A stretch of 64,000 bases of DNA from Flavobacteriales bacterium. GTDB lineage: Bacteria; Bacteroidota; Bacteroidia; Flavobacteriales_F; PHOS-HE28. Positions within the stretch are counted from its first letter, which is position 1, and each line of letters starts with the position of its first letter. The position numbers and the translations under genes were made by a program. Under the pieces are notes generated by a model. That model was given only the letters and a program-made list of their open reading frames with translations, ran no database searches and was not told where the DNA came from. The DNA is taken from assembly GCA_047601855.1 (NCBI GenBank), contig JASGIM010000003.1, forward strand, positions 725,761-789,760, given 5' to 3'. This document shows positions 1 through 64,000 of this stretch, piece after piece.

Positions 1-179
1 TTGTTGTTCACCGTGCGCTGCTTCTCGCCGTCCTTGTACACCACCACGCGCGTGCCGTCCAGGCTTCCGCCATCGACCTTCACCCGGCCGTTGATGGTGA
101 ACTTGCCTTGCGCGGAAGCGCAAAAGGCGCCGGCCATCGCCAGCGCCCATGCGGCAGTTCGGAACAATGAACGCGCCAT
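1..179 (-). CDS. Secreted protein, N-terminal fragment (gene runs off window start); carboxypeptidase-regulatory-like beta-sandwich N-terminus
   Basis: Minus-strand reading from the ATG at 179..177 gives MARSLFRTAAWALAMAGAFCASAQGKFTINGRVKVDGGSLDGTRVVVYKDGEK, i.e. a signal peptide followed by a CarboxypepD_reg-like motif. It is not in the supplied ORF track because it is truncated. Confidence 0.45.
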   Translation of the reverse strand, partial: MARSLFRTAAWALAMAGAFCASAQGKFTINGRVKVDGGSLDGTRVVVYKDGEKQRTVNN

Positions 180-370
180 CAGGAAGCGAGCGGCGTGGCG
201 AACAGGCCCTTGGCGGCCATCGCGGCCACGATACCGGCGGCGAGCAGGGCCGCCATCAGCAGCGTGCGGGCGGCAACGGAGTTGAGGTGCTGTTTCATGT
301 GCATGGACGTGTTTAGTGGAACTCTTGTGTGGTCGGTACGTAACCATGCCCGAAAAGGTTCCGATCCCGC

Positions 371-819
371 ATGCGAACGCTCCTCCTTCCCTTCCTCGCC
401 CTGTCCCTTTCCTCTTTGCAGGCGCAGGAGGATGACCTTCAAGCGCTGAACGATCACTTCCAAGGTGCCGTGGTGTTCCACATCGACCGGCAGGACCGGC
501 TGGTGGCGGAACTGAAGCAGAACGGCGAGATCTACCGCCGCGACAAGGCCTACCTGGACCAGTTGGATCCTCCGCGTTCGCCTACAACGCCGAAGAGCAG
601 GTGGTGATGGTGCGCTGCGGCCAGGAGAATGCCAAGTGCATCGACAAGGAACTGCTGAGGACGGGCGCTATCGTCCCCACCGGCCGGATGGGCCTGCCCG
701 TGCCGCCCGGCGATACGGATGGCGCCCAAGCCCTGGCCTTGTTGGGTAAATTGGTACGCGATGAACAGTTGGCGCTGCGCGGCGGCGGCACTGGAACAAA
801 GCGCAGCAAGACCCGTTAG
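371..819 (+). CDS. Secreted hypothetical protein (apparent frameshift near 565-575)
   Basis: ORF 371..607 starts with the signal peptide MRTLLLPFLALSLSSLQAQ. The reading continues in a second frame (AFAYNAEEQVVMVRCGQENAKCIDKELL...) to 819. Confidence 0.4.
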
Positions 820-830
820 AACCTCTTCCC

Positions 831-1361
831 ATGACCTCCGTACTTGCCACCTCGATCGTCCTGGCCTTGTGTTCCTGGAGCGCAACGGCACAGGCCCAGG
901 TCAACGACGGTCCCAGCGTTGATGAACTGTTCCGCCAGGGCGAACAAGCCTACAACGGCGGGGCCTACGCCAAGGCCATCGGCCTGTTCGACCAGGTGCT
1001 GGAGAAGGATCCCGAGCACCTGAACGCCTACCTGCAACGCGGCTTCTGCCACAGCCTGCAGCACGAATACGAGGCCGCCGCGGCCGACTTCACCGCGGTG
1101 ATCCAGCGCAAGCCCGACCACCAGTGGGCCTACACCAGCCGTGGCAGCGCCTACAGTCGCCTGGGCCGGTATGACGAGGCCATCGCCGATTTCGATCGCG
1201 TGCTGGCGCTGGACCCGAAGAACCAGGAGGCCTACAACAACCGGGGTTGGACCCACAAATCGCTCGGCGACATGAAGGCCGCCTGCGACGATTGGAAGAC
1301 CAGCAAGAAGCTGGGCAACGCCGAAGCCAAGATGATCCTCACCAACAACCGCTGCAAATGA
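831..1361 (+). CDS. TPR-repeat protein with signal peptide
   Basis: 176 aa. N-terminal signal MTSVLATSIVLALCSWSATAQAQ. At least three TPR units (AYAKAIGLFDQVLEKDPEHLNAY, QHEYEAAAADFTAVIQRKPDHQWAY, GRYDEAIADFDRVLALDPKNQEAYNNRG). Confidence 0.8.
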   Translation: MTSVLATSIVLALCSWSATAQAQVNDGPSVDELFRQGEQAYNGGAYAKAIGLFDQVLEKDPEHLNAYLQRGFCHSLQHEYEAAAADFTAVIQRKPDHQWAYTSRGSAYSRLGRYDEAIADFDRVLALDPKNQEAYNNRGWTHKSLGDMKAACDDWKTSKKLGNAEAKMILTNNRCK

Positions 1362-1765
1362 TGCGTCCGTTCCTCTCCGCGATCCTCTTCACCGGCCTGG
1401 CGGCCACGGCCCTGGCGCAGGACCGCAACTACAGCGATTGCGTGGTGAAGGCCAACAGCAGTTGGGGCAAGCCGTGCGAGAAGTGTGAGGCCTATACCGA
1501 AGGTTACAAGCGCGATTTCCGTGGCGTCTATCAAGTGGAGCTGCAGAACACCTGCAGCGAGGCCGTGGAGGTGAAGGTGGCGATGCAGGAGGCCCCGGGC
1601 ACCTGGCGCACCTTCCCCGCCAAAATGCTCGGCGCCGGCCAGTCCATGACGGCCTTCGCCTGCAACGGCACCGGCAAGTACCTCTACTGGGTGCGCCGCT
1701 TGAACGATACCGAGATCGCCCTGCCGAGCGACGCGGAGATCCTGACGGAATACCGCGGACGCTGA
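1358..1765 (+). CDS. Hypothetical secreted cysteine-containing protein
   Basis: ATG at 1358 overlaps the TPR gene stop (ATGA coupling). MMRPFLSAILFTGLAATALAQ is a signal peptide. No recognisable domain. Confidence 0.55.
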   Translation: MMRPFLSAILFTGLAATALAQDRNYSDCVVKANSSWGKPCEKCEAYTEGYKRDFRGVYQVELQNTCSEAVEVKVAMQEAPGTWRTFPAKMLGAGQSMTAFACNGTGKYLYWVRRLNDTEIALPSDAEILTEYRGR

Positions 1766-1891
1766 TCCCGCAGCTGCACGGAACGTAGAGAGCGGTGCGT
1801 TTGCACCGGTGCTTGTTCATATCGGAGCATTCCCCGTCGTGAGGCGGCATTCAGGTACCGATAGCTTGGCGGCAGCGCTTTTCTGCTGCCC

Positions 1892-2281
1892 ATGGCCAAA
1901 CGCCTGCATATCGACCGCACGGAGACCTCCCCCGCGATCGAGCTCGATCTCGAACACGGCATGATCGAGTTCGTGGGCCGATCCCTGCCTGCCAACAGCG
2001 AGCTTTTCTACAGCCGCGTGTACCGCTGGCTGGAGGAGTACGTGAAACAGCCCCGGCCGGAGACCACCGTGAACATGAAGCTGGACTACCTCGATACCAG
2101 CAGCAGCAAGCACTTCTTCAACATCTTCGACAAGCTGAACGCGGTGAGCGAACGCGGCCAACGCGTGCAAGTGAACTGGCACTACGAGACCGGTGACGAG
2201 GAGATGGCAGAGACCGGCAAGGATTACCAGAGCTTCTTCAAGCTCGACTTCTCCTTCATCGAGGTGAAGGAACTGTTCTGA
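1892..2281 (+). CDS. DUF1987 / SiaC-like protein
   Basis: 129 aa. It aligns by eye to the SiaC family (TSPAI..D...G....G.S.P.NS..F...V..WLE, L.LDYL.TSS.K.....D.L, WHYE). Confidence 0.75.
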   Translation: MAKRLHIDRTETSPAIELDLEHGMIEFVGRSLPANSELFYSRVYRWLEEYVKQPRPETTVNMKLDYLDTSSSKHFFNIFDKLNAVSERGQRVQVNWHYETGDEEMAETGKDYQSFFKLDFSFIEVKELF

Positions 2282-2331
2282 GCCTCCATCGCAAACGCCT
2301 GTGGGCCGTTCCGGATTGCTCCTGACTGCGC

Positions 2332-3669
2332 TCAGAGCCGTTCGTTCGCCAGATTGGCAAGTGCGCTGCGCTCGCCCTTCTCCAAGGTGATGTGTGCGAA
2401 GAGTGGATCCCCCTTCGCTTTGTCGATGAGGTAGCTGAGACCGTTGCTCTCGCTGTCCAAGTAGGGCGTATCGATCTGGTGTACATCGCCGGTGAAGACG
2501 ATCTTGGTGCCTTCACCCGCGCGGCTGATCACGGTCTTGATCTCCAGCGGCGTCAGGTTCTGCGCCTCGTCCACGATGAAGAAGATGTTGCTGAGGCTGC
2601 GCCCGCGGATGTAGGCCAGCGGCGCGATCTGGATCTTCTCGTTCTCCAGCATCTCGTCGATGCGCTTGGGCGTGCTGTCGTGCTTCTCGAAGTTGCCCTT
2701 GATCAGCTTCAGGTTGTCCCACAGCGGCTGCATGTAGGAATCGAGCTTGCTCTGGATGTCGCCGGGCAGGTAGCCGATGTCCTTGTTGCTCAAGGGTACC
2801 ACCGGCCGGGTAACGTAGATCTGCCGGTAGTCGCGGCGCTGCTCCAGTGCGCAGGCCAGGGCCAGCAGCGTCTTGCCCGTGCCCGCCGCACCCTGCAACG
2901 TCACCAGCTTGATCTCGGGGTCCAGCAACGCCGCCATGGCCAGCGCCTGTTCAGCGTTCTTCGGGCTGATACCGAACACGTTCTGCTTCTCCACGCGCGA
3001 CACGGCCCCCGTGCGCGGATTCGTACTTGCTCAGGATGCTCTTCTTTTTGTGCTTGAGGATGAAGAAGTGGTTGCCGCTCGGCTTCTCCAGGCCCACCTC
3101 CTCCACGGGCAGGCTGCCCTGCTCGAAGAGCGTGTTGATCAATGTCTCGTCCACGTCCTCCATCACCGTGCGGCCGGTGTAGAGCTTTTCCCGAACGTCG
3201 CGCACCTTGCCGGTGAGGTAGTCCTCCGCGATGATGTCGAGGCTCTTCGCCTTCAGGCGCAGCGCGATGTCCTTGCTCACCAGCACCACCTTGCGGTCCT
3301 TGTGCTGGCGCTGCAACGTGAGCGCCGCGTTGATCGATCTGGTGGTCGTTCTTGCCGTCCTGGAACACCTTGGTGGCGTCCACGCCGTTGAGGTCGTGCT
3401 TGGCCACCACCTTGAACCGGCCCTTGGTGGGGCCGTTCAGCGGTGCCCAGTCCGTGAGCAGGTCCTTTTGTCCGATGCTGTCGAGGTGGCGGATGAACTC
3501 CCTTGCTTCGAAATTGATCGTGTCGTTGCCTTTTTTGAACGTGTCGAGTTCTTCGAGTACTTGTATCGGGATGGCCACGTCGTGCTCCTGGAAGCTTTCG
3601 ATGGCCGAGTGGTCGTACAGGATGACTGAAGTATCCAGCACGAAGATCTTCCGGTCTTTCTTCTTCATT
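2332..3669 (-). CDS. PIN-domain PhoH-like ATPase (YlaK family), disrupted by two frameshifts
   Basis: The N-terminal PIN segment ([23 protein letters not shown]...) is in the frame of ORF 2901..3866. The middle is in ORF 2951..3316. The C-terminal PhoH P-loop part (GAAGTGKT... [14 protein letters not shown]) is in ORF 2332..3003. Frame changes occur near 3290-3316 and near 3003-3030, the latter at a CCCCC run. Confidence 0.8.
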
Positions 3670-3875
3670 CGATCAAGGAACGGTTGTTCCAAAAGTGGCG
3701 GTACCGCGGCCGGATACGCGATCGGCCGGACCGCACTTATCCACGATCGATCGTGCCCTGCCGGGCCAGATCCCGCTATGACATTGATGGCGGCCACCGG
3801 CCTCGTGGCATACGGTGAACACGAGCCCGACATCAGCGGCCTGGTTCCTGAAGGAGCCGTCCCCACCTATGGCGG

Positions 3876-4208
3876 ATGAAGCCGGGCGACGTGGTGCGCT
3901 GGACCTTCATACAGGGTGACGGTCAACGCAAGTTCAGACCGGCGATCGTCCTGGGCACGGTCCCACCTTACAACGACCGGCTCGTTTGTGCCGTGAGTTC
4001 GTAGGTGCAGCGCGAAGTGCCCGGCCTGGACCTGCTCATCGATGAACGGCATCCTGACTTCCAGCGCGTGGGCCTATGCATCCCCAGCATCGTGCGGGTC
4101 GCCCAGCTGACGACCTTGCCCGACAAGGTCATCTAAGGTACCATCGGCTCCATCGGCCCTGCCACGTTGGACCTGCTGAAAGCACGGTTGCGCAACTGGC
4201 TTTCCTAG
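3876..4208 (+). pseudogene. MazF/PemK-family type II toxin, split over three frames
   Basis: Three consecutive frames together read as about 111 aa with MazF/PemK-like organisation: MKPGDVVRWTFIQGDGQRKFRPAIVLGTVPPYNDRLVCAVSS, then VQREVPGLDLLIDERHPDFQRVGLCIPSIVRVAQLTTLPDKVI, then GTIGSIGPATLDLLKARLRNWLS. Confidence 0.5.
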
Positions 4209-4687
4209 GAAGCCCTCACGGCACGAACACCACGCGGCGGCCGCTGTCCATGGGGCGGTCCCACACGGCCTGCACGTCGCGCAGCGGCACCACCTCCGCA
4301 TCGACGGTGAGGATGCCTTGCGCCGCCAGCGCGAAGAGCTTCGGGAAGGTCTCGGCCAAGTGGGCGGGTGACATGCTGCCGCCGCCGCTGCCCATCAGAT
4401 CGATCGCAGAGCTGCGCAACGTACCGCCCCGCAGCTGGATCGTGGGGGCCGGCCATCTCGCCGATCTGCACGATGCGCGTGCGGTGCGGCGTGCAGGCCG
4501 TGGCCCGTGAGCGCGTGCAGCAGGGCCTCCATCGGCGGTCCCCACAGGTAGTCCAGCACCACATGGAGCAAATATCCGCAGATGTCACAGATGACGCAGA
4601 TGGATGCCAATGCCCTGCTTGCCACGTATTCATCTGTGTCATCGGCGCCATCTGCGGAAAAGGACCCTGCGGGCTACTTTCGCCACC

Positions 4688-6328
4688 ATGGCCGAGAAGA
4701 TCGACATCGAAGCGAGCAAGAACGAGGACCACAACAAGCTGGCCGTCTCCCAGCTGCACAAGCGCCTGCAAGCCGTATACAAGGGCGGCGGCGAGAAGCG
4801 CATCGCGGCCCACAAGGAGAAGGGCAAGATGACCGCCCGCGAGCGCATCGACGCGCTGCTGGACCCGAAGAGCCCGCGCATCGAGATCGGCGCGTTCGCC
4901 GCCGATGGCATGTACACCGAGCACGGCGGCTGCCCCAGCGCGGGTGTGGTCGTCGTGATCGGCTACGTGAGCAAACGCCAGTGCATCGTGGTGGCCAACG
5001 ATGCCACGGTGAAGGCCGGCGCGTGGTTCCCCATGACGGGCAAGAAGAACCTGCGCGCACAGGAGATCGCCATCGAGAACCGCCTGCCCATCATCTACCT
5101 CGTGGACAGCGCCGGCGTGTACCTGCCCATGCAGGACGAGATCTTCCCCGACAAGGAGCACTTCGGCCGCATCTTCCGCAACAACGCGGTGATGAGCTCC
5201 ATGGGCATCACGCAGATCGCCGCCGTCATGGGCAGCTGCGTGGCGGGTGGCGCCTACCTGCCGATCATGAGCGACGAGGCGCTGATCGTGGAGAGGACGG
5301 GCAGCATCTTCCTCGCGGGCAGCTATCTGGTAAAAGCCGCCATCGGCGAGGACATCGACAACGAGACCCTCGGCGGTGCCACCACGCACAGCCAGATCAG
5401 CGGCGTCACCGACTACCAGTGCAAGGACGATGCGGACTGCCTGAAAAGATCCGCGCGATCATGGACAAGCTGGGCAAACCAAAGGACGCCGGTTTCAGCC
5501 GCGAGAAGCCCGCCAAGCCCAAGGCCGACCCGGCGGCCATCTACGGCCTGCTCCCCACCGACCGCGCCAAGCCCTACGATATGCGCGAGATCATCGCCCG
5601 CTTGGTGGACGACAGCGACTACACCGAGTACAAGGAGGGCTACGGCCAGAGCATCATCACGGCCTACGCCCGCATCGATGGCTGGGCCGTGGGCATCGTG
5701 GCGAACCAGCGCAAGGTGGTGAAGAGCAAAAAGGGCGAGATGCAGTTCGGCGGGGTGATCTACAGCGACAGCGCCGACAAGGCCACGCGCTTCATCGCCA
5801 ACTGCAACCAGAAGAACATCCCGCTGGTGTTCCTGCAGGATGTGACCGGCTTCATGGTGGGCAGCCGCAGCGAGCACGGCGGCATCATCAAGGACGGCGC
5901 GAAGCTGGTGAACGCCGTGAGCAACAGCGTAGTGCCCAAGTTCACCGTGATCGTGGGCAACAGCTACGGCGCGGGCAACTATGCCATGTGCGGCAAGGCC
6001 TATGACCCACGGCTTATTGTCGGCTGGCCCAGCGCACAGGTGGCCGTGATGGGCGGCGACCAGGCTGCCAAGGTGCTGCTGCAGATCGAGGTGGCGGCGC
6101 TGAAGGGGCGCGGCGAGGAGATCACGAAGGAGCGCGAGGAGGAGGATCCTCGGCAAGATCCGCGCGAAGTACGAGGAGAGCATGAGCCCATACTACGCGG
6201 CGGCACGGCTGTGGCTGGACGCGATCATCGATCCGATGGAGACGAGGACGTGGATCAGTATGGGGATAGAGGCGGCGCAGCAGAGCCCGGCGACGAAGGA
6301 GTTCAATATGGGGGTGTTGCAGACGTAG
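4688..6328 (+). CDS. pccB: Propionyl-CoA/methylmalonyl-CoA carboxylase carboxyltransferase (beta) subunit, two frameshifts
   Basis: Acyl-CoA carboxyltransferase sequence from MAEKIDIEASKN... through ...VVANDATVKAGAW...AVMGSCVAGGAYLP. The frame switches near 5440 and again near 6140 (GAGGAGGAGGA run). The true C-terminus ...GIEAAQQSPATKEFNMGVLQT ends at TAG 6326-6328. Confidence 0.85.
6260..6328. repeat. Left copy of an imperfect ~68-bp direct repeat (native 3' end of pccB)
   Basis: atggggatagaggcggcgcagcagagcccggcgacgaaggagttcaatatgggggtgttgcagacgtag is repeated at 7059-7125 as atggggggtcgaggcggcgagccaagaaccgacggagggagttcaatatggggtgttgcagacgtaag. Confidence 0.75.
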
Positions 6329-6354
6329 TAATTGCTGAATACAACTCCATACCG

Positions 6355-7050
6355 ATGAAAGTCCTTGACGCGCTGAAGCGCATTGATAGCCTTCTAGTCG
6401 GGCTCTTCGTGGTGTTTCTCTTTGGCTCAATCGGCTTACTCATTGCCAAGCAGTTTCCCGCGGAAAAGCACTGGCATTCAGATTTGGCCGATTACGCCAT
6501 GAATCTTGCATTGGCCTATGTAGGTACGTTCTTCTTCTTTCTACTCTCAGACATGCGAGCTGAAGCCAAGTTGGCGCAGACAATTCATCAGCAAGTGGAG
6601 TTGTTCAACGAGAGGCTGGTAACCGTCTCGAACATGGTCGTGAATTCCCTTGAGCAAGATAATCGTAGGCAAACTGACACCAACACGCTCACGCACACAT
6701 CACCGGAAATCGACGCTCTTACACGCGAAGCCCGTAATCGTGTGTCGAACGAAACGGGACGAACCTATGATGCCATCCTCAACCGAGACCTTGGCCGGGC
6801 ATACAACCAACTAGCACCATACATCGCTCAAATAGGCATTGTTGATCCAGCCCTATTCAGAGCTATAACCCGCGCTGCGAACGAACCGGTTCAACTGGTA
6901 CTGCCGGATAACATTGTGGAAAATGACCCGAACAACGCACTACCAGCAGACCGTATCGGTATCAAACTCGACCATGTCCTGACTTACTTCAAGAACTTTG
7001 CACCGCATGTGCTGCACCGCGGCGACCCGGGCTATGCACCACGCAAGTAA
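6355..7050 (+). CDS. Hypothetical 2-TM membrane protein, AT-richer than flanks
   Basis: 231 aa starting MKVLDALKRIDSLLVGLFVVFLFGSIGLLIAKQF. Two N-terminal hydrophobic helices, then a roughly 150-aa soluble tail. No recognisable domain. It lies exactly between the two repeat copies. Confidence 0.6.
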   Translation: MKVLDALKRIDSLLVGLFVVFLFGSIGLLIAKQFPAEKHWHSDLADYAMNLALAYVGTFFFFLLSDMRAEAKLAQTIHQQVELFNERLVTVSNMVVNSLEQDNRRQTDTNTLTHTSPEIDALTREARNRVSNETGRTYDAILNRDLGRAYNQLAPYIAQIGIVDPALFRAITRAANEPVQLVLPDNIVENDPNNALPADRIGIKLDHVLTYFKNFAPHVLHRGDPGYAPRK

Positions 7051-7058
7051 TCGTCATC

Positions 7059-7125
7059 ATGGGGGGTCGAGGCGGCGAGCCAAGAACCGACGGAGGGAGT
7101 TCAATATGGGGTGTTGCAGACGTAA
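7059..7125. repeat. Right, degenerate copy of the pccB 3'-end direct repeat
   Basis: See the 6260-6328 entry. Indels leave this copy out of frame (ORF 7059..7262 reads MGGRGGEPRTDGGSSIWGVADVRG). Confidence 0.7.
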
Positions 7126-7280
7126 GAGGTTTGGGCGTGCCCCCGCCTCAAATGCAGGCAGGGTCCGGCTTTCCGCTCCAAGTCCGCACTCGTCGTTCCT
7201 CCTCACTTGCGGGCTTTCCGCTGCAATCCGTCATGCGGAATATGGGGCATACCTTCAAGTAAGACATACACCTCACATAC

Positions 7281-9029
7281 ATGGCCACCAAGAGCATCAT
7301 TGATAAATCGACTGAACTCAAGGAATATGTTGCGCAGTTCGACATAGACTCATTCTGTGGTTTTTGTGCATTCTTCATCCGGAGTCGTACCAAAGGTGAG
7401 CTATCGGGCAACATGACGATGTTCAAGTCGATGCAGAAGGAACTTACATATCTCATGGCTCTGAACTACTTCAATCAGAAAAGTATGTCAAAGTATTTCC
7501 TGACAACGGATGAGACAATAGCCGAGCTTGCTCGGAAAGTCAATGACATCAAAGAGAGCTACATAAGGGATAGCTTCTCGGAGCTACGCATGAACGTGGA
7601 TAGGCCTTATCAGCGGCGTGCCTTGATACACGAACAGATGTTTCGATTCTTCTATGACAACGGCATCCTAAATTATATGGAACAAGAGGTCAACCGTATT
7701 GAGATGACCTATGGCCCGCATGACGAAGTGATCCGCATTGCAACGGGCTTGACCGTTCAGGATTATCTGGATTGTTTCGTTGCTCTCGAGAACATACAAC
7801 GTGCAAAGGAGATCGAGGCGACAAGGATATTTCGAGATCCGATAATCCAAGAAACAGTCATCCTATTGAGGGAAGTTGTAACCGATGATAATAGAGATGA
7901 ATTCATGCGTACGGTCGAGAATCTTCCCGATAACCTAAGGTCTGAATTTATGAGGTTCAACGAGTGTCCGCATAGTCATCTCAAGGTAGGAGTTGATGAC
8001 CTATCAGTATTTGTGGATAAAGTGGTTGCCGTCAAATTCCTTGACTGTATGTCGGTTAGCCCATCAGCATATGCCGGATTCAGCTACTACGATGAGTTCA
8101 ATCCATTGGAGGCTCATCCTTTATTGCGAATAGGAAACGATTACATGCATACCAATGGCAAACAGCTCCTTGTGGCCATCAATGACTTCCTGTTCACTAT
8201 TCTGAAGACTCAAAAGACCACTTCACGCGCTTGCCGGGCAGTTGAGACGCAGTTGGAGCAACAGACCAGAAACGTTGTAGAGCGATTCTTCAGCAAGGGA
8301 GACTTGAATGTCTATCAGAACTACTACGTCGCCGGTGGACTGGAGCAAGATCTCCTGATAGAGATAGGCCCTAAGGTGATTATTTGTGAATGCAAGTCGA
8401 CCCGTTTGAGAAGCCCGCTCCGGGATATAGACAAGTTCTATACCAGAGCGAGAGATGATTTCCGGCGATCCATTCAGAAGGGCTACGATCAAGCGGATCG
8501 GGTGGCAGACTTGATCACTAAGCAAAAGGAAACCATACTCTACGATCACAAAGGCAAGGAACGTGGCCGGGTCAGGCAGAGGTCACCTAAGGACGTATGT
8601 GTCTGGGTGGTTACAGACAAATCGCTTGGACCGGCTCAAGTCGATCTGTCTTACATGCTTGATTCCAGCAAAGCGCTTATGGACTACCCATGGTCACTTT
8701 GTATTGACGATCTTGAAACCTTCCTACTCTATCTGTCGAAATTTCCCAATCCATTTTCAAGACTATTCGATTATCTGCGCTTTCGACCACGTCTATATGG
8801 TCGGGTCATTTCTCCTGATGAGCTGGATATTGTGGGTTGGTATATAACGAACAGACCAAAGTTCCTAGCAGCCTGTATGAATGATTCAGACTGGGTTCTT
8901 GTTGATTTGAAGTTGCAAGGGATTTTCGACAAGGAGTATCATAGTGAGAAAGGGCTGGGATTTGATGAGCGCTTACGTGACCGACTTTGGAATGAAGATG
9001 ATTGGGAGCGCGAGGACAAGCTGGATTGA
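7281..9029 (+). CDS. Uncharacterised 582-aa protein with a PD-(D/E)xK-like nuclease motif
   Basis: Markedly AT-rich coding sequence. The motif GGLEQDLLIEIGPKVIICECKSTRL fits a D...E-x-K nuclease core. No Walker A/P-loop seen. The N-terminal ~350 aa show no recognisable family. Confidence 0.6.
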   Translation: MATKSIIDKSTELKEYVAQFDIDSFCGFCAFFIRSRTKGELSGNMTMFKSMQKELTYLMALNYFNQKSMSKYFLTTDETIAELARKVNDIKESYIRDSFSELRMNVDRPYQRRALIHEQMFRFFYDNGILNYMEQEVNRIEMTYGPHDEVIRIATGLTVQDYLDCFVALENIQRAKEIEATRIFRDPIIQETVILLREVVTDDNRDEFMRTVENLPDNLRSEFMRFNECPHSHLKVGVDDLSVFVDKVVAVKFLDCMSVSPSAYAGFSYYDEFNPLEAHPLLRIGNDYMHTNGKQLLVAINDFLFTILKTQKTTSRACRAVETQLEQQTRNVVERFFSKGDLNVYQNYYVAGGLEQDLLIEIGPKVIICECKSTRLRSPLRDIDKFYTRARDDFRRSIQKGYDQADRVADLITKQKETILYDHKGKERGRVRQRSPKDVCVWVVTDKSLGPAQVDLSYMLDSSKALMDYPWSLCIDDLETFLLYLSKFPNPFSRLFDYLRFRPRLYGRVISPDELDIVGWYITNRPKFLAACMNDSDWVLVDLKLQGIFDKEYHSEKGLGFDERLRDRLWNEDDWEREDKLD

Positions 9030-9048
9030 TCCAAGAAGTGTCATGATT

Positions 9049-9993
9049 TCATGAATTGTCTCCGTAGTGTATTGCATTCATGACATTGAGAGGAAACATG
9101 GGGTAGCTCAGGTCATCGTCTTCCAAATCGGTTCGATAGAACTTGATCATGTCCATCGCAACACCCAAATCATCTCTATCCGGTCGGCTCATAGATGCCT
9201 CCAACCAATCAAACGCTTCTGAAACATCCTCAACAAGCGCTTGCATCTTTCGATGTACTCCTTGGCGATGAATGAACTTGAGGACGGTCAACCCCGGCAA
9301 AGCCACTCTCAGGTCCCGAAGATGAATGACAGCGTCATACACGATCGAGTTTCCTGCATCGATACACAACTTGGCCAACGCGCGGATTTGTTCTTCATGC
9401 GCTCCCCCGTGAGCACTCGGAAAAAAGTTGTACACCAACGAGCTGATCACTCCGGTATGTTCTTCGGACGAGCCCGATCGCGTCATGTGAGAAACAGATG
9501 ACAGTAGCTGCAATACGGCGAGAGCAACCCTGTAATTGGTGTAGTCGGCATAGATGCCAAGCTTGCTGAGCACATCGGCCCGCTCCGTTCTTGACGTTGC
9601 ATAGTACTCCGCCTCGATCTTGATGACGTCCAGCAATATGGTGGCAGTCAGGCTTGCTTCTATTAGTGCCCCCTCCGTTAACCCATGTATCGGCTGATCC
9701 ATTAACCCTACTACCTTCTTTCTCTCATTCGCTATCGCTTGGTAGTGTAAGCTGCGGTACCGGCGGATTACACCCGGGGTCAGCTTCCTGATAAGGGGAG
9801 AGGTACGTTCGGCCTCTTCATGATGAGCAAAGCATAGGAAGGCCAAATTGTCCTCAACCGTGTTTGAAGAATCACCATCCAAGTGGTGAAGATGAACCCC
9901 ACGCTCCCGACATACGCAGCATTGCATGTGGGACTTGAACATCACTTCGTCCTCAGTAGTGCGTGACCGCACTCGTTTACTCTTCTTATGCAT
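9049..9993 (-). CDS. HNH endonuclease-domain protein with an uncharacterised ~230-aa C-terminal domain
   Basis: The N-terminus CCVCRERGVHLHHLDGDSSNTVEDNLAFLCFAHHEEAE carries the CxxC...HH...N...N...CxxHH HNH zinc-finger signature. Convergent with the 582-aa gene. AT-richer than flanks. Confidence 0.7.
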   Translation of the reverse strand: MHKKSKRVRSRTTEDEVMFKSHMQCCVCRERGVHLHHLDGDSSNTVEDNLAFLCFAHHEEAERTSPLIRKLTPGVIRRYRSLHYQAIANERKKVVGLMDQPIHGLTEGALIEASLTATILLDVIKIEAEYYATSRTERADVLSKLGIYADYTNYRVALAVLQLLSSVSHMTRSGSSEEHTGVISSLVYNFFPSAHGGAHEEQIRALAKLCIDAGNSIVYDAVIHLRDLRVALPGLTVLKFIHRQGVHRKMQALVEDVSEAFDWLEASMSRPDRDDLGVAMDMIKFYRTDLEDDDLSYPMFPLNVMNAIHYGDNS

Positions 9994-10549
9994 TGATGGG
10001 AATCTGCCCGCAATTTACCTCCAACCCTCAGGGCTACCCTCTTCGAGACGCTGTGACCTTGCCAGACAAGAGCCTCCCGCATCCGTCTTCGGGCGCTTGG
10101 TCTCCCCATTCCTCGGAAGACCAACTTGGGTTAGACCCTGTATACGCCACTTGCCGGAACCGCCCAACCTCCTACTTTCGTCCCGTCATACATACAGGCG
10201 GCAGTGCCGCCGGTCCTTCTCACCGGGAATTACGACACCCTAAGGAAGAGTTGAAGGATTACGCACAGCGTGCGCTCACATGGGCGCGGGCTGCTGTCGT
10301 AGTCCGCGCTCTTCAGGCCGTCGTAAGCCTCCGGTGAGCGGCTCGGTGGTGGTTCCGCGCCCACCACGTGAAAGCCCACACCACTCCTTGGTTCCGGAGT
10401 CCACGTACGATGCTCCGCACATGCGGTATAAGCATCTGTGCGCGCATTCGGCTTTGGTGTTCCGCGCGGTGTGTGCGGTTTCCGACAGGGTTGGCCGTGC
10501 CCCATCTGATAACCCATGCCCACGTGCCGGAATACACCCATTGAAAGCC

Positions 10550-11158
10550 ATGGCGCTCACCCTTACGCCCATCACCGAGCCGGAGAAGCTGGATGAGTAC
10601 TACCGCTTTCGGTATCGGATATACAGCGACAGCGGCATGCAAAGGTTTGTCATTGATGCCGGGGGCTTGGACAAGAATCCTTTCGATGAGCGTGCCCGAC
10701 ACTACGGTTGGTACGTGGATGGAACGTTGGCTGGCTGTGTGCGATTCATCGAGCCGGATGGAAGTGCAGTCCCGATCCCAACCCTTGCAGTATTGAACGG
10801 CGGGTTGGGAACTGCTGTGCGCTCATACGTTGCCGAACGGGAAGCATTGAGTCAGCCAATGGCGGAGGCCAGTCGCTTCTGTCTGGCACAAGCCTACCGA
10901 GGTCTGCGGACAACCAGGGAGTTCGTGCTTGCCATGGTAGCGACCATGCAGCCCCTTGGCTACGAACATGGAGTATTCAACTGCCGCCAAGAACATTCAC
11001 AGTTCTATAGAACGTTGGGGTTCGATCCGTTGCATAACGGAGGAGGCCAATACGTTCCATGTCTGGAGGAGACGCTGGTCGTGTTCCAATGCGACTTCGC
11101 TAAGTTGGTGGGAAAGAATGCCCGATTGAGGGAACTCATTTCCTCCTTCAAGAAATGA
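10550..11158 (+). CDS. GNAT-fold N-acyltransferase, autoinducer-synthase/N-acyl amino acid synthase-like
   Basis: About 203 aa from MALTLTPITEPEKLDEYYRFRYRIYSDS... The YRFRYRIY and later FCL..AYRG blocks resemble the LuxI/OlsB/N-acyl-amino-acid-synthase (Acetyltransf_5) family. Confidence 0.55.
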   Translation: MALTLTPITEPEKLDEYYRFRYRIYSDSGMQRFVIDAGGLDKNPFDERARHYGWYVDGTLAGCVRFIEPDGSAVPIPTLAVLNGGLGTAVRSYVAEREALSQPMAEASRFCLAQAYRGLRTTREFVLAMVATMQPLGYEHGVFNCRQEHSQFYRTLGFDPLHNGGGQYVPCLEETLVVFQCDFAKLVGKNARLRELISSFKK

Positions 11159-11793
11159 TGAAGAAGTTGTCCTTCACCCTCTTCTTCCTGCTGCTGTTCC
11201 ACGTGTTGCCACTATGCTTGAAGCCATGGCTTCTACTCACATGGCCGGTGCTGGTGCTCGCCTTCTTCTGCACGGTGCTCTTCGCCACCCAACCGGCGTT
11301 AAGCGTGGAGGAGAGCAAGCGGAACAAGTCCACGGACGGCTGGACGATATGGCTCATCATCGGCGTGAGCGGCATGGGCCAGATCGCAAGCTTGGTGGAT
11401 TGGGCCTATTCCCAAGCCGCACCGCAGGCGCTGGATGCATGGGTCGTGAGCGGCCTTGTGTTGCTGCCTTTCGGAACGGCCTTCCGGCTGTGGGCCATCA
11501 ACACCCTGAAGAACAACTTCGCCGCCACGGTGCAGATCAAACAGTGCCAGCAACTCATCACCAGCGGGCCGTACAAGTGGCTGCGGCACCCCAGCTACAC
11601 CGGCGCATGGGTTGCCATGGTGGGTGCAGCGCTATTGATGCACAGCATGGTGGGCCTGCTCATCATGGGGCCGGGCATGCTTTGGGTGTATGGCTGCCGC
11701 ATCGCCACCGAGGAACGCACGTTGGAGGCCGCCTTCGGGGAGGCGTACCGGGAGATGAAGGGCAGGACGTGGCGGATGCTGCCGGGGTGGTGA
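11155..11793 (+). CDS. Isoprenylcysteine carboxyl methyltransferase (ICMT/PEMT) family membrane methyltransferase
   Basis: 212 aa, multi-TM. Family signature ITSGPYKWLRHPSYTGAWV, and the C-terminal ...EERTLEAAFGEAYREM. The start overlaps the upstream stop (ATGATGA). Confidence 0.75.
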   Translation: MMKKLSFTLFFLLLFHVLPLCLKPWLLLTWPVLVLAFFCTVLFATQPALSVEESKRNKSTDGWTIWLIIGVSGMGQIASLVDWAYSQAAPQALDAWVVSGLVLLPFGTAFRLWAINTLKNNFAATVQIKQCQQLITSGPYKWLRHPSYTGAWVAMVGAALLMHSMVGLLIMGPGMLWVYGCRIATEERTLEAAFGEAYREMKGRTWRMLPGW

Positions 11794-11973
11794 GGGGGCA
11801 GGGGTAGTGGCTCAGGTGGACACAGTGTAGTATGGTGTCCACCCGCGTGCATTGGGTTGTGCAGAGATCGCGCGTGAGCGGGCGAAGCCCCCGGAAGGGC
11901 CCTGTGGTCAGAGATCCCTCCCCTCACCCCTCCTCGCACCTGCGGTACGGGCTCACCGACCCTGCATTAGTAC

Positions 11974-12321
11974 CTACGCCTTCCGCACGTAGATACTCTT
12001 CAGGGCCATGGCTCCGAAGCCGTCGATGCGGCAATCGATGTCGTGGTCGCCGCCCGTAAGGCGGATGTTCTTCACCTTGGTACCGGCCTTCACGGGCTTG
12101 GGCGCACCCTTCACGGGCAGGTCCTTGATCACCACCACATCGTCGCCGTTCTGCAACACATTGCCGTTGGCGTCCTTCACCACAGCGGAGCCGTCGGCTA
12201 CTTCCGCAGCGGCCACCTCCTCCGGGTTCCACTCATGGCCGCATTCGGGGCACATCCACGACATGCCCGTGGGATAGGCGAAAGCAGAGCGGCAGTTGGG
12301 GCAGGAATGCGTTGCGTCCAT
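11974..12321 (-). CDS. phnA: PhnA-family zinc-ribbon protein
   Basis: 115 aa. CPNC...CPECGHEW zinc ribbon followed by ...DANGNVLQNGDDVVVIKDLPVKG...KVKNIRLTGGDHDIDCRIDGFGAMALKSIYVRKA, close to E. coli PhnA. Confidence 0.85.
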   Translation of the reverse strand: MDATHSCPNCRSAFAYPTGMSWMCPECGHEWNPEEVAAAEVADGSAVVKDANGNVLQNGDDVVVIKDLPVKGAPKPVKAGTKVKNIRLTGGDHDIDCRIDGFGAMALKSIYVRKA

Positions 12322-12502
12322 GGGAACAGAGGTCGGCGGGTAAGGCGCGAAACTACAGGCTTATCACCAAGATCCTTTTCAGTCGTTCGGGACCGGATCA
12401 CTGGGCTACTACTCCTTCCCAGAAAAAGTAAAGACCTGTAGCTATCTGCTGCATGTACCGTATTTTTCCTTCAGCACCATCACTATACGACGGAGATCAT
12501 CC

Positions 12503-12994
12503 ATGGAAAGCGCCGGGCTCCTGCTCTACAAGCATACGCCAACGGGCCTGCACGTGCTGCTCGGCCACATGGGCGGCCCTTTCTGGGCGAAGAAGGAAGA
12601 AGGTGCATGGTCCATTCCCAAGGGGGAGCAGCAAGCCGATGAGACCTTGGAAGAGACCGCTCTTCGTGAATTCATCGAGGAAACGGGCCATCGTCCGGAG
12701 GGGCCTTGGCTGGCGCTTCCCGCCGTGGTCCAGCGCAACGGCAAGCGCGTGCATGCCTGGGCCATTGGAAGCGACGTGGATCCCGCCACGCTGCACAGCA
12801 ACACGTTCGAGCTGGAATGGCCGCCGCGATCGGGCCGGTGGCAGCGGTTCCCCGAAATGGATCGCTTCGCCTGGTGGAGCATACCGGATGCCGTGCGCCT
12901 GGCGGTACACGGTCAGAGGGACATCGTGCTCGCCCTGGAACAAGTGCTCCGGACCCATGGCCGCAACGAACCATCCGGTACTGCTGGTTGTTGA
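12503..12994 (+). CDS. NUDIX hydrolase
   Basis: Nudix box GEQQADETLEETALREFIEETG (Gx5Ex7REUxEExGU). Confidence 0.8.
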   Translation: MESAGLLLYKHTPTGLHVLLGHMGGPFWAKKEEGAWSIPKGEQQADETLEETALREFIEETGHRPEGPWLALPAVVQRNGKRVHAWAIGSDVDPATLHSNTFELEWPPRSGRWQRFPEMDRFAWWSIPDAVRLAVHGQRDIVLALEQVLRTHGRNEPSGTAGC

Positions 12995-13039
12995 CACACC
13001 GTCGCTTGATCCCCACCCGCTCCGGCCCACGCTCTTCCT

Positions 13040-14965
13040 TTGGAAATCCCTGACACCAACACCCCGGCCGCTCCCCTGCTCGGAGAGCACAACAAGCGTG
13101 AGGACCGCTTGCTATTGGCCGCGCGCGCGGCAGGCCTCGGCGTGTTCGAATGGCGCATCCCCGAGGACGTGTGGGTATGGGAGAACGAACGCATGTACGG
13201 CATTTTCGGCCGCCGGCCGGAGGAAGGACCGCTGACCACGGCACAGCTCCTTGCCGAGGTGCTTGATCCCGCCGACGCGGAGGCCCTACGCGCCGACCTG
13301 CTCGGATCGCTATCCACCAAGGGCACGGTAGGGCACGCGTGCCGGATCCGGCGGCTCGACAACGGCGAGCAGCGCACGGTCGAATTCTCCTACCTCCTGC
13401 AAGAGGACGACAACGGATGCCCACTGCGCGTGGTGGGCGTGATGGCCGATACCACGGAACGCCAGCGCACGCTGAAGGCCGCGCAGCACCAGGCCGCGAT
13501 CGTGGAATCGTCCTCGGACGCGATCGTAAGCAAGGACCTGAACGGCACTATCCTTTCATGGAACCGTGGCGCGCAGAACATGTTCGGGTACACCGCCGAA
13601 GAGATCGTGGGGCGGCCGGTCACCATGCTGTTCCCGCCGGGCCTGGAGAACGAGGAACTCGCCATCGTGGAACGCATCCGCAATGGCGAACGCGTGGAAC
13701 ACTACGAGACCATCCGGATGCGGAAGGACGGCTCGTTGCTGAACGTTTCATTGAGCATCTCCCCCATCAAGGATGAGCGGGGACATGTCGTGGGCGCCAG
13801 CAAGATCGCCCGCGACATCACCGAACAGAAGCGCCTGGAGGAAGCCCTCCAACGGTCCAACCGCCACAAGGACCATTTCCTCGCCACCCTGGCGCACGAA
13901 CTGCGCAATCCCCTGGCCCCGTTGTGCAACGGGCTGGAAGTGCTGCTGGCGGAACCCGGCGAGGAGGAGTTAAGGAACCGCACCCACGCGATGATGCAAC
14001 GCCAGATGGACCACCTGGTGCGCTTGGTGGACGACCTGATGGATGTGAGCCGCATCAGCCGCGGCAAGGTGCATCTGGTCCGGGAACCGGTGGATGTGGG
14101 GACCATCGTCCATACCGCGGTGGAAGCCTGCGATGCCCTCATCACCGGGCACGGCCATGACCTGCACGTGCGGGTGGAACCGGGGCTCCGCGTACGCGGT
14201 GACACGGCCCGCCTGACCCAGGTGGTGGTGAACCTGCTGACCAATGCGGCCAAATACACACCAGCGAAAGGCCGCATCGACCTGACGGTGGAACGGGCGG
14301 ATACGAACGCCGTTATCCGCGTGGCGGATAACGGCATCGGCATTCCCGCGGATGCGATGGACCGCGTGTTCGACATGTTCGCCCAAGTGGCCCCGGAGGA
14401 ACAGACGCGAACGGGCGGCGGCCTGGGCATCGGGCTCCACATCGTACGGCAACTGGTCGGCATGCATGGTGGCACCGTCAACGGATCCAGTCCCGGCCTA
14501 GGCCAAGGCAGCACCTTCACCATCGAACTGCCGCTCATCCCCACGGCCAACACCACGGGCCGTCCGGCGGTCGCGACAGCGGAACTTCCAGGCACGGGGC
14601 TGCGCATACTGGTGGTGGACGACAACACTGACGCCACCTTCACCATGGGGATCCTGCTGCGCAAGCGCGGGCATACCGTGGAGGTGGCCAACAGCGGCTT
14701 GGCCGCCTTGGAGATCGGAGAAGGCTTCAAGCCCGAGGTGGTGCTGATGGACATCGGCATGCCGGGCCTCAGCGGCTACGACACCTGCGCACGCATGCGC
14801 GGCACATGCTGGGGGCGCGATGCACGCATCATGGCCATTTCCGGCTGGGGACAGGCGGAGGACCGCCGGCGCAGCGCGGCCGCAGGCTTCGACGAGCACC
14901 TGGTGAAGCCCGTGGACAGCACGCAATTGCAGCGCCTGTTGGTGGAGCGGCGCAACATCCACTGA
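13040..14965 (+). CDS. Hybrid sensor histidine kinase (PAS-PAS-HisKA-HATPase_c-REC)
   Basis: PAS-like segments, H-box ATLAHELRNPLAPL, G-box DNGIGIP...GGGLGIGLHIV, and a C-terminal receiver ILVVDDNTDA...VLMDIGMPGLSGYD. Confidence 0.85.
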   Translation: MEIPDTNTPAAPLLGEHNKREDRLLLAARAAGLGVFEWRIPEDVWVWENERMYGIFGRRPEEGPLTTAQLLAEVLDPADAEALRADLLGSLSTKGTVGHACRIRRLDNGEQRTVEFSYLLQEDDNGCPLRVVGVMADTTERQRTLKAAQHQAAIVESSSDAIVSKDLNGTILSWNRGAQNMFGYTAEEIVGRPVTMLFPPGLENEELAIVERIRNGERVEHYETIRMRKDGSLLNVSLSISPIKDERGHVVGASKIARDITEQKRLEEALQRSNRHKDHFLATLAHELRNPLAPLCNGLEVLLAEPGEEELRNRTHAMMQRQMDHLVRLVDDLMDVSRISRGKVHLVREPVDVGTIVHTAVEACDALITGHGHDLHVRVEPGLRVRGDTARLTQVVVNLLTNAAKYTPAKGRIDLTVERADTNAVIRVADNGIGIPADAMDRVFDMFAQVAPEEQTRTGGGLGIGLHIVRQLVGMHGGTVNGSSPGLGQGSTFTIELPLIPTANTTGRPAVATAELPGTGLRILVVDDNTDATFTMGILLRKRGHTVEVANSGLAALEIGEGFKPEVVLMDIGMPGLSGYDTCARMRGTCWGRDARIMAISGWGQAEDRRRSAAAGFDEHLVKPVDSTQLQRLLVERRNIH

Positions 14966-15054
14966 CGGCCGGGGAGCACGCGATCGCATGCTCACGATGC
15001 GATGCATAGCACCCGTATCCTTTCCGTGAGCTATCTTGGTGGAAACCCATCCAC

Positions 15055-15897
15055 ATGCGCCGATCACTACCCGCCGCTTTCCTGTTACTCGCCACCACCG
15101 CCAATGCCCAATTGGTGATCAACGAGGTGGACTACGACCAACCGGGCACCGACTCGGCCGAATTCCTGGAGTTGAAGAACACCGGCAGCACGGCCTATCC
15201 GATGGGCAACGTGTCCGTGGTGCTGGTGAACGGTTCTTCCGGAACGCCCTCTGTATATGCATCGATCACTTCCCCGGACTGGCCGGCGCTGGCCGGTGGC
15301 GGCTACTTCACGCTATGCCCCAGCGGATGCGACGCCCGCTTGCAGGCGGCCAGCAACGCCATACAGAACGGGCCTTCCGATGCGATCGCGCTGCTGGACC
15401 TCTCCGATAGCACGATCATCGATGTGCTGGCATACGAAGGCGATGTCGCGGGATACATGGAAGGGCACGGCACCACCATCGGGGACGACAACGTGAGCGT
15501 GGGCCGAAGCCTGGGCCGGTGGCCCGATGGCGCGGACACCGATGACAACGCGGCCGACTTCGCATTGATGTGCATCACGCCTGGCGCGGCGAACCAAGCC
15601 AATACGACCGAGTGCGACACCCCAACGGGCATCAATACCCTGGAACAAGGACCGGGCCTGACCGTGTTCGCCGACCCCGGCAACGATCTGCTATGGATGC
15701 TGGCCGAACGGACCGGTGCCGGTGCCATCGTCTTCGAGGTGTTCGCCCTGGATGGATCCCTGTTGGCCAGACGCACGGTGGACAAGGGCGGAAAAGCCTC
15801 CTGGGCATGGAGCACGAACGGCGCGCACGGACGCGTGTACCTCGTTCGGGCTACAACAGGAACGAGCAGCTTGACGCGGCGGATCGTAATGCCCTAG
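15055..15897 (+). CDS. Secreted lamin-tail-domain (LTD) protein with T9SS C-terminal sorting domain
   Basis: Signal peptide. LVINEVDYDQPGTDSAEFLELKN is the LTD motif. The C-terminus GRVYLVRATTGTSSLTRRIVMP is T9SS CTD-like. Confidence 0.6.
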   Translation: MRRSLPAAFLLLATTANAQLVINEVDYDQPGTDSAEFLELKNTGSTAYPMGNVSVVLVNGSSGTPSVYASITSPDWPALAGGGYFTLCPSGCDARLQAASNAIQNGPSDAIALLDLSDSTIIDVLAYEGDVAGYMEGHGTTIGDDNVSVGRSLGRWPDGADTDDNAADFALMCITPGAANQANTTECDTPTGINTLEQGPGLTVFADPGNDLLWMLAERTGAGAIVFEVFALDGSLLARRTVDKGGKASWAWSTNGAHGRVYLVRATTGTSSLTRRIVMP

Positions 15898-15901
15898 TCC
15901 A

Positions 15902-16225
15902 TCAAGTGGCATGGGGCTGGACGGCCTGCTGACCATCCCGCCGCGCTGCTCCGTAGGCCGAGCGCAAGGCCTGCATATCGGCCTCACGGAGGGAGGCGAG
16001 CGCATCGATCAGCGGACGGAGAAGTCCGTGCTCCTGCGCATCGGGCATGCCTTGAAGGGAGTTGTCCAATTGGACGAGGAAGTGCTGCAATTCCATCGGA
16101 TCACTGACATCCAGGAGCACATCGTCCAGGTCCACCACCGCGGACCTGATGTGCGGGCAAGGCACCACCCCAAGGTCATGCACCATACGCGCGAGTGAAG
16201 TACCGATCTCAAACGTGGTCCCCAT
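15902..16225 (-). CDS. Hypothetical protein
   Basis: 107-aa ORF with no recognisable motif. Could be a shadow ORF. Confidence 0.25.
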   Translation of the reverse strand: MGTTFEIGTSLARMVHDLGVVPCPHIRSAVVDLDDVLLDVSDPMELQHFLVQLDNSLQGMPDAQEHGLLRPLIDALASLREADMQALRSAYGAARRDGQQAVQPHAT

Positions 16226-16360
16226 GGTCAGGTCCTGGTAGCATCAACGGCCCGTACAAGGTACATCCCCGAAAAGGGGGAATGCGATCTTTCATCGATC
16301 CTTCTTTCCCAACACCCATCGGATCGCCGACGGATCGCATCCATAGCTCGACGAATCTCG

Positions 16361-16704
16361 GATCAGATGATCAGATAATGAGGTGATCAGATAATGCGCT
16401 CCTTGACGTCCTCCTTGTCACGGTGAGCTTGCCGAACCATGTCACGGTGAGCTTGCGTGCCGACGCCGAAGCGCCTTGGCGTAGGCGTCCGAACCGTGTC
16501 CTTCGTCCATCGCTGTCATAGTGGGCTTGCCGAACCATGACGTCCCCTTCTGTCATGGCGGCCTTGAGCCGCAGTCGCAAGTAGGAGCCATCCGAGATCG
16601 CCCGCTCCTATTTGCGACTGCGGCTCAAGGCCGCAGTGACAACGTACTCAGAGGGCGAGATCGGACGATCATCTCATTTTCTCATCATCTGATCCTCTGA
16701 TCGG
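16361..16704. mobile_element. MITE-like element (~344 bp) with GATCAGATGATCAGA-type terminal inverted repeats; it contains REP-like units and a 21-bp perfect hairpin
   Basis: Left end gatcagatgatcagataatgaggtgatcagataatg. Right end gatcatctcattttctcatcatctgatcctctgatc (inverted). Internal ggccttgagccgcagtcgcaa...ttgcgactgcggctcaaggcc hairpin at about 16557-16632. The right TIR encodes the last codons and stop of the GT2 gene. Confidence 0.6.
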
Positions 16705-17479
16705 AACTTATGCTCTCCGCTGCGTGCCGGGTGCGCAGCAGGGTTTGCATCACCTTGCTCCAGAGCTTCCGCGTGACCAGCAATGGCGGGGCCAACGTGC
16801 CGTTGAGCCGCCAGGCACGCCGTACCTCCGTGTTCGCTTTCAGGATGCGGGCGATGGAACCGTTGCTCATGCCCCCGAGCCGGAAGCGCACGAGCAGGAC
16901 GGGGAGATGCACGGCCGATACCCGCTCCTTATAGAGGAAGCGGAAGAGGATCTCATAGTCCGCCGCGATGCGGAGGTCCATGCGGAAGTGGCCGAAGCGA
17001 TCGTACACGTCCTTCCGGAAGAAAGTGGCGACGTGCGGTGGCATCCAACCGCCGCGAAAGCGGGAACGGCGGTACGCGCCGCTGCGCCACACGCGCTTCA
17101 CGCTATGCACGTCGTGCTCGTCCACCATGAGGATGTCACCGTACACCGCGTCGGCCTTGCTCCGATCGAAGGCCTGGACGACCTCCCCGATCGTGGCGGG
17201 TGTCATCAGCAGGTCACCGGCGTTCACGAAGCCGATGATGTCGCCCGTAGCCAGCCGAAGGCCCTTGTTCATCGCGTCGTAGATGCCCTTGTCCGGCTCG
17301 CTCACGACCTGCGACAGGCGATTGTGATAGCGCGCCAGCACGGCGGAAGTACCGTCGGTGCTCGCTCCGTCGATCACGATGGTCTCGATATCCGTGTACT
17401 GCTGCTCCAGGATGCTGTCCAAGGTTCCCGGCAGCACGTCCGCCGCATTGCGGCACACGGTGATCAACGACACCTTCAT
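16685..17479 (-). CDS. Family 2 glycosyltransferase
   Basis: MKVSLITVCRNAADVLPGTLDSILEQQYTDIETIVIDGASTDGT... is a GT2 (DxD-type) N-terminus. Confidence 0.8.
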   Translation of the reverse strand: MKVSLITVCRNAADVLPGTLDSILEQQYTDIETIVIDGASTDGTSAVLARYHNRLSQVVSEPDKGIYDAMNKGLRLATGDIIGFVNAGDLLMTPATIGEVVQAFDRSKADAVYGDILMVDEHDVHSVKRVWRSGAYRRSRFRGGWMPPHVATFFRKDVYDRFGHFRMDLRIAADYEILFRFLYKERVSAVHLPVLLVRFRLGGMSNGSIARILKANTEVRRAWRLNGTLAPPLLVTRKLWSKVMQTLLRTRHAAESISSDQRIR

Positions 17480-18042
17480 GCCAGCACGCGTTCGCGCACC
17501 GGCACGGCCGGATTGCCTTGGTAGATGGTGTACGGCAGAAGGTCCTTGGTGGCCACACTGCCCACGGCCAGCACGGCATGTGTGCCTAGCGTGACGCCCA
17601 GGGTGACGATGCTGCCCGCACCCACCCAACTGCCATCCTCCAACACCACCGGACGGCTGTACGTGGGGTAATCGATCTTCTTATAGTCGTGGCTGCCCTG
17701 GATGATCATGGCGCCCTGGCTGATCACCACGTTGCTGCCGATGGTGAGCCGATCCAGGTTGTCCAGCCACACGCGCTGGCCGATCCAGCTGTGGTCCCCG
17801 ATGCGTAGCTTCCACGGGAACTTGATGTTCACCCCGGGATGGATCACCACGCCACGGCCCACCTGCGCACCGAAGAGGCGCAGCAGGGCGGGCTTCGGCG
17901 AGCGGAAGGGGAAACAGGGGTTCAGGAAGAAGAGCGCGTTGGTGAAGTACCACAACGTGCGTTTCAACACGCCCGCTCCGGGATCGAAGGTGGTGCTGTT
18001 GTCGAACCGGCTCAGGTCCACACGGGGGCGATCGGCGGTCAT
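17476..18042 (-). CDS. Hexapeptide-repeat O-acetyltransferase (WcaF/colanic acid acetyltransferase-like)
   Basis: Left-handed beta-helix repeats (IGDHSWIGQRVWLDN...IGSNVVISQGAMIIQGSHD...). 4-bp overlap with both neighbours. Confidence 0.75.
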   Translation of the reverse strand: MTADRPRVDLSRFDNSTTFDPGAGVLKRTLWYFTNALFFLNPCFPFRSPKPALLRLFGAQVGRGVVIHPGVNIKFPWKLRIGDHSWIGQRVWLDNLDRLTIGSNVVISQGAMIIQGSHDYKKIDYPTYSRPVVLEDGSWVGAGSIVTLGVTLGTHAVLAVGSVATKDLLPYTIYQGNPAVPVRERVLA

Positions 18043-19181
18043 GGCTGGAACAACGCGAGGCTTTGGGCTACGTGCGAAGGATCGTCCAAATATCGGGCGG
18101 CCCTGGTGAACGCCCCGTGGCACAGCACGTCGTATGCGGGCTGATCCATGTCCACGAGCTGCTGCAACACGCCGGTGAAGCGTTCGCGCGCGTCCAAAGG
18201 AAGGTCCCACCCGGCATGAGCGGCCTCGAGCCCTTTCCAGGGCGTCCGGTCGCTGATCACCAACGGCAGGCCGTTGCTCAAGGCCTCCAGCATGGTGTGG
18301 CCGAAGTTCTCCCCCGCGCTGGGCATCAGCAGCGCATGGTAGCTGCGCAGCAGCTCAGGAACGCTGTCCGGCGGCACCACGCCCTTCAACTCCACCTGCA
18401 CGTTGACCGGCAGTTGCGCGATGGCCGCCTGGCATTGCGCCCAATAGGCCGCATCGTAGACGGGGCCGAACAGGTCGAGCCGCACCTGGCCGCGCAGACC
18501 CTTGAGCCGCTCGATGGCGAAAAGCGTGTTCTTCTCGGGGGCCACGCGGGCCACGCTCACCAGCCGCAGTTCGCCGGATGCCTTGCTGCGTGACGAGGGT
18601 GGCGTGCGCGCTTCCCTGCGCGGCAGGTTGGGCACCACGCGCGCGTCCGCGCCCCGCGCGATCAGCTTGCGGATGTCGCCCGCCTCCTCCGCATTGGTGG
18701 CCTGGAAACGCACGTTGGTGTACAGGCCGATCGCCCGCGCCAGCGTAAGGAACGTGAGCTTCTTCAACGCACCATGGCGCAACGCTCCGCTGGCAAGCAT
18801 GCCGCGCACCGCCACCACGCGCAAGGGAACGATGCCCCGGCTGAGCCAGAGCGGCAGCACGCTGTACCGGGGCGAGTAGATGCCATTGATGTAGACCGCG
18901 TCCCACTTCCGCTCCTTCAGCAGGCGCTTCCAGGTGGCGCGGCCCGCCTGCCGTGCCGAGGCGTACCACACGCGCTCGCCACCGGGCAGCGTGGTCCATT
19001 GGTCCGGCAGGATGTCCGGATAGGGCGTGTGCTCCGTGTACTCCGTATCCGACGTCACGATGTGGAAGTCCACGCGATCGCGAAGGTGGTCCACCAGGTT
19101 CGCCAGGCTGCGCACCGGCCCGCCCGCCTTGTAGCCGGGCAGGTACCAATCGATGAACACGAGCACCTGCGGCCTATCCAC
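18039..19181 (-). CDS. Family 4 (GT-B) glycosyltransferase
   Basis: 380 aa. The C-terminal ...PSAGENFGHTMLEALSNGLPLVISD is a GT4 EX7E-type motif. Confidence 0.75.
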   Translation of the reverse strand: MDRPQVLVFIDWYLPGYKAGGPVRSLANLVDHLRDRVDFHIVTSDTEYTEHTPYPDILPDQWTTLPGGERVWYASARQAGRATWKRLLKERKWDAVYINGIYSPRYSVLPLWLSRGIVPLRVVAVRGMLASGALRHGALKKLTFLTLARAIGLYTNVRFQATNAEEAGDIRKLIARGADARVVPNLPRREARTPPSSRSKASGELRLVSVARVAPEKNTLFAIERLKGLRGQVRLDLFGPVYDAAYWAQCQAAIAQLPVNVQVELKGVVPPDSVPELLRSYHALLMPSAGENFGHTMLEALSNGLPLVISDRTPWKGLEAAHAGWDLPLDARERFTGVLQQLVDMDQPAYDVLCHGAFTRAARYLDDPSHVAQSLALFQP

Positions 19182-20250
19182 GGCGGTCGTTCATCAGTTC
19201 GATCACGGTATCGGCCCAACGGCCGGCATCCCAAGTGCGCGCCAGTTCCTCGCTGCGCAGGCCCATGGCGCGCAGTTCATCGTCGCTCAGGGCGATGATG
19301 CGGCGGAAGGCGGCCTTCAACGCGGCCTTGTCACCCGCAACGAAGCAGGCGCCATTGTGGCCATCCTTCAGGAAGTGGTGGCGGGCGCCCACGGCGTCGC
19401 TGAGCACCATCGGCATGCCGGCGGCCGCATGCTCATGCACCACCACGCCCCACGGCTCGTAGGTGCTGGGCAGGATGAACACGCCGCTCTGTTCCATGTA
19501 CTGCCACATGTCCTCGGCCTGCACGAAGCCCAGGTGCTTGATCCGCGTGTGCTGATGGTCCAGCGGATAGAGCTCCCCCACCCCGATGCACCACAGCTCC
19601 CAATCGCCTGCCTGCCCGGCGTCGCAGAGCTCGGCGAAGGCCTCCACCATGTAGCGGTGTCCCTTGGCGGGGATGTAGCGCGCCACGCAGAGGAAGCGGT
19701 GCGGGAAACGCGCCTTCTTCACGGGCTTGAAGCGATCGGCCAGCGGGGCGAAACGGTCGGTATCCGCACTGTAGAACCCGCGCTTGATCTTGCTGCGCGG
19801 GAAACCGAGGTATTCGGCGTAGAGCGCCTGCGCTTCACCGGTGACCCAGGCGTGGCTGAACGTGCGCCGCATCCAGAAGCGGGATGCCCCGAGCGCGGCC
19901 CATTGGCGCCAGCCACCGCGCCAGGCGGTGTCGCTGCACAACACGGTGGGCACGCCACGGCGGCGCGCATCGCGGCACACCTTCAGGTAATCCTTGTCCA
20001 CCCAGCCGCTGGCGAACACGATGTCCGGCGCCAGTTGGTTGGCGAACCGCCGCAACGAGACCTCATTGAACGCCGATCGCTCATGCACGTGGATGCCCGG
20101 CGCGAAGCCGAGCATGAAAGGCGCTTCCTTGTTCACCGGCCAGCGCACCACGTGCACCTCCACGCCGTGGTCGCGCACCAGCCGTTCCAGGCAGGCCTTG
20201 ACGTACGGCGCGAGCTCCGTGTAGAGGAAGAGGACCTTGCGGGCGCTCAT
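19174..20250 (-). CDS. Family 4 (GT-B) glycosyltransferase
   Basis: From MSARKVLFLYTELAPYVKA. GT1/GT4 C-terminal fold motif ...ILPSTYEPWGVVVHEHAAAGMPMVLSD. Confidence 0.75.
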   Translation of the reverse strand: MSARKVLFLYTELAPYVKACLERLVRDHGVEVHVVRWPVNKEAPFMLGFAPGIHVHERSAFNEVSLRRFANQLAPDIVFASGWVDKDYLKVCRDARRRGVPTVLCSDTAWRGGWRQWAALGASRFWMRRTFSHAWVTGEAQALYAEYLGFPRSKIKRGFYSADTDRFAPLADRFKPVKKARFPHRFLCVARYIPAKGHRYMVEAFAELCDAGQAGDWELWCIGVGELYPLDHQHTRIKHLGFVQAEDMWQYMEQSGVFILPSTYEPWGVVVHEHAAAGMPMVLSDAVGARHHFLKDGHNGACFVAGDKAALKAAFRRIIALSDDELRAMGLRSEELARTWDAGRWADTVIELMNDRRG

Positions 20251-20378
20251 GTTCGTTCCGCCACCGGCGGACAGCGCGAAGAATCGGCGCTGGCGGCCTT
20301 GGCACACCCTTGTCCCTGTCCGGGAACGATGCGGGCCGCGCCTGAGCGCGGCCCGCATCGTTCGGATCGGCCAATGCC

Positions 20379-23309
20379 TTATTCCTTGTCGTCGTAGCCG
20401 AACAGGTCCTTCAACGTGAGCTTGCGCACGGGCCCAAGGTGTTCGAGCGCGGCCTTGTCCATCTGCGCCTCCTTCCCGATCACGAGGTAGGTGTAGTGGT
20501 GGCCCTTGATCTCCTTGTCGAAGAACGCCTTCAGGTCGGGCAGGGTCATCTGCTGGATGCGGAAGTAATTGTCCTTGCGCACATCGTAGTCCAGTCCCAG
20601 GCGCTTGGCGCGGTCCCAGTTCCAGAAGAGGTTCTCCTTGGTGATGCGTTCGGAACCGATGCGCTTCAACGCGGCGTCCTTCGCGCCTTGGAACTGGCGT
20701 TCGTCCAGCGGCATGTCGTTCATCAGGGCGAGCATGGCGGTGACCGCATTGCCAAGCTTATCGGTCTGCGTGCCGACGTAGCCGCGCACGTAGTGGGCAT
20801 CCTCCTTCTTGCCGGGAGTGGTGTAGGCGGCATAGGCGGAATAGGCCAGTGCTTTCGCTTCACGGATCTCCTGGAACACGATGGAGGACAGTCCGGCACC
20901 GAAGTATTCATTGAACACCTGGGCGGCGGGCAGGACCGTCCGATCGAACGCTTCGGACTTGGACGTGAGCAGCATTTCGGTCTGCACCATGTCGTAATCG
21001 ACGTAGAGCACCTCGTTCTTCGTGGTGGGCTGCTCGGTGTACACGGTGGCCTTCGGCGTCAGCAACAACGTGGCGGGGACGCGATGCTCCTTGTCGAGGA
21101 GGGCCACCATGTCGTCGGGCGTGCGGTGGCCATAGAAGAACAGGCGGTGGTCGTAGCTGGTAAGCTCGTGGATGCGACCCACCAGTTCCTCCGGCTTCAC
21201 GGCCTTCAGTTCCTCCATGGAGAGCTGATCGCGCAGGGGGCTGTGCTCGCCATAGCGGGCATAGCTGGAGAGGCCGTTGAAGAGGATATGCCCCTTGTTC
21301 TTCAGGTTGTCCGAACGCTCCTTGCCGATGTCCTTCACCAGCTCGCTCAGGGCCTTCGGATCGGCCTTGGCCTCGGCGAGCACTTGCTCGAAGAGGCGGA
21401 TGCCCTTGTCCAGGTTCTTCTCCAGTCCGGAGAGGGTGACGTACACCCGGTCCTCGCCTGCAAATACATCGTAGGACAGGCCCAGTTTGAAGAACTCCTT
21501 CTTCAGGTCCGTCGCGGACATGGTGGCGGTGCCGAGGTAGGGCAGGTAACGCACCGCGAGGTCGAGCTTGCGGTCGTTGTTGGTGCCCATGTCCAGGATG
21601 TAGTAGAGCGAGAACAGCTCATTGGTGGTGTTGGGCACTTCGCTGAACGACAGGCCGTTCTTCGCCAGGGTGCGCTGGTCGATGGAGGCCTTGTAGTCCA
21701 CGAACACCGGCGTCATGGGAGGATCGGGCACGGCGCTCCAGGCCTTGAAGAAGGCGCTCTGCCCGCCACGGTTGATGTCCAGCGGCGTGATCTTGGGCTT
21801 GGGCACGTGGAAGGCGTCCTTGTTCTCGCCGGTGCGCTTGAACACGCACACGTAGTTGTTGCTGAAGTTCTTCGCGGCGAAGTCCATCACTTCCTGCTTG
21901 GTGATGCGGCCCATGCGGTCGTAGTGGTCCACCACGTCCTTCCAATCCTTGTGCAGGACGAAGGCATCGGTGAGCGCGGCGGCGCGGCGGCCGTTGTTGT
22001 CGTTCCAGTACTGGATCTGGTCCTTCTTGTAGTTGTTCACCACGGCCTCGATCAGCCAGTCGTCGAACTGGCCCTTCTTCACCTTCTCCAGTTCGGCCAG
22101 CAGCAGGTCGCGCACGTCCTCCAGCTTCTGCCCTTCCTTGGCCTCGCCGCTCATGCCGAACTCGGAGTAGTCGATCTGCGTGTCCGAGTAGGCGGCCGCG
22201 CTGAGCACTTTCTGCTGCTGCACCAGGTCCAGGTCGCACAAGCCCGCACTGCCGTTGCTCAACAGGCCCGAGATCAGCTCGATCATGATCGGGTCGCCGC
22301 TCTTGTAGCCGTTGAAGCGCCAGCCGAGGTCCACCCATTCCGCCTGTGGTCCGAACACGTCCATCGTCACCGGTGCGGTGATGGGCTCCTCCGGCTTGAA
22401 GGTGAAGGGCGGCACGGGCTTCGGTTTCCACGGGCCGAAGTACTTGTCCACCATGGCGATGGTCTTGTCGTAGTCCAGGTCGCCCGCCATGATCACGGCC
22501 ATGTTGTTCGGCACGTAGTACGTATCGAAGTACTCGTGGATCTTCATCATGCTCGGGTTCTTCAAATGCTCGCCCGTGCCGATGGTGGTCTGCGTGCCGT
22601 AGGGGTGGTATTTGTACAAGGCCTTGGACATGGCCTGGGAGGCGTTCCGGCCGTCGTTGTCCTGCCCGCGGTTGAATTCCTCGAACACCGTTTCGAGCTC
22701 CGTGTGGAAGAGGCGCAGTACGCATTCCTGGAAACGCACGGATTCGAGCATCATCCATTTCTCCATCTCGTTGGAGGGGATGTCGTTCACGTACACCGTG
22801 CATTCGGTGCTGGTGTAGGCGTTGGTGCCCTTCGCGCCGATGCTGGTCACCATCTTGTCGTACTCGTTCGGCACGGCATAGGTGGCGGCCAGGTGGCTCA
22901 CGCTGTCGATCTGGTGGTAGATGGCCTCGCGCCGGGCTTCGTCCGTGGTGACGCGGCGCAGCTCATAGAGGTCGGAGATGCGCTGGAGCAACGGGGCCTC
23001 CTTCGCCCAATCCACCGTGGCGATGGTGCTGGTGCCCTTGAAGAGCATGTGCTCCAGGTAATGGGCCAGGCCGGTGGCCGATGAAGGGTCGTTCTTGCTG
23101 CCGGCGCGCACGGCGATGTTGGTCTGGATGCGCGGGGCATCCGGGTTGTTGCTGAGGTAGACCGTGAGCCCGTTGTCCAAGGTGTAGATCCGCGTGGCCA
23201 GGGGATCGCCGGGAATGGAGGTGTAGGGATAGGTCTTCTGCGCGCAGGCAGGGGCGATCGCCACGGCGATCGACAGGGAAATGAGCAGGATCCGGGTTCG
23301 CATGTCCAT
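20379..23309 (-). CDS. M16-family (pitrilysin/insulinase-like) zinc peptidase, two-module
   Basis: Signal peptide MRTRILLISLSIAVAIAPACAQ. Inverted zinc motif HYLEHMLFKGT (HxxEH). About 970 aa, typical of tandem M16 active and inactive halves. Confidence 0.8.
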   Translation of the reverse strand: MDMRTRILLISLSIAVAIAPACAQKTYPYTSIPGDPLATRIYTLDNGLTVYLSNNPDAPRIQTNIAVRAGSKNDPSSATGLAHYLEHMLFKGTSTIATVDWAKEAPLLQRISDLYELRRVTTDEARREAIYHQIDSVSHLAATYAVPNEYDKMVTSIGAKGTNAYTSTECTVYVNDIPSNEMEKWMMLESVRFQECVLRLFHTELETVFEEFNRGQDNDGRNASQAMSKALYKYHPYGTQTTIGTGEHLKNPSMMKIHEYFDTYYVPNNMAVIMAGDLDYDKTIAMVDKYFGPWKPKPVPPFTFKPEEPITAPVTMDVFGPQAEWVDLGWRFNGYKSGDPIMIELISGLLSNGSAGLCDLDLVQQQKVLSAAAYSDTQIDYSEFGMSGEAKEGQKLEDVRDLLLAELEKVKKGQFDDWLIEAVVNNYKKDQIQYWNDNNGRRAAALTDAFVLHKDWKDVVDHYDRMGRITKQEVMDFAAKNFSNNYVCVFKRTGENKDAFHVPKPKITPLDINRGGQSAFFKAWSAVPDPPMTPVFVDYKASIDQRTLAKNGLSFSEVPNTTNELFSLYYILDMGTNNDRKLDLAVRYLPYLGTATMSATDLKKEFFKLGLSYDVFAGEDRVYVTLSGLEKNLDKGIRLFEQVLAEAKADPKALSELVKDIGKERSDNLKNKGHILFNGLSSYARYGEHSPLRDQLSMEELKAVKPEELVGRIHELTSYDHRLFFYGHRTPDDMVALLDKEHRVPATLLLTPKATVYTEQPTTKNEVLYVDYDMVQTEMLLTSKSEAFDRTVLPAAQVFNEYFGAGLSSIVFQEIREAKALAYSAYAAYTTPGKKEDAHYVRGYVGTQTDKLGNAVTAMLALMNDMPLDERQFQGAKDAALKRIGSERITKENLFWNWDRAKRLGLDYDVRKDNYFRIQQMTLPDLKAFFDKEIKGHHYTYLVIGKEAQMDKAALEHLGPVRKLTLKDLFGYDDKE

Positions 23310-23396
23310 CAGGGTTGCGCGGACAGGAGGAAGCCCGCCCACGAAGGGCGCGCAAGATCCGCCACTGGATGGATCTTTCCAAAGCGGCCTCCGGCG

Positions 23397-24107
23397 CTAG
23401 CGGATGCGGATGTCCGCGAGCTTGCGCATGCGCTGGCCGCTGGCGAACTTCCGCCGGTAGGACCACACCCAAAGCACGATCAACGGCACACCGATGATCG
23501 TGGGCCACAGCCATTGCAGCCACACCGGCCGGATCATCGTGAGGTTGACCGCGCTGAACGCGGACACCGTGCCGATGTATCCGCCAAGGAAGCCCACCAT
23601 GTGCCCATAGAGCCATTCGCGCTTGTCGTTCTTCCGGCGGTAGAAGCGAACGAGGTTGGCCACCACCATGATGGCGCCAAGGAGGCCGAACACGATGAAG
23701 AGGACCGCATCGGTGCTCCGCCGCCCCAGGAAGAGGTGCGATACGCCCCAGATCAGCAGCCCGGCATCCACCACGCCGGCGAAGCCATGCAGCAGCAGGT
23801 CCAGCCCCGAGGGCTTCTGCCCTTCGTGCAGACGCTTGAGGTAGAGCGACCGGTAGCCGGATGCGATCAGGTGGAAGCTGAACACGGCCACCAAGGCCAG
23901 CCAGAAGCGCTTCGGATGCAGGATGCCGAGGGTGATCGCCGTGGCGCACACCACCACCATGCTCCAGAAGAAGGTGATGCCCCAGCGCCGGTGCCAATCC
24001 CCGCCCTTGCGCACGATCATCGCCAACGGCGCCACGAAGAGCGCGATGGAACCGGCGGCCACGTGCAACAACAACAACCAGGGGATCAGGTCCTTATCGA
24101 TATCCAT
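23397..24107 (-). CDS. Hypothetical polytopic membrane protein (DUF2306-like)
   Basis: From MDIDKDLIPWLLLLHVAAGSIALFVAPL. Six or more hydrophobic helices. Confidence 0.5.
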   Translation of the reverse strand: MDIDKDLIPWLLLLHVAAGSIALFVAPLAMIVRKGGDWHRRWGITFFWSMVVVCATAITLGILHPKRFWLALVAVFSFHLIASGYRSLYLKRLHEGQKPSGLDLLLHGFAGVVDAGLLIWGVSHLFLGRRSTDAVLFIVFGLLGAIMVVANLVRFYRRKNDKREWLYGHMVGFLGGYIGTVSAFSAVNLTMIRPVWLQWLWPTIIGVPLIVLWVWSYRRKFASGQRMRKLADIRIR

Positions 24108-24274
24108 CAGACATGAACGGGGAGAGCGGCACACGCCGGGCGGGCATGATCCGCCCTGGCCTTACACCGCGGCAAGGTTGCAAAAAGATCCATGTAACAT
24201 TCGTTGCGCAGGCACGCTCCCACTGTTGTTCACCAAGAACGGCGGCCGCACATCCACGTCACACCGCGTTCCGT

Positions 24275-25738
24275 TCAGGGCTGCACCAACAGGGGCGCGT
24301 TCAGCAAGACCCCTTCCCGGCCGGACAACAGCACGCGATAAGGACCGGAGGCCAGTTGCGGCACCCGGAAGTGCGGGTCCAAGGCGGACAAGCCTTCGTC
24401 CAGCACGATGCGGCCCTGCGCGTCCATCACCGTCACACGCGTGGGATGAAGGTCCGGCGAACGCCAGGAAACAGTAGTTCCCGGAAGGGCCGGGTTGGGG
24501 AAAAGCGCGGAGGACGATGGGGCCTCCAGGTCATCCATGCCCAATGGATCCAGTTCGATCGTGATGGCGGAGGAACTGACATTGCCATTCGCATCGCCCT
24601 TCACTGCGAGCACCGCATTCGTACCGGGGCCATAACCCGAAGCCACGCCGACCACCACATAACCACCGTCGATCGTGGGAGCGAAGGCCCAGGCCTCGTC
24701 GTTCTCTGACTGACCATAAGTTCGGCCCTGTTCGAACTCACCGGACGCATCTGTGAAAAGGAGGTACATGTCTCGCCGTCCAGCACCGAACGCATCCGTG
24801 AACCCGACCGCTACGATCCCTCCATCGGGTCGTTCACGTACTTCCCGCGCCGCCCACATACCGGGGCCACCGACGGTCTTGCTCCAGTCCACGCTACCAT
24901 CCGCTAACAGGGCGACCAAGAGGATCGGCTGGTCATCCACATCACTGAGCATGGTGCCACAGGCAATGTACCCGCCATCAGCTTTCACGGCCACGCCGAA
25001 CCCGGCGTCCAAGTCAGTGGTCCCGCCCACGAGCGTCCGCCATTCCAATGTACCATCGGCCGCGAACTTGGCCACTAGGAGATCGCTATTGCTGCCGTCC
25101 ACGCCCCACGTACCGGCGATGATGCAGCCGCCATCCGGTGTGGTGCGTACGGAACGGCCTTCATCGACATATGCACCACCCAGGGTGCGTGTCCACAACG
25201 TATCACCCGCTGTATCCAGGCGCAGGAGCCAGATATCACCACCGATGCCTTGGGAATAGGTCTGCCCCACAGCATAGGCCCCGGAAACCAGAGGCGCCAC
25301 GTCATAAAGAAGGTCCCAATCGCTGCCGCCATAGATGTGCTGATCGATCACCTGGCCTGTTGCATCAGTATGCACCAACCAGCCATCGTAACCACCGTTG
25401 CCCTGGTTCGTGCTTCCGGCGATCAGCAAGGTGCCATCACCGGCCGCCGCAATGCGCCAGCCCGCCTCCACGCTTGGAGACCCGATGGCGCGGGACCATG
25501 CCAGGTCGCCCGTGGCCGTCAGCTTCAACAGATAGAGATCTCCTCCACCAGCACCGAAGCTGCCTGTAGACCCGCTGATGATGCATCCACCATCATCGAT
25601 GGCCACCACTCCGTGCCCCACTTCGCTGTTAGTGCCGCCGATGGTCCTACTCCATGTTTGCGCGATCGATCGGGGGGCACAACCGACCACGGCCACCAGT
25701 ACGCATGCCCGCCACACAGGCTTGGGAGGTCTGAACAT
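24275..25738 (-). CDS. Secreted beta-propeller-repeat protein with T9SS C-terminal sorting domain
   Basis: Signal peptide. Many repeated G-x-x-D-G-G/…DGG.I.AG… blades. C-terminal ...YRVLLSGREGVLLNAPLLVQP is T9SS CTD-like. Confidence 0.55.
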   Translation of the reverse strand: MFRPPKPVWRACVLVAVVGCAPRSIAQTWSRTIGGTNSEVGHGVVAIDDGGCIISGSTGSFGAGGGDLYLLKLTATGDLAWSRAIGSPSVEAGWRIAAAGDGTLLIAGSTNQGNGGYDGWLVHTDATGQVIDQHIYGGSDWDLLYDVAPLVSGAYAVGQTYSQGIGGDIWLLRLDTAGDTLWTRTLGGAYVDEGRSVRTTPDGGCIIAGTWGVDGSNSDLLVAKFAADGTLEWRTLVGGTTDLDAGFGVAVKADGGYIACGTMLSDVDDQPILLVALLADGSVDWSKTVGGPGMWAAREVRERPDGGIVAVGFTDAFGAGRRDMYLLFTDASGEFEQGRTYGQSENDEAWAFAPTIDGGYVVVGVASGYGPGTNAVLAVKGDANGNVSSSAITIELDPLGMDDLEAPSSSALFPNPALPGTTVSWRSPDLHPTRVTVMDAQGRIVLDEGLSALDPHFRVPQLASGPYRVLLSGREGVLLNAPLLVQP

Positions 25739-25907
25739 GCGGGCAAGTTACCCTGAACGGGCCGCACGCCTGCTTTCGAATCAGGAGACCATTCGACCGG
25801 AACACGATACTGCCAGCGTAAACCCGCCGCTCGTTCGTCCATATAGCCATGCGACCGTTCAGCCTGGCACATACTGTTCCCGGCACCGTGGTTGCACCTT
25901 TGCATCC

Positions 25908-27158
25908 ATGACCGCTAGTGGCCTGCTCCGTTTCCTCCTCTTCCTCGGCATTCTTTTCCTGATCGACCTCTACGCGTGGAAGGGCATCTCCACCGCATTG
26001 CCCAGCCTGCCGCCGGCCGCGCGGCGCGTGATAAAGTGGGTGTACTGGACGATCAGTGCGGGCATGCTGGTGGCGGTGGTCTACGTCGGCGCCAACTTCC
26101 GCACGTTGCGCAATGCGCACGACCATTCCACCCTGTTCACGCTGTTCGGACTGCTGGTGCTTTTCCTGCTGCCCAAGCTGGTGCTGGTGATCTTCCACGG
26201 CGTGGAGGACCTGGCGCAGGCCGTGCGCTGGGCCTGGGCGAAGGCCACGGAGCAAGGCCCTTCTTCCGGCGAAGGCATCTCGCGGATGCGCTTCCTGTCG
26301 CAGATCGGGCTGGCCGCGGCGTCCGTGCCGTTCTTCGGCGTGCTCTACGGCATCACCCGCGGGCGTGGGCGCTTCCACGTGGCCGAGATGGACATCACGG
26401 CCAAAGGCCTCCCGAAGGCCTTCGATGGCCTGCGCATCGTGCAGATCAGCGACATGCACCTGGGCAGCTTCGCGAAGCACAGCGACATCGTGCAGCATGG
26501 CGTGGACCTGATCAACGAGCAGCGCCCGGACCTGATCCTGTTCACCGGCGACCTGGTGAACGACTTCGCGGACGAAGCGGCCGCATGGATCCCCACGCTG
26601 CAGAGCCTGCAGGCCCGAATCGGCAAGTTCTCCATCCTCGGCAACCACGACTACTCCGACTACGTGGAATGGGACAGCGCGAAGGACAAAACAGCGAACC
26701 TGGACCTGCTGAAGCAATACCATGCCGACGCGGGCTTCAAGCTACTATTGGATGAACACGTGCGCGTAAGCGATGGCGCGGACCACTTCGCCCTCGTGGG
26801 CGTGCAGAACTGGGGCGTGCGCTTCCAGAAGTACGGCGACCTGCGCAAGGCCCTGACCGGCACGGAGGGCAGTCCCTACCGCCTGCTGATGAGCCACGAC
26901 CCGACGCACTGGGATGCGGAGGTGCGTGGCAAGGGCGTGGGCCTGATGCTGAGCGGCCATACGCACGGCGCGCAGTTCGGCATCAACATCCTGGGGCGCA
27001 CGTACAGCCCGGCGCAGTGGTTCTACAAGCAGTGGGCCGGGCTGTACAGCGAAGGCGACGAGCACCTGTACGTGAACCGCGGCTTCGGCTTCATCGGCTT
27101 CCCGGGCCGCGTGGGCATGCCGCCGGAGATCACGGTGTTGACGCTGCGCTCCGCGTAG
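25908..27158 (+). CDS. Membrane-anchored calcineurin-like metallophosphoesterase
   Basis: N-terminal TM helices, then the phosphoesterase motifs RIVQISDMHLGSF, ILFTGDLVN, LGNHDY, GHTHGAQFG. Confidence 0.8.
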   Translation: MTASGLLRFLLFLGILFLIDLYAWKGISTALPSLPPAARRVIKWVYWTISAGMLVAVVYVGANFRTLRNAHDHSTLFTLFGLLVLFLLPKLVLVIFHGVEDLAQAVRWAWAKATEQGPSSGEGISRMRFLSQIGLAAASVPFFGVLYGITRGRGRFHVAEMDITAKGLPKAFDGLRIVQISDMHLGSFAKHSDIVQHGVDLINEQRPDLILFTGDLVNDFADEAAAWIPTLQSLQARIGKFSILGNHDYSDYVEWDSAKDKTANLDLLKQYHADAGFKLLLDEHVRVSDGADHFALVGVQNWGVRFQKYGDLRKALTGTEGSPYRLLMSHDPTHWDAEVRGKGVGLMLSGHTHGAQFGINILGRTYSPAQWFYKQWAGLYSEGDEHLYVNRGFGFIGFPGRVGMPPEITVLTLRSA

Positions 27159-27316
27159 GATCAGATGATCAGAAAATGAGATGATCAGATGATGGAGCTT
27201 CTGATCATCTCAAGCTCCCGCAGCGGTCCCCGCCTCGGGACCCTGCGGTCCTGGGATGGTATGAGAAGATCAGATGATGGGGTTTCTGATCATCTCATTT
27301 TCTGATCATCTGATCG
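27159..27316. mobile_element. MITE-like element (~158 bp), same TIR family as the 16361-16704 element
   Basis: Left gatcagatgatcagaaaatgagatgatcaga. Right tctgatcatctcattttctgatcatctgatc, its exact reverse complement. It abuts the stop of the phosphoesterase gene and supplies the ...IR-stop codons of the HMG-CoA lyase gene. Confidence 0.65.
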
Positions 27317-28181
27317 AAGAAGGGAAGACCGTGCCCGCCTGCTGCACCGAGCGGTCCAGTTGGGCCAGATCGAGGCCTGTGCGGATGTTCCGCGCCTCGA
27401 GGTCGCGCACGAAAAGCTCCATTGCGAGGTTGCCCACGAGGTCGTCCTCGGCCATCGGGCAGCCGCCATACCCCTTCAATGCGCCGTCGAAGCGGCGGCA
27501 ACCGGCCTCCCAGGCCGCATCGGTCTTGGCCTTCCAGTTGTCGAGGCGGGCATGCAGATGCGCGCCGAAGCGCACCTGCGGCATGGCGGGGATCAAGGTC
27601 GCAAAGAGGTAGCCTACATCCTCGGGCCTGGCCACTCCCACGGTATCCGCAAGCGAAATGGTGCGCACGCCCAGTTCGCTCACTAACCGTTCGGTCCAAT
27701 GCAGCGCCACGTCCGCATCCCAAGGGTCGCCGTACGGATTGCCGAAGGCCATGCTGATGTAGACCACGAGCTCCTTCCTGCCTTTCCGCGCGATGTCCGC
27801 GATGCGCTGCGTGCGCTCCCAACTCCCGGCGATGCTCGTGTTGGTGTTGCGGTGCTGAAAGGTCTCGCTGATGCTGAAGGGGTAGCCCAGCTGGTCCACC
27901 ATCGCATGGCGGCATGCCTCCTCCGCGCCGCGCTCGTTCGCCACGATCACCAGCAATCTGCTGCGCGTGCCGTCCAGGTCGATGCGGTGCAGCACGTCGG
28001 CCGTGTCGGCCATCTGCGGAATGGCCTTGGGGCTCACGAAGCTGCCGATGTCGATCGTGTGGAAGCCCACGCGCAGCAGGCCGTTCAGGTAGTCCACCTT
28101 CGTATCCGTGGGGATGAAGGCGTGCAGGCCCTGCATGGCATCACGCGGACATTCGATCAGTTGCACTTCCGGTCCTTCCAT
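27306..28181 (-). CDS. Hydroxymethylglutaryl-CoA lyase
   Basis: 291 aa. DRE-TIM metallolyase pattern [11 protein letters not shown]...[23 protein letters not shown]...[13 protein letters not shown]...GAHLHA typical of HMG-CoA lyase. Confidence 0.85.
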
Positions 28182-29365
28182 CGCACATAGGCCTGGTTGA
28201 TGCGCTTCAGCAGCGCGGGTCCTTCATAGATGAGCCCGGTGTATACCTGCACGAGATCGGCACCGGCGTCCAGTTTCTCGATCGCCGCTTCGGCGCTGTC
28301 GATGCCACCCACGCCGATGATGACGATGGGCCTGGGCAGGCGTTGGCGCAGGTATCCCACCACTTCGGTGCTTCGCTTACGGACTGGAGCGCCGCTCAGG
28401 CCACCGGCACCGAGGGCATCCACTTCGCGCCTGGGTGTGCGCAATCCTTCACGCGAGATGGTGGTGTTCGTCGCGATCACACCGGCGATGCCGCTCTCCT
28501 TCACCACGGGAACGATGTCGTCCAACTGCTCGTTCGTGAGGTCGGGAGCGATCTTGAGGAGGATGGGCTTGGGGGGATGGTGAATGATGAATGGTGAATG
28601 GGGAATGGCGAATGGTGAATGGTGAACTGCGCCTCCGTTCGCTTGTTCCCCATTCACCATTCGCTTCTCACCATTTACCAGTTCCTCCCCGACCTCCTTC
28701 AGCCTCGACAGGATCGCCACTAACGGCCCCTTCTCCTGCAACGCCCGCAGGCCCGGTGTGTTCGGACTGCTCACGTTCACCACGAAGTAGTCCACCACGG
28801 GATGCAGCGCCGTGAACGCCTTCACGTAATCCTCCACCGCCTGCTCGTTGGGCGTCACCTTGTTCTTGCCGATGTTGCCGCCGACGATGATGCCCGGCTT
28901 GCGCTTCCGCAAGCGTTCCACGGCCGCCGCCACGCCCCCGTTGTTGAAACCCATGCGGTTGATCAGCGCGCGATCGGGCTTCAGGCGGAACAGGCGGGGC
29001 TTTTCATTGCCGGGCTGCGCCACGGGCGTGAGCGTGCCCACCTCCACGAAGCCGAACCCGATGCGCGCCAAGGCCTCCACGTGCTTCGCGTCCTTGTCCA
29101 TCCCGGCCGCCAGGCCCACCGGACCGGGGAAACGCAGGCCCATCACCTCCACCCCCGCGGTCTTCGGGGGACGGCTCCCTCCTGCCAGCACCAGCGCACC
29201 CGGGATGTGCTTCGCCATCTCCAACATGCGGAAGGTGAACGCGTGGGCACGTTCCGGTGGGAACAGGAAGAGCAACGGACGAAGGAGACCATACATCGGG
29301 GCGACGAAGGTAACCAGGGCGAAGAGGCGTTCGGGGCTGCCTTCCAACGCTTGTAGAAACTGCAT
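28157..29365 (-). CDS. pyrD: Dihydroorotate dehydrogenase (quinone), class 2, with an in-frame ~35-aa repeat-derived insertion
   Basis: [18 protein letters not shown]...[13 protein letters not shown]...RMGFNNGG...IGKNK...[11 protein letters not shown]...IAPDLT...IATNTT. The extra segment [35 protein letters not shown] is absent from typical PyrD. Confidence 0.85.
28565..28675. repeat. Palindromic GAATGGTGAATGG-rich element inside the pyrD coding sequence
   Basis: gaatggtgaatggggaatggcgaatggtgaatggtgaa ... ttccccattcaccattcgcttctcaccatt. The perfect inverted arms gaatggtgaatggggaa / ttccccattcaccattc form a long hairpin. The reading frame is preserved. Confidence 0.65.
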
Positions 29366-29758
29366 GCCGATACCACACGCCCCACCAACGTTGGGTAAAC
29401 CTGGACAAAAGCCCTTAACCAGATCATCAGCTCAGAGCGCATTCTGGTGGAGAACACTACCTGTAGGCTCAAGGCTCCGGATCATGGGTAAGCGTTACCG
29501 CAACCGCTGAAAGCACTTGGGGCTCCTTTATCTCATCGCCGGGATCATCAACTCTCAATAGACCTCCTTTCACTATTCTCCCATAGTGTCCCGATGAGCG
29601 TGTCGAAGTTCAGCAGGTTTACTGGGACACTTGCGCTATGGGCATCTGGAGGGATTACGAAAAAGGCCTAATTATGACAGAGGTCTACTAAAAAGGGGGC
29701 CTAGAAATGAAGAAAGGGACCCTCGCGGATCCCCTTCCTGTTGGCAGTGCTTCCGGGC

Positions 29759-31126
29759 TTACTCCCAGAAGGTCACTTTGAACTCTACGCGGCGGTTCTG
29801 CGCACGGCCCGCGGCGGTGTTATTGTCGGCCACCGGCATGGTCTCGCCATGGCCGAAGCTCTTCAGGTGCTTGGCGGCAACGCCCTTGTTCTCGAGGTAG
29901 GTGCGCACGGCAGCAGCACGGTCCTCGCTCAGCTTCATATTCTTGGCGTCGTCACCCTGGCTGTCGGTGTGGCCGTGGATCTCCAAGTCGTAGCTGGGGT
30001 TCTCCTGCATCACCTTCACCACTTGGTCGAGGATGCCGTAGCTCTCTTTCTTGATCGTGGACTTCCCGGTCTCGAACTTGATGCCGGTGAGCGCACGGGC
30101 GAACAGCTTCTTGGTCTCCTCCTTCACCTCGGGGCAGCCGCGCATGCTGGCCACGCCGGGCACGGTGGGGCACTTGTCCACGTTGTCGGCGATGCCGTCA
30201 CCATCGGTGTCGGGGCAGCCTTGCATGCTGGCGGGACCGGCTTGGTCCGGGCAGGCGTCCAAGGCATCGGTGATACCGTCACCATCGCGGTCGGGGCAGC
30301 CTTGCAGGGCGGCGAGGCCGGCCACTTCGGGGCAGCGGTCGTCCTTATCGGGGATGCCGTCACCGTCCGTATCGGGCTCGGGGTGGATCACCACGCTCAC
30401 GCCATCGATGTAGTAGTAGGCGCGCTGGTTGTCCGCGCCTTGAATCACTTTGGTCTTCTCCATGCCAGCGGCCGGAAAGGCGCCGATCACCATCACTTTT
30501 TCAGTGCCGTCCGCGGTGAAGGTGCCCTTCACTTCGGTCCAGTTCTGCTTGTCGTTCACCACCGTGCTGGTGGATACCTGGGGCTTCTCGGCCAGGAAGT
30601 GGCGGTGCTTGTAAGCCAGCGGGGCGGCGCAGAAATAGGCACCGAGGCCGCTCACGGCGCGGTCGCTGCCGTTGGCCAGTTTCACGCGGTAGAGCACATC
30701 GTACTGCTGACCGGCGGTGAGCGCGCTGCCCAGGTCGATCTGCATGTACTCGCTGTAGTTCTGGTAGGCCGGCACGAACACGTCCTGCTTGCCGTCCAGG
30801 ATGCGCTTCAGGTTCTTGCGCTGATCGTCCTTGTAGGCTACGAACCCGGCGTAGTGCTCGCCGTCGAAGGCGCTGGTGCCGGTGCCCAGTTCATTATCAG
30901 GAATGCCTACCGTGCTGGCACAGGCATCCTTGGTGAAGACGTCGCAGCTGCCGGCGTTGGCGTTGGACCAACCGGTGGCGCGGTTGAGCTCATCCCAGGT
31001 CTTGATAGGCTTGGAAACCTCTTCAAAACCGGCATTCTTCACCAGGTTGGGACCCGCCGCTTGCTGGGCCATGAGCCCCGCGGACGTGATCGACCCGGCC
31101 AGAAAACAGGCGTATTTGATGTTCAT
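29759..31126 (-). CDS. OmpA-family protein with thrombospondin type-3 (calcium-binding) repeats
   Basis: Signal peptide MNIKYACFLAGSITSAGLMAQ. Repeated DTDGDGIPDKDDRCP / DRDGDGITDALDACP / DTDGDGIADNVDKCP. C-terminal OmpA domain ...IEIHGHTDSQGDDAKNMKLSEDRAAAV...GRAQNRRVEF. Confidence 0.8.
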   Translation of the reverse strand: MNIKYACFLAGSITSAGLMAQQAAGPNLVKNAGFEEVSKPIKTWDELNRATGWSNANAGSCDVFTKDACASTVGIPDNELGTGTSAFDGEHYAGFVAYKDDQRKNLKRILDGKQDVFVPAYQNYSEYMQIDLGSALTAGQQYDVLYRVKLANGSDRAVSGLGAYFCAAPLAYKHRHFLAEKPQVSTSTVVNDKQNWTEVKGTFTADGTEKVMVIGAFPAAGMEKTKVIQGADNQRAYYYIDGVSVVIHPEPDTDGDGIPDKDDRCPEVAGLAALQGCPDRDGDGITDALDACPDQAGPASMQGCPDTDGDGIADNVDKCPTVPGVASMRGCPEVKEETKKLFARALTGIKFETGKSTIKKESYGILDQVVKVMQENPSYDLEIHGHTDSQGDDAKNMKLSEDRAAAVRTYLENKGVAAKHLKSFGHGETMPVADNNTAAGRAQNRRVEFKVTFWE

Positions 31127-31354
31127 GGTTCGGTCAGGTTTGGTTCGTGCTTCGCTTTGGACGGGGGCTATTCCAGGGGTCACAAGAGGGTGGGACCCCA
31201 ATAATGCCATTCCCGGCGGCGAAGGTAATGAGTGTGGCCCACTTGGCCTCTTTCCTTGATCAGGCCTCCTGCGCTTCTTCCAACGCTCCGATGTGGATAC
31301 CGCACGGGAACGATGGTCCTTGCGGCCTTCCGGCGCACCGGAAGCCGCCCGTGG

Positions 31355-32035
31355 TCAGTGTTTCAGCTTATCCGCGAACACCTTGCGGAACTTCTCCACC
31401 TTGGGCCGGATGACCAGCTGGCAGTAGCCCTGCCCGGGATTGTTGGCGTAGTAGTCGCGGTGGTAGTCCTCCGCAGGGTGGAACTTGTCCAGCTTGGTGA
31501 TCTCCGTCACGATCGGCCGGTCGAAGGCGCCGCTCTTGTCCAGTTCGGCCTTGTAGTGCTCCGCCGCGATGCGTTGGGCCTCGCTCGTGTAGAAGATGGC
31601 CGAGCGGTACTGCGTGCCCACGTCGTGGCCCTGCCTGTTCAACGTGGTGGGATCGTGGGTCTGCCAGAACACCTCGAGCAGTTCGGGGAAGCTGATCACG
31701 GACGGGTCGTACACGATGCGCGCCACCTCGGCATGCCCGGTGGTGCCGGTGCACACGGCCTTGTAGTCCGGGTGCTCCAGCGTGCCACCGGTGTAGCCCG
31801 ACATCACGGAAAGCACGCCCTTCAATTCGGTGAACACGGCCTCCACGCACCAGAAGCAGCCGGCGCCGAACACGGCGGTATCCGTGGCGGCGGGCGTGGC
31901 GATCACGATGGGATCGGCGGGATGGGCGGCAGGTGCGGTCATGTGCGCGGATGGATCGGTGCAGGCCGGAAGGCCGGATGCGAGCAACGGCAGCAGGGCC
32001 AAAGTTCGGGAACGGATGGCAGGCAACGGCTTCAT
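31355..32035 (-). CDS. msrA: Peptide-methionine (S)-S-oxide reductase
   Basis: Signal or lipoprotein-like N-terminus, then the MsrA active site GAGCFWCVEAVF. Confidence 0.9.
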   Translation of the reverse strand: MKPLPAIRSRTLALLPLLASGLPACTDPSAHMTAPAAHPADPIVIATPAATDTAVFGAGCFWCVEAVFTELKGVLSVMSGYTGGTLEHPDYKAVCTGTTGHAEVARIVYDPSVISFPELLEVFWQTHDPTTLNRQGHDVGTQYRSAIFYTSEAQRIAAEHYKAELDKSGAFDRPIVTEITKLDKFHPAEDYHRDYYANNPGQGYCQLVIRPKVEKFRKVFADKLKH

Positions 32036-32066
32036 GGAAGGAGTGCGGCAAATGCCGTTCCGCAGA

Positions 32067-33308
32067 TCACCCCTGCCGTCGCGTCAGCTCGCGGGCGATG
32101 CGCTCCACCACGCCGGTCACCAGCGCATTGCCCATGAAGAAGGCGCGCCAGCCGTCCGGCGCACCGGCCGTGTGGCCGTCGGGGAACATGTTCAGCCGCT
32201 CCAGTTCCACGGGCGTAAGCCGCCGGAAACGCCCGGTGGGCGTGCGCACCACGTGCTTGAAGCGCGAAGGCGAAGGGCCGCCCTCCCCGGTGATGATGGT
32301 GCGCGCCGGCTTGTCCAACGCATCCGGGAACGCCATCGCCCCTTCGGAATAGTGGTAGTTGTGCCGGCCGTTGGCCGCCGTGCGGGCCTCCTTCTTCGCT
32401 CCTTTCAGGTATTGCCAGCGGCGCAGCTGCGCCTTCGGCACGAAGAACGACCGGGGCACTTCCGCCTCGGGTAGCAGGATGTCCCCCAGCACGGTGGCCT
32501 TTCCGGAGAAGCGCGGCGCCACCTTGGCGGTGTAGGCCAGGCCATCGCGCATCACCCCGGCGGAGAGGAACGGCGACACCGTCCCCTTCGCGTTGAACGA
32601 CCGCGACACCTGCGCCAGATCACCAGAGATGGGCACCGCATGCACCGCGGCCTCCTCCTCCACCGGGAACGCGGAAGCGAAGATCCCCGCGCGCATCAAC
32701 CGTTCGGCAGCAGCTTCCAGCGAAAGCGGTGCTCCATCAGCGCGCTCACCGAAGATGAACACGCGCCGCCGGCGCTGGGGCATGCCGTAGTCCGCGGCAT
32801 TGATCACCCGCCACTCCACCGCATAGCCCAGCGCGTTCAGCGAGTTCAGCATCACGGCGAAGTCGCGTCCGCGCTGGCCTGCGGGCGAGCCCAGCAGGCG
32901 GTCCACGTTCTCCAGCAGCAGGTAGCGCGGCTTCCGGGCACGCTGTTCGAGCAGGCGCTGAATCTGCCACCAGAGCACCCCCTTTTTCCCGAGCAGCCCT
33001 TTCGCATTGCGCAGGGTGGAGGCCACGGAATAATCCTGGCAGGGGAAGCCGCCCACCAAGAGGTCATGGTCGGGGATGTCGTTCGCAGCCACCGTGGCGA
33101 TGTCCTGGCACACATGGCCTTCCGCGCCGAAGCGCGCCGCGTAGACGTCGGAAGCGTGCTGCTTCTTCTTCCCCGGCTCCCATTGGTCGCTCCACACCAC
33201 CTGGTAGCCACCGGCACGCTCAAACCCGACGCGGAACCCGCCCACACCGGCAAAAAGCTCGGCCACGCGCAAGGGTGCGGCGGCGGCGGACTTGGCACGT
33301 CGGGGCAT
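32067..33308 (-). CDS. DNA (cytosine-5)-methyltransferase, apparently orphan
   Basis: Motif I ELFAGVGGFRVGF, motif IV GGFPCQDYSVA, motif VI ENV, motif VIII QRRRRVFIFG. No restriction endonuclease ORF adjacent. GC is like the host. Confidence 0.85.
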   Translation of the reverse strand: MPRRAKSAAAAPLRVAELFAGVGGFRVGFERAGGYQVVWSDQWEPGKKKQHASDVYAARFGAEGHVCQDIATVAANDIPDHDLLVGGFPCQDYSVASTLRNAKGLLGKKGVLWWQIQRLLEQRARKPRYLLLENVDRLLGSPAGQRGRDFAVMLNSLNALGYAVEWRVINAADYGMPQRRRRVFIFGERADGAPLSLEAAAERLMRAGIFASAFPVEEEAAVHAVPISGDLAQVSRSFNAKGTVSPFLSAGVMRDGLAYTAKVAPRFSGKATVLGDILLPEAEVPRSFFVPKAQLRRWQYLKGAKKEARTAANGRHNYHYSEGAMAFPDALDKPARTIITGEGGPSPSRFKHVVRTPTGRFRRLTPVELERLNMFPDGHTAGAPDGWRAFFMGNALVTGVVERIARELTRRQG

Positions 33309-33410
33309 CGGCGATGGGACCTCAGGCGAACGAGGTTCGTCCAGAGAAGGCGGGCAAGATAACGGAGCAAGCCGTTGATCCAGGTCCGTTCATGGATGAA
33401 GGGGAAATGA

Positions 33411-33437
33411 AAGGCCCTCCGTGTTCCGGAGGGCCTT
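33411..33437 (-). terminator. Stem-loop 3' of tRNA-Gly (aggccctccg-tgttc-cggagggcct)
   Basis: 10-bp perfect GC-rich inverted repeat immediately downstream of the tRNA on the minus strand. Confidence 0.45.
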
Positions 33438-33440
33438 CGA

Positions 33441-33512
33441 GCGGGAAACGGGACTCGAACCCGCGACCCTCAGCTTGGGAAGCTGATGCTCTACCAACTG
33501 AGCTACTCCCGC
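33441..33512 (-). tRNA. tRNA-Gly (anticodon CCC)
   Basis: The reverse complement GCGGGAGTAGCTCAGTTGGTAGAGCATCAGCTTCCCAAGCTGAGGGTCGCGGGTTCGAGTCCCGTTTCCCGC folds as a canonical cloverleaf. Anticodon loop TTCCCAA. Confidence 0.85.
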
Positions 33513-33631
33513 TTGGTCGGCCGCGAATGTAGTGCTCCGTCCGCTCTCCCGCGCCGCCCGGTGCTTAACCTACTTTTGACGTGCTGTTCAAGTTGTGCTC
33601 ACGAGGTGTTCATCAATTCGCACCCGGATCC

Positions 33632-34330
33632 ATGGATGACAAGATGACGAGTACCCTGACCAAGAAGGTGCTGCTGGTGGACGATGAAGCGGACATCCTC
33701 GAGCTGCTGCGCTACAACCTGGAGCGCGAAGGCTTGAAGGTACTGACCGCCTCGACCGGGCGCGACGCGTTGAAGGTGGCCAAGGCCGAGCGTCCCGACC
33801 TGATCGTGCTGGACATCATGATGCCCGGCATGGACGGCGTGGAGGTATGCACCCAGCTGCGGAGCATGCCCGAGTTCAAGAACACGCTGATCACCTTCCT
33901 CACCGCGCGCAACGAGGATTATTCGCAGATCGCCGGCTACGAGGCCGACGCGGACGACTACATCATCAAGCCGGTGCGGCCGAAGGTGTTCGTCACCAAG
34001 GTGAAGGCCCTGCTGAAGCGCTCGCGCAGCGAGAAGGACGGGGCGAAGACCCTCGAGGCCAATGGCGTGCGCATCGACCTGGAGAAGGTGCTGGTACACA
34101 CAGGAACAGAGGATCTGCAACTGCCGAAGAAGGAGTTCGAACTGCTCGCCTTGCTGATGAGCAAGCCGGGCAAGGTCTTCAAGCGCGAGGAGATCTACGC
34201 GCACATCTGGGGCAACGACCTCTTCGTGGGCGACCGCACGATCGACGTGCATATCCGCAAGCTCCGTGAGAAGATCGGCGAGGATCGCATTGGCACGGTG
34301 AAGGGCATCGGCTACAAGTTCGAGGCCTGA
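33632..34330 (+). CDS. OmpR/PhoB-family two-component response regulator
   Basis: Receiver KKVLLVDDEADILELLRYNLEREG...DLIVLDIMMPGMDG, plus a C-terminal winged-helix domain (...LPKKEFELLALLMSKPGKVFKREEIYAHIWG...TIDVHIRKLREKI...GIGYKF). Confidence 0.9.
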   Translation: MDDKMTSTLTKKVLLVDDEADILELLRYNLEREGLKVLTASTGRDALKVAKAERPDLIVLDIMMPGMDGVEVCTQLRSMPEFKNTLITFLTARNEDYSQIAGYEADADDYIIKPVRPKVFVTKVKALLKRSRSEKDGAKTLEANGVRIDLEKVLVHTGTEDLQLPKKEFELLALLMSKPGKVFKREEIYAHIWGNDLFVGDRTIDVHIRKLREKIGEDRIGTVKGIGYKFEA

Positions 34331-34378
34331 TCGCGATCACGTCGGAGCGACTTCTATATTTGCGGCCCTTCAGCCTTC

Positions 34379-34455
<77 letters not shown>

Positions 34456-34885
34456 GATACAAGCCTCTGTGGCATCGCCACAGGGGCTTTTTCGTTCAGA
34501 CCGCGTCGAGGGCCTCCGAACGACCGTTCCCGCAACAGCTTCCGCCGTTCTCGGATCTTCTTCGAAAGGCAGGCATCCCTCCCCCCTGCCTGCGCGTCTT
34601 CCATTCAACTGCCATGTCACGCTCCTACAAAATAGCCCTGATCCTCAAGAGCCGGAACAGCCTTCCGGTCTATAAGGACCTGGCCCGCTTGAGCGATGGT
34701 GAACTGGACGAGCAGGTGCGCGCCATCGTGCGCCGCATGCGCGTGAACGAAAGCCATGTGATCGCACGCATGGTGCTTCGCCAGCCCACCTTCAGCCTCA
34801 ACTGACGGCGGCCGGGACCACATTGAGGTGTACGCGCTCCGTGCTTTCCCGCACGGACCTATATTCGCGCCGAGAACACAGTCCA

Positions 34886-35017
34886 ATGGCCCATCACGAG
34901 CATAACGAAGAGGGACATTTCCCTGAGGAAGCGGAGCAGAACGAGATCGGTGGACCAGTGCTGCTGGCGCTGTTCTGCCTGACGGCCGTGGTGCTGCTGA
35001 TCTGGGCCGGCTGCTAG
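34886..35017 (+). CDS. Possible small membrane protein (43 aa)
   Basis: MAHHEHNEEGHFPEEAEQNEIGGPVLLALFCLTAVVLLIWAGC is an acidic N-terminus plus one TM helix. Weak support. Confidence 0.2.
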   Translation: MAHHEHNEEGHFPEEAEQNEIGGPVLLALFCLTAVVLLIWAGC

Positions 35018-35033
35018 GCCGCCCTCTTTCCCG

Positions 35034-35417
35034 CTAGCGTTCCAGGTACTCGTCGCGCCGGACGAGCGCGAACCAGTTCTCGCCCAGTTCCAGGTAGCCG
35101 TGCTCGAAGCAGAACACGTACGTGTTCCCGGCCTTCGTGCGGTAGATGTTGGTGTGGTACATGAAGTTGTACCCCCGTTCCAGCAGTTTCTCGCGGTGCA
35201 CCTTGATCTTCCCATCCGGGTTGAGCTCGCTGAGGATGCGCCGGTTGCGCTTCAGCGTGTTCATCACGTTGCGCACGTAGTTGATCGGCGCGCTGTTGCT
35301 GCGGTAATGGTACAGGTTGCGGCAGGCGTCGGAGCAGAACTTCTTGTCCGCACGGCCTTTGAAGGTAGTGCCGCATTCGAGGCACACCTTCTCCACGCTA
35401 TAGGCTTCCACCGGCAT
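35034..35417 (-). CDS. Hypothetical zinc-ribbon protein
   Basis: From MPVEAYSVEKVCLECGTTFKGRADKKFCSDACRNLY (CxxC...CxxC), with a basic C-terminal half. Confidence 0.45.
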   Translation of the reverse strand: MPVEAYSVEKVCLECGTTFKGRADKKFCSDACRNLYHYRSNSAPINYVRNVMNTLKRNRRILSELNPDGKIKVHREKLLERGYNFMYHTNIYRTKAGNTYVFCFEHGYLELGENWFALVRRDEYLER

Positions 35418-35451
35418 CGCTGACCAAGATAGGCGGGATATGGAAAACCGA

Positions 35452-35483
35452 AAGCCCCCGCCCGTATGCACGGAAGGGGGCTT
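35452..35483 (-). terminator. Stem-loop downstream of rpmE (aagccccc ... gggggctt)
   Basis: 8-bp GC-rich inverted repeat followed on the minus strand by tcggttttcc. Confidence 0.4.
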
Positions 35484-35502
35484 CGGAAAGGAATGGACCG
35501 CC

Positions 35503-35757
35503 TTACTTGGTGTGGCGGGCGTAGCGCTTGTTGAACTTGTCCACGCGGCCGGCGGTGTCGATCAGCATCATCTTGCCGGTGTAGAACGGGTGCGAGGTGT
35601 TGCTGATGTCCAGCTTCACCAGCGGATACTCGTTCCCGTCGGACCACTTGATCGTGTCCTTGGTGTTGGCGCAGCTCTTGCCGAGGAACATGTCCTCGTT
35701 GCTCATGTCCTTGAACACCACGATGCGGTAGTTCTCCGGATGGATACCCTTCTTCAT
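35503..35757 (-). CDS. rpmE: 50S ribosomal protein L31
   Basis: [79 protein letters not shown]. Confidence 0.9.
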
Positions 35758-35851
35758 GACCTGGCTTGTTCGGGCGGCAAATGTACGCCGATCCATCGAT
35801 CCCACAACCCTTCCGGACAATGATCGGCCGGGAACCGCGTGATACGGGACG

Positions 35852-37384
35852 TTGCGGCCCTGTCCGGTATGCCGCCCATTGCCATCTTTGCCCGCCTTGC
35901 ATCCCCCCCGCTACCTCCTCCTGTCCACCCTTGCAGGCCTGCTGTTCTTCGCCGCCTGCCGGAAGGACGAGCATTTCACCAGCTCCCCATCGGCCCGCCT
36001 GGAGATGTCGCAGGATACGGTGCTGTTCGACACCATCTTCACCACGGTCGGCTCCATCACCAAGCGCTTCACGGTACACAACCGCAACCGCGAGGCCGTG
36101 CGCGTGGACATCGCGCTGGAAGGTGGCGCCCCCTCCCCTTTCCGCATCAATGTGGACGGGGCCTCGGGGCTGCACTTCGAGGGGGTCGAGATCCTCGGCG
36201 GGGACAGCATCTTCATCTTCGTTGAAGCCACGCTGGACCAGAACAACGGCAACAACCCGATGGTGATCGAGGACCACATCCGGTTCAACACCAACGGCAA
36301 CGCGCAAAGCGTGCTGCTGGTGGCCTGGGGGCAGGATGCGCACTTCTTCTACCCGGACCACCCGGCCGGCGGCTTCCCGGCCTACCGCATCATCGCGGGC
36401 GTTGACGACAACGGCAACCCGCTGTGCGAGACCGTGGACTGGACCAACGACAAGCCCTACGTGATCTATGGCTACGCGGTGGTGGACTCCTGCAGCACGC
36501 TGAACATCCATCCCGGCGTGAAGGTGTACTTCCACGGCGGCAGCGGCCTGTGGGTGTACCGGTACGGGCAGATCCACGCGGAAGGCACGCCGGACGCGCG
36601 CATCACCTTCCAAGGCGACCGGCTGGAGCCGCTCTATGCGGACCTGCCCGGCCAGTGGGACCGCATCTGGCTGATGGAGGGCGACAACGACAACACCTTC
36701 AGCTACTGCGACATCAAGAACGCGCTGGTGGGCATCCAGTGCGAAACGGCGCCGTGGCGGCCCACGGAACCGACGAGCAACGCCAGGCTCCGATCGACGA
36801 ACGTGAGCATCCGCAATTCCTCGGTGGCGGGCATCCTGAGCCGCAACTACCGAATCAACGCCACCAACCTGCTGGTGGCCGATGCCGGGCAGTATGCCGT
36901 GGCGCTCACCGGCGGCGGCGAATACCACTTCAACCAGACCACCATCGCCAACTACTGGAACTACAGCGTCCGCCAGCAACCCGCGTTCATCCTCACGAAC
37001 TACGTGACCCTGGCCAACGGCGACGTGCAGGTGCGCGACGTGGCGAACAGCACCTTCACCAACGGGATCATCTATGGGGCCAACGCCAACGAGTTCAAAA
37101 CGGACATCAGCAACCTGGGCACCGGGAGCTTCACGTTCGACCACTGGCTCTTCCGCACGGACCAGGCCACGAGCGACCTTTCCCACTTCCCGGACCAGCC
37201 GAGCATCTACCGCAACCAGTACCCCGGCTTCATCGACCCCAGCGGCGGGGACTTCCACATCGGCAGCGGGGCCTTCGCGCGGAACAAGGGCATCGCCACG
37301 CCGGACCCGAACGCCACGTTCGACCTGGACAATATCCTCCGGGGCGATGGCCAGCCCGACCTGGGTTGTTACGAGGTGCCTTAG
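35852..37384 (+). CDS. Hypothetical lipoprotein (possible beta-helix repeats)
   Basis: 510 aa. Lipobox-like ...[10 protein letters not shown]. Repetitive N/G/T-rich segments. No firm domain call. Confidence 0.5.
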
Positions 37385-37399
37385 CGCTTGTTCGGGATC

Positions 37400-38488
37400 T
37401 TAGGGCAGCTCCAGCAGGAAGGCCAGCGTATCCACGCCGTCCGCGTATTCCGCAGGCCCCGGGCATTGCGACCGGCCGAACGGAACGTGCCCATGCCCCA
37501 CCACACATTGGATGGCCCCGGCATTCTTGCTGATGGCCTTCTCCGCCTCCGCGCGATCCGCGATCCGCTCGTAGTAGAGCGCCGCCACGGGGCTGGCGAT
37601 GGCCGCATCCTCCTTCAGCAGCAGGAAGCCGTTCTCCACGATGGGCACGCGCTCCATCAGCCAGATGGCCTTGTTGTAGTCGTAGTTGTTCGCGTATTTG
37701 CCGTGGTTGATGATGTCCTTCCACGGAAAGAAGGCGCCGAACAGGCGGTCCAGGTCGAAGTCCTGCGGGATGAACACCTTGCTCACGTTGCGGCAACCGA
37801 GGCCGAAGTAGCGGAAGACATCCTCGCCCAGGGCGGCCAGTTCGGCCTCTGTCTCGGTGCCGTCCAACAGCGCCACGCTGGTGCGGCCCTTGCGCACGAT
37901 GCGCGGCAGGTGGCCGAAATAGTGCTCGAAGTAGCGCGCGGTGTTGTTGCTGCCGGTGGCAATGACCGCGTCCACGCCGCCCAGCTTCCCGGACGTCACC
38001 ACCACGCATGCGGCCAGGTCCGGCGCCAGCAGGTGCAGCAGTTCCACCACCGCGGGAATGAGGCCGGCATCATCCGAACCGGGCTTCACGCGGGCCACGT
38101 GCCCGCTGAGCAGCACGCACAGCAGATCATGGAACCCGACGAGCGGGATGTTGGCCGCCATGATGATGCCCACGGTGCGCGGGGTGCGCGCATCCACCAG
38201 TGCCGGGTACGCGGTGGTCCATTGCGCCAGCGCGAACGGCACCAGCATATCGGCCAGCGCACCCAGGGCATGGCGCACGTTCGCTTCCGTGTACCAGCCG
38301 TTGCGCACGTGCGCGCCGCGGACCACGGCATCGAACGCGTCGTACTCGGCCTGCGTAAGCCCGCACGCGTGGCCCGGCCAGGGCTGTGCCGCTGCTGCCG
38401 CACGGAACACCGGCACAAGCCGTTCGAACGCCTGCCTGCGCTGGAAGAACGGTGGCGGGACAACGGTGGATTGGACGTCGCTTCGCAT
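37400..38488 (-). CDS. Acyl-CoA reductase, LuxC family
   Basis: 362 aa with LuxC-like blocks (...MAANIPLVGFHDLLCVLLSGH..., ...ATGSNNTARYFEHYFG..., ...FGLGCRNVSKVFIP...). Confidence 0.65.
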   Translation of the reverse strand: MRSDVQSTVVPPPFFQRRQAFERLVPVFRAAAAAQPWPGHACGLTQAEYDAFDAVVRGAHVRNGWYTEANVRHALGALADMLVPFALAQWTTAYPALVDARTPRTVGIIMAANIPLVGFHDLLCVLLSGHVARVKPGSDDAGLIPAVVELLHLLAPDLAACVVVTSGKLGGVDAVIATGSNNTARYFEHYFGHLPRIVRKGRTSVALLDGTETEAELAALGEDVFRYFGLGCRNVSKVFIPQDFDLDRLFGAFFPWKDIINHGKYANNYDYNKAIWLMERVPIVENGFLLLKEDAAIASPVAALYYERIADRAEAEKAISKNAGAIQCVVGHGHVPFGRSQCPGPAEYADGVDTLAFLLELP

Positions 38489-38526
38489 GAAGGGCTACTT
38501 TTACGGCGCGAAAGTACCGACCCGAC

Positions 38527-38874
38527 ATGGCGATCATCATCACGGAAGAGTGCATCAACTGCGGCGCCTGCGAGCCCGAGTGCCCCAACAACGCCATCTA
38601 CGAAGGTGGCGGCGAGTGGCGCCTGAGCGACGGCACCAGCCTGCATGGCCCGCAGACCACCCCGATGGGCACCGTGCTGGATGCTGATGCGGCCCAAACG
38701 CCGAAGGCCATGGACGTGTACTACATCGTTCCGGACAAATGCACCGAATGCACGGGCTTCCACGATGAACCGCAGTGCGCCGCCGTGTGCCCCGTGGACT
38801 GCTGCGTGGACGACCCCGACCACCGCGAGACCAAAGAGCAGCTGATGGCGAAGAAGGAGTTCATGCACCTCTGA
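38527..38874 (+). CDS. 4Fe-4S ferredoxin
   Basis: CINCGACEPECP, plus the second cluster motif ...CTECTGFHDEPQCAAVCPVDCC. Confidence 0.85.
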   Translation: MAIIITEECINCGACEPECPNNAIYEGGGEWRLSDGTSLHGPQTTPMGTVLDADAAQTPKAMDVYYIVPDKCTECTGFHDEPQCAAVCPVDCCVDDPDHRETKEQLMAKKEFMHL

Positions 38875-39059
38875 GCGCGCGGCCTTTGCGATGGCGCCTC
38901 GGGCCGCCATCGCGAACAGCAGCCGTGCGGGCTATCCGAGGCGATCGCGGGGCCGAAACTGGATCGGCCGATGCGGCTTGTACCGGTCCTCCGGCGTGCT
39001 TATTTTTCGAGGCTGGACCACCTTGTGATCCAGCAAGGCGACCATTTGATCCGCACGAT

Positions 39060-40697
39060 ATGACCTCCTCTTTCCGCGCTTCTACCGCACATCTGTTCGC
39101 CACGCTCGGGCTGGCGATGATAGGCTTTCCCGGGAAGGCCCAGTTGATCCTCAACCAGACATTGGCCCCCGACGCCTTGGTGCAGAACCACCTGTTGGGC
39201 GGGGGTGTGTTCCCCAGCAACATTATGTTCAATGGCCGCCCGGGCAATGTGGTGGCTTCCGTGGGCGTCACCTCGCTTAGTGAGATCGGACGGTTCAATG
39301 GCGCCAATACATGCCTTGGCCTGGCCAACGGGATCTTCCTCTGCACGCATGTTGCCCAAGTTCATCTTCCTGGGCCGAATGATCAGCTCAATCCAGTCGG
39401 AGGAGGAACAGTATATCCGGCCATACTAGGTGTACCGACCCCTGATCTGGACCTGAGCCGGTTGACGGGCTGGGAGCATGCGGAATCCTCAGGCGGCAAC
39501 AACATCTGTAATAAAGCCATTTTGGAGTTCGACTTTGTCCCCATCAACGACATGATCTGCTTCCGTTACGTCTTCAGTTCCGAGGAATACGAGCGTTGGG
39601 CCTGTAGCCGGTACAACGATGTGTTCGGCTGGTTCCTCAGCGGGCCGGGCATTTCCGGTCCGTTCACGAACAACGCGATGAACATCGCCTTTATTCCGGG
39701 CTCCATGTCGCCGGTGTCGATCAACACCGTGAACAGCGGCCGGCTGGATTCGAGCAATGCCAACGGGCCGGATACCACAGATCTGTTCCGCCCTTGTTTT
39801 GATGCCGACCCCGACTGGCAGGCCAATGCGCAGTACTACCGCTACAACGGAGGGAAATGGAGATCGGCCAGAGCAATGGATGGCCCCCAGTTGGAAGCGC
39901 CCTACAACACGGACCCTTACTACATCGCGCACAATGGCATGACGGTGGTGCTTACCGCCAGCGCGGCCGTGCTGATCGGCGAGACCTACCACATGAAGAT
40001 GGCGGTGGGCAATGCCTTTGATGGGAAATATCCCTCCGCCGTCTTCATCGAGCGGGGCTCGCTCAAAAGCGCGGACCGCTTCAACCTTACCGTGGATGAA
40101 GGGGCCAACGTGACCCAGGCCGAAGTTCCGTTGCTCCACCAAAGCAATACCGACAGCATCCACTTGCGCTTCAACCGCTGGGGCGGCTTCTACTTGGACG
40201 AATACCTGAAGATCTCCGTGGAAGGGGATGCCGTGGCCGGGGTGGACTACCTGCCCGCACTGCCCGATAGCATCCACTTCAACCAGCTGGATTCTGCCGT
40301 GGTCCTGCCACTGGCCGTTCCGGTACATGCCGATAGGCAGCGGGAACTGGTGATCAACCTCATCACCAGCAACGGGAACAAGGTGCGGGCCTATCGCTCG
40401 ACCATCGACCAGCCCCGGATCGCACAAGGCGTGGGAAGCACCGGATCCGATCGGAATGGGCTGTCGCTCTTTCCCAACCCTGCGGTGGACATCCTGCATG
40501 TGGGGTTGCCTGAGGCCATGCAAGGCATCACCGATCTACAGGTGCTGGACGCATCGGGCCGCGTGGTGCTGCGTCAAGTGTTCAACGGCGGCCGGAGCAC
40601 CACGATCGATCTGAGCGCCCTACCTGCCGGGCTGTACACGGTGAAGGCGGAAAGCCAAGGCAAATTGTCCACGGCCAGGGTCAACGTGCGGCACTAG
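39060..40697 (+). CDS. Secreted surface protein (choice-of-anchor-like domain) with T9SS C-terminal sorting domain
   Basis: From MTSSFRASTAHLFATLGLAMIGFPGKAQ. The C-terminus ...LSLFPNPAVDILHVGLPE...LYTVKAESQGKLSTARVNVRH is T9SS CTD-like. Confidence 0.6.
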   Translation: MTSSFRASTAHLFATLGLAMIGFPGKAQLILNQTLAPDALVQNHLLGGGVFPSNIMFNGRPGNVVASVGVTSLSEIGRFNGANTCLGLANGIFLCTHVAQVHLPGPNDQLNPVGGGTVYPAILGVPTPDLDLSRLTGWEHAESSGGNNICNKAILEFDFVPINDMICFRYVFSSEEYERWACSRYNDVFGWFLSGPGISGPFTNNAMNIAFIPGSMSPVSINTVNSGRLDSSNANGPDTTDLFRPCFDADPDWQANAQYYRYNGGKWRSARAMDGPQLEAPYNTDPYYIAHNGMTVVLTASAAVLIGETYHMKMAVGNAFDGKYPSAVFIERGSLKSADRFNLTVDEGANVTQAEVPLLHQSNTDSIHLRFNRWGGFYLDEYLKISVEGDAVAGVDYLPALPDSIHFNQLDSAVVLPLAVPVHADRQRELVINLITSNGNKVRAYRSTIDQPRIAQGVGSTGSDRNGLSLFPNPAVDILHVGLPEAMQGITDLQVLDASGRVVLRQVFNGGRSTTIDLSALPAGLYTVKAESQGKLSTARVNVRH

Positions 40698-40761
40698 GAT
40701 CGTTCCCGATCCCTCAAGCGTCAGGGTAAGGCCTCGACGGTCCGGGCGTCGGCGCGCAGGC

Positions 40762-40787
40762 TCACGGTTCGGCAAGCTCACCGTGAC
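40762..40787. repeat. REP-like palindromic unit (GTCACGG-TGAGCYTGCCGAA-CCGTGAC family)
   Basis: tcacggttcggcaagctcaccgtgac. Related units at 16427-16545, 41892-41918, 48445-48462, 62928-62999. Confidence 0.6.
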
Positions 40788-40876
40788 AGTTGGGGAGGCC
40801 TAATGAACAACCGCTTGAGGACGGCGGATCCCCGGCCGGTGCGAATGCCGGATGCGAATGGGCCAATTTCGCGTCC

Positions 40877-41293
40877 ATGGCCAAGGCCAAGGTGACCATC
40901 GGACGGTTGGAGTACATCGCGCTGCCCAACCTGGGCGTGCCGCGGGTACAGGCCAAGATCGATACGGGCGCCTATCGCAGCGCCTTGCATTACCAGAAGC
41001 TGCGGACCCGCACCGTGGAGGGCCGCAAGGAGCTCGTCGTCACGTTCAACATGGGCCGTCGGCAGGTGACCATGGTGTTCCGCACCTTCCAACGCGTCAC
41101 CGTGAAGAGCAGCACCGGCCAGCGCACGCGGCGTTACCTGGTGCGCACCGCGGTCCGGCTGGATGGGCACAGCGTCCGCACGGAGTTCACCCTGTTCGAT
41201 CGCAGCGATATGAAACACCAAGTGCTCCTCGGCCGTAAATTCCTGCGTGGACGGTTCGTGGTGGACGTGTCCACGAAGAACCGGCTCCGCTGA
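40877..41293 (+). CDS. RimB-like retropepsin-type aspartic protease (COG4067, RimK-associated)
   Basis: ...VQAKIDTGAYRSALHY carries the D-T-G aspartic protease signature. The gene sits next to rimK. Confidence 0.65.
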   Translation: MAKAKVTIGRLEYIALPNLGVPRVQAKIDTGAYRSALHYQKLRTRTVEGRKELVVTFNMGRRQVTMVFRTFQRVTVKSSTGQRTRRYLVRTAVRLDGHSVRTEFTLFDRSDMKHQVLLGRKFLRGRFVVDVSTKNRLR

Positions 41294-41295
41294 AC

Positions 41296-41757
41296 ATGAA
41301 CGAACTTCCGGACCTGAAAGCCACGGTGCACCGGGCCTGCCTACAGGTGCTCGATGAACGCATCGCTGCGGCGCAAGCATCCATCGCGGATACGCAGGCC
41401 GCTTCGCAAAGCGATACCAAAAGCAGCGCCGGCGACAAGCACGAAACGGCGCGGGCGATGGCGCAGCTGGAACTGGAGAAGCAGACCTCCGTGCTGCAAC
41501 ACCTGCAGCGGATGCACGCGCAAGTGGAACGCCTGGCACCATCGGACGAACGAACGCAGGTCGGCCCCGGCGTGTTGGTGCGCACGGACAGCGGATGGTT
41601 CTACATCGCGGTGCCACTCGGGCGGATCGTGGTGGGCGGGGAAGAAGTATGGGCCATTTCCACCGAAGCACCGATCTACGCGGCGCTCAAGAGCACGCCC
41701 GTGGGGCAGGTGGCCTTTTACAGTGGAAAGGCTTATCGGATCCTGGAGGTGAGGTAG
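41296..41757 (+). CDS. Hypothetical protein with GreA/GreB C-terminal (FKBP-like) domain-like region
   Basis: N-terminal coiled coil plus C-terminal ...VGPGVLVRTDSGWFYIAVPLGRIVVGGEEVWAISTEAPIYAALKSTPVGQVAFYSGKAYRILEV. Confidence 0.4.
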   Translation: MNELPDLKATVHRACLQVLDERIAAAQASIADTQAASQSDTKSSAGDKHETARAMAQLELEKQTSVLQHLQRMHAQVERLAPSDERTQVGPGVLVRTDSGWFYIAVPLGRIVVGGEEVWAISTEAPIYAALKSTPVGQVAFYSGKAYRILEVR

Positions 41758-41891
41758 CGACGATAGCGCGTCGCTATAGTGAACGCTTTACAATGCGACA
41801 TCCTGACTGCGAGGAACAGTTGATCCTTCGCCATTCGTCCCCATGGCTGAAGCAGTGTCCCCGGTGAACTTGCCGAAGCGGTCCAGCAGGC

Positions 41892-41918
41892 GTCACGGTT
41901 CGGCAGGCTCACCGTGAC
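41892..41918. repeat. REP-like palindromic unit
   Basis: gtcacggttcggcaggctcaccgtgac. Confidence 0.6.
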
Positions 41919-41929
41919 AGGGAGGCCCG

Positions 41930-42802
41930 TCACACGTGCCGCTCGATGAACTTCACGATCTCCCCGGCGATGTCGTGGCCGGTGGCCTTCTCGATGCCTT
42001 CGAGGCCGGGCGATGAGTTCACTTCGATGATGAGCGGGCCGCGGTCGCTCTGGAGCATGTCCACGCCCGCCACATGCAGGCCCAGCGCCTTCGCGGCCTT
42101 GATGGCCACCACTTCCTCCTCGCGGCTCAACTGGATCAGCTCGGCCCTGCCCCCGCGGTGCAGGTTGCTGCGGAACTCGCCCTCCCGGCCGATGCGCTTC
42201 ATGGCGCCCACGATGCGGCCGTCCACCACGAAGGCCCGCACGTCCTCGCCGCGTGCTTCCTTGATGAACTCCTGCACGATCACGCGGGCCTTCAGGCTGT
42301 TGAACGCCTCGATCACCGCGATGGCGGCCTTCTTCGTCTCGGCCAGCACCACGCCCAGCCCCTGCGTGCCTTCGAGCAGCTTGATGATGCAAGGGGCGCC
42401 GCCCACGCTGTCCACCACGCCGGCCACGTCCTTGCTGTAGTTGGTGAACACGGTCTTGGGCATGCCCACTCCGGCGCGGCTGAGGATCTGCAGGCTGCGG
42501 AGCTTGTCGCGGCTGCGCACGAGGGCCTGGCTCTCGGCGGTGGTGAACACCTTCATCATCTCGAACTGGCGCACCACGGACGTGCCGAAGAAGGTGACGC
42601 TGGCACCGATGCGGGGGATGATGGCGTCCACTCCGGTGAGCGGCTGGCCGTTGTAGACCACGTGCGGGTTGCGTTTCTCGATCACCAGGTCGCACTTCAC
42701 ATGGTCCACCACGCGGCAGTCGTGGCCGTTCTGTTGACAGGCTTCCACCAGGCGCTTGGTGGAATACAGCTTCGCGTCGCGCGAAAGCACCAGGATGTTC
42801 AT
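41930..42802 (-). CDS. rimK: Ribosomal protein S6 glutamate ligase RimK (ATP-grasp)
   Basis: [27 protein letters not shown]... plus ATP-grasp blocks ...[15 protein letters not shown]... and ...[23 protein letters not shown]. Confidence 0.9.
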
Positions 42803-42934
42803 CGGGAAATGGGCGGCGGTCAAATGTAGCGGCGCGATCGCAGCTTCATTGACACCTGATCGTGAACGCTTTGCAATTGTTAACGCGGAGTAAGAGGGTC
42901 GTGAACTATTTTCGCCGGGACTAAACCACCACCC

Positions 42935-43744
42935 GTGGCAAGGATCATTGAGGCCAGCTCGCCGCTGGGCGCGACGCTGACGCCTGAACAGAAGGCATTC
43001 TTCGCCAAGAACGGCATCATCCATTTCCCCGGCTTCATCAGCCGGGAAGCCGTGGCACAGATCTGGAAAGCGGCCGAGGAGGTCCAGGGACGCTGGATCG
43101 CCGAGGGCCGCGAGAAGGTCAACGGCGTACCCATCAAGTACGGCAACGATGTGGACGGGAAACGGATCGTGCAGCGCTTCGCCTTCGCCAACCAGCAGCA
43201 TCCGGTGCTCGCCGAGTTCCTCCGCGATCCCCGCTTCAGCGTCCTTCTGGGCCTCGTGGGACCCGATGCCCGCCTGGGCATCAACGAGAAGGACGGGCTG
43301 GTGGTGAACCATTACGTGAACACCGATGCCAGCAAGTTCACCCAGATGGGCTGGCACACGGACAGCATCCGCGACGTGTTCCTGGGCAAGAAGATCCTGC
43401 CGATGCTCAACGTGGGCATCCACCTGGACGACCAGGACCCGCGCAACGGCGGGCTGCGCCTGCTGCCCGGCACGCACGAGCAGGGCCTGTGGAACATGCT
43501 GTTCAAGAAGAAGTACTTCCTGAACAACGAGGCCGACGAGCGCGAGGTGGCCTTCGAGATCAAGGCCGGTGACCTCACCGTGCACGATGGGCGCTGCTGG
43601 CACCGCGTGGAACGCAGCCGGCTGGTGGGCGAGGAAAGCCGCCGCCGCGTGATGTACATCCCCATCATCGCGGGCAAGTACACGCCGAAATCCGAGGAGA
43701 GCCCAACGCCCTTCTACCACCGGTTCCACCATCTGGTGAAATGA
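42935..43744 (+). CDS. Phytanoyl-CoA dioxygenase (PhyH) family Fe(II)/2-oxoglutarate oxygenase
   Basis: ...WHTDS...[24 protein letters not shown]... is a H-x-D...H facial triad in PhyH-like context. Confidence 0.7.
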
Positions 43745-44304
43745 CCTTCGGCCGCGCGCTGCTCCTGGCGGCATTCGCGTTCACCATCCTACCTCAGCCG
43801 TCCTTCGCGCAGTCCGAGGGCGGCGTGGATGCGTCGGTCTTCGATGCGTTCCCGGTGCCCCCGGCCAGCAAGACGCTGCTCTTCTACATCCAGCGCAACA
43901 AGAACGAGAACGCCATCGTGTACGAGGCCCGGCTGGAGGCCGACGGCAAGCTCGCCGCGAAGGACCCCGTGCGCGTGCAGTGGGTCCGCTACACCGAGGG
44001 AGGCAAGCGCGAACCCCTGAGCCTGCTGGAGGCGAACGTCGCCTATGGCGTGAAGCACAAAGGCAACCTCAACGACCACGCCCGCATGGTGTTCGTGGCC
44101 AGCGACAAGTACCCCTTCAACGTGGTGGTGGACGCCACGGGCCAGGCGCAGGCGAGGATGATGATCAACGGACGCTACGCGCGCCTGCAACACATCCGGA
44201 TACAGGCCCAGGAGACCAGCTTCTGGCCCAAGATCAAGTACGTGGACATCTTCGGCACCGATGTGATGAACGGGGAGGCCGTGCAAGAACGATACATCCC
44301 ATGA
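43741..44304 (+). CDS. Hypothetical secreted protein
   Basis: Signal peptide [24 protein letters not shown]. 4-bp overlap with the upstream gene. Confidence 0.5.
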
Positions 44305-45107
44305 GCACCGACCGCGGATACGCGCTGGTGACCGGTGCCAGCCAGGGCATCGGCGCGGCGATCGCACTGGAACTGGCAAGGCAGGGCTTCGGCGTGCTCG
44401 TGGTGGCCCGCTCGGCGGATGCGCTCGAAGGCGTGCGCGCGAAGGCCGCCTCCTTGAACAACGGCCGCGCGCACGCCCTGGTGGTGGACATGCTCGCCGC
44501 CGATGCCACGGCCCGCATCCAGCGGTACGTGGAGGAACAACGCCTGCCCCTCTCCTGCCTGGTGAACAATGCTGGCCAAGGGCTCTACGGCCTGTTCGAG
44601 GACCTGCCTCTGGAGGACCAGGCCCGCATGATGCGGCTGAACATGGACGTGCCGGTGGCGCTCACGCATGCGCTGCTTCCCCTGCTCCGCCAACAAAAGC
44701 GCGCCTACGTGCTGAACATCGCCAGCATGGTGGCCTACGGCGCGTTGGCGACCATGGCCGTATACAGCGGCAGCAAGGCCTTCGTGTGGCGCTGGTCGCG
44801 GTCGCTGCACCTGGAACTGAAGGAATCCCCCGTGACCGTGACCGTGGTGAACCCGGGAAGCGTGATCACCGGTTTCACCCAGCGGGCCGGTATGCAGAGC
44901 ATGGACGACCTGGCCGAGAAGTTCGGCACCGGGCCCGAGCCGGTGGCCAAGGCCGCCGTGAACGCCATGCTGAAAGGCCGTGCCGAAGTGGTGCCCGGCC
45001 TGATGAACGCCGTGACCGCGAAGCTGCAAGGCTTGTTGCCCCAGTCGCTTTCCGAAAAGGTTGCGAGCGGGATCTACCTCAAGCGGCTGCCACGCCGCAA
45101 ACCTTGA
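44301..45107 (+). CDS. Short-chain dehydrogenase/reductase (SDR)
   Basis: ALVTGASQGIGAAIALELARQG (TGxxxGxG), NNAG, and catalytic YSGSKAF. Confidence 0.85.
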   Translation: MSTDRGYALVTGASQGIGAAIALELARQGFGVLVVARSADALEGVRAKAASLNNGRAHALVVDMLAADATARIQRYVEEQRLPLSCLVNNAGQGLYGLFEDLPLEDQARMMRLNMDVPVALTHALLPLLRQQKRAYVLNIASMVAYGALATMAVYSGSKAFVWRWSRSLHLELKESPVTVTVVNPGSVITGFTQRAGMQSMDDLAEKFGTGPEPVAKAAVNAMLKGRAEVVPGLMNAVTAKLQGLLPQSLSEKVASGIYLKRLPRRKP

Positions 45108-45723
45108 GGCTGTAAGCGCTCAGCCGCCACGCCAGCACCACCGCGAACGGCGCGGCCAGCACGTCGATCGTCCAGTGGGCGTGCTGCACCAGCACCAGGA
45201 GGCCGATGGCCACCGTGCCCAGCACAGCGAACGCGCGCGCGGCCTTCCCGCGTGAGATCGCCACCATCATCGCCATGGTGGCCGTGTGGCCCGAGAAGAA
45301 CAGGTCCTTCAGGAAAGGCGTTCCGCCCGGGTAGAAACGCTGCGTGAGCGGGTCGATCAACGGCACGATGTCCGGCGGCGGCTCCAGCGTGTTCAGGAAG
45401 ATGCATGCCATGCGGAAGAGCATCATGATCAGGTAGGCATGCATGCCGCGCAGCACCAGCAACGGTGACCGCCAGGCCCGCGCCACGGTGAAGAGGATCG
45501 TGCCGTAGAGGATCGAGAACGTGGGCACGGACACGTCCGCCGGACCGATGCGGGACAGCAGCGGCTCCCAAGGGTACGCGCCCTGCCGCGCCTGCACCCA
45601 GGCGAAGAAATGCGGCAGCAACAGCACCATCGGCACGGCCACCACGCCCGCCACCAGCCAGGCCAGCCGCACCGATCGGTCGGACCATTGGGCTTTCCAC
45701 GCCCCCGCCACAACGTTCGCCAT
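45079..45723 (-). CDS. PAP2-superfamily membrane phosphatase-like protein
   Basis: ...FFSGHTATMAM... and ...QHAHWTIDVLAA... correspond to the PAP2 SGH and HxxxD motifs. Confidence 0.55.
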   Translation of the reverse strand: MANVVAGAWKAQWSDRSVRLAWLVAGVVAVPMVLLLPHFFAWVQARQGAYPWEPLLSRIGPADVSVPTFSILYGTILFTVARAWRSPLLVLRGMHAYLIMMLFRMACIFLNTLEPPPDIVPLIDPLTQRFYPGGTPFLKDLFFSGHTATMAMMVAISRGKAARAFAVLGTVAIGLLVLVQHAHWTIDVLAAPFAVVLAWRLSAYSLKVCGVAAA

Positions 45724-46078
45724 CAAGCGGCGCAAGCTACGCGCAGGAGCCCCCATCCAAGCCGCGCGGTCCATCCGCAGATGGCGCAGATGACACAGAG
45801 GTTCCACCTACGGCGGACTTTATGGTATTGGGCTGGCAGGTTGTCGGCCTGCTATCTGTGTCATCTGCGGATGTTTGCTGTTCAGCATTAGACCTCTTTC
45901 ATAATTCCCCAGAAGTGTCACGTCGAGCGAAGTCGAGACGCTAATGCGCTTTCGATCACGGGCGTTCATGTCTCGACTTCGCTCGACAGGACAGAAGGAA
46001 CGTATAGAGGATGAATTACGAAAGAGCTCTATTGACGCGGTCGATGCCTTGATGCTAGGCAGAGATGGCCGCGGTGGG

Positions 46079-47617
46079 ATGGCTATTTTTCCGCCCCCGA
46101 TGGAACCCCTGCACCGCTGGTCCGAGCGCTTCCAACACCGCCCCCTGGCGTGGCTCACGGTGATCGCGCTGGTGCCACGGCTCCTGGCGGCCTTCTTCTC
46201 CGGGGGATATTTCGCCCAGGACGACCATTTCCTCGTGATCGAGGCGGCCCAGAGCTGGGTGGACGGTTTCGACTACAACAACTGGTTGCCGTGGAACCAG
46301 CCGGTCCCCGCCCACCCCACCGGGCACATGATGCTCTATCCGGGCCTGCACTACCTGCTCTTCAAGGCGTGCGCTGCGCTGGGCCTCACCGACCCGACGT
46401 GGAAGATGGTGCTGGTGCGGCTGCTGCACGCGGTGTGGAGCGTGGTGACGGTGCGCGTGGGCTACCGGATCGCGCTGCGGCTGTCCAACAGGGCCATCGC
46501 ATGGCGTTGCGGGCTGTTCCTGGCGTTGCTGTTCTTCGCGCCTTTCCTCGCCGTGCGGAACCTCATCGAAGTGGTATCCACGCCCCTGCTGATGCTGGCC
46601 GCGTGGCACCTGCTGCGCGACATGGACGGCCCGGCACGGCGCGATGCCTTCGTGGCGGGGCTCTTCGCGGGTCTTGCCCTGGACATCCGGTTCCAAACAC
46701 TCTTCTTCAGCGGTGGCATGGGCCTGGCATTGCTGCTGCGCCGCGAATGGCTGAAAGGGCTCGCGTTCGGATGCGGGCTGGTGGTGGCCGTGGCCGTGGT
46801 GCAGGGCCTTCCCGACCTGTTCATCTGGGGACGGCCGTTCGTGGAGATGACCGAGTACGTGCGGTACAACCTGGACAATCCCACGAACACGGGCATCCAC
46901 CTGCCGTGGTACGATTACGCGCTGGTGCTGGTCGGCCTGTTCATCCCGCCATTCTCGCTCGCGGTGCTGTTCGGCTACGCGCGGAAACCCCGGCCCCTGG
47001 TGCTGTGGCTGTCGGTGCTCACCTTCCTTTTCTTCCACTCCATCTTCCCCAACAAACAGGAGCGCTTCATCCTGCCGATCGTGCCGCTGCTGTTCGTGTT
47101 GGGCTACACCAGCTGGGAGCTGTGGCGCGAACGCAGCACCTGGTGGGCCCGGCATCAGCGGTTGTGGCGCGGCGTGATGGCGTGGACGTGGACCGTGAAC
47201 GTGCTGCTGCTGGTGCCGCTGTGCTTCAGCTACAGCAAGCGCGAGCGCGTGATGGCCATGCTGCTGCTGCGCGATACGCCGGTGGACACGCTGATCATCG
47301 AGGATACCGTGGAGCAGGACCCGCCGATGGCCCCGCTCTTCTACCTGGGCCAATGGGGCATCCACCAGGAAGGCTACACCGATCCGTCCGTGGACCTGCG
47401 AGCGGCCATTGCGCCTTCGGCGGGGGACGGCCGCGTGGAAGTAGTGCTGTTCGTGGGGCAGGAACACCTGGCACAACGCCTGCTGCATATGGAACAGGTC
47501 CTGGGACCGATGGAACTGGTGGGCTGCGCCGAACCGGGCCTATTGGACCGTACGGTGCATTGGCTCAATCCCGTGAACCGCAATGCGGTGATCACCGTGT
47601 TCAGGACGCGGCCCTGA
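46079..47617 (+). CDS. Polytopic membrane glycosyltransferase, GT22 (Alg9/PIG-B-like mannosyltransferase)-like
   Basis: At least ten TM helices. ...FFHSIFPNKQERFILPIVPLL matches the HKEx(R)F-type GT22 signature region. Confidence 0.5.
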   Translation: MAIFPPPMEPLHRWSERFQHRPLAWLTVIALVPRLLAAFFSGGYFAQDDHFLVIEAAQSWVDGFDYNNWLPWNQPVPAHPTGHMMLYPGLHYLLFKACAALGLTDPTWKMVLVRLLHAVWSVVTVRVGYRIALRLSNRAIAWRCGLFLALLFFAPFLAVRNLIEVVSTPLLMLAAWHLLRDMDGPARRDAFVAGLFAGLALDIRFQTLFFSGGMGLALLLRREWLKGLAFGCGLVVAVAVVQGLPDLFIWGRPFVEMTEYVRYNLDNPTNTGIHLPWYDYALVLVGLFIPPFSLAVLFGYARKPRPLVLWLSVLTFLFFHSIFPNKQERFILPIVPLLFVLGYTSWELWRERSTWWARHQRLWRGVMAWTWTVNVLLLVPLCFSYSKRERVMAMLLLRDTPVDTLIIEDTVEQDPPMAPLFYLGQWGIHQEGYTDPSVDLRAAIAPSAGDGRVEVVLFVGQEHLAQRLLHMEQVLGPMELVGCAEPGLLDRTVHWLNPVNRNAVITVFRTRP

Positions 47618-47655
47618 ACGGGCCTTCGATCCCACCCGGATAACTTCGCGCCCCG

Positions 47656-48423
47656 ATGCTGCCGATCGACCAACTGGACCCCTCGGTCTTCCTCACCGCC
47701 CACGGCTGGGTCCAGCTCCTCACCCTTACGGTGCTGGAGATCGTGCTGGGCATCGACAACATCATCGTCATCAGCATCCTCAGCGGGGAGCTGCCCAAGC
47801 ACCAGCAACGCAGCGCGCGCCGCACGGGCCTGGCCCTGGCGATGATCACCCGCGTGCTGCTGCTGCTCACGCTCAGCTGGCTCTCCCGCCTCACGACCCC
47901 GCTGTTCGTGCTGGGACCGGTGGCGTTCGATGGCCGCAGCCTAGTGCTGATCCTGGGCGGCATCTACCTCGTCTACAAGTCGGGAACGGAGATCCGCAAC
48001 ACGGTGGAACTGCACGCCCAGATGGAGGGCCACGTCCGCAAGAAGGCGGTGTTCAGCATGATCGTGGCGCAGATCGTGCTGCTGGACATCGTGTTCTCGC
48101 TGGATTCCGTGATCACGGCCGTGGGCATGAGCAACGAGATCCTGATCATGGTGCTGGCGGTGATCATCGCCGTGCTCATCATGCTGGTGGCGAGCGACGC
48201 CATCAGCACGTTCGTGAACAAGCACGCGAGCGTGAAGGTGCTCGCCCTCACCTTCCTCTTCATCGTGGGTGCCGTGCTGGTGCTGGACGGAGTGGCCCAT
48301 CGGTTCTCGCACGACAACCACATCAAGAACTACGTCTATGGGGCCATGGCCTTCAGCGTGTGCGTGGAACTGCTGAACCTGCGCATGCGCCGCAACGAAC
48401 GCCGCCTGGGAAGGAACGAGTAG
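47656..48423 (+). CDS. TerC/YjbE-family integral membrane protein
   Basis: ...LEIVLGIDNIIVISILSGELP... and a second DxxxxAxG-like repeat ...LLDIVFSLDSVITAVGMS. Confidence 0.85.
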   Translation: MLPIDQLDPSVFLTAHGWVQLLTLTVLEIVLGIDNIIVISILSGELPKHQQRSARRTGLALAMITRVLLLLTLSWLSRLTTPLFVLGPVAFDGRSLVLILGGIYLVYKSGTEIRNTVELHAQMEGHVRKKAVFSMIVAQIVLLDIVFSLDSVITAVGMSNEILIMVLAVIIAVLIMLVASDAISTFVNKHASVKVLALTFLFIVGAVLVLDGVAHRFSHDNHIKNYVYGAMAFSVCVELLNLRMRRNERRLGRNE

Positions 48424-48483
48424 ACCTTGCCGAGCGCATGTCCTGGTGAGCCTGCCGAACCGGGACACTCCCGGGGAACTGGA

Positions 48484-50568
48484 TCACGGCAGCTGCGCCC
48501 TCCGCGTGGCCGTAGGCACCGTGCCCCCGATGTTCACCAGGATGGGGTCGCGATCGTTGCCGGTGCCCGTGTATTTCACCACGCCGTCCATGTTCACGTC
48601 CTCCACGTAGTAGCCGCTTACGGTGGCCGTGGGCACCGTGCCTCCGATGCGCACCAGGATGGGGTCGCGGTCGTTGCCGGCGCCCGTATACATCAGGACG
48701 CCGTCGTGGTCCACGTCACCCGCCCACAGGCAACGGATGCCGTTGATCGTTTTCATCGCCTCGTCACCGCCGTACGTGGCCGTGGACCCGTTGATGAAGT
48801 TCATCAGCACGGCCACGCCGGTGAGCGGCTGTGAAGTGGCCGTCATGATCCCGAGGTGATTGCGGCCCTTGATCGCCACGAAGTAATTGTCCACCACGGC
48901 CTGCGGGAAGTTCACCGGATCCGTACCGTTCACGTCCACCACCATCCCATCGCTGCGCACCAGGGCACTGCGCGTGGCCAGCACCTGCGAAGCATCGCTC
49001 TTGCTCCGCAGCTCAACGAGCACCCAATCCACGATGGCATTGGTGCCGGTCACGTTCAACACGGCCTGGGCCATGGTCTCCCCGCCCCCGCCGCCCACGT
49101 GCGTGAAGCCGAGCGCCGTGAAGGGTTCGGTGGTGGGCAGGCCATTGGTGCGCAGGTTCGCGTTCATGCTGCCGGAGGCATAGGGCCCTTCGAGCATGAT
49201 GCGGGCGCTCACCTTCACCCCGAGTGCGGGATGCACGGCGCTGCCGTTGATGCCGTTCAACGCGGTGGTGGTGTTGGCGGGGTCCAGCCAATCGCGCAAG
49301 CGGCTGCTGGGCAGGGTGCCGTCCCAATTGGCGCTGAGCTTCGCGAAGATGCTCGGGATGGTGGTGGCGGTGGCGCATTCCTGCTGGCCGTCCGAGGCGC
49401 TGCCGACCATCCGCTTGTTGCGGTCGAAGAGGGGCGCGCCGCTGCTGCCGCCCTGCGCCAGCCCGGAACCCCAGAAGACGCGCCAGCATTCGGTGTTCTC
49501 ATCCGGGGTGAAGTAGGTGGCCGGCGCCGCGTTCGGGAAGGCGATCTTCTTCACGTCCGAGAGCGGATGGTGGATCATCGCCCCCACGCCCGGCTGGCTT
49601 CCGCTGCGGTCCCAACCGCTGTAATACACGTTGTAGGCCGCCGGGGGCTGCGCGCTCATCTCCACCAGGCAGAAATCGCCGTGGTAGGTGAGCGCGCGGA
49701 GGGTGCTGCCGCTCACCGTTTGGTCCGTGGGACCGGCAGTGCCCACGCAGGCGGGACTGTCGTAGTTGAAGTAGAAGACCCACTGGCTTTCGGTGGGTTG
49801 GTAGCAATGGTTGGCGATGTGGAAGTAGGGGGTGCCGTTCTGCAGCGTGTTGTTCAGCAGCACGCCGGTGCAGCCACCGCCATCGGGCCGGAGGAACAAG
49901 GCCACGGAACGGCGCTGGTCCTGCCAATTGGCGGCGCTGGGGCACGCCACGTTGTCCTGGCAGGGCGCGCTCTGGTAACCGGGATCGATGTCGCGCAGCA
50001 CACCGCGCTCCCTGAAATGCAAAATGTCGCGGAAGCCGTGCGTCAGGCTCGCCACGTGCAGCCCGGCAGGACCCGGATGCGGGCCGGTCTGGTATTCGAT
50101 GGTGATGGCATCGCCGGGCACCACGGCGGTGGCGAGGCCGCCCGTGGGCTGCGCGTTCTCCTGCGTGAAGCCGCCGATGAAGTAGCTGCGGTCCGCGTTG
50201 TAGAGGAACACGCGGCCATCGGGGCCGGGCGCGAAGCGGTCGAACTGCACGCTCAACATCACCGCTCCGGGACTGCTCAACTGCAGGCGGCACACGCGGC
50301 TGCCGTCCGGCAGGTCCTGCCAGGTGCCCTGGCCGAGCACGTCCGCATCCACCTGGCGCTGGGTGCCGTAGCGGAACCCGGTGTTCGCGGGCGCGGCATC
50401 CGCCTCGGCGAGCAGGGCGGAGCGGTCCAGCACGGACAGCCCGATCCGGGGCACGGCATCGCGCTCGTTCGGGGTGTGCCCCCAGCCGAGCGGCTGTCCA
50501 CCGTGGGCGATCTGGGCGGTGGAAAGCACAGGGACGGCGAAAACGCCAAGGAGGAGAGCTCGCTTCAT
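48484..50568 (-). CDS. Secreted trypsin-fold (S1) serine endopeptidase, lysyl-endopeptidase-like, with tandem C-terminal repeat
   Basis: Signal peptide MKRALLLGVFAVPVLSTAQ. His region ...YFHIANHCY. Ser region ...GLAQGGSSGAPLF. C-terminal duplicated ~35-aa unit DVxxDGV..YTG.GNDRDPILV.IGGTVPTAT (x2), also visible as a ~110-bp tandem DNA repeat at about 48490-48720. Confidence 0.6.
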   Translation of the reverse strand: MKRALLLGVFAVPVLSTAQIAHGGQPLGWGHTPNERDAVPRIGLSVLDRSALLAEADAAPANTGFRYGTQRQVDADVLGQGTWQDLPDGSRVCRLQLSSPGAVMLSVQFDRFAPGPDGRVFLYNADRSYFIGGFTQENAQPTGGLATAVVPGDAITIEYQTGPHPGPAGLHVASLTHGFRDILHFRERGVLRDIDPGYQSAPCQDNVACPSAANWQDQRRSVALFLRPDGGGCTGVLLNNTLQNGTPYFHIANHCYQPTESQWVFYFNYDSPACVGTAGPTDQTVSGSTLRALTYHGDFCLVEMSAQPPAAYNVYYSGWDRSGSQPGVGAMIHHPLSDVKKIAFPNAAPATYFTPDENTECWRVFWGSGLAQGGSSGAPLFDRNKRMVGSASDGQQECATATTIPSIFAKLSANWDGTLPSSRLRDWLDPANTTTALNGINGSAVHPALGVKVSARIMLEGPYASGSMNANLRTNGLPTTEPFTALGFTHVGGGGGETMAQAVLNVTGTNAIVDWVLVELRSKSDASQVLATRSALVRSDGMVVDVNGTDPVNFPQAVVDNYFVAIKGRNHLGIMTATSQPLTGVAVLMNFINGSTATYGGDEAMKTINGIRCLWAGDVDHDGVLMYTGAGNDRDPILVRIGGTVPTATVSGYYVEDVNMDGVVKYTGTGNDRDPILVNIGGTVPTATRRAQLP

Positions 50569-50614
50569 CGCTACCAAGCTAATAAACCAACGAACGGGAA
50601 GGTTGTCGGTTCGT

Positions 50615-52687
50615 TCAGCGCCCGATGATGACGAACTCCGTGCGGCGGTTCTGCGCACGACCGGCCTCGGTGTCATTGTTCGCCAACGGTTTCGAGGCCC
50701 CATAGCCCTTGCTGGTGAGACGGTCGCCCTTGATGCCGTGCGCACCGATGTATTCCCGCACGGTGAAGGCGCGATCGTTGCTCAGCGCGAGGTTCTTGTC
50801 CTCGCCCCCCACGTTGTCGGTGTGGCCCTGGATCTCGATGCGCAGCGTGGGGTTCTCCTTCAGGAAGGTGATGAGCTCCTCCAGGATGTACTCGCTGGCC
50901 TTCGTGAGGGCGGCGCTGTTGGTGGCGTACTTGATGTCGTTCACGCGGTAGCTCTTGCCCACTTGGATCTTCTCCAGCTTCATGTCCACCTGGGCCACGC
51001 CGCCGCGCGCGGTATCCTCCGCGGTGAACGCACGGCTGTCGAACACATGGTCCTCCTTCTTCACGGTCACCACCACGTCGGCACCCGGCTTCAGGCGCAG
51101 CACGGTGGCGTAGCGGCCGTCGGCTTCGTCCACGTGCAGCACCTCGGTCTTGCGGGTATCCATGTAGGTGATGGACACCTTGGCATCCGTCACCGGCTTA
51201 CCGTTCTCGTCCTTCACTTCGCCCTTCACCACGATGATGTCCTCGGGACGCGCGTCCTTCGGCAGCTCGAAGCCATACAGATCCAGTCCGCCGGCGCCCT
51301 TGAAGCGGTTGCTGGCGAAGTAGGCGGTGCGGCCGTCGGCGCTCACGATCAGCCCGTGCTCGTCCTGCGGCGTGTTGATGGGGTTGCCGATGTTCTTCGG
51401 CTTGGACCAGGAACCGTCGGCCTGCATGCGGCTGTAGAAGATATCGTAGCCGCCGATGCCGCGCTGGCCGCGGGAAACATCCTCCCGGCCGTCCTCCCCG
51501 CGCGGCGGCTTGGCCGCGAAGTAGAGCGTGTGGCTGTCGCTGTGGAGAAAGGGGGCCTTCTCGTCCCCATCGGTATTGATGGGGCCGGGCACGGGCCTGG
51601 CGGGGCTCCATTCCCCTTTGTCGTTGCGCGTGCTCTGGTAGATGTCCGTGCCGCGGCTGTCCTTGCGCACGGTGGCGAAGTAGAGCGTGCGGCCATCCGC
51701 ACTGAGGGTGGGCTGGCTCTCCCACCCGTCCGGCGTGTTGATGTTCGGCCCAAGGTCCTCCGGCGTGCCCCATTCGAACACCTGGCGGCCCGAGGCGAAA
51801 TCCATGTGGGTGTCGTAGTGCGTGCGGTAGATGTCGCAGTTCTTGTAATCCTTGCCGGCGGCCTTGCAGATGGTGACGAAGACCTCCTTGTTGTTCACGC
51901 TCACGGTGACGCCGCCGTAGCTGTCGCCCGTGTTGAAGGGCGGGGGCAGCGCGGTGCCCTTGTCGAAGTCCTGCTTCACGTCGGCGCGGCGCGCTTCGGT
52001 CAGTTCCTCCACATCACGCGGGAAGGGATCGCCCTTCGCCTGGTACTTGCTCAGGCGGGTGAAGAAGAGCAGTTCATTGTCCGGGGAGAACATCGGCAGG
52101 TACTCATCGGCCTGGGTGCTCACGCCCTTCATCAGCGTGGGGTTGAAGGGCCGCTGGTCCTTGTAGAAATCCACGTAGAACTGGAGCTCGGGCATCACCT
52201 GCTCCACGTCGGCGGTCTTCTTCTCCAGGTCCTTGGGCAGCCTGGCCGGGTCGTCGCCGGAGAACTTCAGGAACTGCTGGAAGGCCTGCCCCGCCTCGGC
52301 GAACTTATCCTGGGCGTAGTACAGCGTGCCGAGGTAGTAGTACAGGTCGGCGTGGTACTCGGGGCACTTCGCCTTCACCTGCTCGAAGTACTTGATGCTG
52401 GCCTCGTAGCTGCCCGCGCCGGCCCTGGAGCGGTTGAACGCGCTGATGCCCAATTGGAACAGGCATTCCGTACACGCGGGGTCGATCTCCTGCGTGGCCT
52501 TCAGCTTGGCGTGGCGCTCCGTGGGGTTCTTCTCCTTCGCAGCCTCCTCCAGCAGCTTCACGATCTTCTTGTCCGTGGGCTTGTCGCATGGGCCGCCGTC
52601 GCCTTCCTCCTGCGCATGCACGCACAGCGTCGCCGCGATCAGCACCAGCATGGCGATCCCCCGCCCCCCTGTTATCGGTCCTTTCAT
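50615..52687 (-). CDS. OmpA-family protein with TPR and TolB-like (PD40/WD40-like) beta-propeller repeats
   Basis: Signal peptide. TPR-like N-terminus. Repeated ...DGRTLYFA.., ..DSHTLYFAA.., ..DGRTAYFASNR.. PD40 units. C-terminal OmpA domain (...IEIQGHTDNVGGEDKNLALSNDRAFTV...GRAQNRRTEF). Confidence 0.8.
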   Translation of the reverse strand: MKGPITGGRGIAMLVLIAATLCVHAQEEGDGGPCDKPTDKKIVKLLEEAAKEKNPTERHAKLKATQEIDPACTECLFQLGISAFNRSRAGAGSYEASIKYFEQVKAKCPEYHADLYYYLGTLYYAQDKFAEAGQAFQQFLKFSGDDPARLPKDLEKKTADVEQVMPELQFYVDFYKDQRPFNPTLMKGVSTQADEYLPMFSPDNELLFFTRLSKYQAKGDPFPRDVEELTEARRADVKQDFDKGTALPPPFNTGDSYGGVTVSVNNKEVFVTICKAAGKDYKNCDIYRTHYDTHMDFASGRQVFEWGTPEDLGPNINTPDGWESQPTLSADGRTLYFATVRKDSRGTDIYQSTRNDKGEWSPARPVPGPINTDGDEKAPFLHSDSHTLYFAAKPPRGEDGREDVSRGQRGIGGYDIFYSRMQADGSWSKPKNIGNPINTPQDEHGLIVSADGRTAYFASNRFKGAGGLDLYGFELPKDARPEDIIVVKGEVKDENGKPVTDAKVSITYMDTRKTEVLHVDEADGRYATVLRLKPGADVVVTVKKEDHVFDSRAFTAEDTARGGVAQVDMKLEKIQVGKSYRVNDIKYATNSAALTKASEYILEELITFLKENPTLRIEIQGHTDNVGGEDKNLALSNDRAFTVREYIGAHGIKGDRLTSKGYGASKPLANNDTEAGRAQNRRTEFVIIGR

Positions 52688-52755
52688 CCTGTGTTGGGCG
52701 GAAATGTTCCGCCACCTATGCCATTTGTTATCCGGCGGGACGTGTCCCGCCTGCA

Positions 52756-55605
52756 TTATTTTATGGTGGTGTCGGTGTTCTTGGCCTTATCCACCAAGGC
52801 ATCGCCTTGCTTGCGGGCGGCATCCACCAGGCCGTCGGCGCGCTTGTCGGTTTCAGCGATGGCATCCTGCTCCTTCTTGTCCGCGGCCTGCTTGGCCTTG
52901 TCGGCCACGACCTTGGCTGCGGCCTTGGCCAGCGGGTTGGTCACCTTGGCCAGTTCATCGTCGGCGGCCTTGTAGGCCTGGGCCTTGATGTCGGCGGCCT
53001 GCTTGCGGGCGTCGGCCTTCAGCTTGTCGGCCTGCTGCTGGGCCTCCGCCACCAGGCGGTCCCGTTCGGCCATGGCCTTGGCGAGGACGTCCTCCTTGGC
53101 TTTGCCGATCTCTTCGTTGAGCTTCGCCTTGCCCTCTTCGAGCGCGGCGTCCTTCAGGTTGCTGCCGCCGTTGCCGAACACCGGCTTCACCACGGGCTTC
53201 TCCACCGTGCCGGTGATCTTCGCCGTGAGGTCCAGCTCGGCGGGCAGCTGGGCGTTGGAGCCCACCGCGCTGTTCAGCTGTCCGAGCAGGCTGGAGGCCA
53301 GTTGCGTGGCCCCCACACCGAACATGTCGCTGGGCACCTTGGCCTTCACGTTGTAATCGATGGCCTGGTCGGCGAAGGCGGTGCTGCCGCCCACGTTGGC
53401 CTTCAGGCGGTCGATCTTCACGTCGAACGGCTTGGTGATCATCTTGCCCTCTCGGAACTCATAGCTGAAGTTCACGTCCTCCAGCTTGGCCGAGGCCAGC
53501 TTGGGCATCTTCAGCACGTTGCTCAGCTCCACCATGGGCTTGAAGCCTTCGATGGTGACGCTCTTGGTCTTCAGCGTACCCTCACCGGAGAGGGTGTTCA
53601 TCACGGGCGACATGTGCTGGTCGAGCTCGGCCTTCATGGTCATGGCGGTGCTGAACCTGCCCCTGCAGGCCTTGGCGATGGGCGCCATCTTCTGCACGGT
53701 CTCCACGTAGCCCACGGTCTGCGCGATGTCCAGGTCCTTCACGTCGTAGGCGAGGTCGAAGAGCGGGTGCTTCTTGTCCTTGGTGTCGTAGCTGCCCTTC
53801 ATGCCCACGCTGCCCTCGAAGAGGTTGAAGAAGACATCGCGCAGGTCCACGCGCTCGTCATGCACGTGCAGGGTGCCTTTGGTGTTGGTGAGCGCGAGCT
53901 TGTCGTAGAGCACCTGCTTCACCGCAGCGTTCAGCGTGAAGTTCACGTTCTTGGGTACTTCGATCAGGCTCATCGCAGCGGTATCCGTCTTCGCCGTGGT
54001 GGCTTCGGCGGACGCCGTCCCTCCGCTCGGCCCCATCAGTTCGTTCAGGTCGAAGGTGTTGCTGTTCACGTTGAAGCTGCCTGCGAGGGTGCTGTCCTTC
54101 AGCCACCATTGCAGGTAGTTGTCCAAGCGGCCGTTGGCGGCGATGTCGCTCTTGCCCACGTTGCCGATGAAATTGGTGAGCGCCAGGAATTTCGGGCTGA
54201 AGTCGAAGATGAGCTCCTGGATGCCCACACCGTAAGGCAGCGAGTCGCTCTTGTAGTCCATGCCGCGCAGGGCGAGCTGACCGGCCGCTTTGAACTTGTC
54301 GTACTGCCCTTTCTCCACGCTGCTCATGCGACCCGCCATGGTGACGTCGGCCTTCACCTGGCCTTTCAGGTCATCGCCCTTCGGCAAGGGCACCACCTTC
54401 TTCACGCTGGCGAGGTCGAGATCAGCCTTCAGCGCGGCGTCCACGTTGGGGTCGCTGATGGGCGTGGTGAGGTGCATGCGGGCCTCCACGGGGTTGCCGG
54501 CCATCTTCAACGCGAAGCGCTTCAGGTCCACCACCATGCCGTCCATGTCCTTGCCTTCGGGGCTTTGGATGTTGCAGTCCACATAGATGGCGTCCACGCT
54601 GGCGGGCAGGTCGGGGTATTTGAAGCGCCCGTTGTCCACGTTGATGGTGACGCCGAAGCCGGGCATGTGGGTGTCGTTATACAGCCCCTTCACATAGCCG
54701 TTGAAGGCGGCCTTGCCGGTCATGTCCACGCCTTTCATGTCCTTGGCGAACTCGGCGGGGATGAGCGAGAGCAGCGCACCGATGTCGCTCTTCTTCATGG
54801 CCCACTTGAGGTCCATGGTAATGTCGTTCGTGGGCATGGCCAGCCAGCCGTCGAAGCCCAGCGCAAGCTGGTTCACCACGGCCTCGTTCTCCTTGAAGGT
54901 GAACTTCATGTTGGGCAGGTCCATGTCCAGGTCGGCCTTGATGTCGGCCTTGGCGTTCTTCAGGTACTTCACGCCATCGAACACCACGTTGGTGGTGTCC
55001 ACGGTAGTCTTGGTCCTCAGCACGAAGAGGTCCTGCGCGAAATCGCCGCTGCCGGTGTGGTCCACCCCGGCCAGGTCCAGCAACATGGGCAGGCTTTCGT
55101 CGTCATAGATGATGCGGCCGCGGGTGATGCTGTATTCCTTCAACGCCACGTTGAAGGTGGTGGCGCTGGTGTCCGCGGGCAGTTCGGCACTGGTGCTGTC
55201 CGGCTTGGCGATGTCCCAGTTGGCGGTGCCGTCCTTCAGCACCTTGAAATGCAGGTAGGGCCGGGTGAGGGCCACGTTCTTGATCTGGATGCGGTCGCTG
55301 AACAGGCTCATGAGGCCGATGGTGGCGCGCAGTTCACCGATGTCGGCCAGGCACAGGCTGTCGAAGGGCGCCACGTTGCACACTTTCACGTTCTCCACGC
55401 TGATGCTGGCGTTGGGGAAGCTGCGGATGATGCTGAGGTCCCAATCGCCCCAGTCCACCGTGGCGTTGATGCTCTCGTTCACCTGCTTCTTCACGGCCGC
55501 CTCGATCTTGTCCTTGAACAGGACGGGGATGAGGATGGCCGCTGCAAGCAGCAGCACGATGAGGATGCCGAGGGTGATGAACAGCCGTTTGATCCACTTG
55601 CCCAT
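52756..55605 (-). CDS. AsmA-family (TamB/AsmA-like) large envelope protein
   Basis: About 950 aa. N-terminal TM anchor MGKWIKRLFITLGILIVLLLAAAILIPVLF. Long beta-rich body. Lys/Glu/Ala-rich coiled-coil tail. Confidence 0.6.
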   Translation of the reverse strand: MGKWIKRLFITLGILIVLLLAAAILIPVLFKDKIEAAVKKQVNESINATVDWGDWDLSIIRSFPNASISVENVKVCNVAPFDSLCLADIGELRATIGLMSLFSDRIQIKNVALTRPYLHFKVLKDGTANWDIAKPDSTSAELPADTSATTFNVALKEYSITRGRIIYDDESLPMLLDLAGVDHTGSGDFAQDLFVLRTKTTVDTTNVVFDGVKYLKNAKADIKADLDMDLPNMKFTFKENEAVVNQLALGFDGWLAMPTNDITMDLKWAMKKSDIGALLSLIPAEFAKDMKGVDMTGKAAFNGYVKGLYNDTHMPGFGVTINVDNGRFKYPDLPASVDAIYVDCNIQSPEGKDMDGMVVDLKRFALKMAGNPVEARMHLTTPISDPNVDAALKADLDLASVKKVVPLPKGDDLKGQVKADVTMAGRMSSVEKGQYDKFKAAGQLALRGMDYKSDSLPYGVGIQELIFDFSPKFLALTNFIGNVGKSDIAANGRLDNYLQWWLKDSTLAGSFNVNSNTFDLNELMGPSGGTASAEATTAKTDTAAMSLIEVPKNVNFTLNAAVKQVLYDKLALTNTKGTLHVHDERVDLRDVFFNLFEGSVGMKGSYDTKDKKHPLFDLAYDVKDLDIAQTVGYVETVQKMAPIAKACRGRFSTAMTMKAELDQHMSPVMNTLSGEGTLKTKSVTIEGFKPMVELSNVLKMPKLASAKLEDVNFSYEFREGKMITKPFDVKIDRLKANVGGSTAFADQAIDYNVKAKVPSDMFGVGATQLASSLLGQLNSAVGSNAQLPAELDLTAKITGTVEKPVVKPVFGNGGSNLKDAALEEGKAKLNEEIGKAKEDVLAKAMAERDRLVAEAQQQADKLKADARKQAADIKAQAYKAADDELAKVTNPLAKAAAKVVADKAKQAADKKEQDAIAETDKRADGLVDAARKQGDALVDKAKNTDTTIK

Positions 55606-55652
55606 GTTGTTCGGTGTTGTGGCGACGCAGTGCGCCGCCTGTACGGGGATGT

Positions 55653-56732
55653 CTAGATCCGTGTGAGGCGTTGGCGTAGAAGGTGATCGGCAAGGACAAG
55701 GCAGGCCATGGCCTCCACCACGGGTACCGCACGCGGCACCACGCAAGGATCATGCCTCCCCTTCCCTTCCAAGGTGACGGCGTTGCCTGCGCGATCAACG
55801 CTTTGCTGCGGGCGCATCAGCGTGCTCACGGGTTTGAAGGCGACATCGAACAGGATGTCCTCGCCGTTGCTGATGCCGCCCTGCATCCCACCGCTGCGGT
55901 TGGTGGCCGTGCGGATGCCTTCCTCTGTGCCGATGTATGCATCGTTGTGCTGGGAGCCGCGCAAGGCGATGGCCTCGAAACCGCTGCCGAACTGCACGCC
56001 CTTCACGGCATTGATGCTGAACAGGGCCTTGCCGAGATCGGCGTGGAGCTTGTCGAAGACCGGCTCGCCGAGGCCCGGCGGCACGTTGCGCGCCACGCAG
56101 GAAATGCGTCCACCGATGGTATCGCCTTCGCTCCGCACTTGTTCGATCAAGGCCGTCATCCGTTCGGCCGTCCGCGCATCGGGGCAGCGCACGGCGCTGC
56201 CTTGAACGGCGGAAAGGTCCAGATCCGTATAGGGCCGCTCCAGGCGCACGTCGCCGACCTGGCTCACCCAGGCGTTCACCTCCACCCCGGCACGCCGGAG
56301 CAATTGCCGCGCGATGGCGCCTCCCGCCACACGAACGGCCGTTTCCCGCGCGCTGGCACGCCCGCCGCCACGGTGGTCGCGCAGGCCGAACTTCTGTTCC
56401 CACGTGAGGTCGGCATGGCCGGGACGGTAGGCGTCCTTCAAGTGATCGTAGTCGCCGCTCTTCGCATCGGCGTTACGGATGAGGAAGGCGATGGGCGTGC
56501 CGAGCGTGACGCCGTCCAGAAGGCCGCTGAGGAATTCCACCATGTCGCTTTCGCTGCGCGCGGTGCCGAGGGGCGTGCTCCCAGGCCGGCGCCGGTCCAG
56601 TTCAGCCTGGATGGCGGTCAAGTCCAGCTTCAAGTCTGCGGGGCAACCTTCCACCACGCCGCCAATGGCCGGACCATGGCTCTCGCCGAACGAGACCAGC
56701 CGGAACACGGTGCCGTAGATGCTGCCTGCCAT
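55653..56732 (-). CDS. aroC: Chorismate synthase
   Basis: MAGSIYGTVFRLVSFGESHGPAIGGVVEGCPADL... plus ...GGRSSARETA...-type blocks. Confidence 0.9.
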   Translation of the reverse strand: MAGSIYGTVFRLVSFGESHGPAIGGVVEGCPADLKLDLTAIQAELDRRRPGSTPLGTARSESDMVEFLSGLLDGVTLGTPIAFLIRNADAKSGDYDHLKDAYRPGHADLTWEQKFGLRDHRGGGRASARETAVRVAGGAIARQLLRRAGVEVNAWVSQVGDVRLERPYTDLDLSAVQGSAVRCPDARTAERMTALIEQVRSEGDTIGGRISCVARNVPPGLGEPVFDKLHADLGKALFSINAVKGVQFGSGFEAIALRGSQHNDAYIGTEEGIRTATNRSGGMQGGISNGEDILFDVAFKPVSTLMRPQQSVDRAGNAVTLEGKGRHDPCVVPRAVPVVEAMACLVLADHLLRQRLTRI

Positions 56733-56940
56733 GATGAGGGGGCGAAATTACCCGGAGGCAAGGAGCCTTTGTGCAACGATCCCCACACGATCCAACAGGG
56801 GGGCGTTCACCGGCAAACAGCCCAAGATGCCGTTCACCTGAGAGCGGTCGTGCCCCACAAAAGGATCATGTGCCTGCAACACCGTTCCATAGGTAGAGTG
56901 TTCCTTTGACCGATCGGGACACTGCCATACCTATGATCTG

Positions 56941-57432
56941 ATGCCGACCGAAGCTGAAGTCCTCGCCCACGTGATGGACAAGACCCGCCAGTGGACCTTG
57001 TTCTACCTGGACAAGCTGAAGGGCCACGACCCGCACCGCCGCTTCGTATGCGAGGGCAAGGAGCTGAACACCCTGTATTGGCTGGTGGCGCACCTCGCCA
57101 CCACGCAGAACGGACTGTTGCTGGCCGCCACGCGCGGGCCGTTCGAGAAGTTCACGTGGGCCAAGCATTTCAACATGGGTGCCGCAGGACTGCCGCCCGG
57201 GCAATGCCCGCCCTTCGAGGACGTGCTGGCCGTGTTCCATACGGTGCATCAGAAAGCCATCGGACACGTAGCCACGTTGAGCGAGGAAGCGCTGGATGGT
57301 CCCAACCCCACCCCTTTCCCCACGTTCGGGCCGCAGTTGCGCGACGTGGTCGATCCACGCTATCCGCCACGAGGGCACGCACGCCGGCCACCTGGGCTGG
57401 CTGTGCAAGCTGTACGGCATCCCCACCATCTG
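56941..57432 (+). CDS. DinB/YfiT-like (DinB_2) family protein, frameshift near 57350
   Basis: MPTEAEVLAHVMDKTRQWTLFYLDKL...YWLVAHLATTQNG... The C-terminus ...IHAIRHEGTHAGHLGWLCKLYGIPTI continues in another frame. Confidence 0.55.
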
Positions 57433-57436
57433 AACC

Positions 57437-58051
57437 ATGGTTCGCATCGCGGCGGTGCACGACGACGGCCGGCTGACCGAGGCAACGGTGATCGCCCTGC
57501 ACGCGGTAAGCGGCGTGCGGATGGACCTGCTCCGTGCCGCACGGGTGCGGCCCGCCGCGCGGAACCGGCTGCATGCGCCGTGGTATGGGCGGAAGCGCGG
57601 CGGCGCGCTCACGCTGGGCCGCACGATCTACTTCACGCAGCGCTACTTCGATCTACAAGACCTGGCGGACGGCGGCATCACGTCCACCTGGGCCTGGCTG
57701 ACGCTGCTTGCGCACGAGGTGGGGCACCTCCCGCAGGCGGAACGCTTCGGGTACAACGCCTGGGGCATCACACGCTACATCGCGGCGTTCACGGGCCAAT
57801 ACGGCGCGCGGGCCCTGACCTTCCGTTCACGGGTGCATGATGGCGCGGCCCTGGAGATCGAAGCGGACAAAGGACGTTGGGTATTGCGGCAAGTGGTGAC
57901 CGGAGCACCGAAGGACCACCCGCTGGTGCTGGCCGTGCATAACAACGACAAGGAGGCGACGCAAAGCTGGGTGGCGATGCATGCCGAATACCTGGAGGAC
58001 CTGTGCTGGCGCTATTCCTCCGAACGCAACACGGCCTTGTCCGCCGGTTGA
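57437..58051 (+). CDS. Hypothetical HExxH-motif (zincin-like, DUF4157-like) protein
   Basis: ...TWAWLTLLAHEVGHLPQAERFGY... contains HEVGH. Confidence 0.45.
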   Translation: MVRIAAVHDDGRLTEATVIALHAVSGVRMDLLRAARVRPAARNRLHAPWYGRKRGGALTLGRTIYFTQRYFDLQDLADGGITSTWAWLTLLAHEVGHLPQAERFGYNAWGITRYIAAFTGQYGARALTFRSRVHDGAALEIEADKGRWVLRQVVTGAPKDHPLVLAVHNNDKEATQSWVAMHAEYLEDLCWRYSSERNTALSAG

Positions 58052-58707
58052 TCGAAGCTGGCTTCCGATGGACCGGTGATGGGGATGACCGGGCCTGCGA
58101 AACGCGCCGAAGCGTGCAAATTCACATCCAGCCAAGCCTTCACACAGGCCATCGGCTCGCGCACGGCACTGCCACGGCACACGCTGCCACCCGGTGGGTC
58201 GGCGATAGCCCCCACAGCGTCGATGCCCAGGCTGCGTGCCAAGTAGACCGCTCGCGGCAGGTGGAACGCCTGGGAGATCACCACGGCATCCTTCACCTGG
58301 AAGACGTCGCGAGCGCGCACCATGGTATCGTACGTGTCGAACCCGGCATGATCAAGGAAGATATGGTGGAGCGGGACGCTGCGGTCCATGAGCCATTGCT
58401 TCATGGTGTTCACCTCGTCATAGCCGCGCCGGCCGTGGTCACCGCTCAGCAACAGGCGCTGCACGCTGCCCGCCTTATACAAGGCCAAGGCATGCGCCAG
58501 GCGTTCTTCGAGGCAGGCCGAAACGTCACCCTCCCGCACCCGGCAACCCAACACGATGCCCGTGAACCGCACCGGCACAGGGGCACCATGCACCACAAGG
58601 TAAGGATCGCTTACCGCGCGGACGCGTGCCCGCACCGACCATGCTGCAAGCACCACGAGCGTACCAAGGATCAGGACCGCCCACAGGGCCTTTCGCCACC
58701 ACTTCAT
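58012..58707 (-). CDS. SanA/YdcF (DUF218) family membrane-anchored protein
   Basis: N-terminal TM anchor, then DUF218-like ...AIVVLGCRV...ALYKAGSVQRLLLSG... Confidence 0.7.
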   Translation of the reverse strand: MKWWRKALWAVLILGTLVVLAAWSVRARVRAVSDPYLVVHGAPVPVRFTGIVLGCRVREGDVSACLEERLAHALALYKAGSVQRLLLSGDHGRRGYDEVNTMKQWLMDRSVPLHHIFLDHAGFDTYDTMVRARDVFQVKDAVVISQAFHLPRAVYLARSLGIDAVGAIADPPGGSVCRGSAVREPMACVKAWLDVNLHASARFAGPVIPITGPSEASFDQPADKAVLRSEE

Positions 58708-58710
58708 CGC

Positions 58711-59775
58711 TCAATGGGCGATCACCACCCGCGTACCAGCAGTGGCCCCGGCCGTGCGCAACACGTACACGCCTTGCGCCAGCCTGCTCACGTCCACCGC
58801 CGCGCTGTGCATGGATGCGGGGGCGATGGAACGCACCGAGCGTCCATTCGGAGCGATAAGCTCCCAGCCACGGCCTTGGTCATCCGCCACGTACAGTATC
58901 TCGTTCGCTGGATTGGGCCATGCCTCCGGCCCGTTCCGTGCGGCAACGGCGGCCATGCCCGTGGAGATATCCTCCGGCTCATAATAGAAACGCGTTCGGA
59001 TGGGCAACCCGGCCACGGTGGTCACCTCCAGTACCGGTGCGCCCTTGCCCACGGCCAGCCACTTGTATTCAACGGTCTCCGGTTCAGGCAGGGTGAAGCC
59101 GAACCCGAACTGGTCCACGTGGATGGTGTCCGTGCGCTGCAGGCGTGAGGTCACGCGCAGCACCTCGAAGGTGTCCGCAGGCAGGTAGAGCGTGCCCCAG
59201 CCATCCACGGTATTGCGGCGCATCTGTTGCTGGCCGAACGTGAACATCGTGGGTACGTTGATGCTATAGGTGCTGAAGGAACTGTCCTCGTTCCCGAACT
59301 CCAGCGGGAACCGATGGATCCAGTCCACCGGATCGCGCTGGACGGACGCGGGCAGCCCGTTGATGTTGGCCCCGAAGCCCACGTTGCGGAACCCGGTGTT
59401 GTCCACCTTGTAGTAGTCGTACACGTTCTGCACGGTGAGGTAGCTCTGGAAACTGAAGGACGGGCCGCGCAACGCATAGCTGGCGCGCGTTCGCGGGTAG
59501 AGCAACGGGTTGTTGAAGAAGAGCTGGTAGAGCAGCGGCGTACTGCCCACGGATACCGCGGTATCCGCCCCTTCGGCCTGGATGGCGAGGGCGCGGAAGT
59601 CCCACAGGTGGCCGGGTCCGGTATCGCCGCCATCGAAATCGAGGATGGTGCCGTTGCGGTAACGCAGGGTATCACCGGCGCTGGGCATGTCGGCGGGCCC
59701 GAGCACGATCTGGGCGGAGAGCAACGCCGGGGAGAGGGAACAGCACAAGAGCAACGGACGCAGGACGTTCTTCAT
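58711..59775 (-). CDS. Secreted hypothetical protein with T9SS C-terminal sorting domain
   Basis: Signal peptide MKNVLRPLLLCCSLSPALLSAQ. C-terminus ...PNPANEILYVADDQGRGWELIAPNGRSV...GVYVLRTAGATAGTRVVIAH. Confidence 0.5.
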   Translation of the reverse strand: MKNVLRPLLLCCSLSPALLSAQIVLGPADMPSAGDTLRYRNGTILDFDGGDTGPGHLWDFRALAIQAEGADTAVSVGSTPLLYQLFFNNPLLYPRTRASYALRGPSFSFQSYLTVQNVYDYYKVDNTGFRNVGFGANINGLPASVQRDPVDWIHRFPLEFGNEDSSFSTYSINVPTMFTFGQQQMRRNTVDGWGTLYLPADTFEVLRVTSRLQRTDTIHVDQFGFGFTLPEPETVEYKWLAVGKGAPVLEVTTVAGLPIRTRFYYEPEDISTGMAAVAARNGPEAWPNPANEILYVADDQGRGWELIAPNGRSVRSIAPASMHSAAVDVSRLAQGVYVLRTAGATAGTRVVIAH

Positions 59776-59849
59776 GCGCCCAAACTACCGCACCGCAGGC
59801 TTCCTGCAACGGCATGGTGTTGGCAGGCCGTCCGGTACCTTTGCCCCGC

Positions 59850-60490
59850 ATGAGATACCTGCTGCTCCTCCTGGCCTTCAGCGCCACCTGCGCCTTCGCA
59901 CAACCCGGGAAGAAGGCGGCGCGTCCGTTGGTCCAGTTCAGCGGCGTGGTGGTGACCGGCGACAGCCTGGAACCGGTCCCGTTCGCGAGCATCATCACCA
60001 AGGGCAGCTTCCGCGGCACGATCAGCGACGTATACGGCTACTTTAGCTTCGTGGCCCAGCCCGGCGACACGCTGCAGTTCTCCGCCGTGGGCTTCAAGCG
60101 CGGGGAATACGTCATCCCGACAGCCTCAAGGACAACAAGTACTCCATGATCCACGTGCTCTACGCGGACACGGTGATGCTGAAAGCGGTGCCCGTGTATC
60201 CCTGGCCCAGCAAGGAGCAGTTCAGCGAGGCGTTCCTGAACCTGCGCCTGGCCGACAGCGATTACCAGCTCGCCTTGAAACACCTGAACGCGGCGGAGAC
60301 GATCCAACGCATGGAAAACCTGCCCCCGGACCCGAGCCTGGCGATGCACATGCAACAGCAACTGGACAACACGCGGGTATACAACACCGGCATGGCCCCT
60401 TCGATCAACCTCTTCAACCCGGTGGCGTGGGCCCAGTTCGTGCAGGCGTGGAGGTCGGGCGACTTCAAGAACAAGAAGAAGGACCAATAG
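59850..60490 (+). CDS. Carboxypeptidase-regulatory-like domain protein, frameshift near 60120
   Basis: Signal peptide MRYLLLLLAFSATCAFAQ. ...FSGVVVTGDSLEPVPFASIITKGSFRGTISDVYGYFSF... The reading continues in the ORF 60146..60490 frame (...DNKYSMIHVLYADTVMLKAV...). Confidence 0.5.
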
Positions 60491-60503
60491 TTCTGCATGT
60501 GCC

Positions 60504-61220
60504 GTGCGGAGGAGCACATGGGCACATCCCCCTGCCGGGTACTTTCGCGCCGTGTATCCCCGGGAGATCGCGCACCTGTTGCTGCTGGAATGGCGGCTGG
60601 ACCGCCGGCAGAAGCACGTGTGGGGCGGCATGGCGCTGTACGTGGTAAGCACCGTGTACGTGTGCTACCAGAGCGTGCATGGCCTGCGTGATGTCGCCGT
60701 GTGGAACGCCTTGTTCTGGATCATCCTCCTCTTCGCGGCCTTCAACACGCTGGGGCGTTCGTTCCAGCGCGAGGATGCCGGCCGCCAGCTCTACCTGCAC
60801 ACGCTTGCCTCGCCGCGCAGCGTGATCCTGGCGCGCACCCTATACAGCGCGGGCCTGATGGCCGTGCTGAGCCTGCTGAGCCTCGGCGCCTATGCGCTGT
60901 TCATCGGCAGCACGCCGCTGGCGGGCGCGGAGGCCGGCACGTTCGTGCTCACCGTGCTCATGGGCGGCACGGGCTTCGCGCTGGTGCTCACCCTCATCGC
61001 CGCGCTGGCCGCGCGGGCCGGGAACGGCATCGGACTGATGGCCATCCTGGGCCTGCCGATCGTGCTGCCGCTGCTGTTGAGCGTGATGAAAGCGAGCAAG
61101 CTCGCGCTGGACGGGTTGCCCTGGTCCGTCACGTCGAAATACCTGCTGTGGCTGCTGGCGATTGATGCGATCGCCATGGCGCTGGCCTGGTTGCTCTTCC
61201 CCTACCTTTGGCGCGACTGA
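60504..61220 (+). CDS. ccmB: Heme exporter permease CcmB-like (start uncertain, possibly non-ATG)
   Basis: Six TM helices. ...FQREDAGRQLYLHTLASP... resembles the CcmB FxxExxxGxLE block. Position immediately upstream of ccmC. Confidence 0.5.
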   Translation: MRRSTWAHPPAGYFRAVYPREIAHLLLLEWRLDRRQKHVWGGMALYVVSTVYVCYQSVHGLRDVAVWNALFWIILLFAAFNTLGRSFQREDAGRQLYLHTLASPRSVILARTLYSAGLMAVLSLLSLGAYALFIGSTPLAGAEAGTFVLTVLMGGTGFALVLTLIAALAARAGNGIGLMAILGLPIVLPLLLSVMKASKLALDGLPWSVTSKYLLWLLAIDAIAMALAWLLFPYLWRD

Positions 61221-62230
61221 TGAAAGGCTGGTGGTGGAAACTCGGGTCGGTGGCGTTGCTGATGTACGTGGTAATCATCGGCCTGCGGACGCCCTTGAGG
61301 CCCGCCTTGGTGCATGCGTCCGCTACGCGGATCGAGCCGGGTGAGGCCTCGTTCGAGGTCACCGGGTACAACACGAGGTTCGCAACCTCTCAATATGTCG
61401 CCTGGTGGCTGGAGAACGGAGAGGCCCGCTGGTGCGCTACCTCCGTGGCCCCGATGAGCGAAACACGCGTCCGCCTCTCGTTCGTGGTCCCGGACAGACT
61501 TCCGAGGGACATGACCTCCATCGCGACGTTCAACAGCCTGGACGGCGAGCTACGGCTACCTGAAGCGCTGTGGACCGTGCGCAAGGGAGGATCGGCAGGC
61601 ACGTTGGATGCTTCCTGCGTGCCGGCGAATACGAACAGCGCGCACCTGTTCGCCTTCCCCGACCGCAACATCCTGAACGAGAGCATCCGCAACCTGTTCT
61701 TCCACGTGCCGATGTGGTTCGCCATGATGTTGCTGATGACCATTTCCGTGGTGCAGAGCATCATCACCCTGCGGAACAACAGCCTGGGCGCGGACCTCAT
61801 GGCCGATACCGCCGTGCGCGTGAGCCTGCTCTTCGCTGCGCTGGGCCTCATCACCGGCAGCCTGTGGGCCCGCGTGACCTGGGGTGGTTGGTGGACGAGC
61901 GACACGAAACTGAACGGCGCAGCCGTAACGGTGCTGATCTACGCAGCCTATCTGGTGCTGCGCGGCTCGGTGCCCGACCCCCACAAACGCGCGCGGCTGG
62001 CAGCGGTGTACAACGTGTTCGCCTACGTGTTGATGATGGTGTTCATCATGGTGCTGCCGCGGGTCACCGATTCCCTGCATCCGGGCAACGGCGGCAACCC
62101 GGCCTTCAGCAACTACGACCTCGATTCCAGCCTGCGCGCCGTGTTCTATCCCGCCTGCATGGGCTGGATAGGCCTCGCCTACTGGGCGTTCCGGCTGCGG
62201 GTGCGGACGGCCAGGCTCTCCCTTGGCTGA
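61208..62230 (+). CDS. ccmC: Heme exporter protein CcmC
   Basis: ...NLFFHVPMWFAMMLLM... and ...WARVTWGGWWTSDTKLNGAAVT... (the WGxxWxWD tryptophan-rich heme-handling motif). Confidence 0.85.
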   Translation: MARLMKGWWWKLGSVALLMYVVIIGLRTPLRPALVHASATRIEPGEASFEVTGYNTRFATSQYVAWWLENGEARWCATSVAPMSETRVRLSFVVPDRLPRDMTSIATFNSLDGELRLPEALWTVRKGGSAGTLDASCVPANTNSAHLFAFPDRNILNESIRNLFFHVPMWFAMMLLMTISVVQSIITLRNNSLGADLMADTAVRVSLLFAALGLITGSLWARVTWGGWWTSDTKLNGAAVTVLIYAAYLVLRGSVPDPHKRARLAAVYNVFAYVLMMVFIMVLPRVTDSLHPGNGGNPAFSNYDLDSSLRAVFYPACMGWIGLAYWAFRLRVRTARLSLG

Positions 62231-62282
62231 TGCACCGCCCCCCCGATCACACCACGCACATCCCCCGACCCAAGAAAGGACC

Positions 62283-62498
62283 ATGGCCCCCCGCAAGCTC
62301 CTGATACCCGTCATGGGCGCCCTGCTGCCCCTGAATACCTTTGCGCAAACCCAAGCGCCTGGCTGGCTGGAGGAAACGATGTACCATTCGGGCAAGATCA
62401 ACACGGTGATCGCGGTGGTGAGCGTGGTGCTCATCGGCCTCGGGGCCTGGATGTTCGCGATGGACCGCCGGATCGGGCGCTTGGAAAAGAAGGACTGA
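62283..62498 (+). CDS. Small single-TM protein, CcmD-like
   Basis: ...INTVIAVVSVVLIGLGAWMFAMDRRIGRLEKKD sits between ccmC and ccmE. The start codon is uncertain. Confidence 0.45.
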   Translation: MAPRKLLIPVMGALLPLNTFAQTQAPGWLEETMYHSGKINTVIAVVSVVLIGLGAWMFAMDRRIGRLEKKD

Positions 62499-62502
62499 AC
62501 GG

Positions 62503-62892
62503 ATGAAGCGCAGCCACATCATCGCCCTGGTCATCATCGCCGTCGCCCTTGGTGTGCTGGTGTATTCGTTGTCGGACAACACCACGTTCGTGAGCATTGC
62601 CGACGCGAAGGCGCAACCGGGCGAGGAAGTGAAGGTGAAGGGCTTCCTCTACAAGGGCGACGAGGTCGTCTACGAACCGTCCGTCGATGCCAACCTCACC
62701 CGCTTCACGCTGGTGGACGAGCACGGCGACAAATGCCGCATCGCCCTGAAAAAAGCCAAGCCGTACGATTTCGAGCGTTCGGAGAGCATCGTGCTCACCG
62801 GCCGCATGGAAGGCGATGCGTTCGTGGCCTCGGACATGCTGCTGAAATGCCCGAGCAAGTACAACGAACAGAGCAAGGTGGCCGGGTTGTGA
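62503..62892 (+). CDS. ccmE: Cytochrome c-type biogenesis heme chaperone CcmE
   Basis: N-terminal TM, then an OB-fold (...VKVKGFLYKGD...FTLVDEHGDKCRIALKKAKP...IVLTGRMEGDAFVASDMLLKCPSKY). Confidence 0.85.
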   Translation: MKRSHIIALVIIAVALGVLVYSLSDNTTFVSIADAKAQPGEEVKVKGFLYKGDEVVYEPSVDANLTRFTLVDEHGDKCRIALKKAKPYDFERSESIVLTGRMEGDAFVASDMLLKCPSKYNEQSKVAGL

Positions 62893-62927
62893 GCGTCCTT
62901 CGATCTGCTCCGCTCAAGCCTGTGGGG

Positions 62928-62999
62928 TCATGCTTCGGCAGGCTCAGCATGACAGATGGACCATTCTCCCGTGTCATGCCGAGCCTGCCGAAGCATGGC
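62928..62999. repeat. Two inverted REP-like units between ccmE and ccmF
   Basis: gtcatgcttcggcaggctcagcatgac ... gtcatgccgagcctgccgaagcatggc. Confidence 0.6.
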
Positions 63000-63030
63000 C
63001 ATCCCGGGACCGCATACACGCTGACGTGGA

Positions 63031-64000
63031 CGTGACCTACCTCGGCGAACACACGTGGGCAGGGCAGCTGGGCCATTGGCTGGTGCTGCTCGCGTTCGGG
63101 GGCTCGCTGCTGTCACTTGCGGGCTACTTCCTCTACACGCGCAGCAACGACGACGGCTGGCGCACCGTGGGGCGCATCGGTTTCCGGACGCATTCGGTGG
63201 GTGTGGCAGGCATCGTGGTGCTGTTGTTCATCATGCTGTTCAACCACTGGTTCGAGTTCGACTACGTGTGGAAGCACAGCAACCGCGGGATGCCGCTGCG
63301 CTACATCGCGAGCTGCTTCTGGGAAGGACAGGAAGGCTCGTTCCTGTTGTGGAGCTTCTGGAACATGATCATCGGCAACATTCTCATCCAGCGGAAGGGC
63401 ACGCGCACCTCGCCCGGCTGGGAAGGCCCGGTGATGACCATCGTGGCGCTGGTGCAATTGGCGCTGGCCTGGATGCTCCTGGGCGTATACCTCTTCGGGG
63501 TGCGCATGGGCAGCAGCCCGTTCCTGCTGATCCGTGAGCTGCCGGAGAACATCGGCCTGCCTTGGACGCACCTCGCCGATTACCTCACGCGCATCCCGCA
63601 GTTCGCCGACGGCCGCGGCCTGAACCCGCTGTTGCAGAACTACTGGATGGTGATCCACCCGCCCACGCTGTTCCTGGGCTTCGGCCTTACGTTGGTGCCC
63701 TTCGCCTTCGCCTGCGCCGGCCTGTGGCGCGGCCGCCTGAAGGAGTGGATCGCCCCCGCCATCCCGTGGACCTTTACCGGCGTGCTGGTGCTGGGCACGG
63801 GCATCCTCATGGGCGGCGCATGGGCGTATGAGGCGCTCAGCTTCGGCGGCTTCTGGGCCTGGGACCCGGTGGAGAACGCCGTGCTGGTGCCGTGGATCAC
63901 GCTCATCGCCTCCGGCCACCTGCTGCTCATCAACCGCCGGAAGGACACCTCGCTCTTCACCACCTTCCTGCTCACCCTGGGCACCTACCTGCTGGTGCTC
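63031..64000 (+). CDS. ccmF: Cytochrome c biogenesis heme lyase subunit CcmF (N-terminal part; likely GTG start; runs off window end)
   Basis: The frame from GTG at 63031 reads VTYLGEHTWAGQLGHWLVLLAFGG...WEGQEGSFLLWSFW...WAWDPVENA... These are CcmF/CcsA W-rich motifs. Confidence 0.8.

What the first reader, a model, noticed from the sequence alone, without database searches (positions are those of the whole stretch)
6260..10300. AT-rich foreign island at the 3' end of pccB carrying a membrane protein, a PD-(D/E)xK-like protein and an HNH-domain protein: candidate undescribed defence module
Coding sequence from about 6.33 kb to 10.0 kb is conspicuously AT-richer (by eye about 42-50% GC) than the 65-70% GC flanks. 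It starts exactly at the stop codon of pccB, and an imperfect ~68-bp copy of the pccB 3' end reappears at 7059-7125, which looks like att-site duplication. The three genes inside have no housekeeping counterpart. The first is a 2-TM protein with a soluble tail. The second is a 582-aa protein with a D...ExK nuclease-like core and no P-loop. The third is a convergent protein with an N-terminal HNH zinc-finger nuclease domain and an unknown ~230-aa C-terminal domain. Two predicted nuclease folds plus a small membrane protein, horizontally acquired with no integrase or transposase, is the usual look of anti-phage or abortive-infection cassettes. I cannot match it to a named system such as Septu, Zorya, Shedu, Kiwa or Gabija from the sequence alone.
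Basis: partly seen in the sequence, partly recalled or inferred. Interest (0 to 1): 0.85.

Follow-up and report, generated by a model that had tools for sequence, protein, structure and literature searches.

The report
Defence-gene hotspot downstream of pccB
The AT-rich stretch after the pccB gene of this Flavobacteriales genome is real foreign DNA, but it is a patchwork of three independently acquired genes (a small membrane-protein cassette, a stand-alone NERD-type nuclease and a stand-alone HNH nuclease) at a recurrent insertion hotspot, not one new three-gene defence system.

Summary
Bases 6.3-10.05 kb have 47-51% GC against 63.7 +/- 2.2% elsewhere, the lowest in the window. The low-GC DNA begins at the pccB stop codon, and a decayed 63-nt copy of the pccB 3' end lies at 7062-7124.

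That repeat brackets ORF1 alone. Native-GC DNA follows it (7125-7250), carrying a Flavo-1-like structured element also found after pccB in relatives. So there are two separate inserts.

The three genes do not travel together:
- ORF1 occurs only as a pccB-linked cassette. Related genomes carry arrays of such integrase-less cassettes, each bounded by pccB-3' copies, much like CIME/microCIME accretion.
- ORF2 belongs to a large unnamed family (2,470 cluster representatives). It has an invariant D357/E370/K372 core, NERD hits in 27 of 60 members, a restriction-endonuclease fold, Upx as its only significant Foldseek match, and a far-sub-threshold GapS1 hit. Homologs lie beside or inside RM systems.
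- ORF3 is an HNH finger fused to a HEAT-like solenoid. Its small family also lies beside RM genes.

Best reading: a defence or conflict-gene hotspot holding two independent candidate single-protein nuclease defences. No function was tested here.

The parts
4688..6328 (+). pccB-like acyl-CoA carboxylase carboxyltransferase beta subunit, the target gene of the hotspot. It is read in three frame segments because of two 1-nt indels near 5445 and 6147.
   Evidence: Three-frame translation. 598 relatives confirmed in genomes, the nearest at 93% identity. Both indels sit at GATC.
6262..6328 (+). Functional 3' end of pccB, the left (attL-like) copy of the direct repeat.
   Evidence: Similarity between copies ends exactly at the stop codon.
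6355..7050 (+). ORF1, 231 aa: an N-terminal membrane anchor followed by a soluble tail of about 165 aa. It is the single gene of a 0.73-kb cassette, co-oriented with pccB, starting 26 nt after the pccB stop.
   Evidence: Hydropathy. No Pfam, PADLOC, NCBIfam or PHROGs family. Three metagenome homologs at 78-80% identity, all in the same pccB-flanked position.
7062..7124 (+). Decayed copy of the last ~66 nt of pccB (right, attR-like repeat). It has a 3-nt and a 1-nt deletion relative to the functional end.
   Evidence: The sequence downstream of it matches what follows pccB in L049, which has no cassette.
7158..7245 (-). Flavo-1-like structured element in native-GC DNA (0.62). It is the conserved downstream neighbour of pccB in relatives and separates the two foreign inserts.
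   Evidence: Rfam RF01705, 38.3 bits (gathering score 42), E = 1.6e-5. Homologous copies after pccB in L049, L009, L095 and L096. 5 of 15 pairs show compensatory changes. GC.
7281..9029 (+). ORF2, 582 aa: a stand-alone NERD-type PD-(D/E)xK nuclease. It has an N-terminal helical domain (~1-335), a nuclease core (E326, E355, D357, E370, K372, Q404) and a C-terminal helical domain.
9049..9993 (-). ORF3, 314 aa: an N-terminal HNH zinc-finger nuclease motif (C25/C26, C28, H35, H36, N44/N49, C53, H56) plus a C-terminal HEAT-like alpha-solenoid (~107-300). It is convergent with ORF2, 19 nt between the stop codons.
9994..10552 (.). Non-coding spacer in which GC climbs back to the native level. This is the approximate right edge of the second insert. 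No flanking repeat was found.
   Evidence: No repeats, no Rfam hit and no match in any locus.

Best explanation
The region is a variable hotspot for defence or conflict genes immediately downstream of pccB in a high-GC Flavobacteriales lineage. It holds two separate acquisitions.

(A) A 0.73-kb integrase-less cassette, 6329-7061, carrying ORF1 (a small membrane protein).
- It sits at the pccB stop codon and is bracketed by direct copies of the pccB 3' end.
- Relatives carry up to four such cassettes in a row. The cargo includes a ParE-type toxin-antitoxin pair, a SUKH-1 immunity protein, a DUF4468 protein and a secreted protein. All are co-oriented with pccB.
- This is the pattern left by site-specific integration into a gene's 3' end followed by tandem accretion and decay (CIME/microCIME-like).

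(B) Beyond the native Flavo-1-like element lie two convergent, unrelated, stand-alone nuclease genes.
- ORF2 is a NERD-type PD-(D/E)xK nuclease with a large helical N-terminal domain. I infer that it works as a single-protein sensor-effector: the helical domains hold the nuclease off until a phage cue is bound, and the nuclease then cuts nucleic acid (DNA or RNA, unknown) and stops infection. This is how GapS1 (capsid-triggered), Upx (terminase-triggered) and ZwsA (a NERD RNase) are reported to work.
- ORF3 is an HNH nuclease fused to a HEAT-like solenoid. I infer that it is likewise a self-contained sensor (solenoid) plus effector (HNH).

Shown here: composition, repeats, absence from relatives, catalytic motifs, folds, family sizes and neighbourhoods. 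Inferred: defence function, triggers, substrates and the integration mechanism.
For: Foreignness. Absence from the nearest pccB loci, with different cargo in each.

Two inserts.
- Window 7054-7241 aligns with the native pccB end and downstream DNA of L049.
- GC of 7125-7250 is 0.62.
- A Flavo-1-like element follows pccB in four relatives.

Cassette arrays.
- L095 has pccB-3' copies at 5-177, 223-300, 1040-1107, 3329-3499 and 4215-4262, separating four cassettes.
- L009 has a toxin-antitoxin cassette between two copies.
- All 7 cassette genes are co-oriented with pccB.

Independence of the three genes.

ORF2.
- D357, E370, K372 and Q404 are invariant across 60 members at 19-70% identity.
- Pfam NERD hits 27 of 60 members.
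- Foldseek's only significant PDB hit is Upx, E = 1.1e-5.
- NCBIfam GapS1, E = 3.8e-6, over residues 193-418.
- The E326-D357-E370-K372 spacing (31/13/2) nearly matches ZwsA's E535-D567-E580-K582 (32/13/2).
- Neighbours: MmeI-type RM directly upstream twice, inside a type I RM operon, a DEAD/ResIII helicase 36 nt upstream, and a HEPN protein nearby on a plasmid.

ORF3.
- The HNH motif is conserved across the members that retain the N-terminus.
- Neighbours: Eco29kI RM plus a C5 methyltransferase, a type IIG RM plus DUF6731, and an MmeI_C fragment, DUF559, PBECR2 and PLDc_2.

Mechanistic analogies.
Against: - No phenotype exists for any of the three families.
- ORF2 itself does not reach Pfam NERD at E <= 0.1, and scores only 26 of the 320 bits needed for GapS1.
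- Only 2 of 60 family members touch the GapS1 model.
- There is no sequence link to Upx, and TMq is only 0.38.
- The defence-neighbourhood evidence rests on about 8 contexts for ORF2 and 3 for ORF3, with no statistical enrichment test. One ORF2 context shows nothing defence-like (L006).
- The HNH part of the ORF3 model is low-confidence (pLDDT ~45), and all its HNH profile hits are weak (E = 3e-4 to 0.1).
- No integrase that targets pccB was found, so the CIME-like origin is inferred from anatomy alone.
- The right boundary of insert B has no repeat.
Confidence: 0.6

Rival explanations
1. One reading: ORF1, ORF2 and ORF3 form one three-gene defence or abortive-infection module that was acquired as a unit at the pccB att site.
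For: The three genes are adjacent in one low-GC block, and all are orphan-like.
Against: - The repeat encloses ORF1 only, and native-GC DNA with the native Flavo-1-like element separates ORF1 from ORF2.
- None of the other ORF2, ORF3 or ORF1 contexts recovered has either of the other two genes.
- ORF2 and ORF3 are convergent, so they are not an operon.
Confidence: 0.04
2. ORF2 and ORF3 are not immune genes. They are selfish or decaying mobile-element nucleases: orphan restriction endonucleases, homing-type HNH nucleases, or accessory or relic subunits of the RM systems they neighbour. They were stranded in a recombination hotspot.
For: - ORF2's best fold matches are type IIS restriction catalytic domains, and two homologs sit immediately downstream of MmeI-type enzymes, one with a 23-nt gap.
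- A free-standing T5orf172/HNH_repeat gene occupies the same hotspot in L049.
- HNH genes are classic homing endonucleases (PHROGs hits).
Against: - The ORF2 family keeps its full ~570-620-aa three-domain architecture and catalytic residues across 19-70% identity and thousands of clusters, which argues for selection on a cellular function.
- Its RM neighbours are of three unrelated types, and several contexts have none.
- The ORF3 family keeps a solenoid domain that is unusual for homing enzymes.
- No methyltransferase partner is present in the window.
Confidence: 0.22
3. The pccB-3' copies and cassettes are made by homologous (RecA-type) recombination or tandem duplication between diverged pccB ends carried on transformed DNA, not by a site-specific integrase.
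For: - Copy lengths vary from 48 to 170 nt, and copies are 72-92% alike.
- In Maribacter L044 the extra copy accompanies a plain tandem duplication of the downstream gene.
- No integrase was seen.
Against: - Every copy ends exactly at the stop codon and shares the same ~30-nt conserved core.
- Unrelated cargo is found at the same point in several genomes.
- The anatomy matches CIME/microCIME accretion as described in PMC7563491.
Confidence: 0.2
4. The low-GC block is an assembly or binning artefact: a chimeric join of DNA from another organism in the metagenome.
For: The source is a MAG with evident indel errors.
Against: - The contig is 1.65 Mb.
- The ORF1 cassette in the same pccB context is seen in three independent metagenome assemblies.
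- The native pccB remnant and Flavo-1-like element lie between the two inserts.
- The copies are too diverged (about 80%) to cause graph mis-joins.
Confidence: 0.03

Closest known systems
GapS1 (GAPS1), the single-protein anti-phage system of Vibrio/Enterobacteria GMT islands (bioRxiv 10.1101/2023.03.28.534373; NCBIfam NF047931)
   Same: One polypeptide with a helical N-terminal part and a PD-(D/E)xK core in the C-terminal half (GAPS1 D313/K328; ORF2 D357/K372). It is the only named family with any sequence hit to ORF2. That alignment runs about 130 residues upstream of the nuclease core (ORF2 193-418 against model positions 167-357).
   Different: The score is 26 bits against a 320-bit cut-off, and only 2 of 60 ORF2-family members hit. 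ORF2 is longer, with an extra conserved C-terminal domain of about 170 aa (R502, D513, E514). Its host is Bacteroidota. The trigger and outcome (T7 capsid, dormancy) are untested here.
Upx, the single-protein dual PD-(D/E)xK defence nuclease (PDB 9wuf; PMC13099982, PMC13601566)
   Different: Upx has about 1,270 aa and two nuclease-like domains plus a middle domain, whereas ORF2 has 582 aa and one core. There is no HMM-level similarity. TMq is 0.38. Which Upx domain is matched was not reported by the tool.
ZwsA (Zowangsin), a stand-alone NERD-domain RNA endonuclease against RNA phages (bioRxiv 10.64898/2026.04.06.716636), and the Pfam NERD domain PF08378
   Same: A NERD-type core with nearly the same catalytic spacing, E-(31/32)-D-(13)-E-x-K. 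27 of 60 ORF2-family members hit PF08378. NERD proteins are said to be frequent in defence islands.
   Different: ZwsA is described with VHS, DUF647 and S4 domains and a core about 200 residues further along the protein. ORF2 itself is below Pfam NERD detection.
HNH effectors of defence systems: ZorE of type II Zorya, and the HNH-APAZ effector of SPARHA (PDB 9om4, PMC12738770)
   Same: ORF3's CxxC-HH-N-DNL-CxxH finger gives its best, though weak, profile hits to ZorE (E = 2.6e-4) and to 9om4 (E = 0.12).
   Different: No ZorA/ZorB and no Argonaute is nearby. The ZorE model scores 14.8 of 600 bits. ORF3's C-terminal HEAT-like solenoid is not part of either.
CIMEs/microCIMEs and tandem accretion of integrated elements at the 3' end of a housekeeping gene (for example fda or tRNA-Lys in streptococci; PMC7563491)
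   Same: Short elements without recombinase or transfer genes, flanked by direct repeats that copy the target gene's 3' end. They stack in tandem, with the older, more decayed copies further from the gene.
   Different: These are in Bacteroidota and at pccB. The cassettes are very small (0.6-1.4 kb, one or two genes), and all are co-oriented with the target gene. No parent ICE or IME, and no integrase for this site, has been seen.

Membership tests
GapS1 family (NCBIfam NF047931) | Whole-protein score at or above the curated cut-off (320 bits) | tested here: not met
   26.1 bits, E = 3.8e-6, partial match 193-418. Only 2 of 60 family members hit, best E = 5e-8.
GapS1 family (NCBIfam NF047931) | Single protein with an essential PD-(D/E)xK D...K active site in the C-terminal half | tested here: met
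   D357, E370 and K372 are invariant in 60 sequences. The fold is confirmed. GAPS1's D313 and K328 are essential.
GapS1 family (NCBIfam NF047931) | Phage-capsid-triggered growth arrest that protects against phage | not testable with these tools
   Needs an experiment.
NERD domain (Pfam PF08378) | Match to the Pfam model | tested here: inconclusive
   ORF2 itself has no hit at E <= 0.1. 27 of 60 homologous full-length family members hit at E <= 0.01, best 1.4e-7. UniRef names P0008 'NERD domain-containing'.
NERD domain (Pfam PF08378) | E...D...ExK catalytic signature on a restriction-endonuclease-like fold | tested here: met
Upx (Gao et al. defence system) | A protein of about 1,200 aa with an N-terminal atypical nuclease, a middle domain and a C-terminal PD-(D/E)xK domain; match to Upx profiles | tested here: not met
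   ORF2 has 582 aa and one core. No Upx model appears among PADLOC hits for ORF2 or the 60 relatives. No PDB sequence hit. Only fold-level similarity.
Type II Zorya (ZorE) | ZorE equivalog score (600 bits) and co-located ZorA/ZorB motor genes | tested here: not met
   14.8 bits. The neighbouring genes are ORF2 and a GNAT.
HNH nuclease superfamily | beta-beta-alpha-metal finger with CxxC...H(H/N)...N...CxxC/H | tested here: inconclusive
   The motif is present and conserved in all members that retain the N-terminus. Profile hits are weak. There is no Pfam hit. The AF2 model of this part is low-confidence.
   No co-occurrence in any recovered context. ORF2 and ORF3 are convergent.
Integron / CALIN cassette array | attC imperfect palindromes between cassettes and, for integrons, intI plus attI | tested here: not met
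   The repeats are direct copies of a coding 3' end with no R''/R' core or palindrome. No recombinase family among the hits to ORF1-3.
CIME / microCIME (decayed integrated element) | Flanked by att-type direct repeats that copy the 3' end of the target gene; no recombination or transfer genes | tested here: met
   6262-6328 against 7062-7124 around ORF1 only. The same layout in L096, L095 and L094. A toxin-antitoxin cassette in L009.
CIME / microCIME (decayed integrated element) | Derived from, and mobilisable by, an ICE or IME whose integrase uses the same att site | not testable with these tools
   No such element was found in the 80 pccB loci inspected. The rest of the MAG could not be scanned.

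The most novel reading that the evidence does not exclude
The 3' end of pccB in this Flavobacteriales clade works as an integron-like capture platform without a resident integrase. Very small one- or two-gene cassettes each bring a mimic of the last 50-170 nt of pccB and insert at the stop codon. They are all oriented so that pccB read-through transcribes them, and they accumulate in arrays of conflict genes (toxin-antitoxin pair, SUKH immunity protein, membrane protein). This would be a new kind of gene-cassette system, not merely decayed islands. A second, independent novel claim is that the unnamed 2,470-cluster ORF2 family is a widespread single-protein immune nuclease.
Probability: 0.12. 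Interest if true: 0.8.

Novelty: new variant of a known kind. Interest (0 to 1): 0.42.

Why it matters
If ORF2 protects against phage, it would name a large, currently unannotated family found in Bacteroidota, Bacillota, Halobacteria and others. That family has thousands of 50%-identity clusters and is absent from Pfam as a family, from PADLOC 2023 and from NCBIfam. It would add a third lineage to the GapS1 and Upx type of single-protein PD-(D/E)xK sensor-nucleases.

ORF3 would add an HNH-solenoid fusion to the list of single-gene candidates.

The pccB site gives a concrete, PCR-testable hotspot for finding accessory conflict genes in poorly studied high-GC Flavobacteriales. It is also a possible example of CIME-like accretion outside Firmicutes.

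None of this overturns current ideas. It extends known patterns.

Tried and rejected
- PADLOC 'PDC-S12' and E2 hits in 11 of 60 ORF2 relatives looked like a link to a candidate defence system. They cover only the C-terminal SEC-C zinc motif of those members, so I rejected them.
- The word-indexed protein search suggested an 8-member family. The exhaustive HMMER search showed 2,470 representatives, so 'ultra-rare family' is wrong.
- The 413-aa gene after the closest ORF2 homolog (L001-3) and the 412-aa DUF4062 gene after P0018 (L098/99) looked like a conserved partner. They are unrelated to each other and to ORF1 and ORF3.
- Looked for a third pccB-3' copy or any direct repeat bounding ORF2-ORF3. 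The only candidate is a 17-nt, 88% match (7127-7143 against 10487-10503), which is at chance level (and my own estimate of about 1-2 expected).
- Flavo-1 as a REP-like repeat tied to the RAYT/IS200-like gene that flanks the hotspot in L008, L049 and L009: there is only one copy in 64 kb, so the idea is not supported here.
- Synteny beyond pccB: GNAT, ICMT and PhnA are absent from all 80 pccB loci. The right boundary therefore could not be fixed by comparison.
- I could not obtain GapS1, ZwsA or Upx-CTD sequences for a profile-profile test. The GapS1 supplement held only Klebsiella coordinates.
- The afdb50 fold library was unavailable.
- The exact-protein look-up of the source contig failed.
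- The Maribacter L044 extra pccB tail is a plain tandem duplication, not a cassette.

Full report
SOURCE AND QUALITY. The window comes from a 1.65-Mb contig of a MAG labelled 'Flavobacteriales bacterium'. ORF2 is QM724_09885 and ORF3 is QM724_09890. The window has 62.8% GC. The assembly has indel errors. The pccB-like carboxyltransferase (4688-6328) has to be read in three frame segments, and the PhoH-like gene upstream also has two frameshifts. Three of these four indels sit at GATC and one in a G5 run. I therefore treat them as base-calling errors, not pseudogenisation. ORF1, ORF2 and ORF3 align end to end with their homologs, so they are intact.

CHECK OF THE OBSERVATION. The AT-rich block is real and extreme. 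The 1-kb bins between 6.5 and 10.0 kb have 46.6-50.9% GC, against 63.7 +/- 2.2% in the other 117 bins (z = -5.8 to -7.7). These are the six lowest bins of the window. Tetranucleotide deviation is also the highest in the window (0.337 against 0.193 +/- 0.040). GC3 is 0.53-0.57 in the three ORFs, against 0.84-0.93 in pccB, ICMT and PhnA. The drop begins at the pccB stop codon. The last ~66 nt of pccB recur at 7062-7124 (82% identity, exact 17-mer at the end, one 3-nt and one 1-nt deletion). The gene descriptions are correct:
- ORF1 has an N-terminal membrane anchor and a soluble tail.
- ORF2 has E355-x-D357...E370-x-K372, and no P-loop family matched.
- ORF3 is convergent and has a CxxC-HH-N-DNL-CxxH finger.
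- No tRNA was found, and none of the family hits to ORF1-3 is to an integrase or transposase.

THE ISLAND IS TWO INSERTS, NOT ONE. In the closest cassette-free relative (L049, pccB 91% identical), the DNA that follows pccB aligns with window 7054-7241. That stretch is the decayed pccB copy plus the next ~120 nt. It has native GC (0.62) and contains a Flavo-1-like structured element on the minus strand (RF01705, 38.3 bits against a gathering score of 42, E = 1.6e-5). The same element follows the last pccB-3' copy in L049, L009, L095 and L096. Across seven copies, 5 of 15 base pairs show compensatory changes. So the direct repeat brackets only ORF1 (6329-7061). ORF2 and ORF3 lie beyond the native downstream element and have no bounding repeat.

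A RECURRENT CASSETTE SITE. ORF1 has three metagenomic homologs (78-80% identity), all in the same position after pccB.
- Contig L095 is an array. It has pccB-3' copies at 5-177, 223-300, 1040-1107, 3329-3499 and 4215-4262. These separate the ORF1 homolog, a 436-aa secreted protein, a ParE-type toxin-antitoxin pair and a DUF4468 protein. Flavo-1-like elements follow two of the copies.
- L009 (pccB 88% identical) has the same toxin-antitoxin pair between two copies, then a SUKH-1 immunity protein. Beyond Flavo-1 it has a DUF2971 protein and a 1,438-aa DUF4011/AAA_11/AAA_12/MTES_1575 helicase-nuclease.
- L049 has a T5orf172/HNH_repeat gene there.

The copies are 48-170 nt long and 72-92% alike. 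They share a ~30-nt core, GAGTTCAATATGGGGGTGTTGCAGACGTAG, and similarity stops exactly at the stop codon. All seven cassette genes point the same way as pccB, and most start 11-35 nt after the preceding stop. No recombinase is present. This anatomy matches CIMEs/microCIMEs and tandem accretion at the 3' end of a target gene, as described in streptococci (PMC7563491). Homologous recombination between diverged pccB ends is a rival I cannot exclude. In Maribacter L044 an extra pccB tail comes from a simple tandem duplication.

THE THREE GENES ARE INDEPENDENT.
- ORF2 homologs lie directly downstream of MmeI-type RM enzymes (L001; L005 with a 23-nt gap), between hsdM and hsdR of a type I system (L088), and 36 nt after a >1,032-aa DEAD/ResIII helicase (L101). 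Others lie next to a DUF4062 gene (L098/99), near a HEPN gene on an Exiguobacterium plasmid (L097), or with nothing telling nearby (L006).
- ORF3 homologs lie beside Eco29kI RM and a C5 methyltransferase (L004), beside a type IIG RM and DUF6731 (L089), or between PBECR2 and PLDc_2 near an MmeI_C fragment and DUF559 (L091).
- In none of these contexts does a second member of the trio appear. ORF2 and ORF3 are convergent in the window.

The 'one module' reading is therefore not supported. The 'defence neighbourhood' reading is supported for each gene separately, but from few contexts and without a statistical test.

WHAT ORF2 IS. The word-indexed search found only 8 relatives. The exhaustive HMMER search found 2,470 cluster representatives (360 below 1e-30), most of them full-length at 560-640 aa.
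- In a 60-member alignment (19-70% identity to ORF2), D357, E370, K372, Q404 and E514 are invariant. E326, E355, P379, R502, D513 and others are nearly so.
- Pfam NERD hits 27 of 60 members and a C-terminal SEC-C motif 12 of 60. ORF2 itself is below detection.
- The AF2 model is confident (pLDDT 86, pTM 0.86). It has a helical N-terminal half, an alpha/beta nuclease core (strands 342-372, helix 383-414, strands 417-445) and a helical C-terminal domain.
- Foldseek against the PDB has a single significant hit, Upx (9wuf), E = 1.1e-5, 620 aligned columns, TMq 0.38.
- By sequence, the only named family touched is NCBIfam GapS1: 26 bits against a 320-bit cut-off, but spanning ~130 residues upstream of the core, and hitting only 2 of 60 members.
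- PADLOC gives nothing real. The PDC-S12 and E2 hits are the SEC-C motif.
- The catalytic spacing E-31-D-13-E-x-K almost equals that reported for the NERD defence RNase ZwsA.

ORF2 is thus a NERD-type PD-(D/E)xK nuclease of a large unnamed family. It is not a member of GapS1 or Upx, but it is built like them.

WHAT ORF1 IS. It is a 231-aa protein with an N-terminal membrane anchor and no family assignment. It is known only as a pccB cassette. Its function is open. Its sister cassettes carry toxin-antitoxin and immunity genes, which suggests conflict-related cargo, but nothing more can be said.

MECHANISM (INFERRED). For ORF2, I infer a self-contained sensor-effector: the helical domains keep the nuclease inactive until a phage component binds, then nucleic-acid cleavage stops infection. 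This follows GAPS1 (T7 capsid trigger, D313/K328 essential, dormancy), Upx (terminase ATPase or gp16 trigger, ExK essential) and ZwsA (NERD RNase selective for RNA-phage genomes). Whether the substrate is DNA or RNA cannot be told. For ORF3, I infer that the solenoid is the recognition module and the HNH finger the effector. For the cassettes, I infer integration into the pccB 3' end by a recombinase supplied in trans, with each newcomer providing the new gene end and pushing older copies downstream.

VERDICT. The locus is a defence or conflict-gene hotspot of a familiar kind. Its most useful content is:
- a large, unnamed, RM-associated NERD-nuclease family that merits testing as a single-gene defence;
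- an HNH-solenoid candidate;
- a tidy example of integrase-less cassette accretion at a protein-coding gene's 3' end in Bacteroidota.

Interest is moderate (0.42). Novelty: a new variant of a known kind.

Noticed in passing
window 4688-6328 (pccB) and ~2330-3790 minus strand (PhoH-like/PIN gene): Each gene has two 1-nt frameshifts. Three of the four lie at GATC (CTGAAAAGATCC ~5445, GAGGAGGATCC ~6147, CAGATCGATCAAC ~3330) and one in a G5 run (~3005). This looks like systematic base-calling error at a methylated motif, not pseudogenes. The three low-GC ORFs have 19 GATC sites and no frameshift.
   Followed up: partly
window 7158-7245 (-); L095 4311-4407 and 1136-1217; L049 1382-1456; L009 12777-12854: A Flavo-1-like structured element (29-38 bits, below Rfam's gathering score of 42) is the conserved neighbour of the pccB 3' end in this clade. 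5 of 15 pairs show compensatory changes across 7 copies. It is the only copy in the 64-kb window. Its function is unknown; a published transcriptome study found Flavo-1 hits in either orientation and often untranscribed (PMC9723704).
   Followed up: partly
L095 1-4745, L094, L096, L009 11635-12355: Arrays of one- or two-gene cassettes, each bounded by a 48-170-nt copy of the pccB 3' end, all co-oriented with pccB and lacking any recombinase. Cargo: the ORF1 homolog, a ParE toxin-antitoxin pair, a SUKH-1 protein, a DUF4468 protein and a 436-aa secreted protein.
   Followed up: partly
L008 2903-3103 (-), L049 2239-2424 (-), L009 ~20700-20890: A conserved fragment (91% DNA identity between L008 and L049) forms the right flank of the pccB hotspot in three relatives. 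By eye its translation resembles the C-terminus of an IS200/RAYT-type Y1 transposase (WQRNYxDRVIRDDGEHERIAKYI), but no profile search was run on it. It is absent from the window.
   Followed up: no
window 10553-11158 and 11155-11793: A FeeM/GNAT-like N-acyl amino acid synthase (GC3 0.63, mildly low) overlaps by 4 nt an isoprenylcysteine-carboxyl-methyltransferase-family membrane protein (GC3 0.86). This is an unusual pairing. Neither gene is found near pccB in any of the 80 related loci.
   Followed up: no
window 9883-9993 (-): The public gene call for ORF3 (277 aa) starts about 37 codons too late and cuts off the first CxxC of the HNH finger. Homologs of 312-317 aa support the 314-aa reading.
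   Followed up: yes
L001 5585-11770; L005 5840-11213: Two ORF2 homologs (70% and 52% identical) sit directly after MmeI-type type IIL restriction-modification genes that are 66% identical to each other, with only a 23-nt gap in L005. This may be a recurrent RM-plus-NERD pairing that the window lacks.
   Followed up: partly
L044 11639-15279 (Maribacter MAG): A tandem duplication covers a 580-aa secreted protein gene together with the last ~84 nt of pccB. It shows that extra pccB tails can also arise by plain segmental duplication.
   Followed up: yes

Follow-up and report, generated by a model that had tools for sequence, protein, structure and literature searches.

A 64,000-nt stretch of DNA from a Flavobacteriales bacterium (hereafter, the window) carries a complete gene for a 582-aa protein that is probably a stand-alone anti-phage system, with a sensor region and a PD-(D/E)xK nuclease combined in a single polypeptide. 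We infer the defence role from genomic association and remote homology, and nuclease activity is predicted. The kind of system is known, namely single-protein PD-(D/E)xK defence nucleases, and the candidate is well defined and unsurprising to a specialist. A literature search recovered no paper and no experiment on any member of the family to which this protein belongs.

The gene, its family and the predicted nuclease domain

The ORF is intact and represents a genuine gene (Table 1); the opposite strand of the same segment is riddled with stop codons, and the GC content of the gene is 0.46 compared to 0.63 for the genome. The first-pass annotation had noticed in the encoded protein a PD-(D/E)xK-like motif within the segment GGLEQDLLIEIGPKVIICECKSTRL (residues 352-376, nt 8334-8408), in which D357, E370 and K372 are located at 61-64% of the protein length. 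The bare pattern (D with a hydrophobic run, followed by a hydrophobic run with [DE]xK) is by itself not significant: when the protein was shuffled 20,000 times, a loose D...ExK form arose in 6.7% of the cases, and the actual sequence contains two further, fortuitous matches. Because the motif alone is statistically unpersuasive, the case for a nuclease rests on conservation and structure.

Table 1. Features of the nuclease gene and its immediate surroundings (coordinates counted from the first nucleotide of the window)
Feature	Position	Strand	Remarks
231-aa protein, two predicted N-terminal TM helices	6355-7050	+	upstream of the nuclease gene; 0.51 GC
Rfam Flavo-1 RNA motif (RF01705), full-length match	7158-7245	-	38.3 bits vs gathering threshold of 42
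Complete gene, 582-aa protein	7281-9029	+	ATG to TGA
Residues 1-240, all-helical N-terminal region	7281-8000	+	family-specific; no alignment with GapS1
Residues 242-502, GapS1-homologous module	8004-8786	+	pre-nuclease segment, nuclease core, post-nuclease segment
Residues 314-445, predicted PD-(D/E)xK / NERD-type nuclease core	8220-8615	+	
E326 codon, motif-I glutamate, first core helix	8256-8258	+	nearly invariant
D357 codon, predicted catalytic aspartate, strand 2	8349-8351	+	invariant
E370-C371-K372 codons, ExK of strand 3	8388-8396	+	E370 and K372 invariant
Q404 codon, long helix past strand 3	8490-8492	+	invariant
Residues 503-570, C-terminal helical region	8787-8990	+	conserved D513, invariant E514; no alignment with GapS1
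314-aa protein, HNH-like N-terminus	9049-9993	-	downstream, convergent, 19-bp gap; 0.51 GC

Among 132 aligned relatives (24% mean identity per column), D357, E370 and K372 are invariant, as are Q404 and E514, and E326, E355, P379 and T445 are nearly so. The invariant R502 sits directly ahead of the C-terminal helical region, and the post-nuclease segment carries a conserved PWS..DDLE motif. A confident AlphaFold model contains the alpha-beta-beta-beta-alpha-beta core of the PD-(D/E)xK fold: a helix (314-336), three strands (342-350, 354-362 and 365-372), a second, long helix (383-414) and additional strands up to residue 445. D357 lies on the second of these strands, and E370 and K372 end the third, so that the family-wide combination of an acidic residue on strand 2 with (D/E)xK on strand 3 is that of the superfamily. 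Almost all matches in a fold search with this model were restriction-endonuclease-fold nucleases, the best being R.BspD6I, N.BspD6I, FokI and HindIII, with NucS and Hjc at lower ranks; a sequence search of the PDB, with either the single sequence or the family profile, gave nothing meaningful. Judged from the model, the protein possesses a genuine PD-(D/E)xK nuclease fold of the NERD type, and its catalytic set, E326/D357/E370/K372, is intact.

These results uphold the nuclease assignment of the first-pass annotation not only in the conservation of the motif but also in the structure prediction and fold search it had proposed as a check, with the motif residues mapping to the predicted catalytic strands. 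Its exclusion of a PtuA- or GajA-type ATPase partner likewise stands: the protein contains no Walker A motif ([GA]xxxxGK[ST]) and produced no match to an ATPase family in Pfam, PADLOC or NCBIfam scans. The possible Rx5H motif, RFNECPH (residues 225-231), is coincidental, as had been suspected, because only relatives of 62-70% identity retain its R and H, which are lost outside this closest group.

The description of the protein as an orphan did not survive. A word-indexed search of 5.8 billion clusters returned only 8 homologues, and rerunning it with a 132-sequence profile added one more; it was when 1.84 billion cluster representatives were searched exhaustively with a profile that the family emerged, with approximately 2,470 matches at E<=1e-3, of which 360 reach E<=1e-30. 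The majority of these are full length (560-640 aa), and members appear in RefSeq and UniProt as 'hypothetical protein' or 'NERD domain-containing protein'. Of the genome loci retrieved with the 8-sequence alignment as the query, the 80 best are nearly all from Bacteroidota, and 52 contigs from several Flavobacteriaceae genera carry one identical family protein. With the patterns used, a search of a viral contig collection recovered no phage-borne copies or relatives.

NERD (PF08378), one of the profiles that the annotation had anticipated, is indeed the closest Pfam family, although the window protein remains below its gathering threshold (12.8 vs 22.1 bits, E 0.17, residues 326-412). Among 66 relatives, 34 match the same profile at E<=0.01 (best E 5e-7), and the family taken together is a divergent NERD branch. 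None of the 2023 PADLOC models covers the nuclease core, and the window protein itself reached the threshold of none of them. In 17 of the 66 members (e.g., P0088, P0095, P0124 and P0143), the last 25-35 residues form an extra C-terminal SEC-C zinc-binding motif (CPCGSGKKYKKCC). The PADLOC candidates PDC-S12 and E2 were considered as possible identities and rejected: their matches span only this SEC-C tail in the same 17 members, and the window protein lacks the tail.

Relationship to GapS1, Upx and other nucleases

The closest sequence relative among characterized defence proteins is GapS1 (GAPS1, GMT-island anti-phage system 1). The NCBIfam GapS1 model (NF047931) matches residues 193-418 of the window protein over model positions 167-357 with an E-value of 3.8e-6, at 26.1 bits far below its curated cutoff of 320 bits; among the 66 relatives, 5 produced matches, all weak. 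To obtain a genuine GapS1, we searched a fragment from the supplement of the GAPS1 paper against complete E. coli genomes and recovered WP_032260687.1, which is labelled gapS1 in RefSeq and is encoded next to a prophage integrase; for another fragment of a GAPS1 homologue, WP_152927281.1, the complete E. coli genomes yielded no match. The recovered gene (4001-5527 of locus L081, E. coli NZ_CP018995.1) lies directly after prophage integrase and CI genes and by ypjA; the CII and Fil genes of the adjacent prophage look P2-like, and the placement resembles a prophage-end defence hotspot.

A pairwise BLASTP comparison of the window protein with WP_032260687.1 was not significant. With hhalign, the family profile matched the single GapS1 sequence at 69% probability (E 4e-5), and matched a profile built from 22 members of the WP_032260687.1 family at 96.1% (E 3.1e-9) over 242 columns, joining residues 242-502 of the window protein to 190-460 of GapS1. 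In this alignment E326, D357, E370, K372 and Q404 coincide with the invariant E283, D315, D328, K330 and Q361 of E. coli GapS1. By residue spacing, D315 is equivalent to D313 of the Vibrio GAPS1, and K330 corresponds to its K328; the substitutions D313A and K328A abolish defence in the Vibrio protein (Mahata et al., bioRxiv 10.1101/2023.03.28.534373). The two families share a homologous module, the catalytic D and K included. In the profile-profile comparison, no counterpart was detected for the N-terminal ~240 and C-terminal ~80 residues of the window protein, the colinearity being confined to residues 242-502, and because these ends do not align, the family is best considered a remote sister of GapS1 rather than a member.

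The two proteins are alike in being single polypeptides with the PD-(D/E)xK domain in the C-terminal half, in the D-to-K spacing of 15 and in being borne on mobile or variable regions. They differ in that the window protein is ~70-130 aa longer and has ExK in place of the DxK of E. coli GapS1, and in that the retrieved GapS1 relatives are mostly enterobacterial, whereas the nuclease family was encountered mainly in Bacteroidota; approximately 78% of the reported GAPS1 homologues come from Klebsiella (bioRxiv 10.1101/2023.03.28.534373). Furthermore, a capsid trigger and a dormancy outcome have been proven for GAPS1 (bioRxiv 10.1101/2023.03.28.534373), whereas the corresponding role of the window protein is putative.

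A second link is with Upx. In the structural comparison, residues 1-312 of the model match part of Upx (PDB 9wuf) beyond what the generic nuclease fold would account for, and this resemblance of the modelled helical region to Upx is specific and purely structural; the family profile gave no match to 9wuf among the PDB sequences at E<=10. Together with the GapS1 homology of residues 242-502, this likeness revises the earlier view that the segments on either side of the motif belong to nothing recognizable. Upx is a protein of ~1,212-1,272 aa with three domains and two nucleases, of which the N-terminal one is atypical (PMC13099982, PMC13601566). The architecture of the window protein differs from these three domains and two nucleases in consisting of 582 aa with a single PD-(D/E)xK core, and its D-to-K spacing is 15 rather than the 17 of Upx (D1161/K1178). 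GapS1 and Upx each act as a single protein (bioRxiv 10.1101/2023.03.28.534373; PMC13099982, PMC13601566).

The spacing of the predicted catalytic residues, E-31-D-13-E-x-K, is the same as in ZwsA (E535/D567/E580/K582), a NERD-domain effector that is reported to stand alone and to cleave RNA. ZwsA has VHS, DUF647 and S4 domains that are absent from the window protein. DNA cannot be assumed as the substrate here because ZwsA, with the same active-site spacing, cleaves RNA. The likeness to type IIS and nicking enzymes (the small subunit of R.BspD6I, N.BspD6I and FokI) and to the CRISPR ancillary nucleases Can2/Card1 is at the level of the fold, with 7-14% identity; unlike the former, the window protein lacks a recognizable type IIS-like DNA-recognition domain, and unlike the latter, it has no CARF or SAVED sensor domain.

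Genomic context and alternative readings

In the window, the nuclease gene lies inside a low-GC stretch (~6300-10200, 0.41-0.56 GC per 200 nt, compared to 0.63 for the whole window) that is interrupted by a GC-rich spacer at ~7000-7200. The upstream gene, which encodes the 2-TM protein, is separated from the nuclease gene by 230 bp, and its product matched no family in any library used. The downstream protein has an N-terminal CxxC...HH...N...CxxHH motif with weak matches to ZorE-type HNH proteins, and over its N-terminal 130 residues it is similar to hypothetical proteins of conjugative plasmids from Agrobacterium; its gene may serve defence or a mobile element independently of the nuclease gene. 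There is no well-supported defence gene among the annotated neighbours in the window, the HNH-like protein with its weak ZorE matches being the closest to one. The HNH-like gene, the 2-TM gene and the other flanking genes of the window are absent from the loci of all 80 relatives. A two-gene system with the HNH-like or the 2-TM gene was considered and rejected, neither being found beside any of these relatives.

Several features of this region were noticed in passing. The final ~66 nt of a carboxyltransferase gene (6262-6327) recur ~800 nt downstream (7062-7124) in a decayed form with small indels, and the two copies flank the 2-TM gene in an attL/attR-like manner, as after an insertion into a gene's 3' end. 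Past the second copy, the spacer is GC-rich and host-like, and a third copy was not found in the window. The carboxyltransferase gene itself (methylmalonyl-CoA decarboxylase alpha-like, 4582-6328, plus strand) can be read only with two frame changes: no more than the middle of an 822-aa ORF fits the carboxyltransferase family, while the frame of 6182-6328 encodes the true C-terminus, so the gene is either a pseudogene or affected by assembly indel errors. The Flavo-1 RNA match (E 1e-5 locally, 1.3e-4 window-wide) is the sole copy in the window; it falls within the GC-rich spacer that immediately precedes the nuclease gene, and its strand is the opposite one.

In the relatives, the gene adjoins a wide variety of known defence systems, often within conjugative or mobilizable elements. 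GajA and GajB (E 6e-288 and 2e-227) or JetC and JetD are encoded upstream of some relatives, with gaps of -8 to 10 bp between JetD and the family gene, and MmeI-type type IIG restriction-modification (R-M) genes adjoin relatives that are 70% and 52% identical to the window protein. Further neighbours include HerA, an OLD/AriA-like ATPase, IetS, Avs2, Hachiman HamB, a type I restriction enzyme, LmuA-like proteins, SNF2 helicases, pAgo-associated modules and PADLOC candidates (PDC). After the 80 loci were collapsed at >=60% identity into 18 lineages, a recognised defence gene was found immediately adjacent (+-1) in at least 9 of the 18 and within +-3 genes in at least 11, these counts being lower bounds because only some of the neighbours are annotated. 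Thus, diverse known systems adjoin the gene in independent lineages, as expected of a defence-island gene, and the adjacent system differs even inside one lineage (>=60% identity). The defence role that the first-pass annotation had implied finds its backing here, in the genomic context, and stands to that extent.

No partner gene is conserved across the family; when the flanking ORFs were clustered, no neighbour family was common to more than 20 of the 80 loci. The nuclease gene has a GC content of 0.43-0.46 in three hosts, in which the flanks are at 0.55-0.63 and the adjoining MmeI genes at 0.59-0.61; across the 80 loci, the median shortfall of the gene relative to its flanks is 3.3 GC points. 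The nucleotide homology to the 70% identical relative is limited to the ORF (7278-9017). In composition the gene is foreign, and it behaves as a single-gene mobile unit.

The two closest relatives with readable context are located just downstream of MmeI-type genes (3564-7295 in L001 and 4328-7978 in L082). This arrangement, together with the identity of the best fold matches, would suit a solitary restriction endonuclease that reads DNA directly, either a type IV (modification-dependent) enzyme, which would need no methyltransferase partner, or an orphan type II enzyme. We consider this interpretation unlikely. The MmeI neighbours have host-like GC and the homology stops at the ends of the ORF, so the pairing of MmeI and nuclease genes was not co-inherited; the all-helical N-terminal region matches only Upx and no known modified-DNA reader; and GapS1 is triggered by a phage protein. 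An obligatory pairing with MmeI-type R-M was likewise rejected, given the differing GC, the confinement of homology to the ORF and the fact that no MmeI remnant is present in the window.

The orientation of the neighbours is asymmetrical. The upstream gene is co-oriented with the family gene at 70 of 78 loci and lies within 100 bp at 51, whereas the downstream gene is co-oriented at 39 of 77, a random orientation; the pattern holds in 15 of the 18 collapsed lineages, and the family gene is typically the last of its cluster. Such frequent tight placement behind other systems weighs against the stand-alone interpretation, in that the protein may not act by itself in every case, and it would be expected if the protein were a portable add-on effector for the upstream defence operon (Wadjet, Gabija, type IIG R-M, Hachiman and others), a role to which we nevertheless assign a low probability. 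The upstream partners are mechanistically unrelated, the upstream gene in the window is the unannotated and distant 2-TM gene, a shared orientation is routine for independent systems stacked in defence islands, and both GapS1 and Upx are single-protein systems. A related and bolder proposal, for which we see only a slim chance, is that the family is a portable terminal module: it would insert time and again behind unrelated defence operons, at their 3' ends, and provide them with a shared back-up or coupled effector instead of forming an independent system.

MobC, relaxase, coupling protein (T4CP) and TraG genes are found downstream of the gene in many relatives. Combined with the spread of an identical protein over several genera, this proximity could indicate that the nuclease serves its carrier mobile element, for example as an addiction toxin, as a nuclease for entry exclusion or against plasmids, or as a factor in conjugative DNA processing, and not in phage defence. 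This appears improbable, considering that conjugation genes are not near the window copy or its closest relatives, that there is no conserved antitoxin-like partner and that defence genes are common in the cargo regions of such elements. A housekeeping nuclease of DNA repair or recombination is highly improbable: PD-(D/E)xK repair enzymes do occur among the lower fold matches (NucS and Hjc, see above), but the gene is foreign in composition, patchy, mobile as a single unit and placed in variable defence or mobile-element contexts, and the contexts examined showed neither synteny with repair genes nor a DNA-damage phenotype.

Proposed mechanism and implications

Under the preferred interpretation, that of a stand-alone sensor-nuclease, residues 1-240 are the proposed sensor or regulatory region, and the helical region would hold the nuclease inactive until a phage cue is perceived. 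The metal-dependent active site would then cleave nucleic acid, most likely DNA but possibly RNA, and this cleavage would stop phage replication or host growth. The outcome could be either direct clearance of the phage or dormancy/abortive infection.

Bacteroidota are major gut and environmental bacteria, and their phage-defence repertoire has been less explored than that of Proteobacteria. If the inference holds, the family would be a widespread anti-phage system encoded by one gene, whose core the 2023 PADLOC models do not cover and whose score is far below the NCBIfam cutoff for GapS1. Its invariant residues are ready-made targets for catalytic mutants. Should the terminal-module proposal prove true, the family would introduce a plug-in component of a new type to bacterial immunity and would, in addition, represent the minimal core, consisting of an Upx-like helical region plus a NERD nuclease, that links GapS1 and Upx. 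The shorter window protein connects two defence proteins that were described recently and look unrelated, GapS1 by sequence and Upx by predicted structure, and this connection may help to define the minimal sensor-nuclease unit and to show how sensors diversify.

What the first reader, a model, noticed from the sequence alone, without database searches (positions are those of the whole stretch)
9049..9993. HNH nuclease fused to an uncharacterised C-terminal domain, convergent with the PD-(D/E)xK-like gene
The N-terminus carries CxxC...HLHHLDGD...N...N.LAFLCFAHH, a zinc-ribbon HNH signature. The rest (~230 aa) is unknown. Convergent transcription leaves only 19 bp between the two stop codons. 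An HNH paired with a second nuclease-like gene on a foreign island is unusual. It could be a two-nuclease toxin/effector pair, or a restriction-like enzyme without a visible methyltransferase (the only MTase is 22 kb away and host-like in GC).
Basis: seen in the sequence. Interest (0 to 1): 0.65.

Follow-up and report, generated by a model that had tools for sequence, protein, structure and literature searches.

The report
Standalone HNH nuclease with helical sensor-like domain
The gene encodes an intact HNH DNA-cutting enzyme fused to a previously undescribed acidic helical-repeat domain; it belongs to an unnamed family that sits in anti-phage defence islands and swaps its front-end effector, and it is not a functional partner of the nuclease gene beside it.

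Summary
ORF 9049-9993(-) encodes 314 aa with an intact zinc-ribbon HNH motif. It lies 19 bp stop-to-stop from a convergent 582-aa PD-(D/E)xK gene, on a low-GC islet (GC3 0.53-0.58 against about 0.8-0.86 in flanking genes).

In 14 other informative loci carrying the HNH family and 5 distinct loci carrying the 582-aa family, the two never co-occur, and no other neighbour is conserved.

A profile search shows the family is large: 2644 hits, 104 at E<=1e-30. The C-terminal roughly 205 aa is a confidently modelled all-alpha solenoid (pLDDT 93). It is acidic and has no Pfam, NCBIfam, PADLOC or PDB relative. The same domain is fused to HNH (92 of the best 150 hits), Mrr_cat (25), EAD11 (6), Avs4/Cap5-type HNH_2 (3), DUF4062/TIR-like, OLD-type TOPRIM and SMEK_N.

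In 10 of the 14 other loci, known defence genes lie within about 4 kb (Gabija, SIR2-HerA, GmrSD, AbiE, MmeI, Eco29kI, PD-T7-1, PD-T4-7).

Best reading: a stand-alone sensor/regulator-plus-effector defence nuclease of an unnamed family. The closest known design is Lamassu LmuA, but no LmuB/LmuC partner and no CTD homology was found. No function has been tested.

The parts
9049..9993 (-). Complete gene, 314 aa: N-terminal HNH nuclease module, long linker helix, C-terminal alpha-solenoid domain
   Evidence: ORF. Full-length homologues align from residue 1 to about 310. AF2 model with 44-sequence alignment has mean pLDDT 93.3 and pTM 0.74.
9697..9963 (-). HNH module, residues about 11-99: helix 11-20, CCxC zinc knuckle (C25/C26/C28), beta-beta-alpha-metal core (H36, H37, N49, C54, H57/H58), then long helix 73-99. 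Basic: net charge +5, pI 9.3.
   Evidence: Invariant or near-invariant residues. Profile match to IscB HNH, E=0.003. ZorE HNH models 2.6e-4. Secondary structure. Charge.
9058..9681 (-). C-terminal all-alpha domain, residues about 105-312: nine helices forming an ARM/HEAT-like solenoid. Acidic: net charge -11, pI 5.1. Near-invariant A117, R172, Y219-D220, K239, P298. This is the constant module of the family.
   Evidence: pLDDT 95-99 over most of the domain. Foldseek against PDB returns only designed or ARM/HEAT repeat proteins at E>=0.06. No Pfam, NCBIfam, PADLOC or PDB sequence hit. Found behind seven different N-terminal modules.
9030..9048 (.). 19-bp spacer between the two convergent stop codons; no terminator-like hairpin detected
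7281..9029 (+). Independent neighbour: 582-aa PD-(D/E)xK / NERD-like protein (invariant E355, D357, E370, K372), distantly GapS1-like. Not a conserved partner of the HNH gene.
   Evidence: NCBIfam GapS1 at E=3.8e-6 but only 26 bits against a cut-off of 320; Pfam NERD at E=0.17. Invariant motif. Its homologues sit next to MmeI-type RM or HepT/MNT genes and never next to the HNH family.
6355..7050 (+). Third low-GC gene of the islet: 231-aa predicted membrane/coiled-coil protein with no family assignment. No link to the HNH gene was found.
   Evidence: The ORF-clustering analyses found no homologue of it in the loci they covered. The direct tblastn attempt used a mis-framed translation and is uninformative.

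Best explanation
The gene encodes a stand-alone, single-polypeptide defence nuclease of an unnamed modular family.

Shown: the N-terminal roughly 100 residues are an intact, basic HNH (beta-beta-alpha-metal) DNase. The C-terminal roughly 205 residues are an acidic alpha-helical solenoid. That solenoid is the constant part of the family, while the N-terminal module is exchangeable: HNH, Mrr-type PD-(D/E)xK, Avs4/Cap5-type HNH, OLD-type TOPRIM, TIR-like DUF4062, SMEK, or the EAD11 adaptor. The genes are embedded singly among known defence systems.

Inferred mechanism: the solenoid is a regulatory or sensor platform. It keeps the nuclease silent in uninfected cells, possibly by the acidic surface masking the basic HNH or by fixing an inactive oligomeric state. 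On binding a phage-derived cue, most likely a protein, it releases or oligomerises the effector. The effector then cuts DNA non-specifically, destroying phage DNA and/or arresting the cell.

In this window the gene lies on a small horizontally acquired islet beside a second, unrelated single-gene candidate (a GapS1-like PD-(D/E)xK protein). The two are cohabitants of a defence islet, not a pair.
For: (1) Catalytic and zinc ligands are invariant across 44 diverse members, so the nuclease is under purifying selection. The HNH core is more conserved than the C-domain: 0.66 against 0.43 mean top-residue frequency.

(2) The family is large. There are 2644 profile hits, 104 at E<=1e-30. Among the best 150, 92 are HNH plus C-domain and 44 carry the C-domain behind another N-terminus. 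Of 43 of those scanned, 25 have Mrr_cat, 6 EAD11, 3 HNH_2, 1 DUF4062/TIR_2, 1 OLD-like TOPRIM and 1 SMEK_N. The HNH_2 modules match Avs4 (1.8e-51), CBASS Cap5-type effectors and SduA.

(3) Context. Of 14 other HNH-type loci with usable flanks, 10 have known defence genes within about 4 kb. These are Eco29kI RM (L001), type IIG/MmeI (L002/3, L018, fragments in L004), PLDc_2/PBECR2/DUF559 (L004-6), GmrSD (L014), AbiEi/AbiEii (L015), SIR2+HerA (L017), PD-T4-7 (L035), complete Gabija with GajA at 1.8e-279 (L037), and PD-T7-1 (L039). The Mrr variant in L116 lies by an integrase and an HATPase/HD-CE protein.

(4) No neighbour family is conserved across 20 loci, apart from self-contained MmeI enzymes. 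That fits a single-gene system.

(5) The C-domain is acidic (median net -4, window -11) while the HNH module is basic (+5). This argues against the C-domain being the DNA-binding part.

(6) The same logic, a constant C-terminal region with an N-terminal EAD replaceable by REase, HNH, TIR and others, is described for other conflict systems (PMC8195603). In Lamassu, the LmuA helical CTD both sequesters and tetramerises a swappable N-terminal effector that includes HNH, Mrr and SMEK (PMC12663957).

(7) The gene lies on a low-GC islet.
Against: There are no experimental data for any member. The defence role rests on guilt by association from a modest sample of 14 loci plus the domain architecture. 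Four loci (L016, L019, L024, L038) showed no recognised defence neighbour, and L038 was not scanned with profile libraries.

The trigger, the oligomeric state and the autoinhibition step are inference only. I could not inspect model coordinates or PAE.

More than 90% of the identified N-terminal modules are DNases, which is also what a DNA-targeting restriction enzyme family would show.

The existence of EAD11 variants means at least some members work with another protein. A trans-encoded partner for the HNH form therefore cannot be excluded.
Confidence: 0.55

Rival explanations
1. Modification-dependent (type IV-like) or otherwise MTase-independent restriction endonuclease. The alpha-solenoid reads DNA, perhaps modified phage DNA, and positions the HNH or Mrr nuclease to cut it directly, with no abortive-infection step.
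For: The N-terminal modules are overwhelmingly DNases typical of type IV enzymes: HNH 92 and Mrr_cat 25, then HNH_2 3 and TOPRIM 1. No cognate MTase is adjacent in any locus. Members are frequent neighbours of RM and GmrSD genes. Alpha-solenoids can bind DNA, for example the HEAT-like repeats of AlkD (own knowledge).
Against: The C-domain is acidic in most members (median net -4, pI 5.5; window -11). The same domain is also fused to EAD11 adaptors, TIR-like DUF4062 and SMEK_N, none of which cut DNA. There is no similarity to any known modification reader such as SRA, YTH, EVE or winged helix.
Confidence: 0.17
2. Orphan or trans-acting effector subunit of a multi-component system encoded elsewhere. 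One example would be an LmuA-like effector whose helical CTD docks onto an SMC-like LmuB/LmuC complex. Another would be a partner recruited as in the EAD11 variants.
For: The N-terminal repertoire overlaps that reported for short-Lamassu LmuA (HNH, Mrr, SMEK), and the LmuA CTD is also a helical bundle (PMC12663957). EAD11 variants imply protein-protein recruitment in part of the family.
Against: No SMC/ABC-ATPase or any other conserved neighbour was found in 20 loci, the window included. PADLOC LmuA models hit neither this protein nor 43 variants. The family profiles find no LmuA chain in PDB sequences at E<=10, although I did not confirm that LmuA chains are in that copy. No LmuA appears among the listed top 50 of the Foldseek hits. 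The short-LmuA CTD is described as 5-6 helices; here there are nine.
Confidence: 0.12
3. One reading: the HNH protein and the adjacent 582-aa PD-(D/E)xK protein form a two-nuclease toxin/effector pair.
For: They are adjacent (19 bp apart), both have low GC, and both are nuclease-like.
Against: They are convergent and so not co-transcribed. They never co-occur in the 14 other informative HNH-type loci (plus three contigs too short to judge) or in 5 distinct loci of the 582-aa family, including the closest homologues of each. Each family has its own, different neighbours.
Confidence: 0.04
4. Selfish homing endonuclease, or the toxin of a toxin-antitoxin or polymorphic-toxin system.
For: HNH domains are common in homing endonucleases and toxins. 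The closest structural matches of the HNH core are phage HNH proteins.
Against: There is no match in phage genomes, no intron or intein context, no conserved small adjacent immunity or antitoxin gene, and no secretion or trafficking domain. The nuclease is N-terminal with a large constant C-domain.
Confidence: 0.04

Closest known systems
LmuA, effector subunit of (short) Lamassu
   Same: A swappable N-terminal effector followed by a constant all-helical C-terminal domain. The reported LmuA effector set includes HNH, Mrr and SMEK, the same unusual trio seen here. In LmuA the CTD controls activity through sequestration and tetramerisation (PMC12663957).
   Different: No LmuB (SMC-like ATPase) or LmuC was found next to any of 20 loci. 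No sequence or profile similarity to LmuA models or solved LmuA chains was detected. The domain has nine helices (about 205 aa) against a 5-6 helix bundle. Extra N-terminal partners occur here (EAD11, DUF4062, TOPRIM).
ZorE, the HNH protein of type II Zorya
   Same: It is the best-scoring named relative of the HNH module, including the helix that follows it (PADLOC 2.6e-4 and 6.5e-4; NCBIfam NF041791 E=0.009).
   Different: The score is only 15-18 bits over 30-90 residues, against a cut-off of 600 bits. In ZorE the HNH is C-terminal. There are no ZorA or ZorB neighbours. The C-terminal solenoid is absent from ZorE.
Constant C-terminal region with N-terminal EAD-or-effector replacement (for example the EAD10/TPR-GreA/B-C-PIN systems of Kaur et al. 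2021; EADs of Kaur et al. 2020)
   Same: The architectural rule is identical. An N-terminal adaptor (here EAD11) is replaced in paralogous proteins by REase, HNH, TIR-like and other effectors in front of a constant, faster-evolving C-terminal region (PMC8195603; PMC7159879).
   Different: The constant region is different: a novel alpha-solenoid with no TPR/GreA/PIN. No NTPase core or partner EAD11 gene was seen in the one EAD11 locus examined.
Single-protein sensor-effector defence nucleases such as GAPS1 (and, from own knowledge, DSR2 with its SIR2 plus HEAT-like repeat sensor)
   Same: One polypeptide carries a nuclease or NADase effector together with a non-enzymatic region thought to sense a phage structural protein. 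GAPS1 is triggered by the T7 capsid protein and needs its PD-(D/E)xK site (bioRxiv 10.1101/2023.03.28.534373). A helical-repeat sensor is the DSR2 solution.
   Different: There is no homology to either. The effector is an HNH, the protein is much smaller than DSR2, and the trigger is unknown. GAPS1 likeness applies, weakly, to the neighbouring 582-aa gene and not to the HNH gene.
Type IV restriction enzymes of the McrA / Mrr kind
   Same: An HNH or Mrr_cat nuclease fused to a non-catalytic domain, no methyltransferase, and residence in a defence island.
   Different: No known modification-reader domain is present. The non-catalytic domain is acidic. That domain is also fused to non-nuclease modules.

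Membership tests
HNH (beta-beta-alpha-metal) endonuclease superfamily | Catalytic His, structural Asn and metal-binding His/Asn on a beta-beta-alpha core | tested here: met
   H36/H37, N49 and H58 are invariant or at least 90% conserved in 44 sequences. They align to the HH...N...H of IscB HNH. The beta-beta-alpha core is predicted at pLDDT above 90. Foldseek superposes the core on phage HNH models.
HNH (beta-beta-alpha-metal) endonuclease superfamily | Cys/His zinc-ribbon ligands (CxxC ... CxxH) | tested here: met
   C25/C28 and C54/H57 are conserved in at least 90% of members.
HNH (beta-beta-alpha-metal) endonuclease superfamily | Score above the Pfam gathering threshold for an HNH model | tested here: not met
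   No Pfam HNH model hits the window protein at E<=1. A distant family member, P0164, passes PF01844 (23.1 against 21.4 bits). Membership therefore rests on motif, profile and structure rather than on Pfam.
Type II Zorya ZorE | Full-length match to NF041791 (cut-off 600 bits) | tested here: not met
   14.8 bits, residues 30-104 only.
Type II Zorya ZorE | ZorA/ZorB motor genes in the same operon | tested here: not met
   The window neighbours are a carboxyltransferase, a 231-aa TM protein, a 582-aa PD-(D/E)xK protein, FeeM-like and ICMT genes. None of 20 related loci has a conserved neighbour.
Lamassu LmuA | Adjacent SMC-like ATPase LmuB (usually with LmuC) | tested here: not met
   There is no SMC/ABC ATPase gene near the gene in the window or in the related loci. 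The only ATPases seen belong to complete Gabija or SIR2-HerA systems.
Lamassu LmuA | Homology of the C-terminal domain to the LmuA CTD | tested here: inconclusive
Lamassu LmuA | Swappable N-terminal effector in front of a constant helical CTD | tested here: met
   Seven N-terminal module types, including HNH, Mrr and SMEK.
Type II restriction-modification system | Cognate DNA methyltransferase adjacent | tested here: not met
   The nearest MTase found in the scanned part of the window is a C5 methylase at 32067-33308, 22 kb away and host-like in GC. No MTase is a conserved neighbour elsewhere.
Type IV (modification-dependent) restriction enzyme | A DNA-modification reader or DNA-binding domain fused to the nuclease | tested here: inconclusive
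   No known reader domain is detected and the C-domain is acidic. DNA binding itself cannot be tested here.
Homing endonuclease | Phage, intron or intein context | tested here: not met
   No tblastn match in 50,697 phage records. Only N-terminal partial hits on Agrobacterium plasmids. The gene is chromosomal and free-standing.
GAPS1 (applies to the neighbour 7281-9029) | NCBIfam NF047931 score above 320 bits; PD-(D/E)xK site | tested here: not met
   26 bits only. The D-x(n)-E-x-K site is present and invariant (D357, E370, K372). The gene is at most a distant relative.
Defence-island resident (operational criterion) | Recurrent location next to known defence systems in unrelated genomes | tested here: met
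   10 of 14 other loci. The sample is small and not compared with a genome-wide background.

The most novel reading that the evidence does not exclude
The acidic alpha-solenoid defines a previously undescribed, widespread family of single-polypeptide immune sensors, found so far mainly in Bacteroidota. It drives at least seven interchangeable N-terminal outputs: two HNH types, Mrr, TOPRIM, a TIR-like domain, SMEK, and an EAD11 adaptor for effectors recruited in trans. That would make it a new anti-phage defence system with a new kind of sensor domain, possibly one that holds a basic nuclease silent by acidic DNA mimicry.
Probability: 0.45. Interest if true: 0.65.

Novelty: new variant of a known kind. 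Interest (0 to 1): 0.5.

Why it matters
If the family is a working defence system, it adds a compact (about 310 aa), single-gene sensor-effector module with a sensor fold that has no solved or curated relative. It also has a natural series of effector swaps, which makes the sensor's function directly testable by keeping the C-domain and changing the output.

It would extend the "constant sensor, polymorphic effector" rule to a new scaffold. It would also offer a possible evolutionary link to the LmuA effectors of Lamassu.

Practically, the family is invisible to current annotation. Pfam, NCBIfam and PADLOC give nothing for the C-domain, and the deposited gene model even truncates the HNH motif. 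Defence-system censuses in Bacteroidota therefore miss it.

The negative result matters too. Adjacency of two nuclease genes on an islet is not evidence of a paired system.

Tried and rejected
**Conserved partnership.** I looked for one with the 582-aa gene or any other neighbour and found none (tblastn and all-vs-all BLASTP over 20 or more loci). The 582-aa ORF in L014 that looked like a match by length is a GmrSD protein.

**RNA genes.** tRNA, tmRNA or Rfam elements that might mark an integration site next to the gene: none within 20 kb.

**Internal duplication of the C-domain.** The helix lengths suggested it, but hhalign of the two halves gave probability 0.2%, so it is not claimed.

**EAD11 partner.** I searched the genes flanking the EAD11 variant in L031 and detected none.

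**Menshen NsnC as a relative.** Rejected: that protein has an N-terminal inactive PIN and C-terminal effectors (PMC12065111).

**First structure model.** The 6-sequence alignment left the HNH part unmodelled (pLDDT below 50). The 44-sequence alignment fixed this.

**Word-indexed homologue search.** It found only 6 relatives and gave a misleading impression of rarity. The exhaustive profile search corrected that.

**Literature searches.** Searches for a named system with this architecture found none. This is absence of evidence within the held library only.

**TM-gene tblastn.** My tblastn for the 231-aa TM gene used a wrong frame and is uninformative. The ORF-clustering analyses, which included the ORF carrying that gene, found no homologue of it in the loci they covered.
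Full report

Yes. The window has an ATG-initiated ORF at 9049..9993 on the minus strand (314 aa). It has a convergent ORF at 7281..9029 (582 aa), and their stop codons are 19 bp apart. No terminator-like hairpin was found between them.

Both genes lie in a low-GC stretch, together with a 231-aa ORF at 6355..7050. Their gene GC is 0.46-0.51 and GC3 is 0.53-0.58. Flanking host genes have GC3 of 0.80-0.86. The FeeM-like gene at 10580-11158 is intermediate (GC3 0.62).

The source is a Flavobacteriales MAG. Its deposited gene model for this ORF (QM724_09890) is only 277 aa because it starts at a TTG (L38), which removes the CxxC and the first His residues. Homologues align from M1, so the long reading is correct.

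**2. The N-terminal module is a bona fide HNH nuclease.**

- In a 44-sequence alignment of diverse family members, H36, N49, L50, L53, C54 and H58 are invariant. C25, C26, C28, G32 and H37 are at least 90% conserved.
- The family profile aligns this stretch to the IscB HNH domain in the PDB (E=0.003), pairing HH/N/H with the IscB catalytic residues.
- PADLOC ZorE HNH models (2.6e-4), an NCBIfam ZorE model (0.009) and a PHROG HNH family (3e-4) give weak, local hits.
- Pfam HNH models do not reach threshold on this sequence.
- AlphaFold2 with the 44-sequence alignment gives mean pLDDT 93.3 and pTM 0.74, with a beta-beta-alpha core (E34-37, E50-53, H55-62) followed by a long helix 73-99.
- Foldseek against viral models superposes only this roughly 80-residue core on phage HNH proteins.

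**3. The C-terminal domain.**

Residues about 105-312 form nine helices with pLDDT mostly 95-99.

Foldseek against the PDB, with both models, returns only designed helical-repeat, armadillo and HEAT proteins at E>=0.06. The fold class is therefore an alpha-solenoid without a specific solved relative.

No Pfam, NCBIfam, PADLOC or PHROG model matches it, and neither does any PDB sequence by single sequence or by two family profiles.

The two halves show no detectable internal repeat.

The domain is acidic: net -11 and pI 5.1 here, median -4 across the family. The HNH module is basic, at +5 and pI 9.2-9.3.

**4. The family is large and modular.**

The word-indexed search found only six relatives. 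An exhaustive profile search of 1.84 billion cluster representatives found 2644 proteins at E<=1e-3 and 104 at E<=1e-30.

Among the best 150 hits:
- 92 have HNH plus C-domain.
- 44 have the C-domain behind a different N-terminus.
- 9 are C-domain fragments.
- 5 are HNH only.

Pfam scans of 43 of the alternative forms gave these N-terminal modules:
- Mrr_cat: 25
- EAD11: 6
- HNH_2: 3
- DUF4062/TIR_2: 1
- OLD-like TOPRIM/DUF3226: 1
- SMEK_N: 1

The HNH_2 modules are the same cassette as in Avs4 (1.8e-51), CBASS Cap5-type effectors and Shedu.

All members that carry a source name are called "hypothetical protein".

The HNH module alone also recurs in front of many other C-termini in metagenomes.

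**5. Genomic context.**

I collected loci through exact-protein look-ups, a scan of GTDB species genomes and a metagenome scan. Members are mostly from Bacteroidota (Flavobacteriales, Cytophagales such as Imperialibacter and Marinoscillum, Chitinophagales). A few come from Ignavibacteria and Anaerolineae.

All-vs-all BLASTP of the neighbouring ORFs across 20 loci found no conserved neighbour, apart from self-contained MmeI-type RM enzymes in some.

Ten of the 14 other HNH-type loci with usable flanks have recognised defence genes within about 4 kb:

| Locus | Defence neighbour |
|---|---|
| L001 | Eco29kI RM |
| L002/3 | type IIG RM and DUF6731 |
| L004-6 | PBECR2, PLDc_2, DUF559, MmeI fragment |
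| L014 | GmrSD |
| L015 | AbiEi/AbiEii |
| L017 | SIR2_2 + HerA |
| L018 | MmeI |
| L035 | PD-T4-7 |
| L037 | complete Gabija |
| L039 | PD-T7-1 |

In L016, L019 and L024 nothing was recognised. L038 was not scanned with profile libraries.

Variant loci:
- The Mrr form in L116 lies beside a phage-type integrase and an HATPase_c_3/HD-CE protein.
- The Mrr form in L032 lies near a UvrD/GajB-like helicase and putAbiC.
- The DUF4062 form is followed by a second DUF4062 protein.
- The EAD11 form lies between DUF4365 and an HNH gene, in neither of which EAD11 was detectable.

There is no match in phage genomes. On plasmids there are only partial N-terminal matches.

**6. The neighbour and the pair hypothesis.**

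The 582-aa protein has an invariant D357...E370-x-K372 motif. It gives a sub-threshold NERD hit and a weak GapS1 hit (26 bits against a cut-off of 320). GAPS1 is a validated single-protein PD-(D/E)xK defence factor triggered by a capsid protein (bioRxiv 10.1101/2023.03.28.534373).

Its homologues at 70%, 62%, 52% and 31% identity sit after MmeI-type enzymes (L007-9, L010), beside HepT/MNT (L034), or in unrelated context (L011/12). None sits next to an HNH-solenoid gene.

tblastn of both proteins over the first 34 fetched loci (L001-L034) shows no locus containing both. BLASTP clustering that added L035-L040 agrees. Even the 70%-identical HNH homologue has no trace of the 582-aa gene in the 240 nt downstream of it.

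The two genes are convergent. The two are best seen as independent residents of one small defence islet.

**7. Mechanism.**

Shown:
- an intact HNH under purifying selection;
- a constant, faster-evolving acidic solenoid;
- effector swapping;
- defence-island residence;
- no conserved partner.

Inferred: the solenoid is the regulatory or sensing part and the N-terminal module is the output. Two published precedents use the same logic.
- Conflict systems in which an N-terminal EAD is replaced by REase, HNH, TIR and other effectors in front of a constant C-terminal region (PMC8195603; EAD concept in PMC7159879).
- Lamassu LmuA, whose helical CTD sequesters the effector on LmuBC and then tetramerises it for activation. 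Its effector list includes HNH, Mrr and SMEK (PMC12663957).

For the present family I propose the following sequence. The nuclease is autoinhibited in the resting state, possibly by charge complementarity between the acidic solenoid and the basic HNH. A phage-derived ligand, more likely a protein than DNA given the acidity, activates it. Non-specific DNA cleavage follows. Every step after "intact nuclease" is inference.

**8. Rivals.**

- A type IV-like restriction enzyme remains possible (0.17), because more than 90% of the identified N-terminal modules are DNases. The acidic C-domain and the EAD11, TIR-like and SMEK fusions argue against it.
- The pair hypothesis is improbable (about 0.04).
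- Homing-endonuclease and toxin readings are also improbable (about 0.04).

**9. Novelty and verdict.**

The kind of system, a single-protein modular defence nuclease, is known. The constant domain and the family are not in any library I could search, and I found no paper naming them.

I rate it a new variant of a known kind, with interest 0.5. It is a credible and easily testable candidate defence family with an uncharacterised sensor-like fold. The evidence is entirely comparative, and the original "paired nucleases" hook is not supported.

Noticed in passing
window 9883-9993 (-): The public gene model (QM724_09890, 277 aa) starts at TTG/L38 and so cuts off the CxxC knuckle and the first His residues of the HNH motif. 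Homologues support the ATG at 9993.
   Followed up: yes
window 4604-6328 (+): The acyl-CoA carboxyltransferase gene changes reading frame twice, near 5440 and near 6140, returning to the original frame. These are either assembly indels in the MAG or a pseudogene.
   Followed up: partly
window 6262-6327 and 7062-7124: A degenerate direct repeat of about 65 nt copies the 3' end of the carboxyltransferase gene. It brackets the 231-aa TM/coiled-coil ORF (6355-7050), which has no family assignment. It looks like the scar of a site-specific insertion at the gene's 3' end, separate from the insertion that brought the two nuclease genes.
   Followed up: partly
window 7281-9029 (+); L007 7001-8770; L010 7001-8701; L034 102-1847: The 582-aa PD-(D/E)xK/NERD-like family (invariant D357, E370, K372; GapS1-like at 26 bits) lies directly downstream of MmeI-type IIG enzymes in two of five distinct loci, with a 22-nt gap on the same strand in L010. 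It may be an independent defence gene or an MmeI accessory.
   Followed up: partly
window 10580-11158 (+): The FeeM-like N-acyl amino acid synthase gene has intermediate GC3 (0.62). The acquired region may therefore extend to about 11158.
   Followed up: no
window 32067-33308 (-), 31232-32137, 33439-33512: A host-GC C5 cytosine methylase lies next to tRNA-Gly(CCC). The adjacent ORF(s) at 31232-32137 have no Pfam hit. This may be an orphan Dcm or an unrecognised RM pair.
   Followed up: no
window 2901-3866 (-): A 321-aa PIN_4 domain protein lies upstream of the islet.
   Followed up: no
L031 311-3283: The EAD11 plus solenoid variant sits between a DUF4365 (REase-like) gene and a C-terminal-HNH gene. 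No EAD11 was detectable in either, so its presumed EAD11 partner is unidentified.
   Followed up: partly
L115 4087-7068; L116 250-5907: The DUF4062 plus solenoid variant is followed by a second, 588-aa DUF4062 protein. An Mrr plus solenoid variant lies beside an HATPase_c_3/HD-CE protein and a phage-type integrase.
   Followed up: no
L020 7962-8929: A family member in a Melioribacteraceae MAG is split into two overlapping ORFs (215 and 107 aa). This is a frameshift or a decaying copy.
   Followed up: no
L041-L114 (metagenome loci): The roughly 90-residue ZorE-like HNH module, with its flanking helices, recurs in front of many unrelated C-terminal regions. The effector cassette is therefore itself mobile.
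   Followed up: no

Follow-up and report, generated by a model that had tools for sequence, protein, structure and literature searches.

Rickettsia palindromic elements (RPEs) are repeats of about 150 bp that have a conserved consensus, encode a peptide, form ten families, and occur as dozens of dispersed copies per genome in these Alphaproteobacteria (Ogata et al. 2000, as summarised in PMC10969869). As described there, RPEs resemble the pyrD element analyzed here in being short hairpin repeats that lie in frame in unrelated housekeeping genes and are translated at positions compatible with the protein fold. The pyrD element differs in its tandem heptamers, its single locus in the 64-kb window (the whole stretch of DNA that was analyzed), its occurrence in Flavobacteriales, its apparent evolution in place, and its drifting unit. 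RPEs are likened to it by description and appear to be an analogue only, with no sequence relationship expected.

Among long simple sequence repeats (SSRs), heptamers are the class over-represented in bacteria, and inverted pairs of them are known as well (Mrazek et al. 2007). Described examples include the cyanobacterial STRR, the LSSR (Mrazek et al. 2007), GGGAATC in Xanthomonas and Nostoc, and TAACTGA in Beggiatoaceae, Cyanobacteria, and Bacteroidetes. Most known arrays lie between genes, and coding regions contain fewer of them than expected. With at least three head-to-tail copies of a 7-nt unit, the pyrD array is a heptamer SSR, and it shares with the described ones the tandem 7-nt units, a variable copy number, presumed polymerase slippage, and the occasional arrangement as inverted stem-loop pairs. 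In contrast to them, array and inverted copy lie inside the gene of an essential enzyme, are translated, and keep their locus across a clade. Among the matches listed, GAATGGN arrays were found in the same phyla as the known heptamer SSRs.

MITEs and REPs (e.g., Correia, ERIC, Nezha, and the GTAG/CGTC-tagged REPs) are likewise small, carry inverted repeats, and lack a coding capacity of their own, and occasional in-frame intragenic copies are known. The pyrD element differs from them by the absence of a target-site duplication or defined termini, by arms that are internally tandem-repetitive, and by its one locus in the window.

The host gene was identified as pyrD by its Pfam domain (DHO_dh, PF01180, E = 4.7e-81, 272.6 bits against a cut-off of 27), and its best PDB structures were 8ofw, 7ut5, and 1f76 (E = 1e-79 to 1e-81). 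An AlphaFold2 (AF2) model of the protein matched the E. coli DHODH 7t5k in Foldseek with a target-normalised TM of 0.90. With the domain extending across the protein and its similarity to solved class 2 enzymes, it belongs to the class 2 (quinone-dependent) dihydroorotate dehydrogenases (DHODHs) of pyrimidine synthesis. The true start is likely Met24 at 29296; the protein would then have 379 aa, the length of the NCBI protein P0001, which is 100% identical to the PyrD of the window; PDB DHODH matches also start near residue 24 of the 402-codon ORF. The start of the downstream HMGL-like gene overlaps the pyrD stop by 25 nt, and since this pair is syntenic in every relative examined, the compared pyrD genes are orthologs. 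The features of the locus are as follows:

27306 to 28181, minus strand: downstream HMGL-like gene (Pfam HMGL-like, E = 5.5e-26)
28157 to 29365, minus strand: pyrD ORF of 402 codons, intact
28541 to 28570, minus strand: downstream conserved block of 10 residues, the beta strand after the insert, invariant or nearly so in a 49-sequence alignment
28574 to 28678, minus strand: in-frame insert of about 35 codons (V230 to P264), delimited by the PDB alignment gap, the anchor spacing, and the codon comparison with L209
28577 to 28626: long arm of 7.1 tandem heptamers, ATGGTGA on the plus strand, found by TRF
28589 to 28605: exact 17-nt arm GAATGGTGAATGGGGAA
28627 to 28644: hairpin apex or spacer, reading ...CAAGCGAACGGAGGCGCAGTT... 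on the coding strand (peptide QANGGAV), the loop of the minimum-free-energy fold
28645 to 28680: short imperfect arm, the 5' arm on the coding strand, from the 36-nt inverted pair and the codon view
28646 to 28662: exact 17-nt complementary arm TTCCCCATTCACCATTC
28721 to 28741, minus strand: upstream anchor LQEKGPL, the start of the helix preceding the insert

TRF reported the long arm (28577-28626) with a period of 7, 7.1 copies, 88% matches, and a score of 79. On the coding strand it is the 3' arm, (TCACCAT)n, which is free of stops in all frames and encodes 16 residues. The short arm encodes 11 residues through GTAAATG, GTGAGAA, GCGAATG, GTGAATG, and GGGAAC on the coding strand, and a period of 21 was reported over 28638-28680. 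GAATGGTGAATGGGGAA and TTCCCCATTCACCATTC are exact reverse complements, while the longest inverted pair (28592-28627 and 28645-28680) spans 36 nt at 83% complementarity; the arms are able to pair in several shifted registers. Allowing up to two mismatches, GAATGGTGAATGG matched nine times against 1.58 expected, a count reached in none of 100 shuffles, and eight of the nine matches fall within the pyrD element; the 64-kb window has one GAATGG locus. For the coding-strand RNA, the fold energy is -61.3 kcal/mol compared to -36.4 +/- 3.7 for shuffled sequences (z = -6.7), and none of 200 shuffles was as stable. An intrinsic terminator was considered and rejected, as the transcript past the stem reads CCAUCCCCCCAAGCCCAUCCUCCUCAAG and holds no U-run.

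The original prediction had described a hairpin-forming repeat, lying in frame within pyrD and adding about 35 residues between conserved blocks, and the arms, TRF, fold, intact ORF, and PDB gap all bear this out. Its coordinates (28565-28675) were correct to within a few bases, and its statement that the sequence is unlike the window's GATCAGAT elements held on comparison, the two being distinct.

The insertion point was confirmed by alignment of PyrD proteins, as had been proposed. Solved structures align solely to residues 18-223 and 266-395 and skip 224-265. The anchor spacing is 67 aa in the window compared to 34 aa in all anchored distant relatives (52-59% identity), a difference of 33 residues, and in more distant Bacteroidota the two conserved blocks lie exactly 34 residues apart. 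Within the close clade, the spacing ranges from 32 to 78 aa. Among the 120 closest PyrD clusters, all from uncultured Flavobacteriales, 46 have a spacing of 34 aa and 67 one of 32-38 aa, while the loop is expanded (at least 39 aa) in 53 and reaches at least 50 aa in 39. Most expansions are heptamer hairpins in one common codon register, and the insert is shared in that register with many orthologs at 72-80% identity. The pyrD insert is not a recent private insertion, and the implication of the original prediction that it was private to its source genome has to be dropped.

In the AF2 model, the mean pLDDT is 84 and drops to about 50 over model residues 221-240; a helix (H189-212) is followed by coil to 244 and a strand (E245-249). 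The first arm is predicted to extend the preceding helix, and the remainder to form a disordered loop rich in His, Ser, Pro, and Gly. The earlier suggestion that the insert is translated as a surface loop agrees with this prediction of disorder, which draws on the model together with the PDB alignment gap and the ortholog comparison. A comparable case is found in the Plasmodium falciparum DHODH, whose disordered loop (residues 384-413) is deleted in crystallisation constructs and falls at the same helix-to-strand junction (...VKLAPDL) as the window insert. Both are about 30 aa long, disordered (by prediction in the window), and placed at this junction after the helix that follows SSPNTPGLR. 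The Plasmodium loop, however, is eukaryotic Asn/Lys-rich low complexity without palindrome or heptamer coding and has an independent origin.

The inserts of the window, L121, L122, L201, L204, L206, and L207 align in one codon register and share the peptide pattern x-N/S-G-E-x-R-M/V-V/A-N/S-G-E...HSP(F/L). All seven carry the irregular second unit, and some have a similar apex. The unit itself drifts from TGGTGAA in the window, L121, and L201 through TGGCGAA in L122 to TGGCGAG in L204, L206, and L207, and the opposite arm carries the complement of each drifted unit. Double changes (AU to GC or UA to CG, in either direction) were found by RNAalifold at 6 of 17 pairs. Hairpins of type B fold at -59 to -72 kcal/mol (z = -4.3 to -7.5). 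In type A, TRF picks up a long array in the stop-free arm only (7.1, 7.6, 7.6, and 13.6 units), and in type B it picks up both arms in L204 and L206 (4.4 and 4.9-5.6 units).

Array length among orthologs ranges from 3.7 to 13.6 units, the tract of L205 having 7.6 units at 100%. All compared orthologs are intact ORFs. Copy number is polymorphic between close relatives: P0003 and P0005 are 99.5% identical and differ in length by exactly 7 aa (TIHHSPF), i.e., 21 nt or three units. L151, a suspected frameshifted allele, proved intact and carries a K-Q variant of the anchor, and no frameshifted allele was seen in a non-systematic survey of the orthologs. Of the 13 period-7 arrays in 387 kb of clade loci, 12 sit in the pyrD loop. 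On a loop-masked NJ tree of 119 clusters, presence or absence of the insert needs at least 22 changes compared to 33.7 for random labels; this patchiness requires many losses, some to exactly 34 aa, or else recombination. As a side observation, the apex QANGGAV resembles GCGGCCGGATCCGTT (AAGSV) at the same place in the insert-free L209, a match too short to be conclusive.

With moderate confidence, we favour the reading that the element is a hairpin-forming heptamer microsatellite in a permissive PyrD loop, which arose or was inserted ancestrally and has been remodelled in place. An array of about 7-nt units and its inverted copy would have entered, or arisen in, the codons of the helix-to-strand loop in an ancestor of these uncultured Flavobacteriales and would have been inherited and remodelled in place since then. 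The insert would be transcribed and translated, and as the loop sits on the opposite face of the (beta/alpha)8 barrel from the FMN/quinone site, the enzyme would tolerate it.

Three forces may have shaped the repeat. Replication slippage would gain and lose units, with only changes of 21 nt (three units, 7 aa) surviving. Selection would also act against in-frame stops: (GAATGGT)n presents TGA in every frame each 21 nt, any three perfect units giving an in-frame TGA because 7 and 3 share no factor, while the complement (ACCATTC)n is stop-free, which would keep the first arm short and irregular while the second expands. Reasoning from the letters of the short arm, its irregular second unit probably avoids such an in-frame TGA. 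The derived unit GGCGAGT is stop-free on both strands and may have led to the symmetric, near-perfect hairpins. Lastly, arm-to-arm correction by intrastrand template switching or in-hairpin repair would preserve complementarity as the unit drifts. Quasipalindrome correction, or template-switch mutagenesis, in the Ripley model makes imperfect inverted repeats more perfect. It would explain arms changing in step, although it is a mutational mechanism rather than an element family and is only inferred here. Expansion of the stop-free array, covarying arms, and 21-nt alleles bear the marks of translation, of slippage during replication, and of correction between the arms. The element acts like selfish or neutral DNA that is tolerated, neutrality being assumed, and the pyrD loop is a sink in which other species keep unrelated repeats as well; alternatively, the hairpin might be maintained by selection on structure at the RNA or DNA level.

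The single origin is drawn from short, repetitive sequences and is challenged by the very patchy presence and absence on the NJ tree, and a mobile element of fixed layout that repeatedly hit one hot spot could give the same register. Such a non-autonomous, MITE- or REP-like palindrome with tandem-repeat arms, transposed into pyrD, is possible but rather unlikely; the loop would then be a recurrent target hit independently by different families, for example through a preference for existing hairpins. The patchy phyletic pattern speaks for it, as do at least five unrelated repeat sequences in the same loop of different species. Besides the heptamer hairpin, those found there are GATCAGAN octamers (L208, L141, L129), CCCTCAA (L138, L150), GCGGCNA (L146), GACAACC (L145), and a unique 70-nt hairpin (L130). 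Further in its favour, GATCAGAT units form the arms of intergenic palindromes in the window, and clade genomes hold clearly mobile cassettes, PD-(D/E)XK_3 genes with flanking inverted tandem arrays, which are present or absent at orthologous intergenic sites. Palindromes with GAATGGN arms were also found in other Bacteroidota and in further phyla, some between genes and some in frame, and the arrays and hairpins found elsewhere, in some genomes on two or more contigs, agree with a class that is dispersed and possibly mobile. A contig search for GAATGGNGAATGGNGAATGG returned at least 120 loci over many phyla, and among the matches listed, in-frame GAATGGN arrays lie in real genes of other genomes, for a YfhO-like protein (L008), HemC (L023), and PrmC (L069). 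Most of the apparent in-frame matches listed fall within the opening residues of long stop-to-stop frames, a short way before the gene start; these are likely 5' of the gene rather than in frame, and few of the matches listed are truly intragenic. A protein-database search with (HSPFTIH)6 gave 28 matches, all hypothetical ORFs of 37-74 aa without Pfam domains, so long translated arrays of that unit are rare inside real enzymes, the search being insensitive to short or variant arrays. Against transposition, comparing codons with L209, which has no insert, and with other orthologs revealed no target-site duplication or distinct termini at the boundaries; GAATGG is confined to one locus in 64 kb, and the 387 kb of relatives yielded almost no others beyond pyrD. 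Types A and B share the codon register and the irregular second unit, most simply by common descent. The inverted arms recall the terminal inverted repeats of MITEs but are internal tandem arrays pairing in several registers, and compared to REPs the element is intragenic, about 100 bp long, confined to one locus in the window, and without a visible GTAG/CGTC end. Of the label MITE/REP insertion in the original prediction, the hairpin repeat stands, while membership in either class is unproven given the one locus in 64 kb, the missing target-site duplication, and the 12 of 13 arrays in the pyrD loop. A more specific and doubtful version would place the pyrD hairpin, as a form lacking a gene, in an undescribed class of mobile palindromes whose arms are tandem arrays of 7-10-nt units and whose autonomous forms would be the PD-(D/E)XK_3 ('GxxExxY') cassettes, flanked in this clade by inverted CACGGAG/CACGGAT arrays. 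No transposase or PD-(D/E)XK_3 gene was associated with GAATGG arms in the loci inspected (including L028 and L094), no PD-(D/E)XK_3 gene lies within the window, and a literature search on 'GxxExxY' returned nothing relevant. If true, tandem-armed palindromes would home to existing hairpins, i.e., intergenic terminators and rarely sites inside genes, and such homing would explain the repeated colonisation of the pyrD loop and neighbouring intergenic sites by different unit families.

To return to the in-place microsatellite, its presumed neutrality has to be weighed against a hairpin or peptide kept by selection, either as an RNA structure tuning pyrD translation or mRNA stability, for phase variation, or for a role of the His-rich loop. 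The hairpin potential persists in orthologs with arm changes on both sides, and as a secondary possibility perfect heptamer tracts could make pyrD phase-variable through 7-nt slippage, since long perfect tracts (7.6 units at 100% in L205) should slip singly, with a 7-nt frameshift, more than by three. A selected function is nevertheless improbable: the spacings of 34 aa (46/120) and 32-38 aa (67/120) leave most of the closest clusters without a substantial insert, L203, L138, L146, and L150 have one-armed arrays or weak hairpins (z near 0 to -2 in the latter three), loop length and sequence vary extremely, the hairpin lacks a trailing U-tract terminator, disorder is predicted for the peptide, and the non-systematic survey of alleles gave no frameshift. 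The original prediction had also offered an intein-like or self-splicing element, here taken as an intein, mini-intein, or intron removed after translation or transcription, as the segment interrupts a conserved enzyme and leaves the frame unbroken. This was rejected and has a negligible probability. At 33-35 aa, the insert is far below the size of inteins (at least about 130 aa), Pfam reports DHO_dh only and no Hint or intein domain, and the junctions read L|V...P|P without Cys/Ser/Thr and His-Asn residues. Rfam gave no match to a group I or II intron, the best hits being sub-threshold miRNA-precursor models with 19-30 bits against gathering scores of 60-97. Avoidance of stop codons and 21-nt indels show that the ribosome reads the segment, and such frame and stop-codon constraints across dozens of orthologs argue against RNA-level removal, which would not need them. 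Equally hard to credit is an artefact of sequencing or assembly. The sequence comes from a MAG, and repeats and palindromes invite errors, but many independent assemblies (NCBI, JGI, ENA, and Logan) carry homologous inserts in frame and at these codons.

The pyrD loop offers a clean natural experiment on the survival of selfish or slippage-prone DNA inside an essential gene. The reading frame sculpts the repeat, as arms without stops grow, those prone to stops remain short, and the unit changes to one that is stop-free on both strands while the arms keep their complementarity. The mobile reading, if true, would add an undescribed family of tandem-repeat-armed elements linked to PD-(D/E)XK_3 genes. 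A highly permissive insertion site of class 2 DHODHs is mapped, the same site being a dispensable loop in a malaria drug target, and it may serve protein engineering or tagging. For annotators, palindromic peptide pairs such as VNGE...HSPF and RVASGE...HSPLATR in Bacteroidota proteins are a warning that these are translated DNA hairpins and not domains.

The element sits in an intact ORF (28157-29365, minus strand). Its product is a dihydroorotate dehydrogenase of class 2, with a DHO_dh domain in Pfam (272.6 bits), and the PDB enzymes of M. tuberculosis, A. baumannii, and E. coli match it at E ~1e-80. An identical protein is annotated by NCBI with 379 aa; the ORF runs 23 codons further upstream (29297-29365), and homolog alignments support the NCBI start. 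Downstream, the start of the HMGL-like ORF overlaps the pyrD stop by 25 nt (28157-28181). The parts of the element are:

28577-28626, plus strand: long arm of tandem heptamers (TRF: 7.1 copies, consensus ATGGTGA, 88% matches)
28645-28680: inverted imperfect copy of the heptamer run, 36 nt, 83% complementary, arms 17 nt apart
28589-28605: exact arm GAATGGTGAATGGGGAA, perfect reverse complement of TTCCCCATTCACCATTC
28646-28662: exact arm TTCCCCATTCACCATTC, perfect reverse complement of GAATGGTGAATGGGGAA

Since both arms are periodic, several shifted pairing registers are also available to them. Allowing up to two mismatches, GAATGGTGAATGG matched nine times in the window where 1.6 matches would be expected, a count reached in 0 of 100 shuffles, and eight of the nine matches fall within the element. 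The coding-strand RNA folded at -61.3 kcal/mol (z = -6.7), with 0 of 200 shuffles equally stable. The hairpin of the original prediction was borne out by its two arms and by this strong fold.

All solved homologs aligned to the protein over query residues 18-223 and 266-395, as two separate blocks. Two anchors, LQ(E/D)K.PL on the upstream side and (K/R)P(I/L)LLKIAPD on the downstream side, are spaced 67 residues apart in the window versus exactly 34 in all anchored metagenomic loci (52-59% identity), and the insert therefore adds 33 residues, at about V230-P264 (window 28574-28678). This alignment confirms the predicted in-frame extra segment between conserved PyrD blocks. An AlphaFold2 model built from a 49-sequence alignment (mean pLDDT 84, pTM 0.85) keeps the DHODH fold, with a target-normalised TM of 0.90 to E. 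coli DHODH. It predicts that the helix before the insert extends to model residue 212 (ORF residue 235), followed by coil with pLDDT ~50 up to model residue 244 and then the ILLKI strand. In a (beta/alpha)8 barrel, helix-to-strand loops face away from the catalytic side. At the same junction, full-length P. falciparum DHODH chains carry ~28-30 residues (STYNEDNK...DAKDN) after ...NIMNDE and before the ...VKLAPDL strand, a stretch missing from the crystallisation constructs; the literature describes residues 384-413 as a disordered loop that was removed for crystallisation. By analogy, this loop is an independent precedent for tolerance at the junction.

The repeat also carries signatures of translation. 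Since 7 and 3 have no common factor, a run of three perfect GAATGGT units puts a TGA into all reading frames; the complement ACCATTC is stop-free in all frames and encodes TIHHSPF. In genes with this unit (type A), TRF called only the stop-free arm, with 7.1, 7.6, 7.6 (100% perfect), and 13.6 units; the opposite arm is short and contains an irregular unit, in the window GTA AAT GGT GAG AAG CGA ATG GTG AAT GGG GAA. The type-B unit GGCGAGT is stop-free on both strands, and both arms were called in the type-B loci L204 and L206 (4.4 and 4.9-5.6 units). Two protein clusters, P0003 and P0005, are 99.5% identical and differ in length by exactly one TIHHSPF (21 nt, three units). Such constraints would not be expected on an element excised from RNA or protein, and stop avoidance and the 21-nt difference therefore argue that the element is not removed. 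The predicted alternative of an intein-like or self-splicing element was rejected on these constraints, on the length of just 33-35 residues, on a Pfam search of the window PyrD without a Hint domain, and on an Rfam search of the element in which the sole matches, to miRNA-precursor models, were generic hairpins below threshold. The other reading in the original prediction, that the enzyme tolerates the repeat as a translated surface loop, is supported by the translation signatures, the retained fold, and the predicted low-pLDDT coil.

The insert is not private to the source genome. The 120 closest PyrD clusters are nearly all from uncultured Flavobacteriales and, apart from the window's own protein (P0001), 71-80% identical; the anchor spacing was 34 residues in 46 of them, at least 39 in 53, and at least 50 in 39. 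The pyrD-HMGL pair was syntenic in every relative fetched, and the compared pyrD genes are therefore orthologs. The DNA of expanded loops fell into three groups:

Type A: GAATGGT/ACCATTC-like arm units, drifting towards ACCAATC and ACCCATC; window and loci L121, L201, L203, L205
Intermediate: GCGAATG/CATTCGC; L122
Type B: GGCGAGT/ACTCGCC; L204, L206, L207; hairpins of very high stability (-59 to -72 kcal/mol, z = -4.3 to -7.5)

Once their register is rotated, the three units become TGGTGAA, TGGCGAA, and TGGCGAG, separated by two transitions, and every change in one arm has its counterpart in the other. Compensatory double changes (AU<->GC or UA<->CG) were present in 6 of 17 predicted pairs (RNAalifold, seven orthologs). 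All of these inserts keep to a single codon register (x-N/S-G-E-x-R-M/V-V/A-N/S-G-E ... HSP(F/L)...), the second unit of their 5' arm is irregular, and some apexes are similar (e.g., L201 and L204). This is read as common descent of types A and B followed by concerted change; repeated insertion of a family with fixed layout is a less likely source of the pattern. On a loop-masked NJ tree of 119 clusters, the trait required at least 22 changes against 33.7 for random labels (minimum 28); insert presence carries phylogenetic signal, yet turns over rapidly. Of the 13 period-7 arrays in 387 kb of sequence from the clade, 12 fall in the pyrD loop, which speaks against a dispersed family of high copy number in the clade genomes, at least in the sampled neighbourhoods. 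The remaining array, (GACTCCC)x11.9, is intergenic at L205 15208-15293.

The PyrD loop is a sink for repeats, and in other species it holds sequences unrelated to the heptamer hairpin:

L208 10610-10649, L141 3658-3689, and L129: GATCAGAN octamer arrays (in-frame peptides DQMIRRSDHRTIRP, DQKISGSEDRKMRS)
L138 and L150: CCCTCAA-type arrays
L146: GCGGCNA
L145: GACAACC
L130 3613-3702: unique near-perfect 70-nt hairpin, not tandem-repetitive (-68.6 kcal/mol, z = -7.5)

L130 and L122 have equal flanks and total loop length, but the L130 core is unrelated to the heptamers of L122, which suggests that one hairpin was replaced by another. Short scars, ATHHSQL in L123 for example, resemble what deletion of a hairpin would leave behind.

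The GATCAGAN unit is also the arm unit of intergenic palindromes in the window, and tandem-repeat arms occur there with unit lengths of 7, 8, and 9 nt. Around pyrD in relatives, small PD-(D/E)XK_3 genes (PF13366, 'GxxExxY'-type) lie between inverted arrays whose tandem units measure 8-10 nt (CACGGAG / CACGGAT). The repeat-bearing features are:

Window 27159-27315: gene-less 157-bp nested palindrome with GATCAGAT octamer arms, between metallophosphoesterase and HMGL-like genes
Window 16361-16702: second GATCAGAT-armed element, interior ~270 bp, with a further long palindrome at ~16558-16640 (GGCCTTGAGCCGCAGTCGCAAGTAGGAGC / GCTCCTATTTGCGACTGCGGCTCAAGGCC) and a direct repeat of GTCACGGTGAGCTTGC
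Window 4579-4656: hairpin with 9-nt tandem-unit arms (CAGATGACA / TCATCTGCG)
Window 45778-45799: additional short CAGATGACA array
Window 29759-31210, minus strand: OmpA-family-like protein, identified by reading the translation, with Asp-rich DGDGI.D repeats resembling thrombospondin type 3, encoded by an 81-nt tandem repeat (2.4 copies, 30186-30376)
L206 11985-12516, L125 4922-5440, L139 3245-3696, L205 11268-11887: PD-(D/E)XK_3 cassettes
L124, L129, L130, L138: PD-(D/E)XK_3 cassettes just downstream of pyrD

The PD-(D/E)XK_3 genes with their arrays resemble mobile cassettes whose arms are tandem repeats; no literature on them was found. They occupy the pyrD-HMGL or HMGL-phosphoesterase intergenic spaces of some relatives, and the corresponding sites are empty in L207 and L208. 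The cassette site in L206, L125, and L139 is that of the window palindrome at 27159-27315.

Among the long simple sequence repeats of bacteria, heptamers are the over-represented class (Mrazek et al. 2007); slippage is usually invoked to explain them, and inverted heptamer-array pairs are known in Xanthomonas. Three GAATGGN units occurred at no fewer than 120 loci of GTDB representative genomes. Among the matches listed, these included Cyanobacteria, Bacteroidota, Chloroflexota, Planctomycetota, Mesorhizobium, Rhodanobacteraceae, and others; most were intergenic or apparently just 5' of gene starts, and a few were truly in frame within real genes. Individual cases are:

L008 882-979: perfect (GAATGGC)n hairpin, 24-nt arms, 100% complementary, in frame in a YfhO-like membrane protein, Caldilineaceae MAG
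L023: in-frame insert ...VNSE...SPFTIHHSP, porphobilinogen deaminase (HemC), Chitinophagaceae MAG
L069: in-frame HHSPFTI directly ahead of the SAM-binding motif, PrmC, Bacteroidetes MAG
L028 2690-2935: intergenic palindrome, (GAGAATG)n arms 180 nt apart, gene-less interior, Bacteroidota
L094 2166-2587: GAATGGN arms ~370 nt apart between convergent genes, gene-less interior, Bacteroidota

A protein search with (HSPFTIH)6 returned only 28 matches, all short hypothetical ORFs and none with a Pfam domain.

A heptamer-repeat hairpin was probably acquired anciently and would have persisted in a permissive PyrD loop, where the repeat may evolve by slippage, be shaped by stop-codon avoidance, and have its arms corrected against each other. 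The chief rival reading, in which mobile palindromes with arms of tandem repeats inserted recurrently, is rather unlikely, and the MITE label is unproven. A functional RNA, DNA, or peptide role is given little credence.

Of the phenomena described so far, the Rickettsia palindromic element comes closest: it likewise inserts in frame into housekeeping genes (PMC10969869). Unlike it, the pyrD hairpin is made of tandem heptamers, is essentially locus-specific within the sampled sequence, and is common to a whole clade and remodelled across it. The pyrD element is an instructive and well documented case within known categories.
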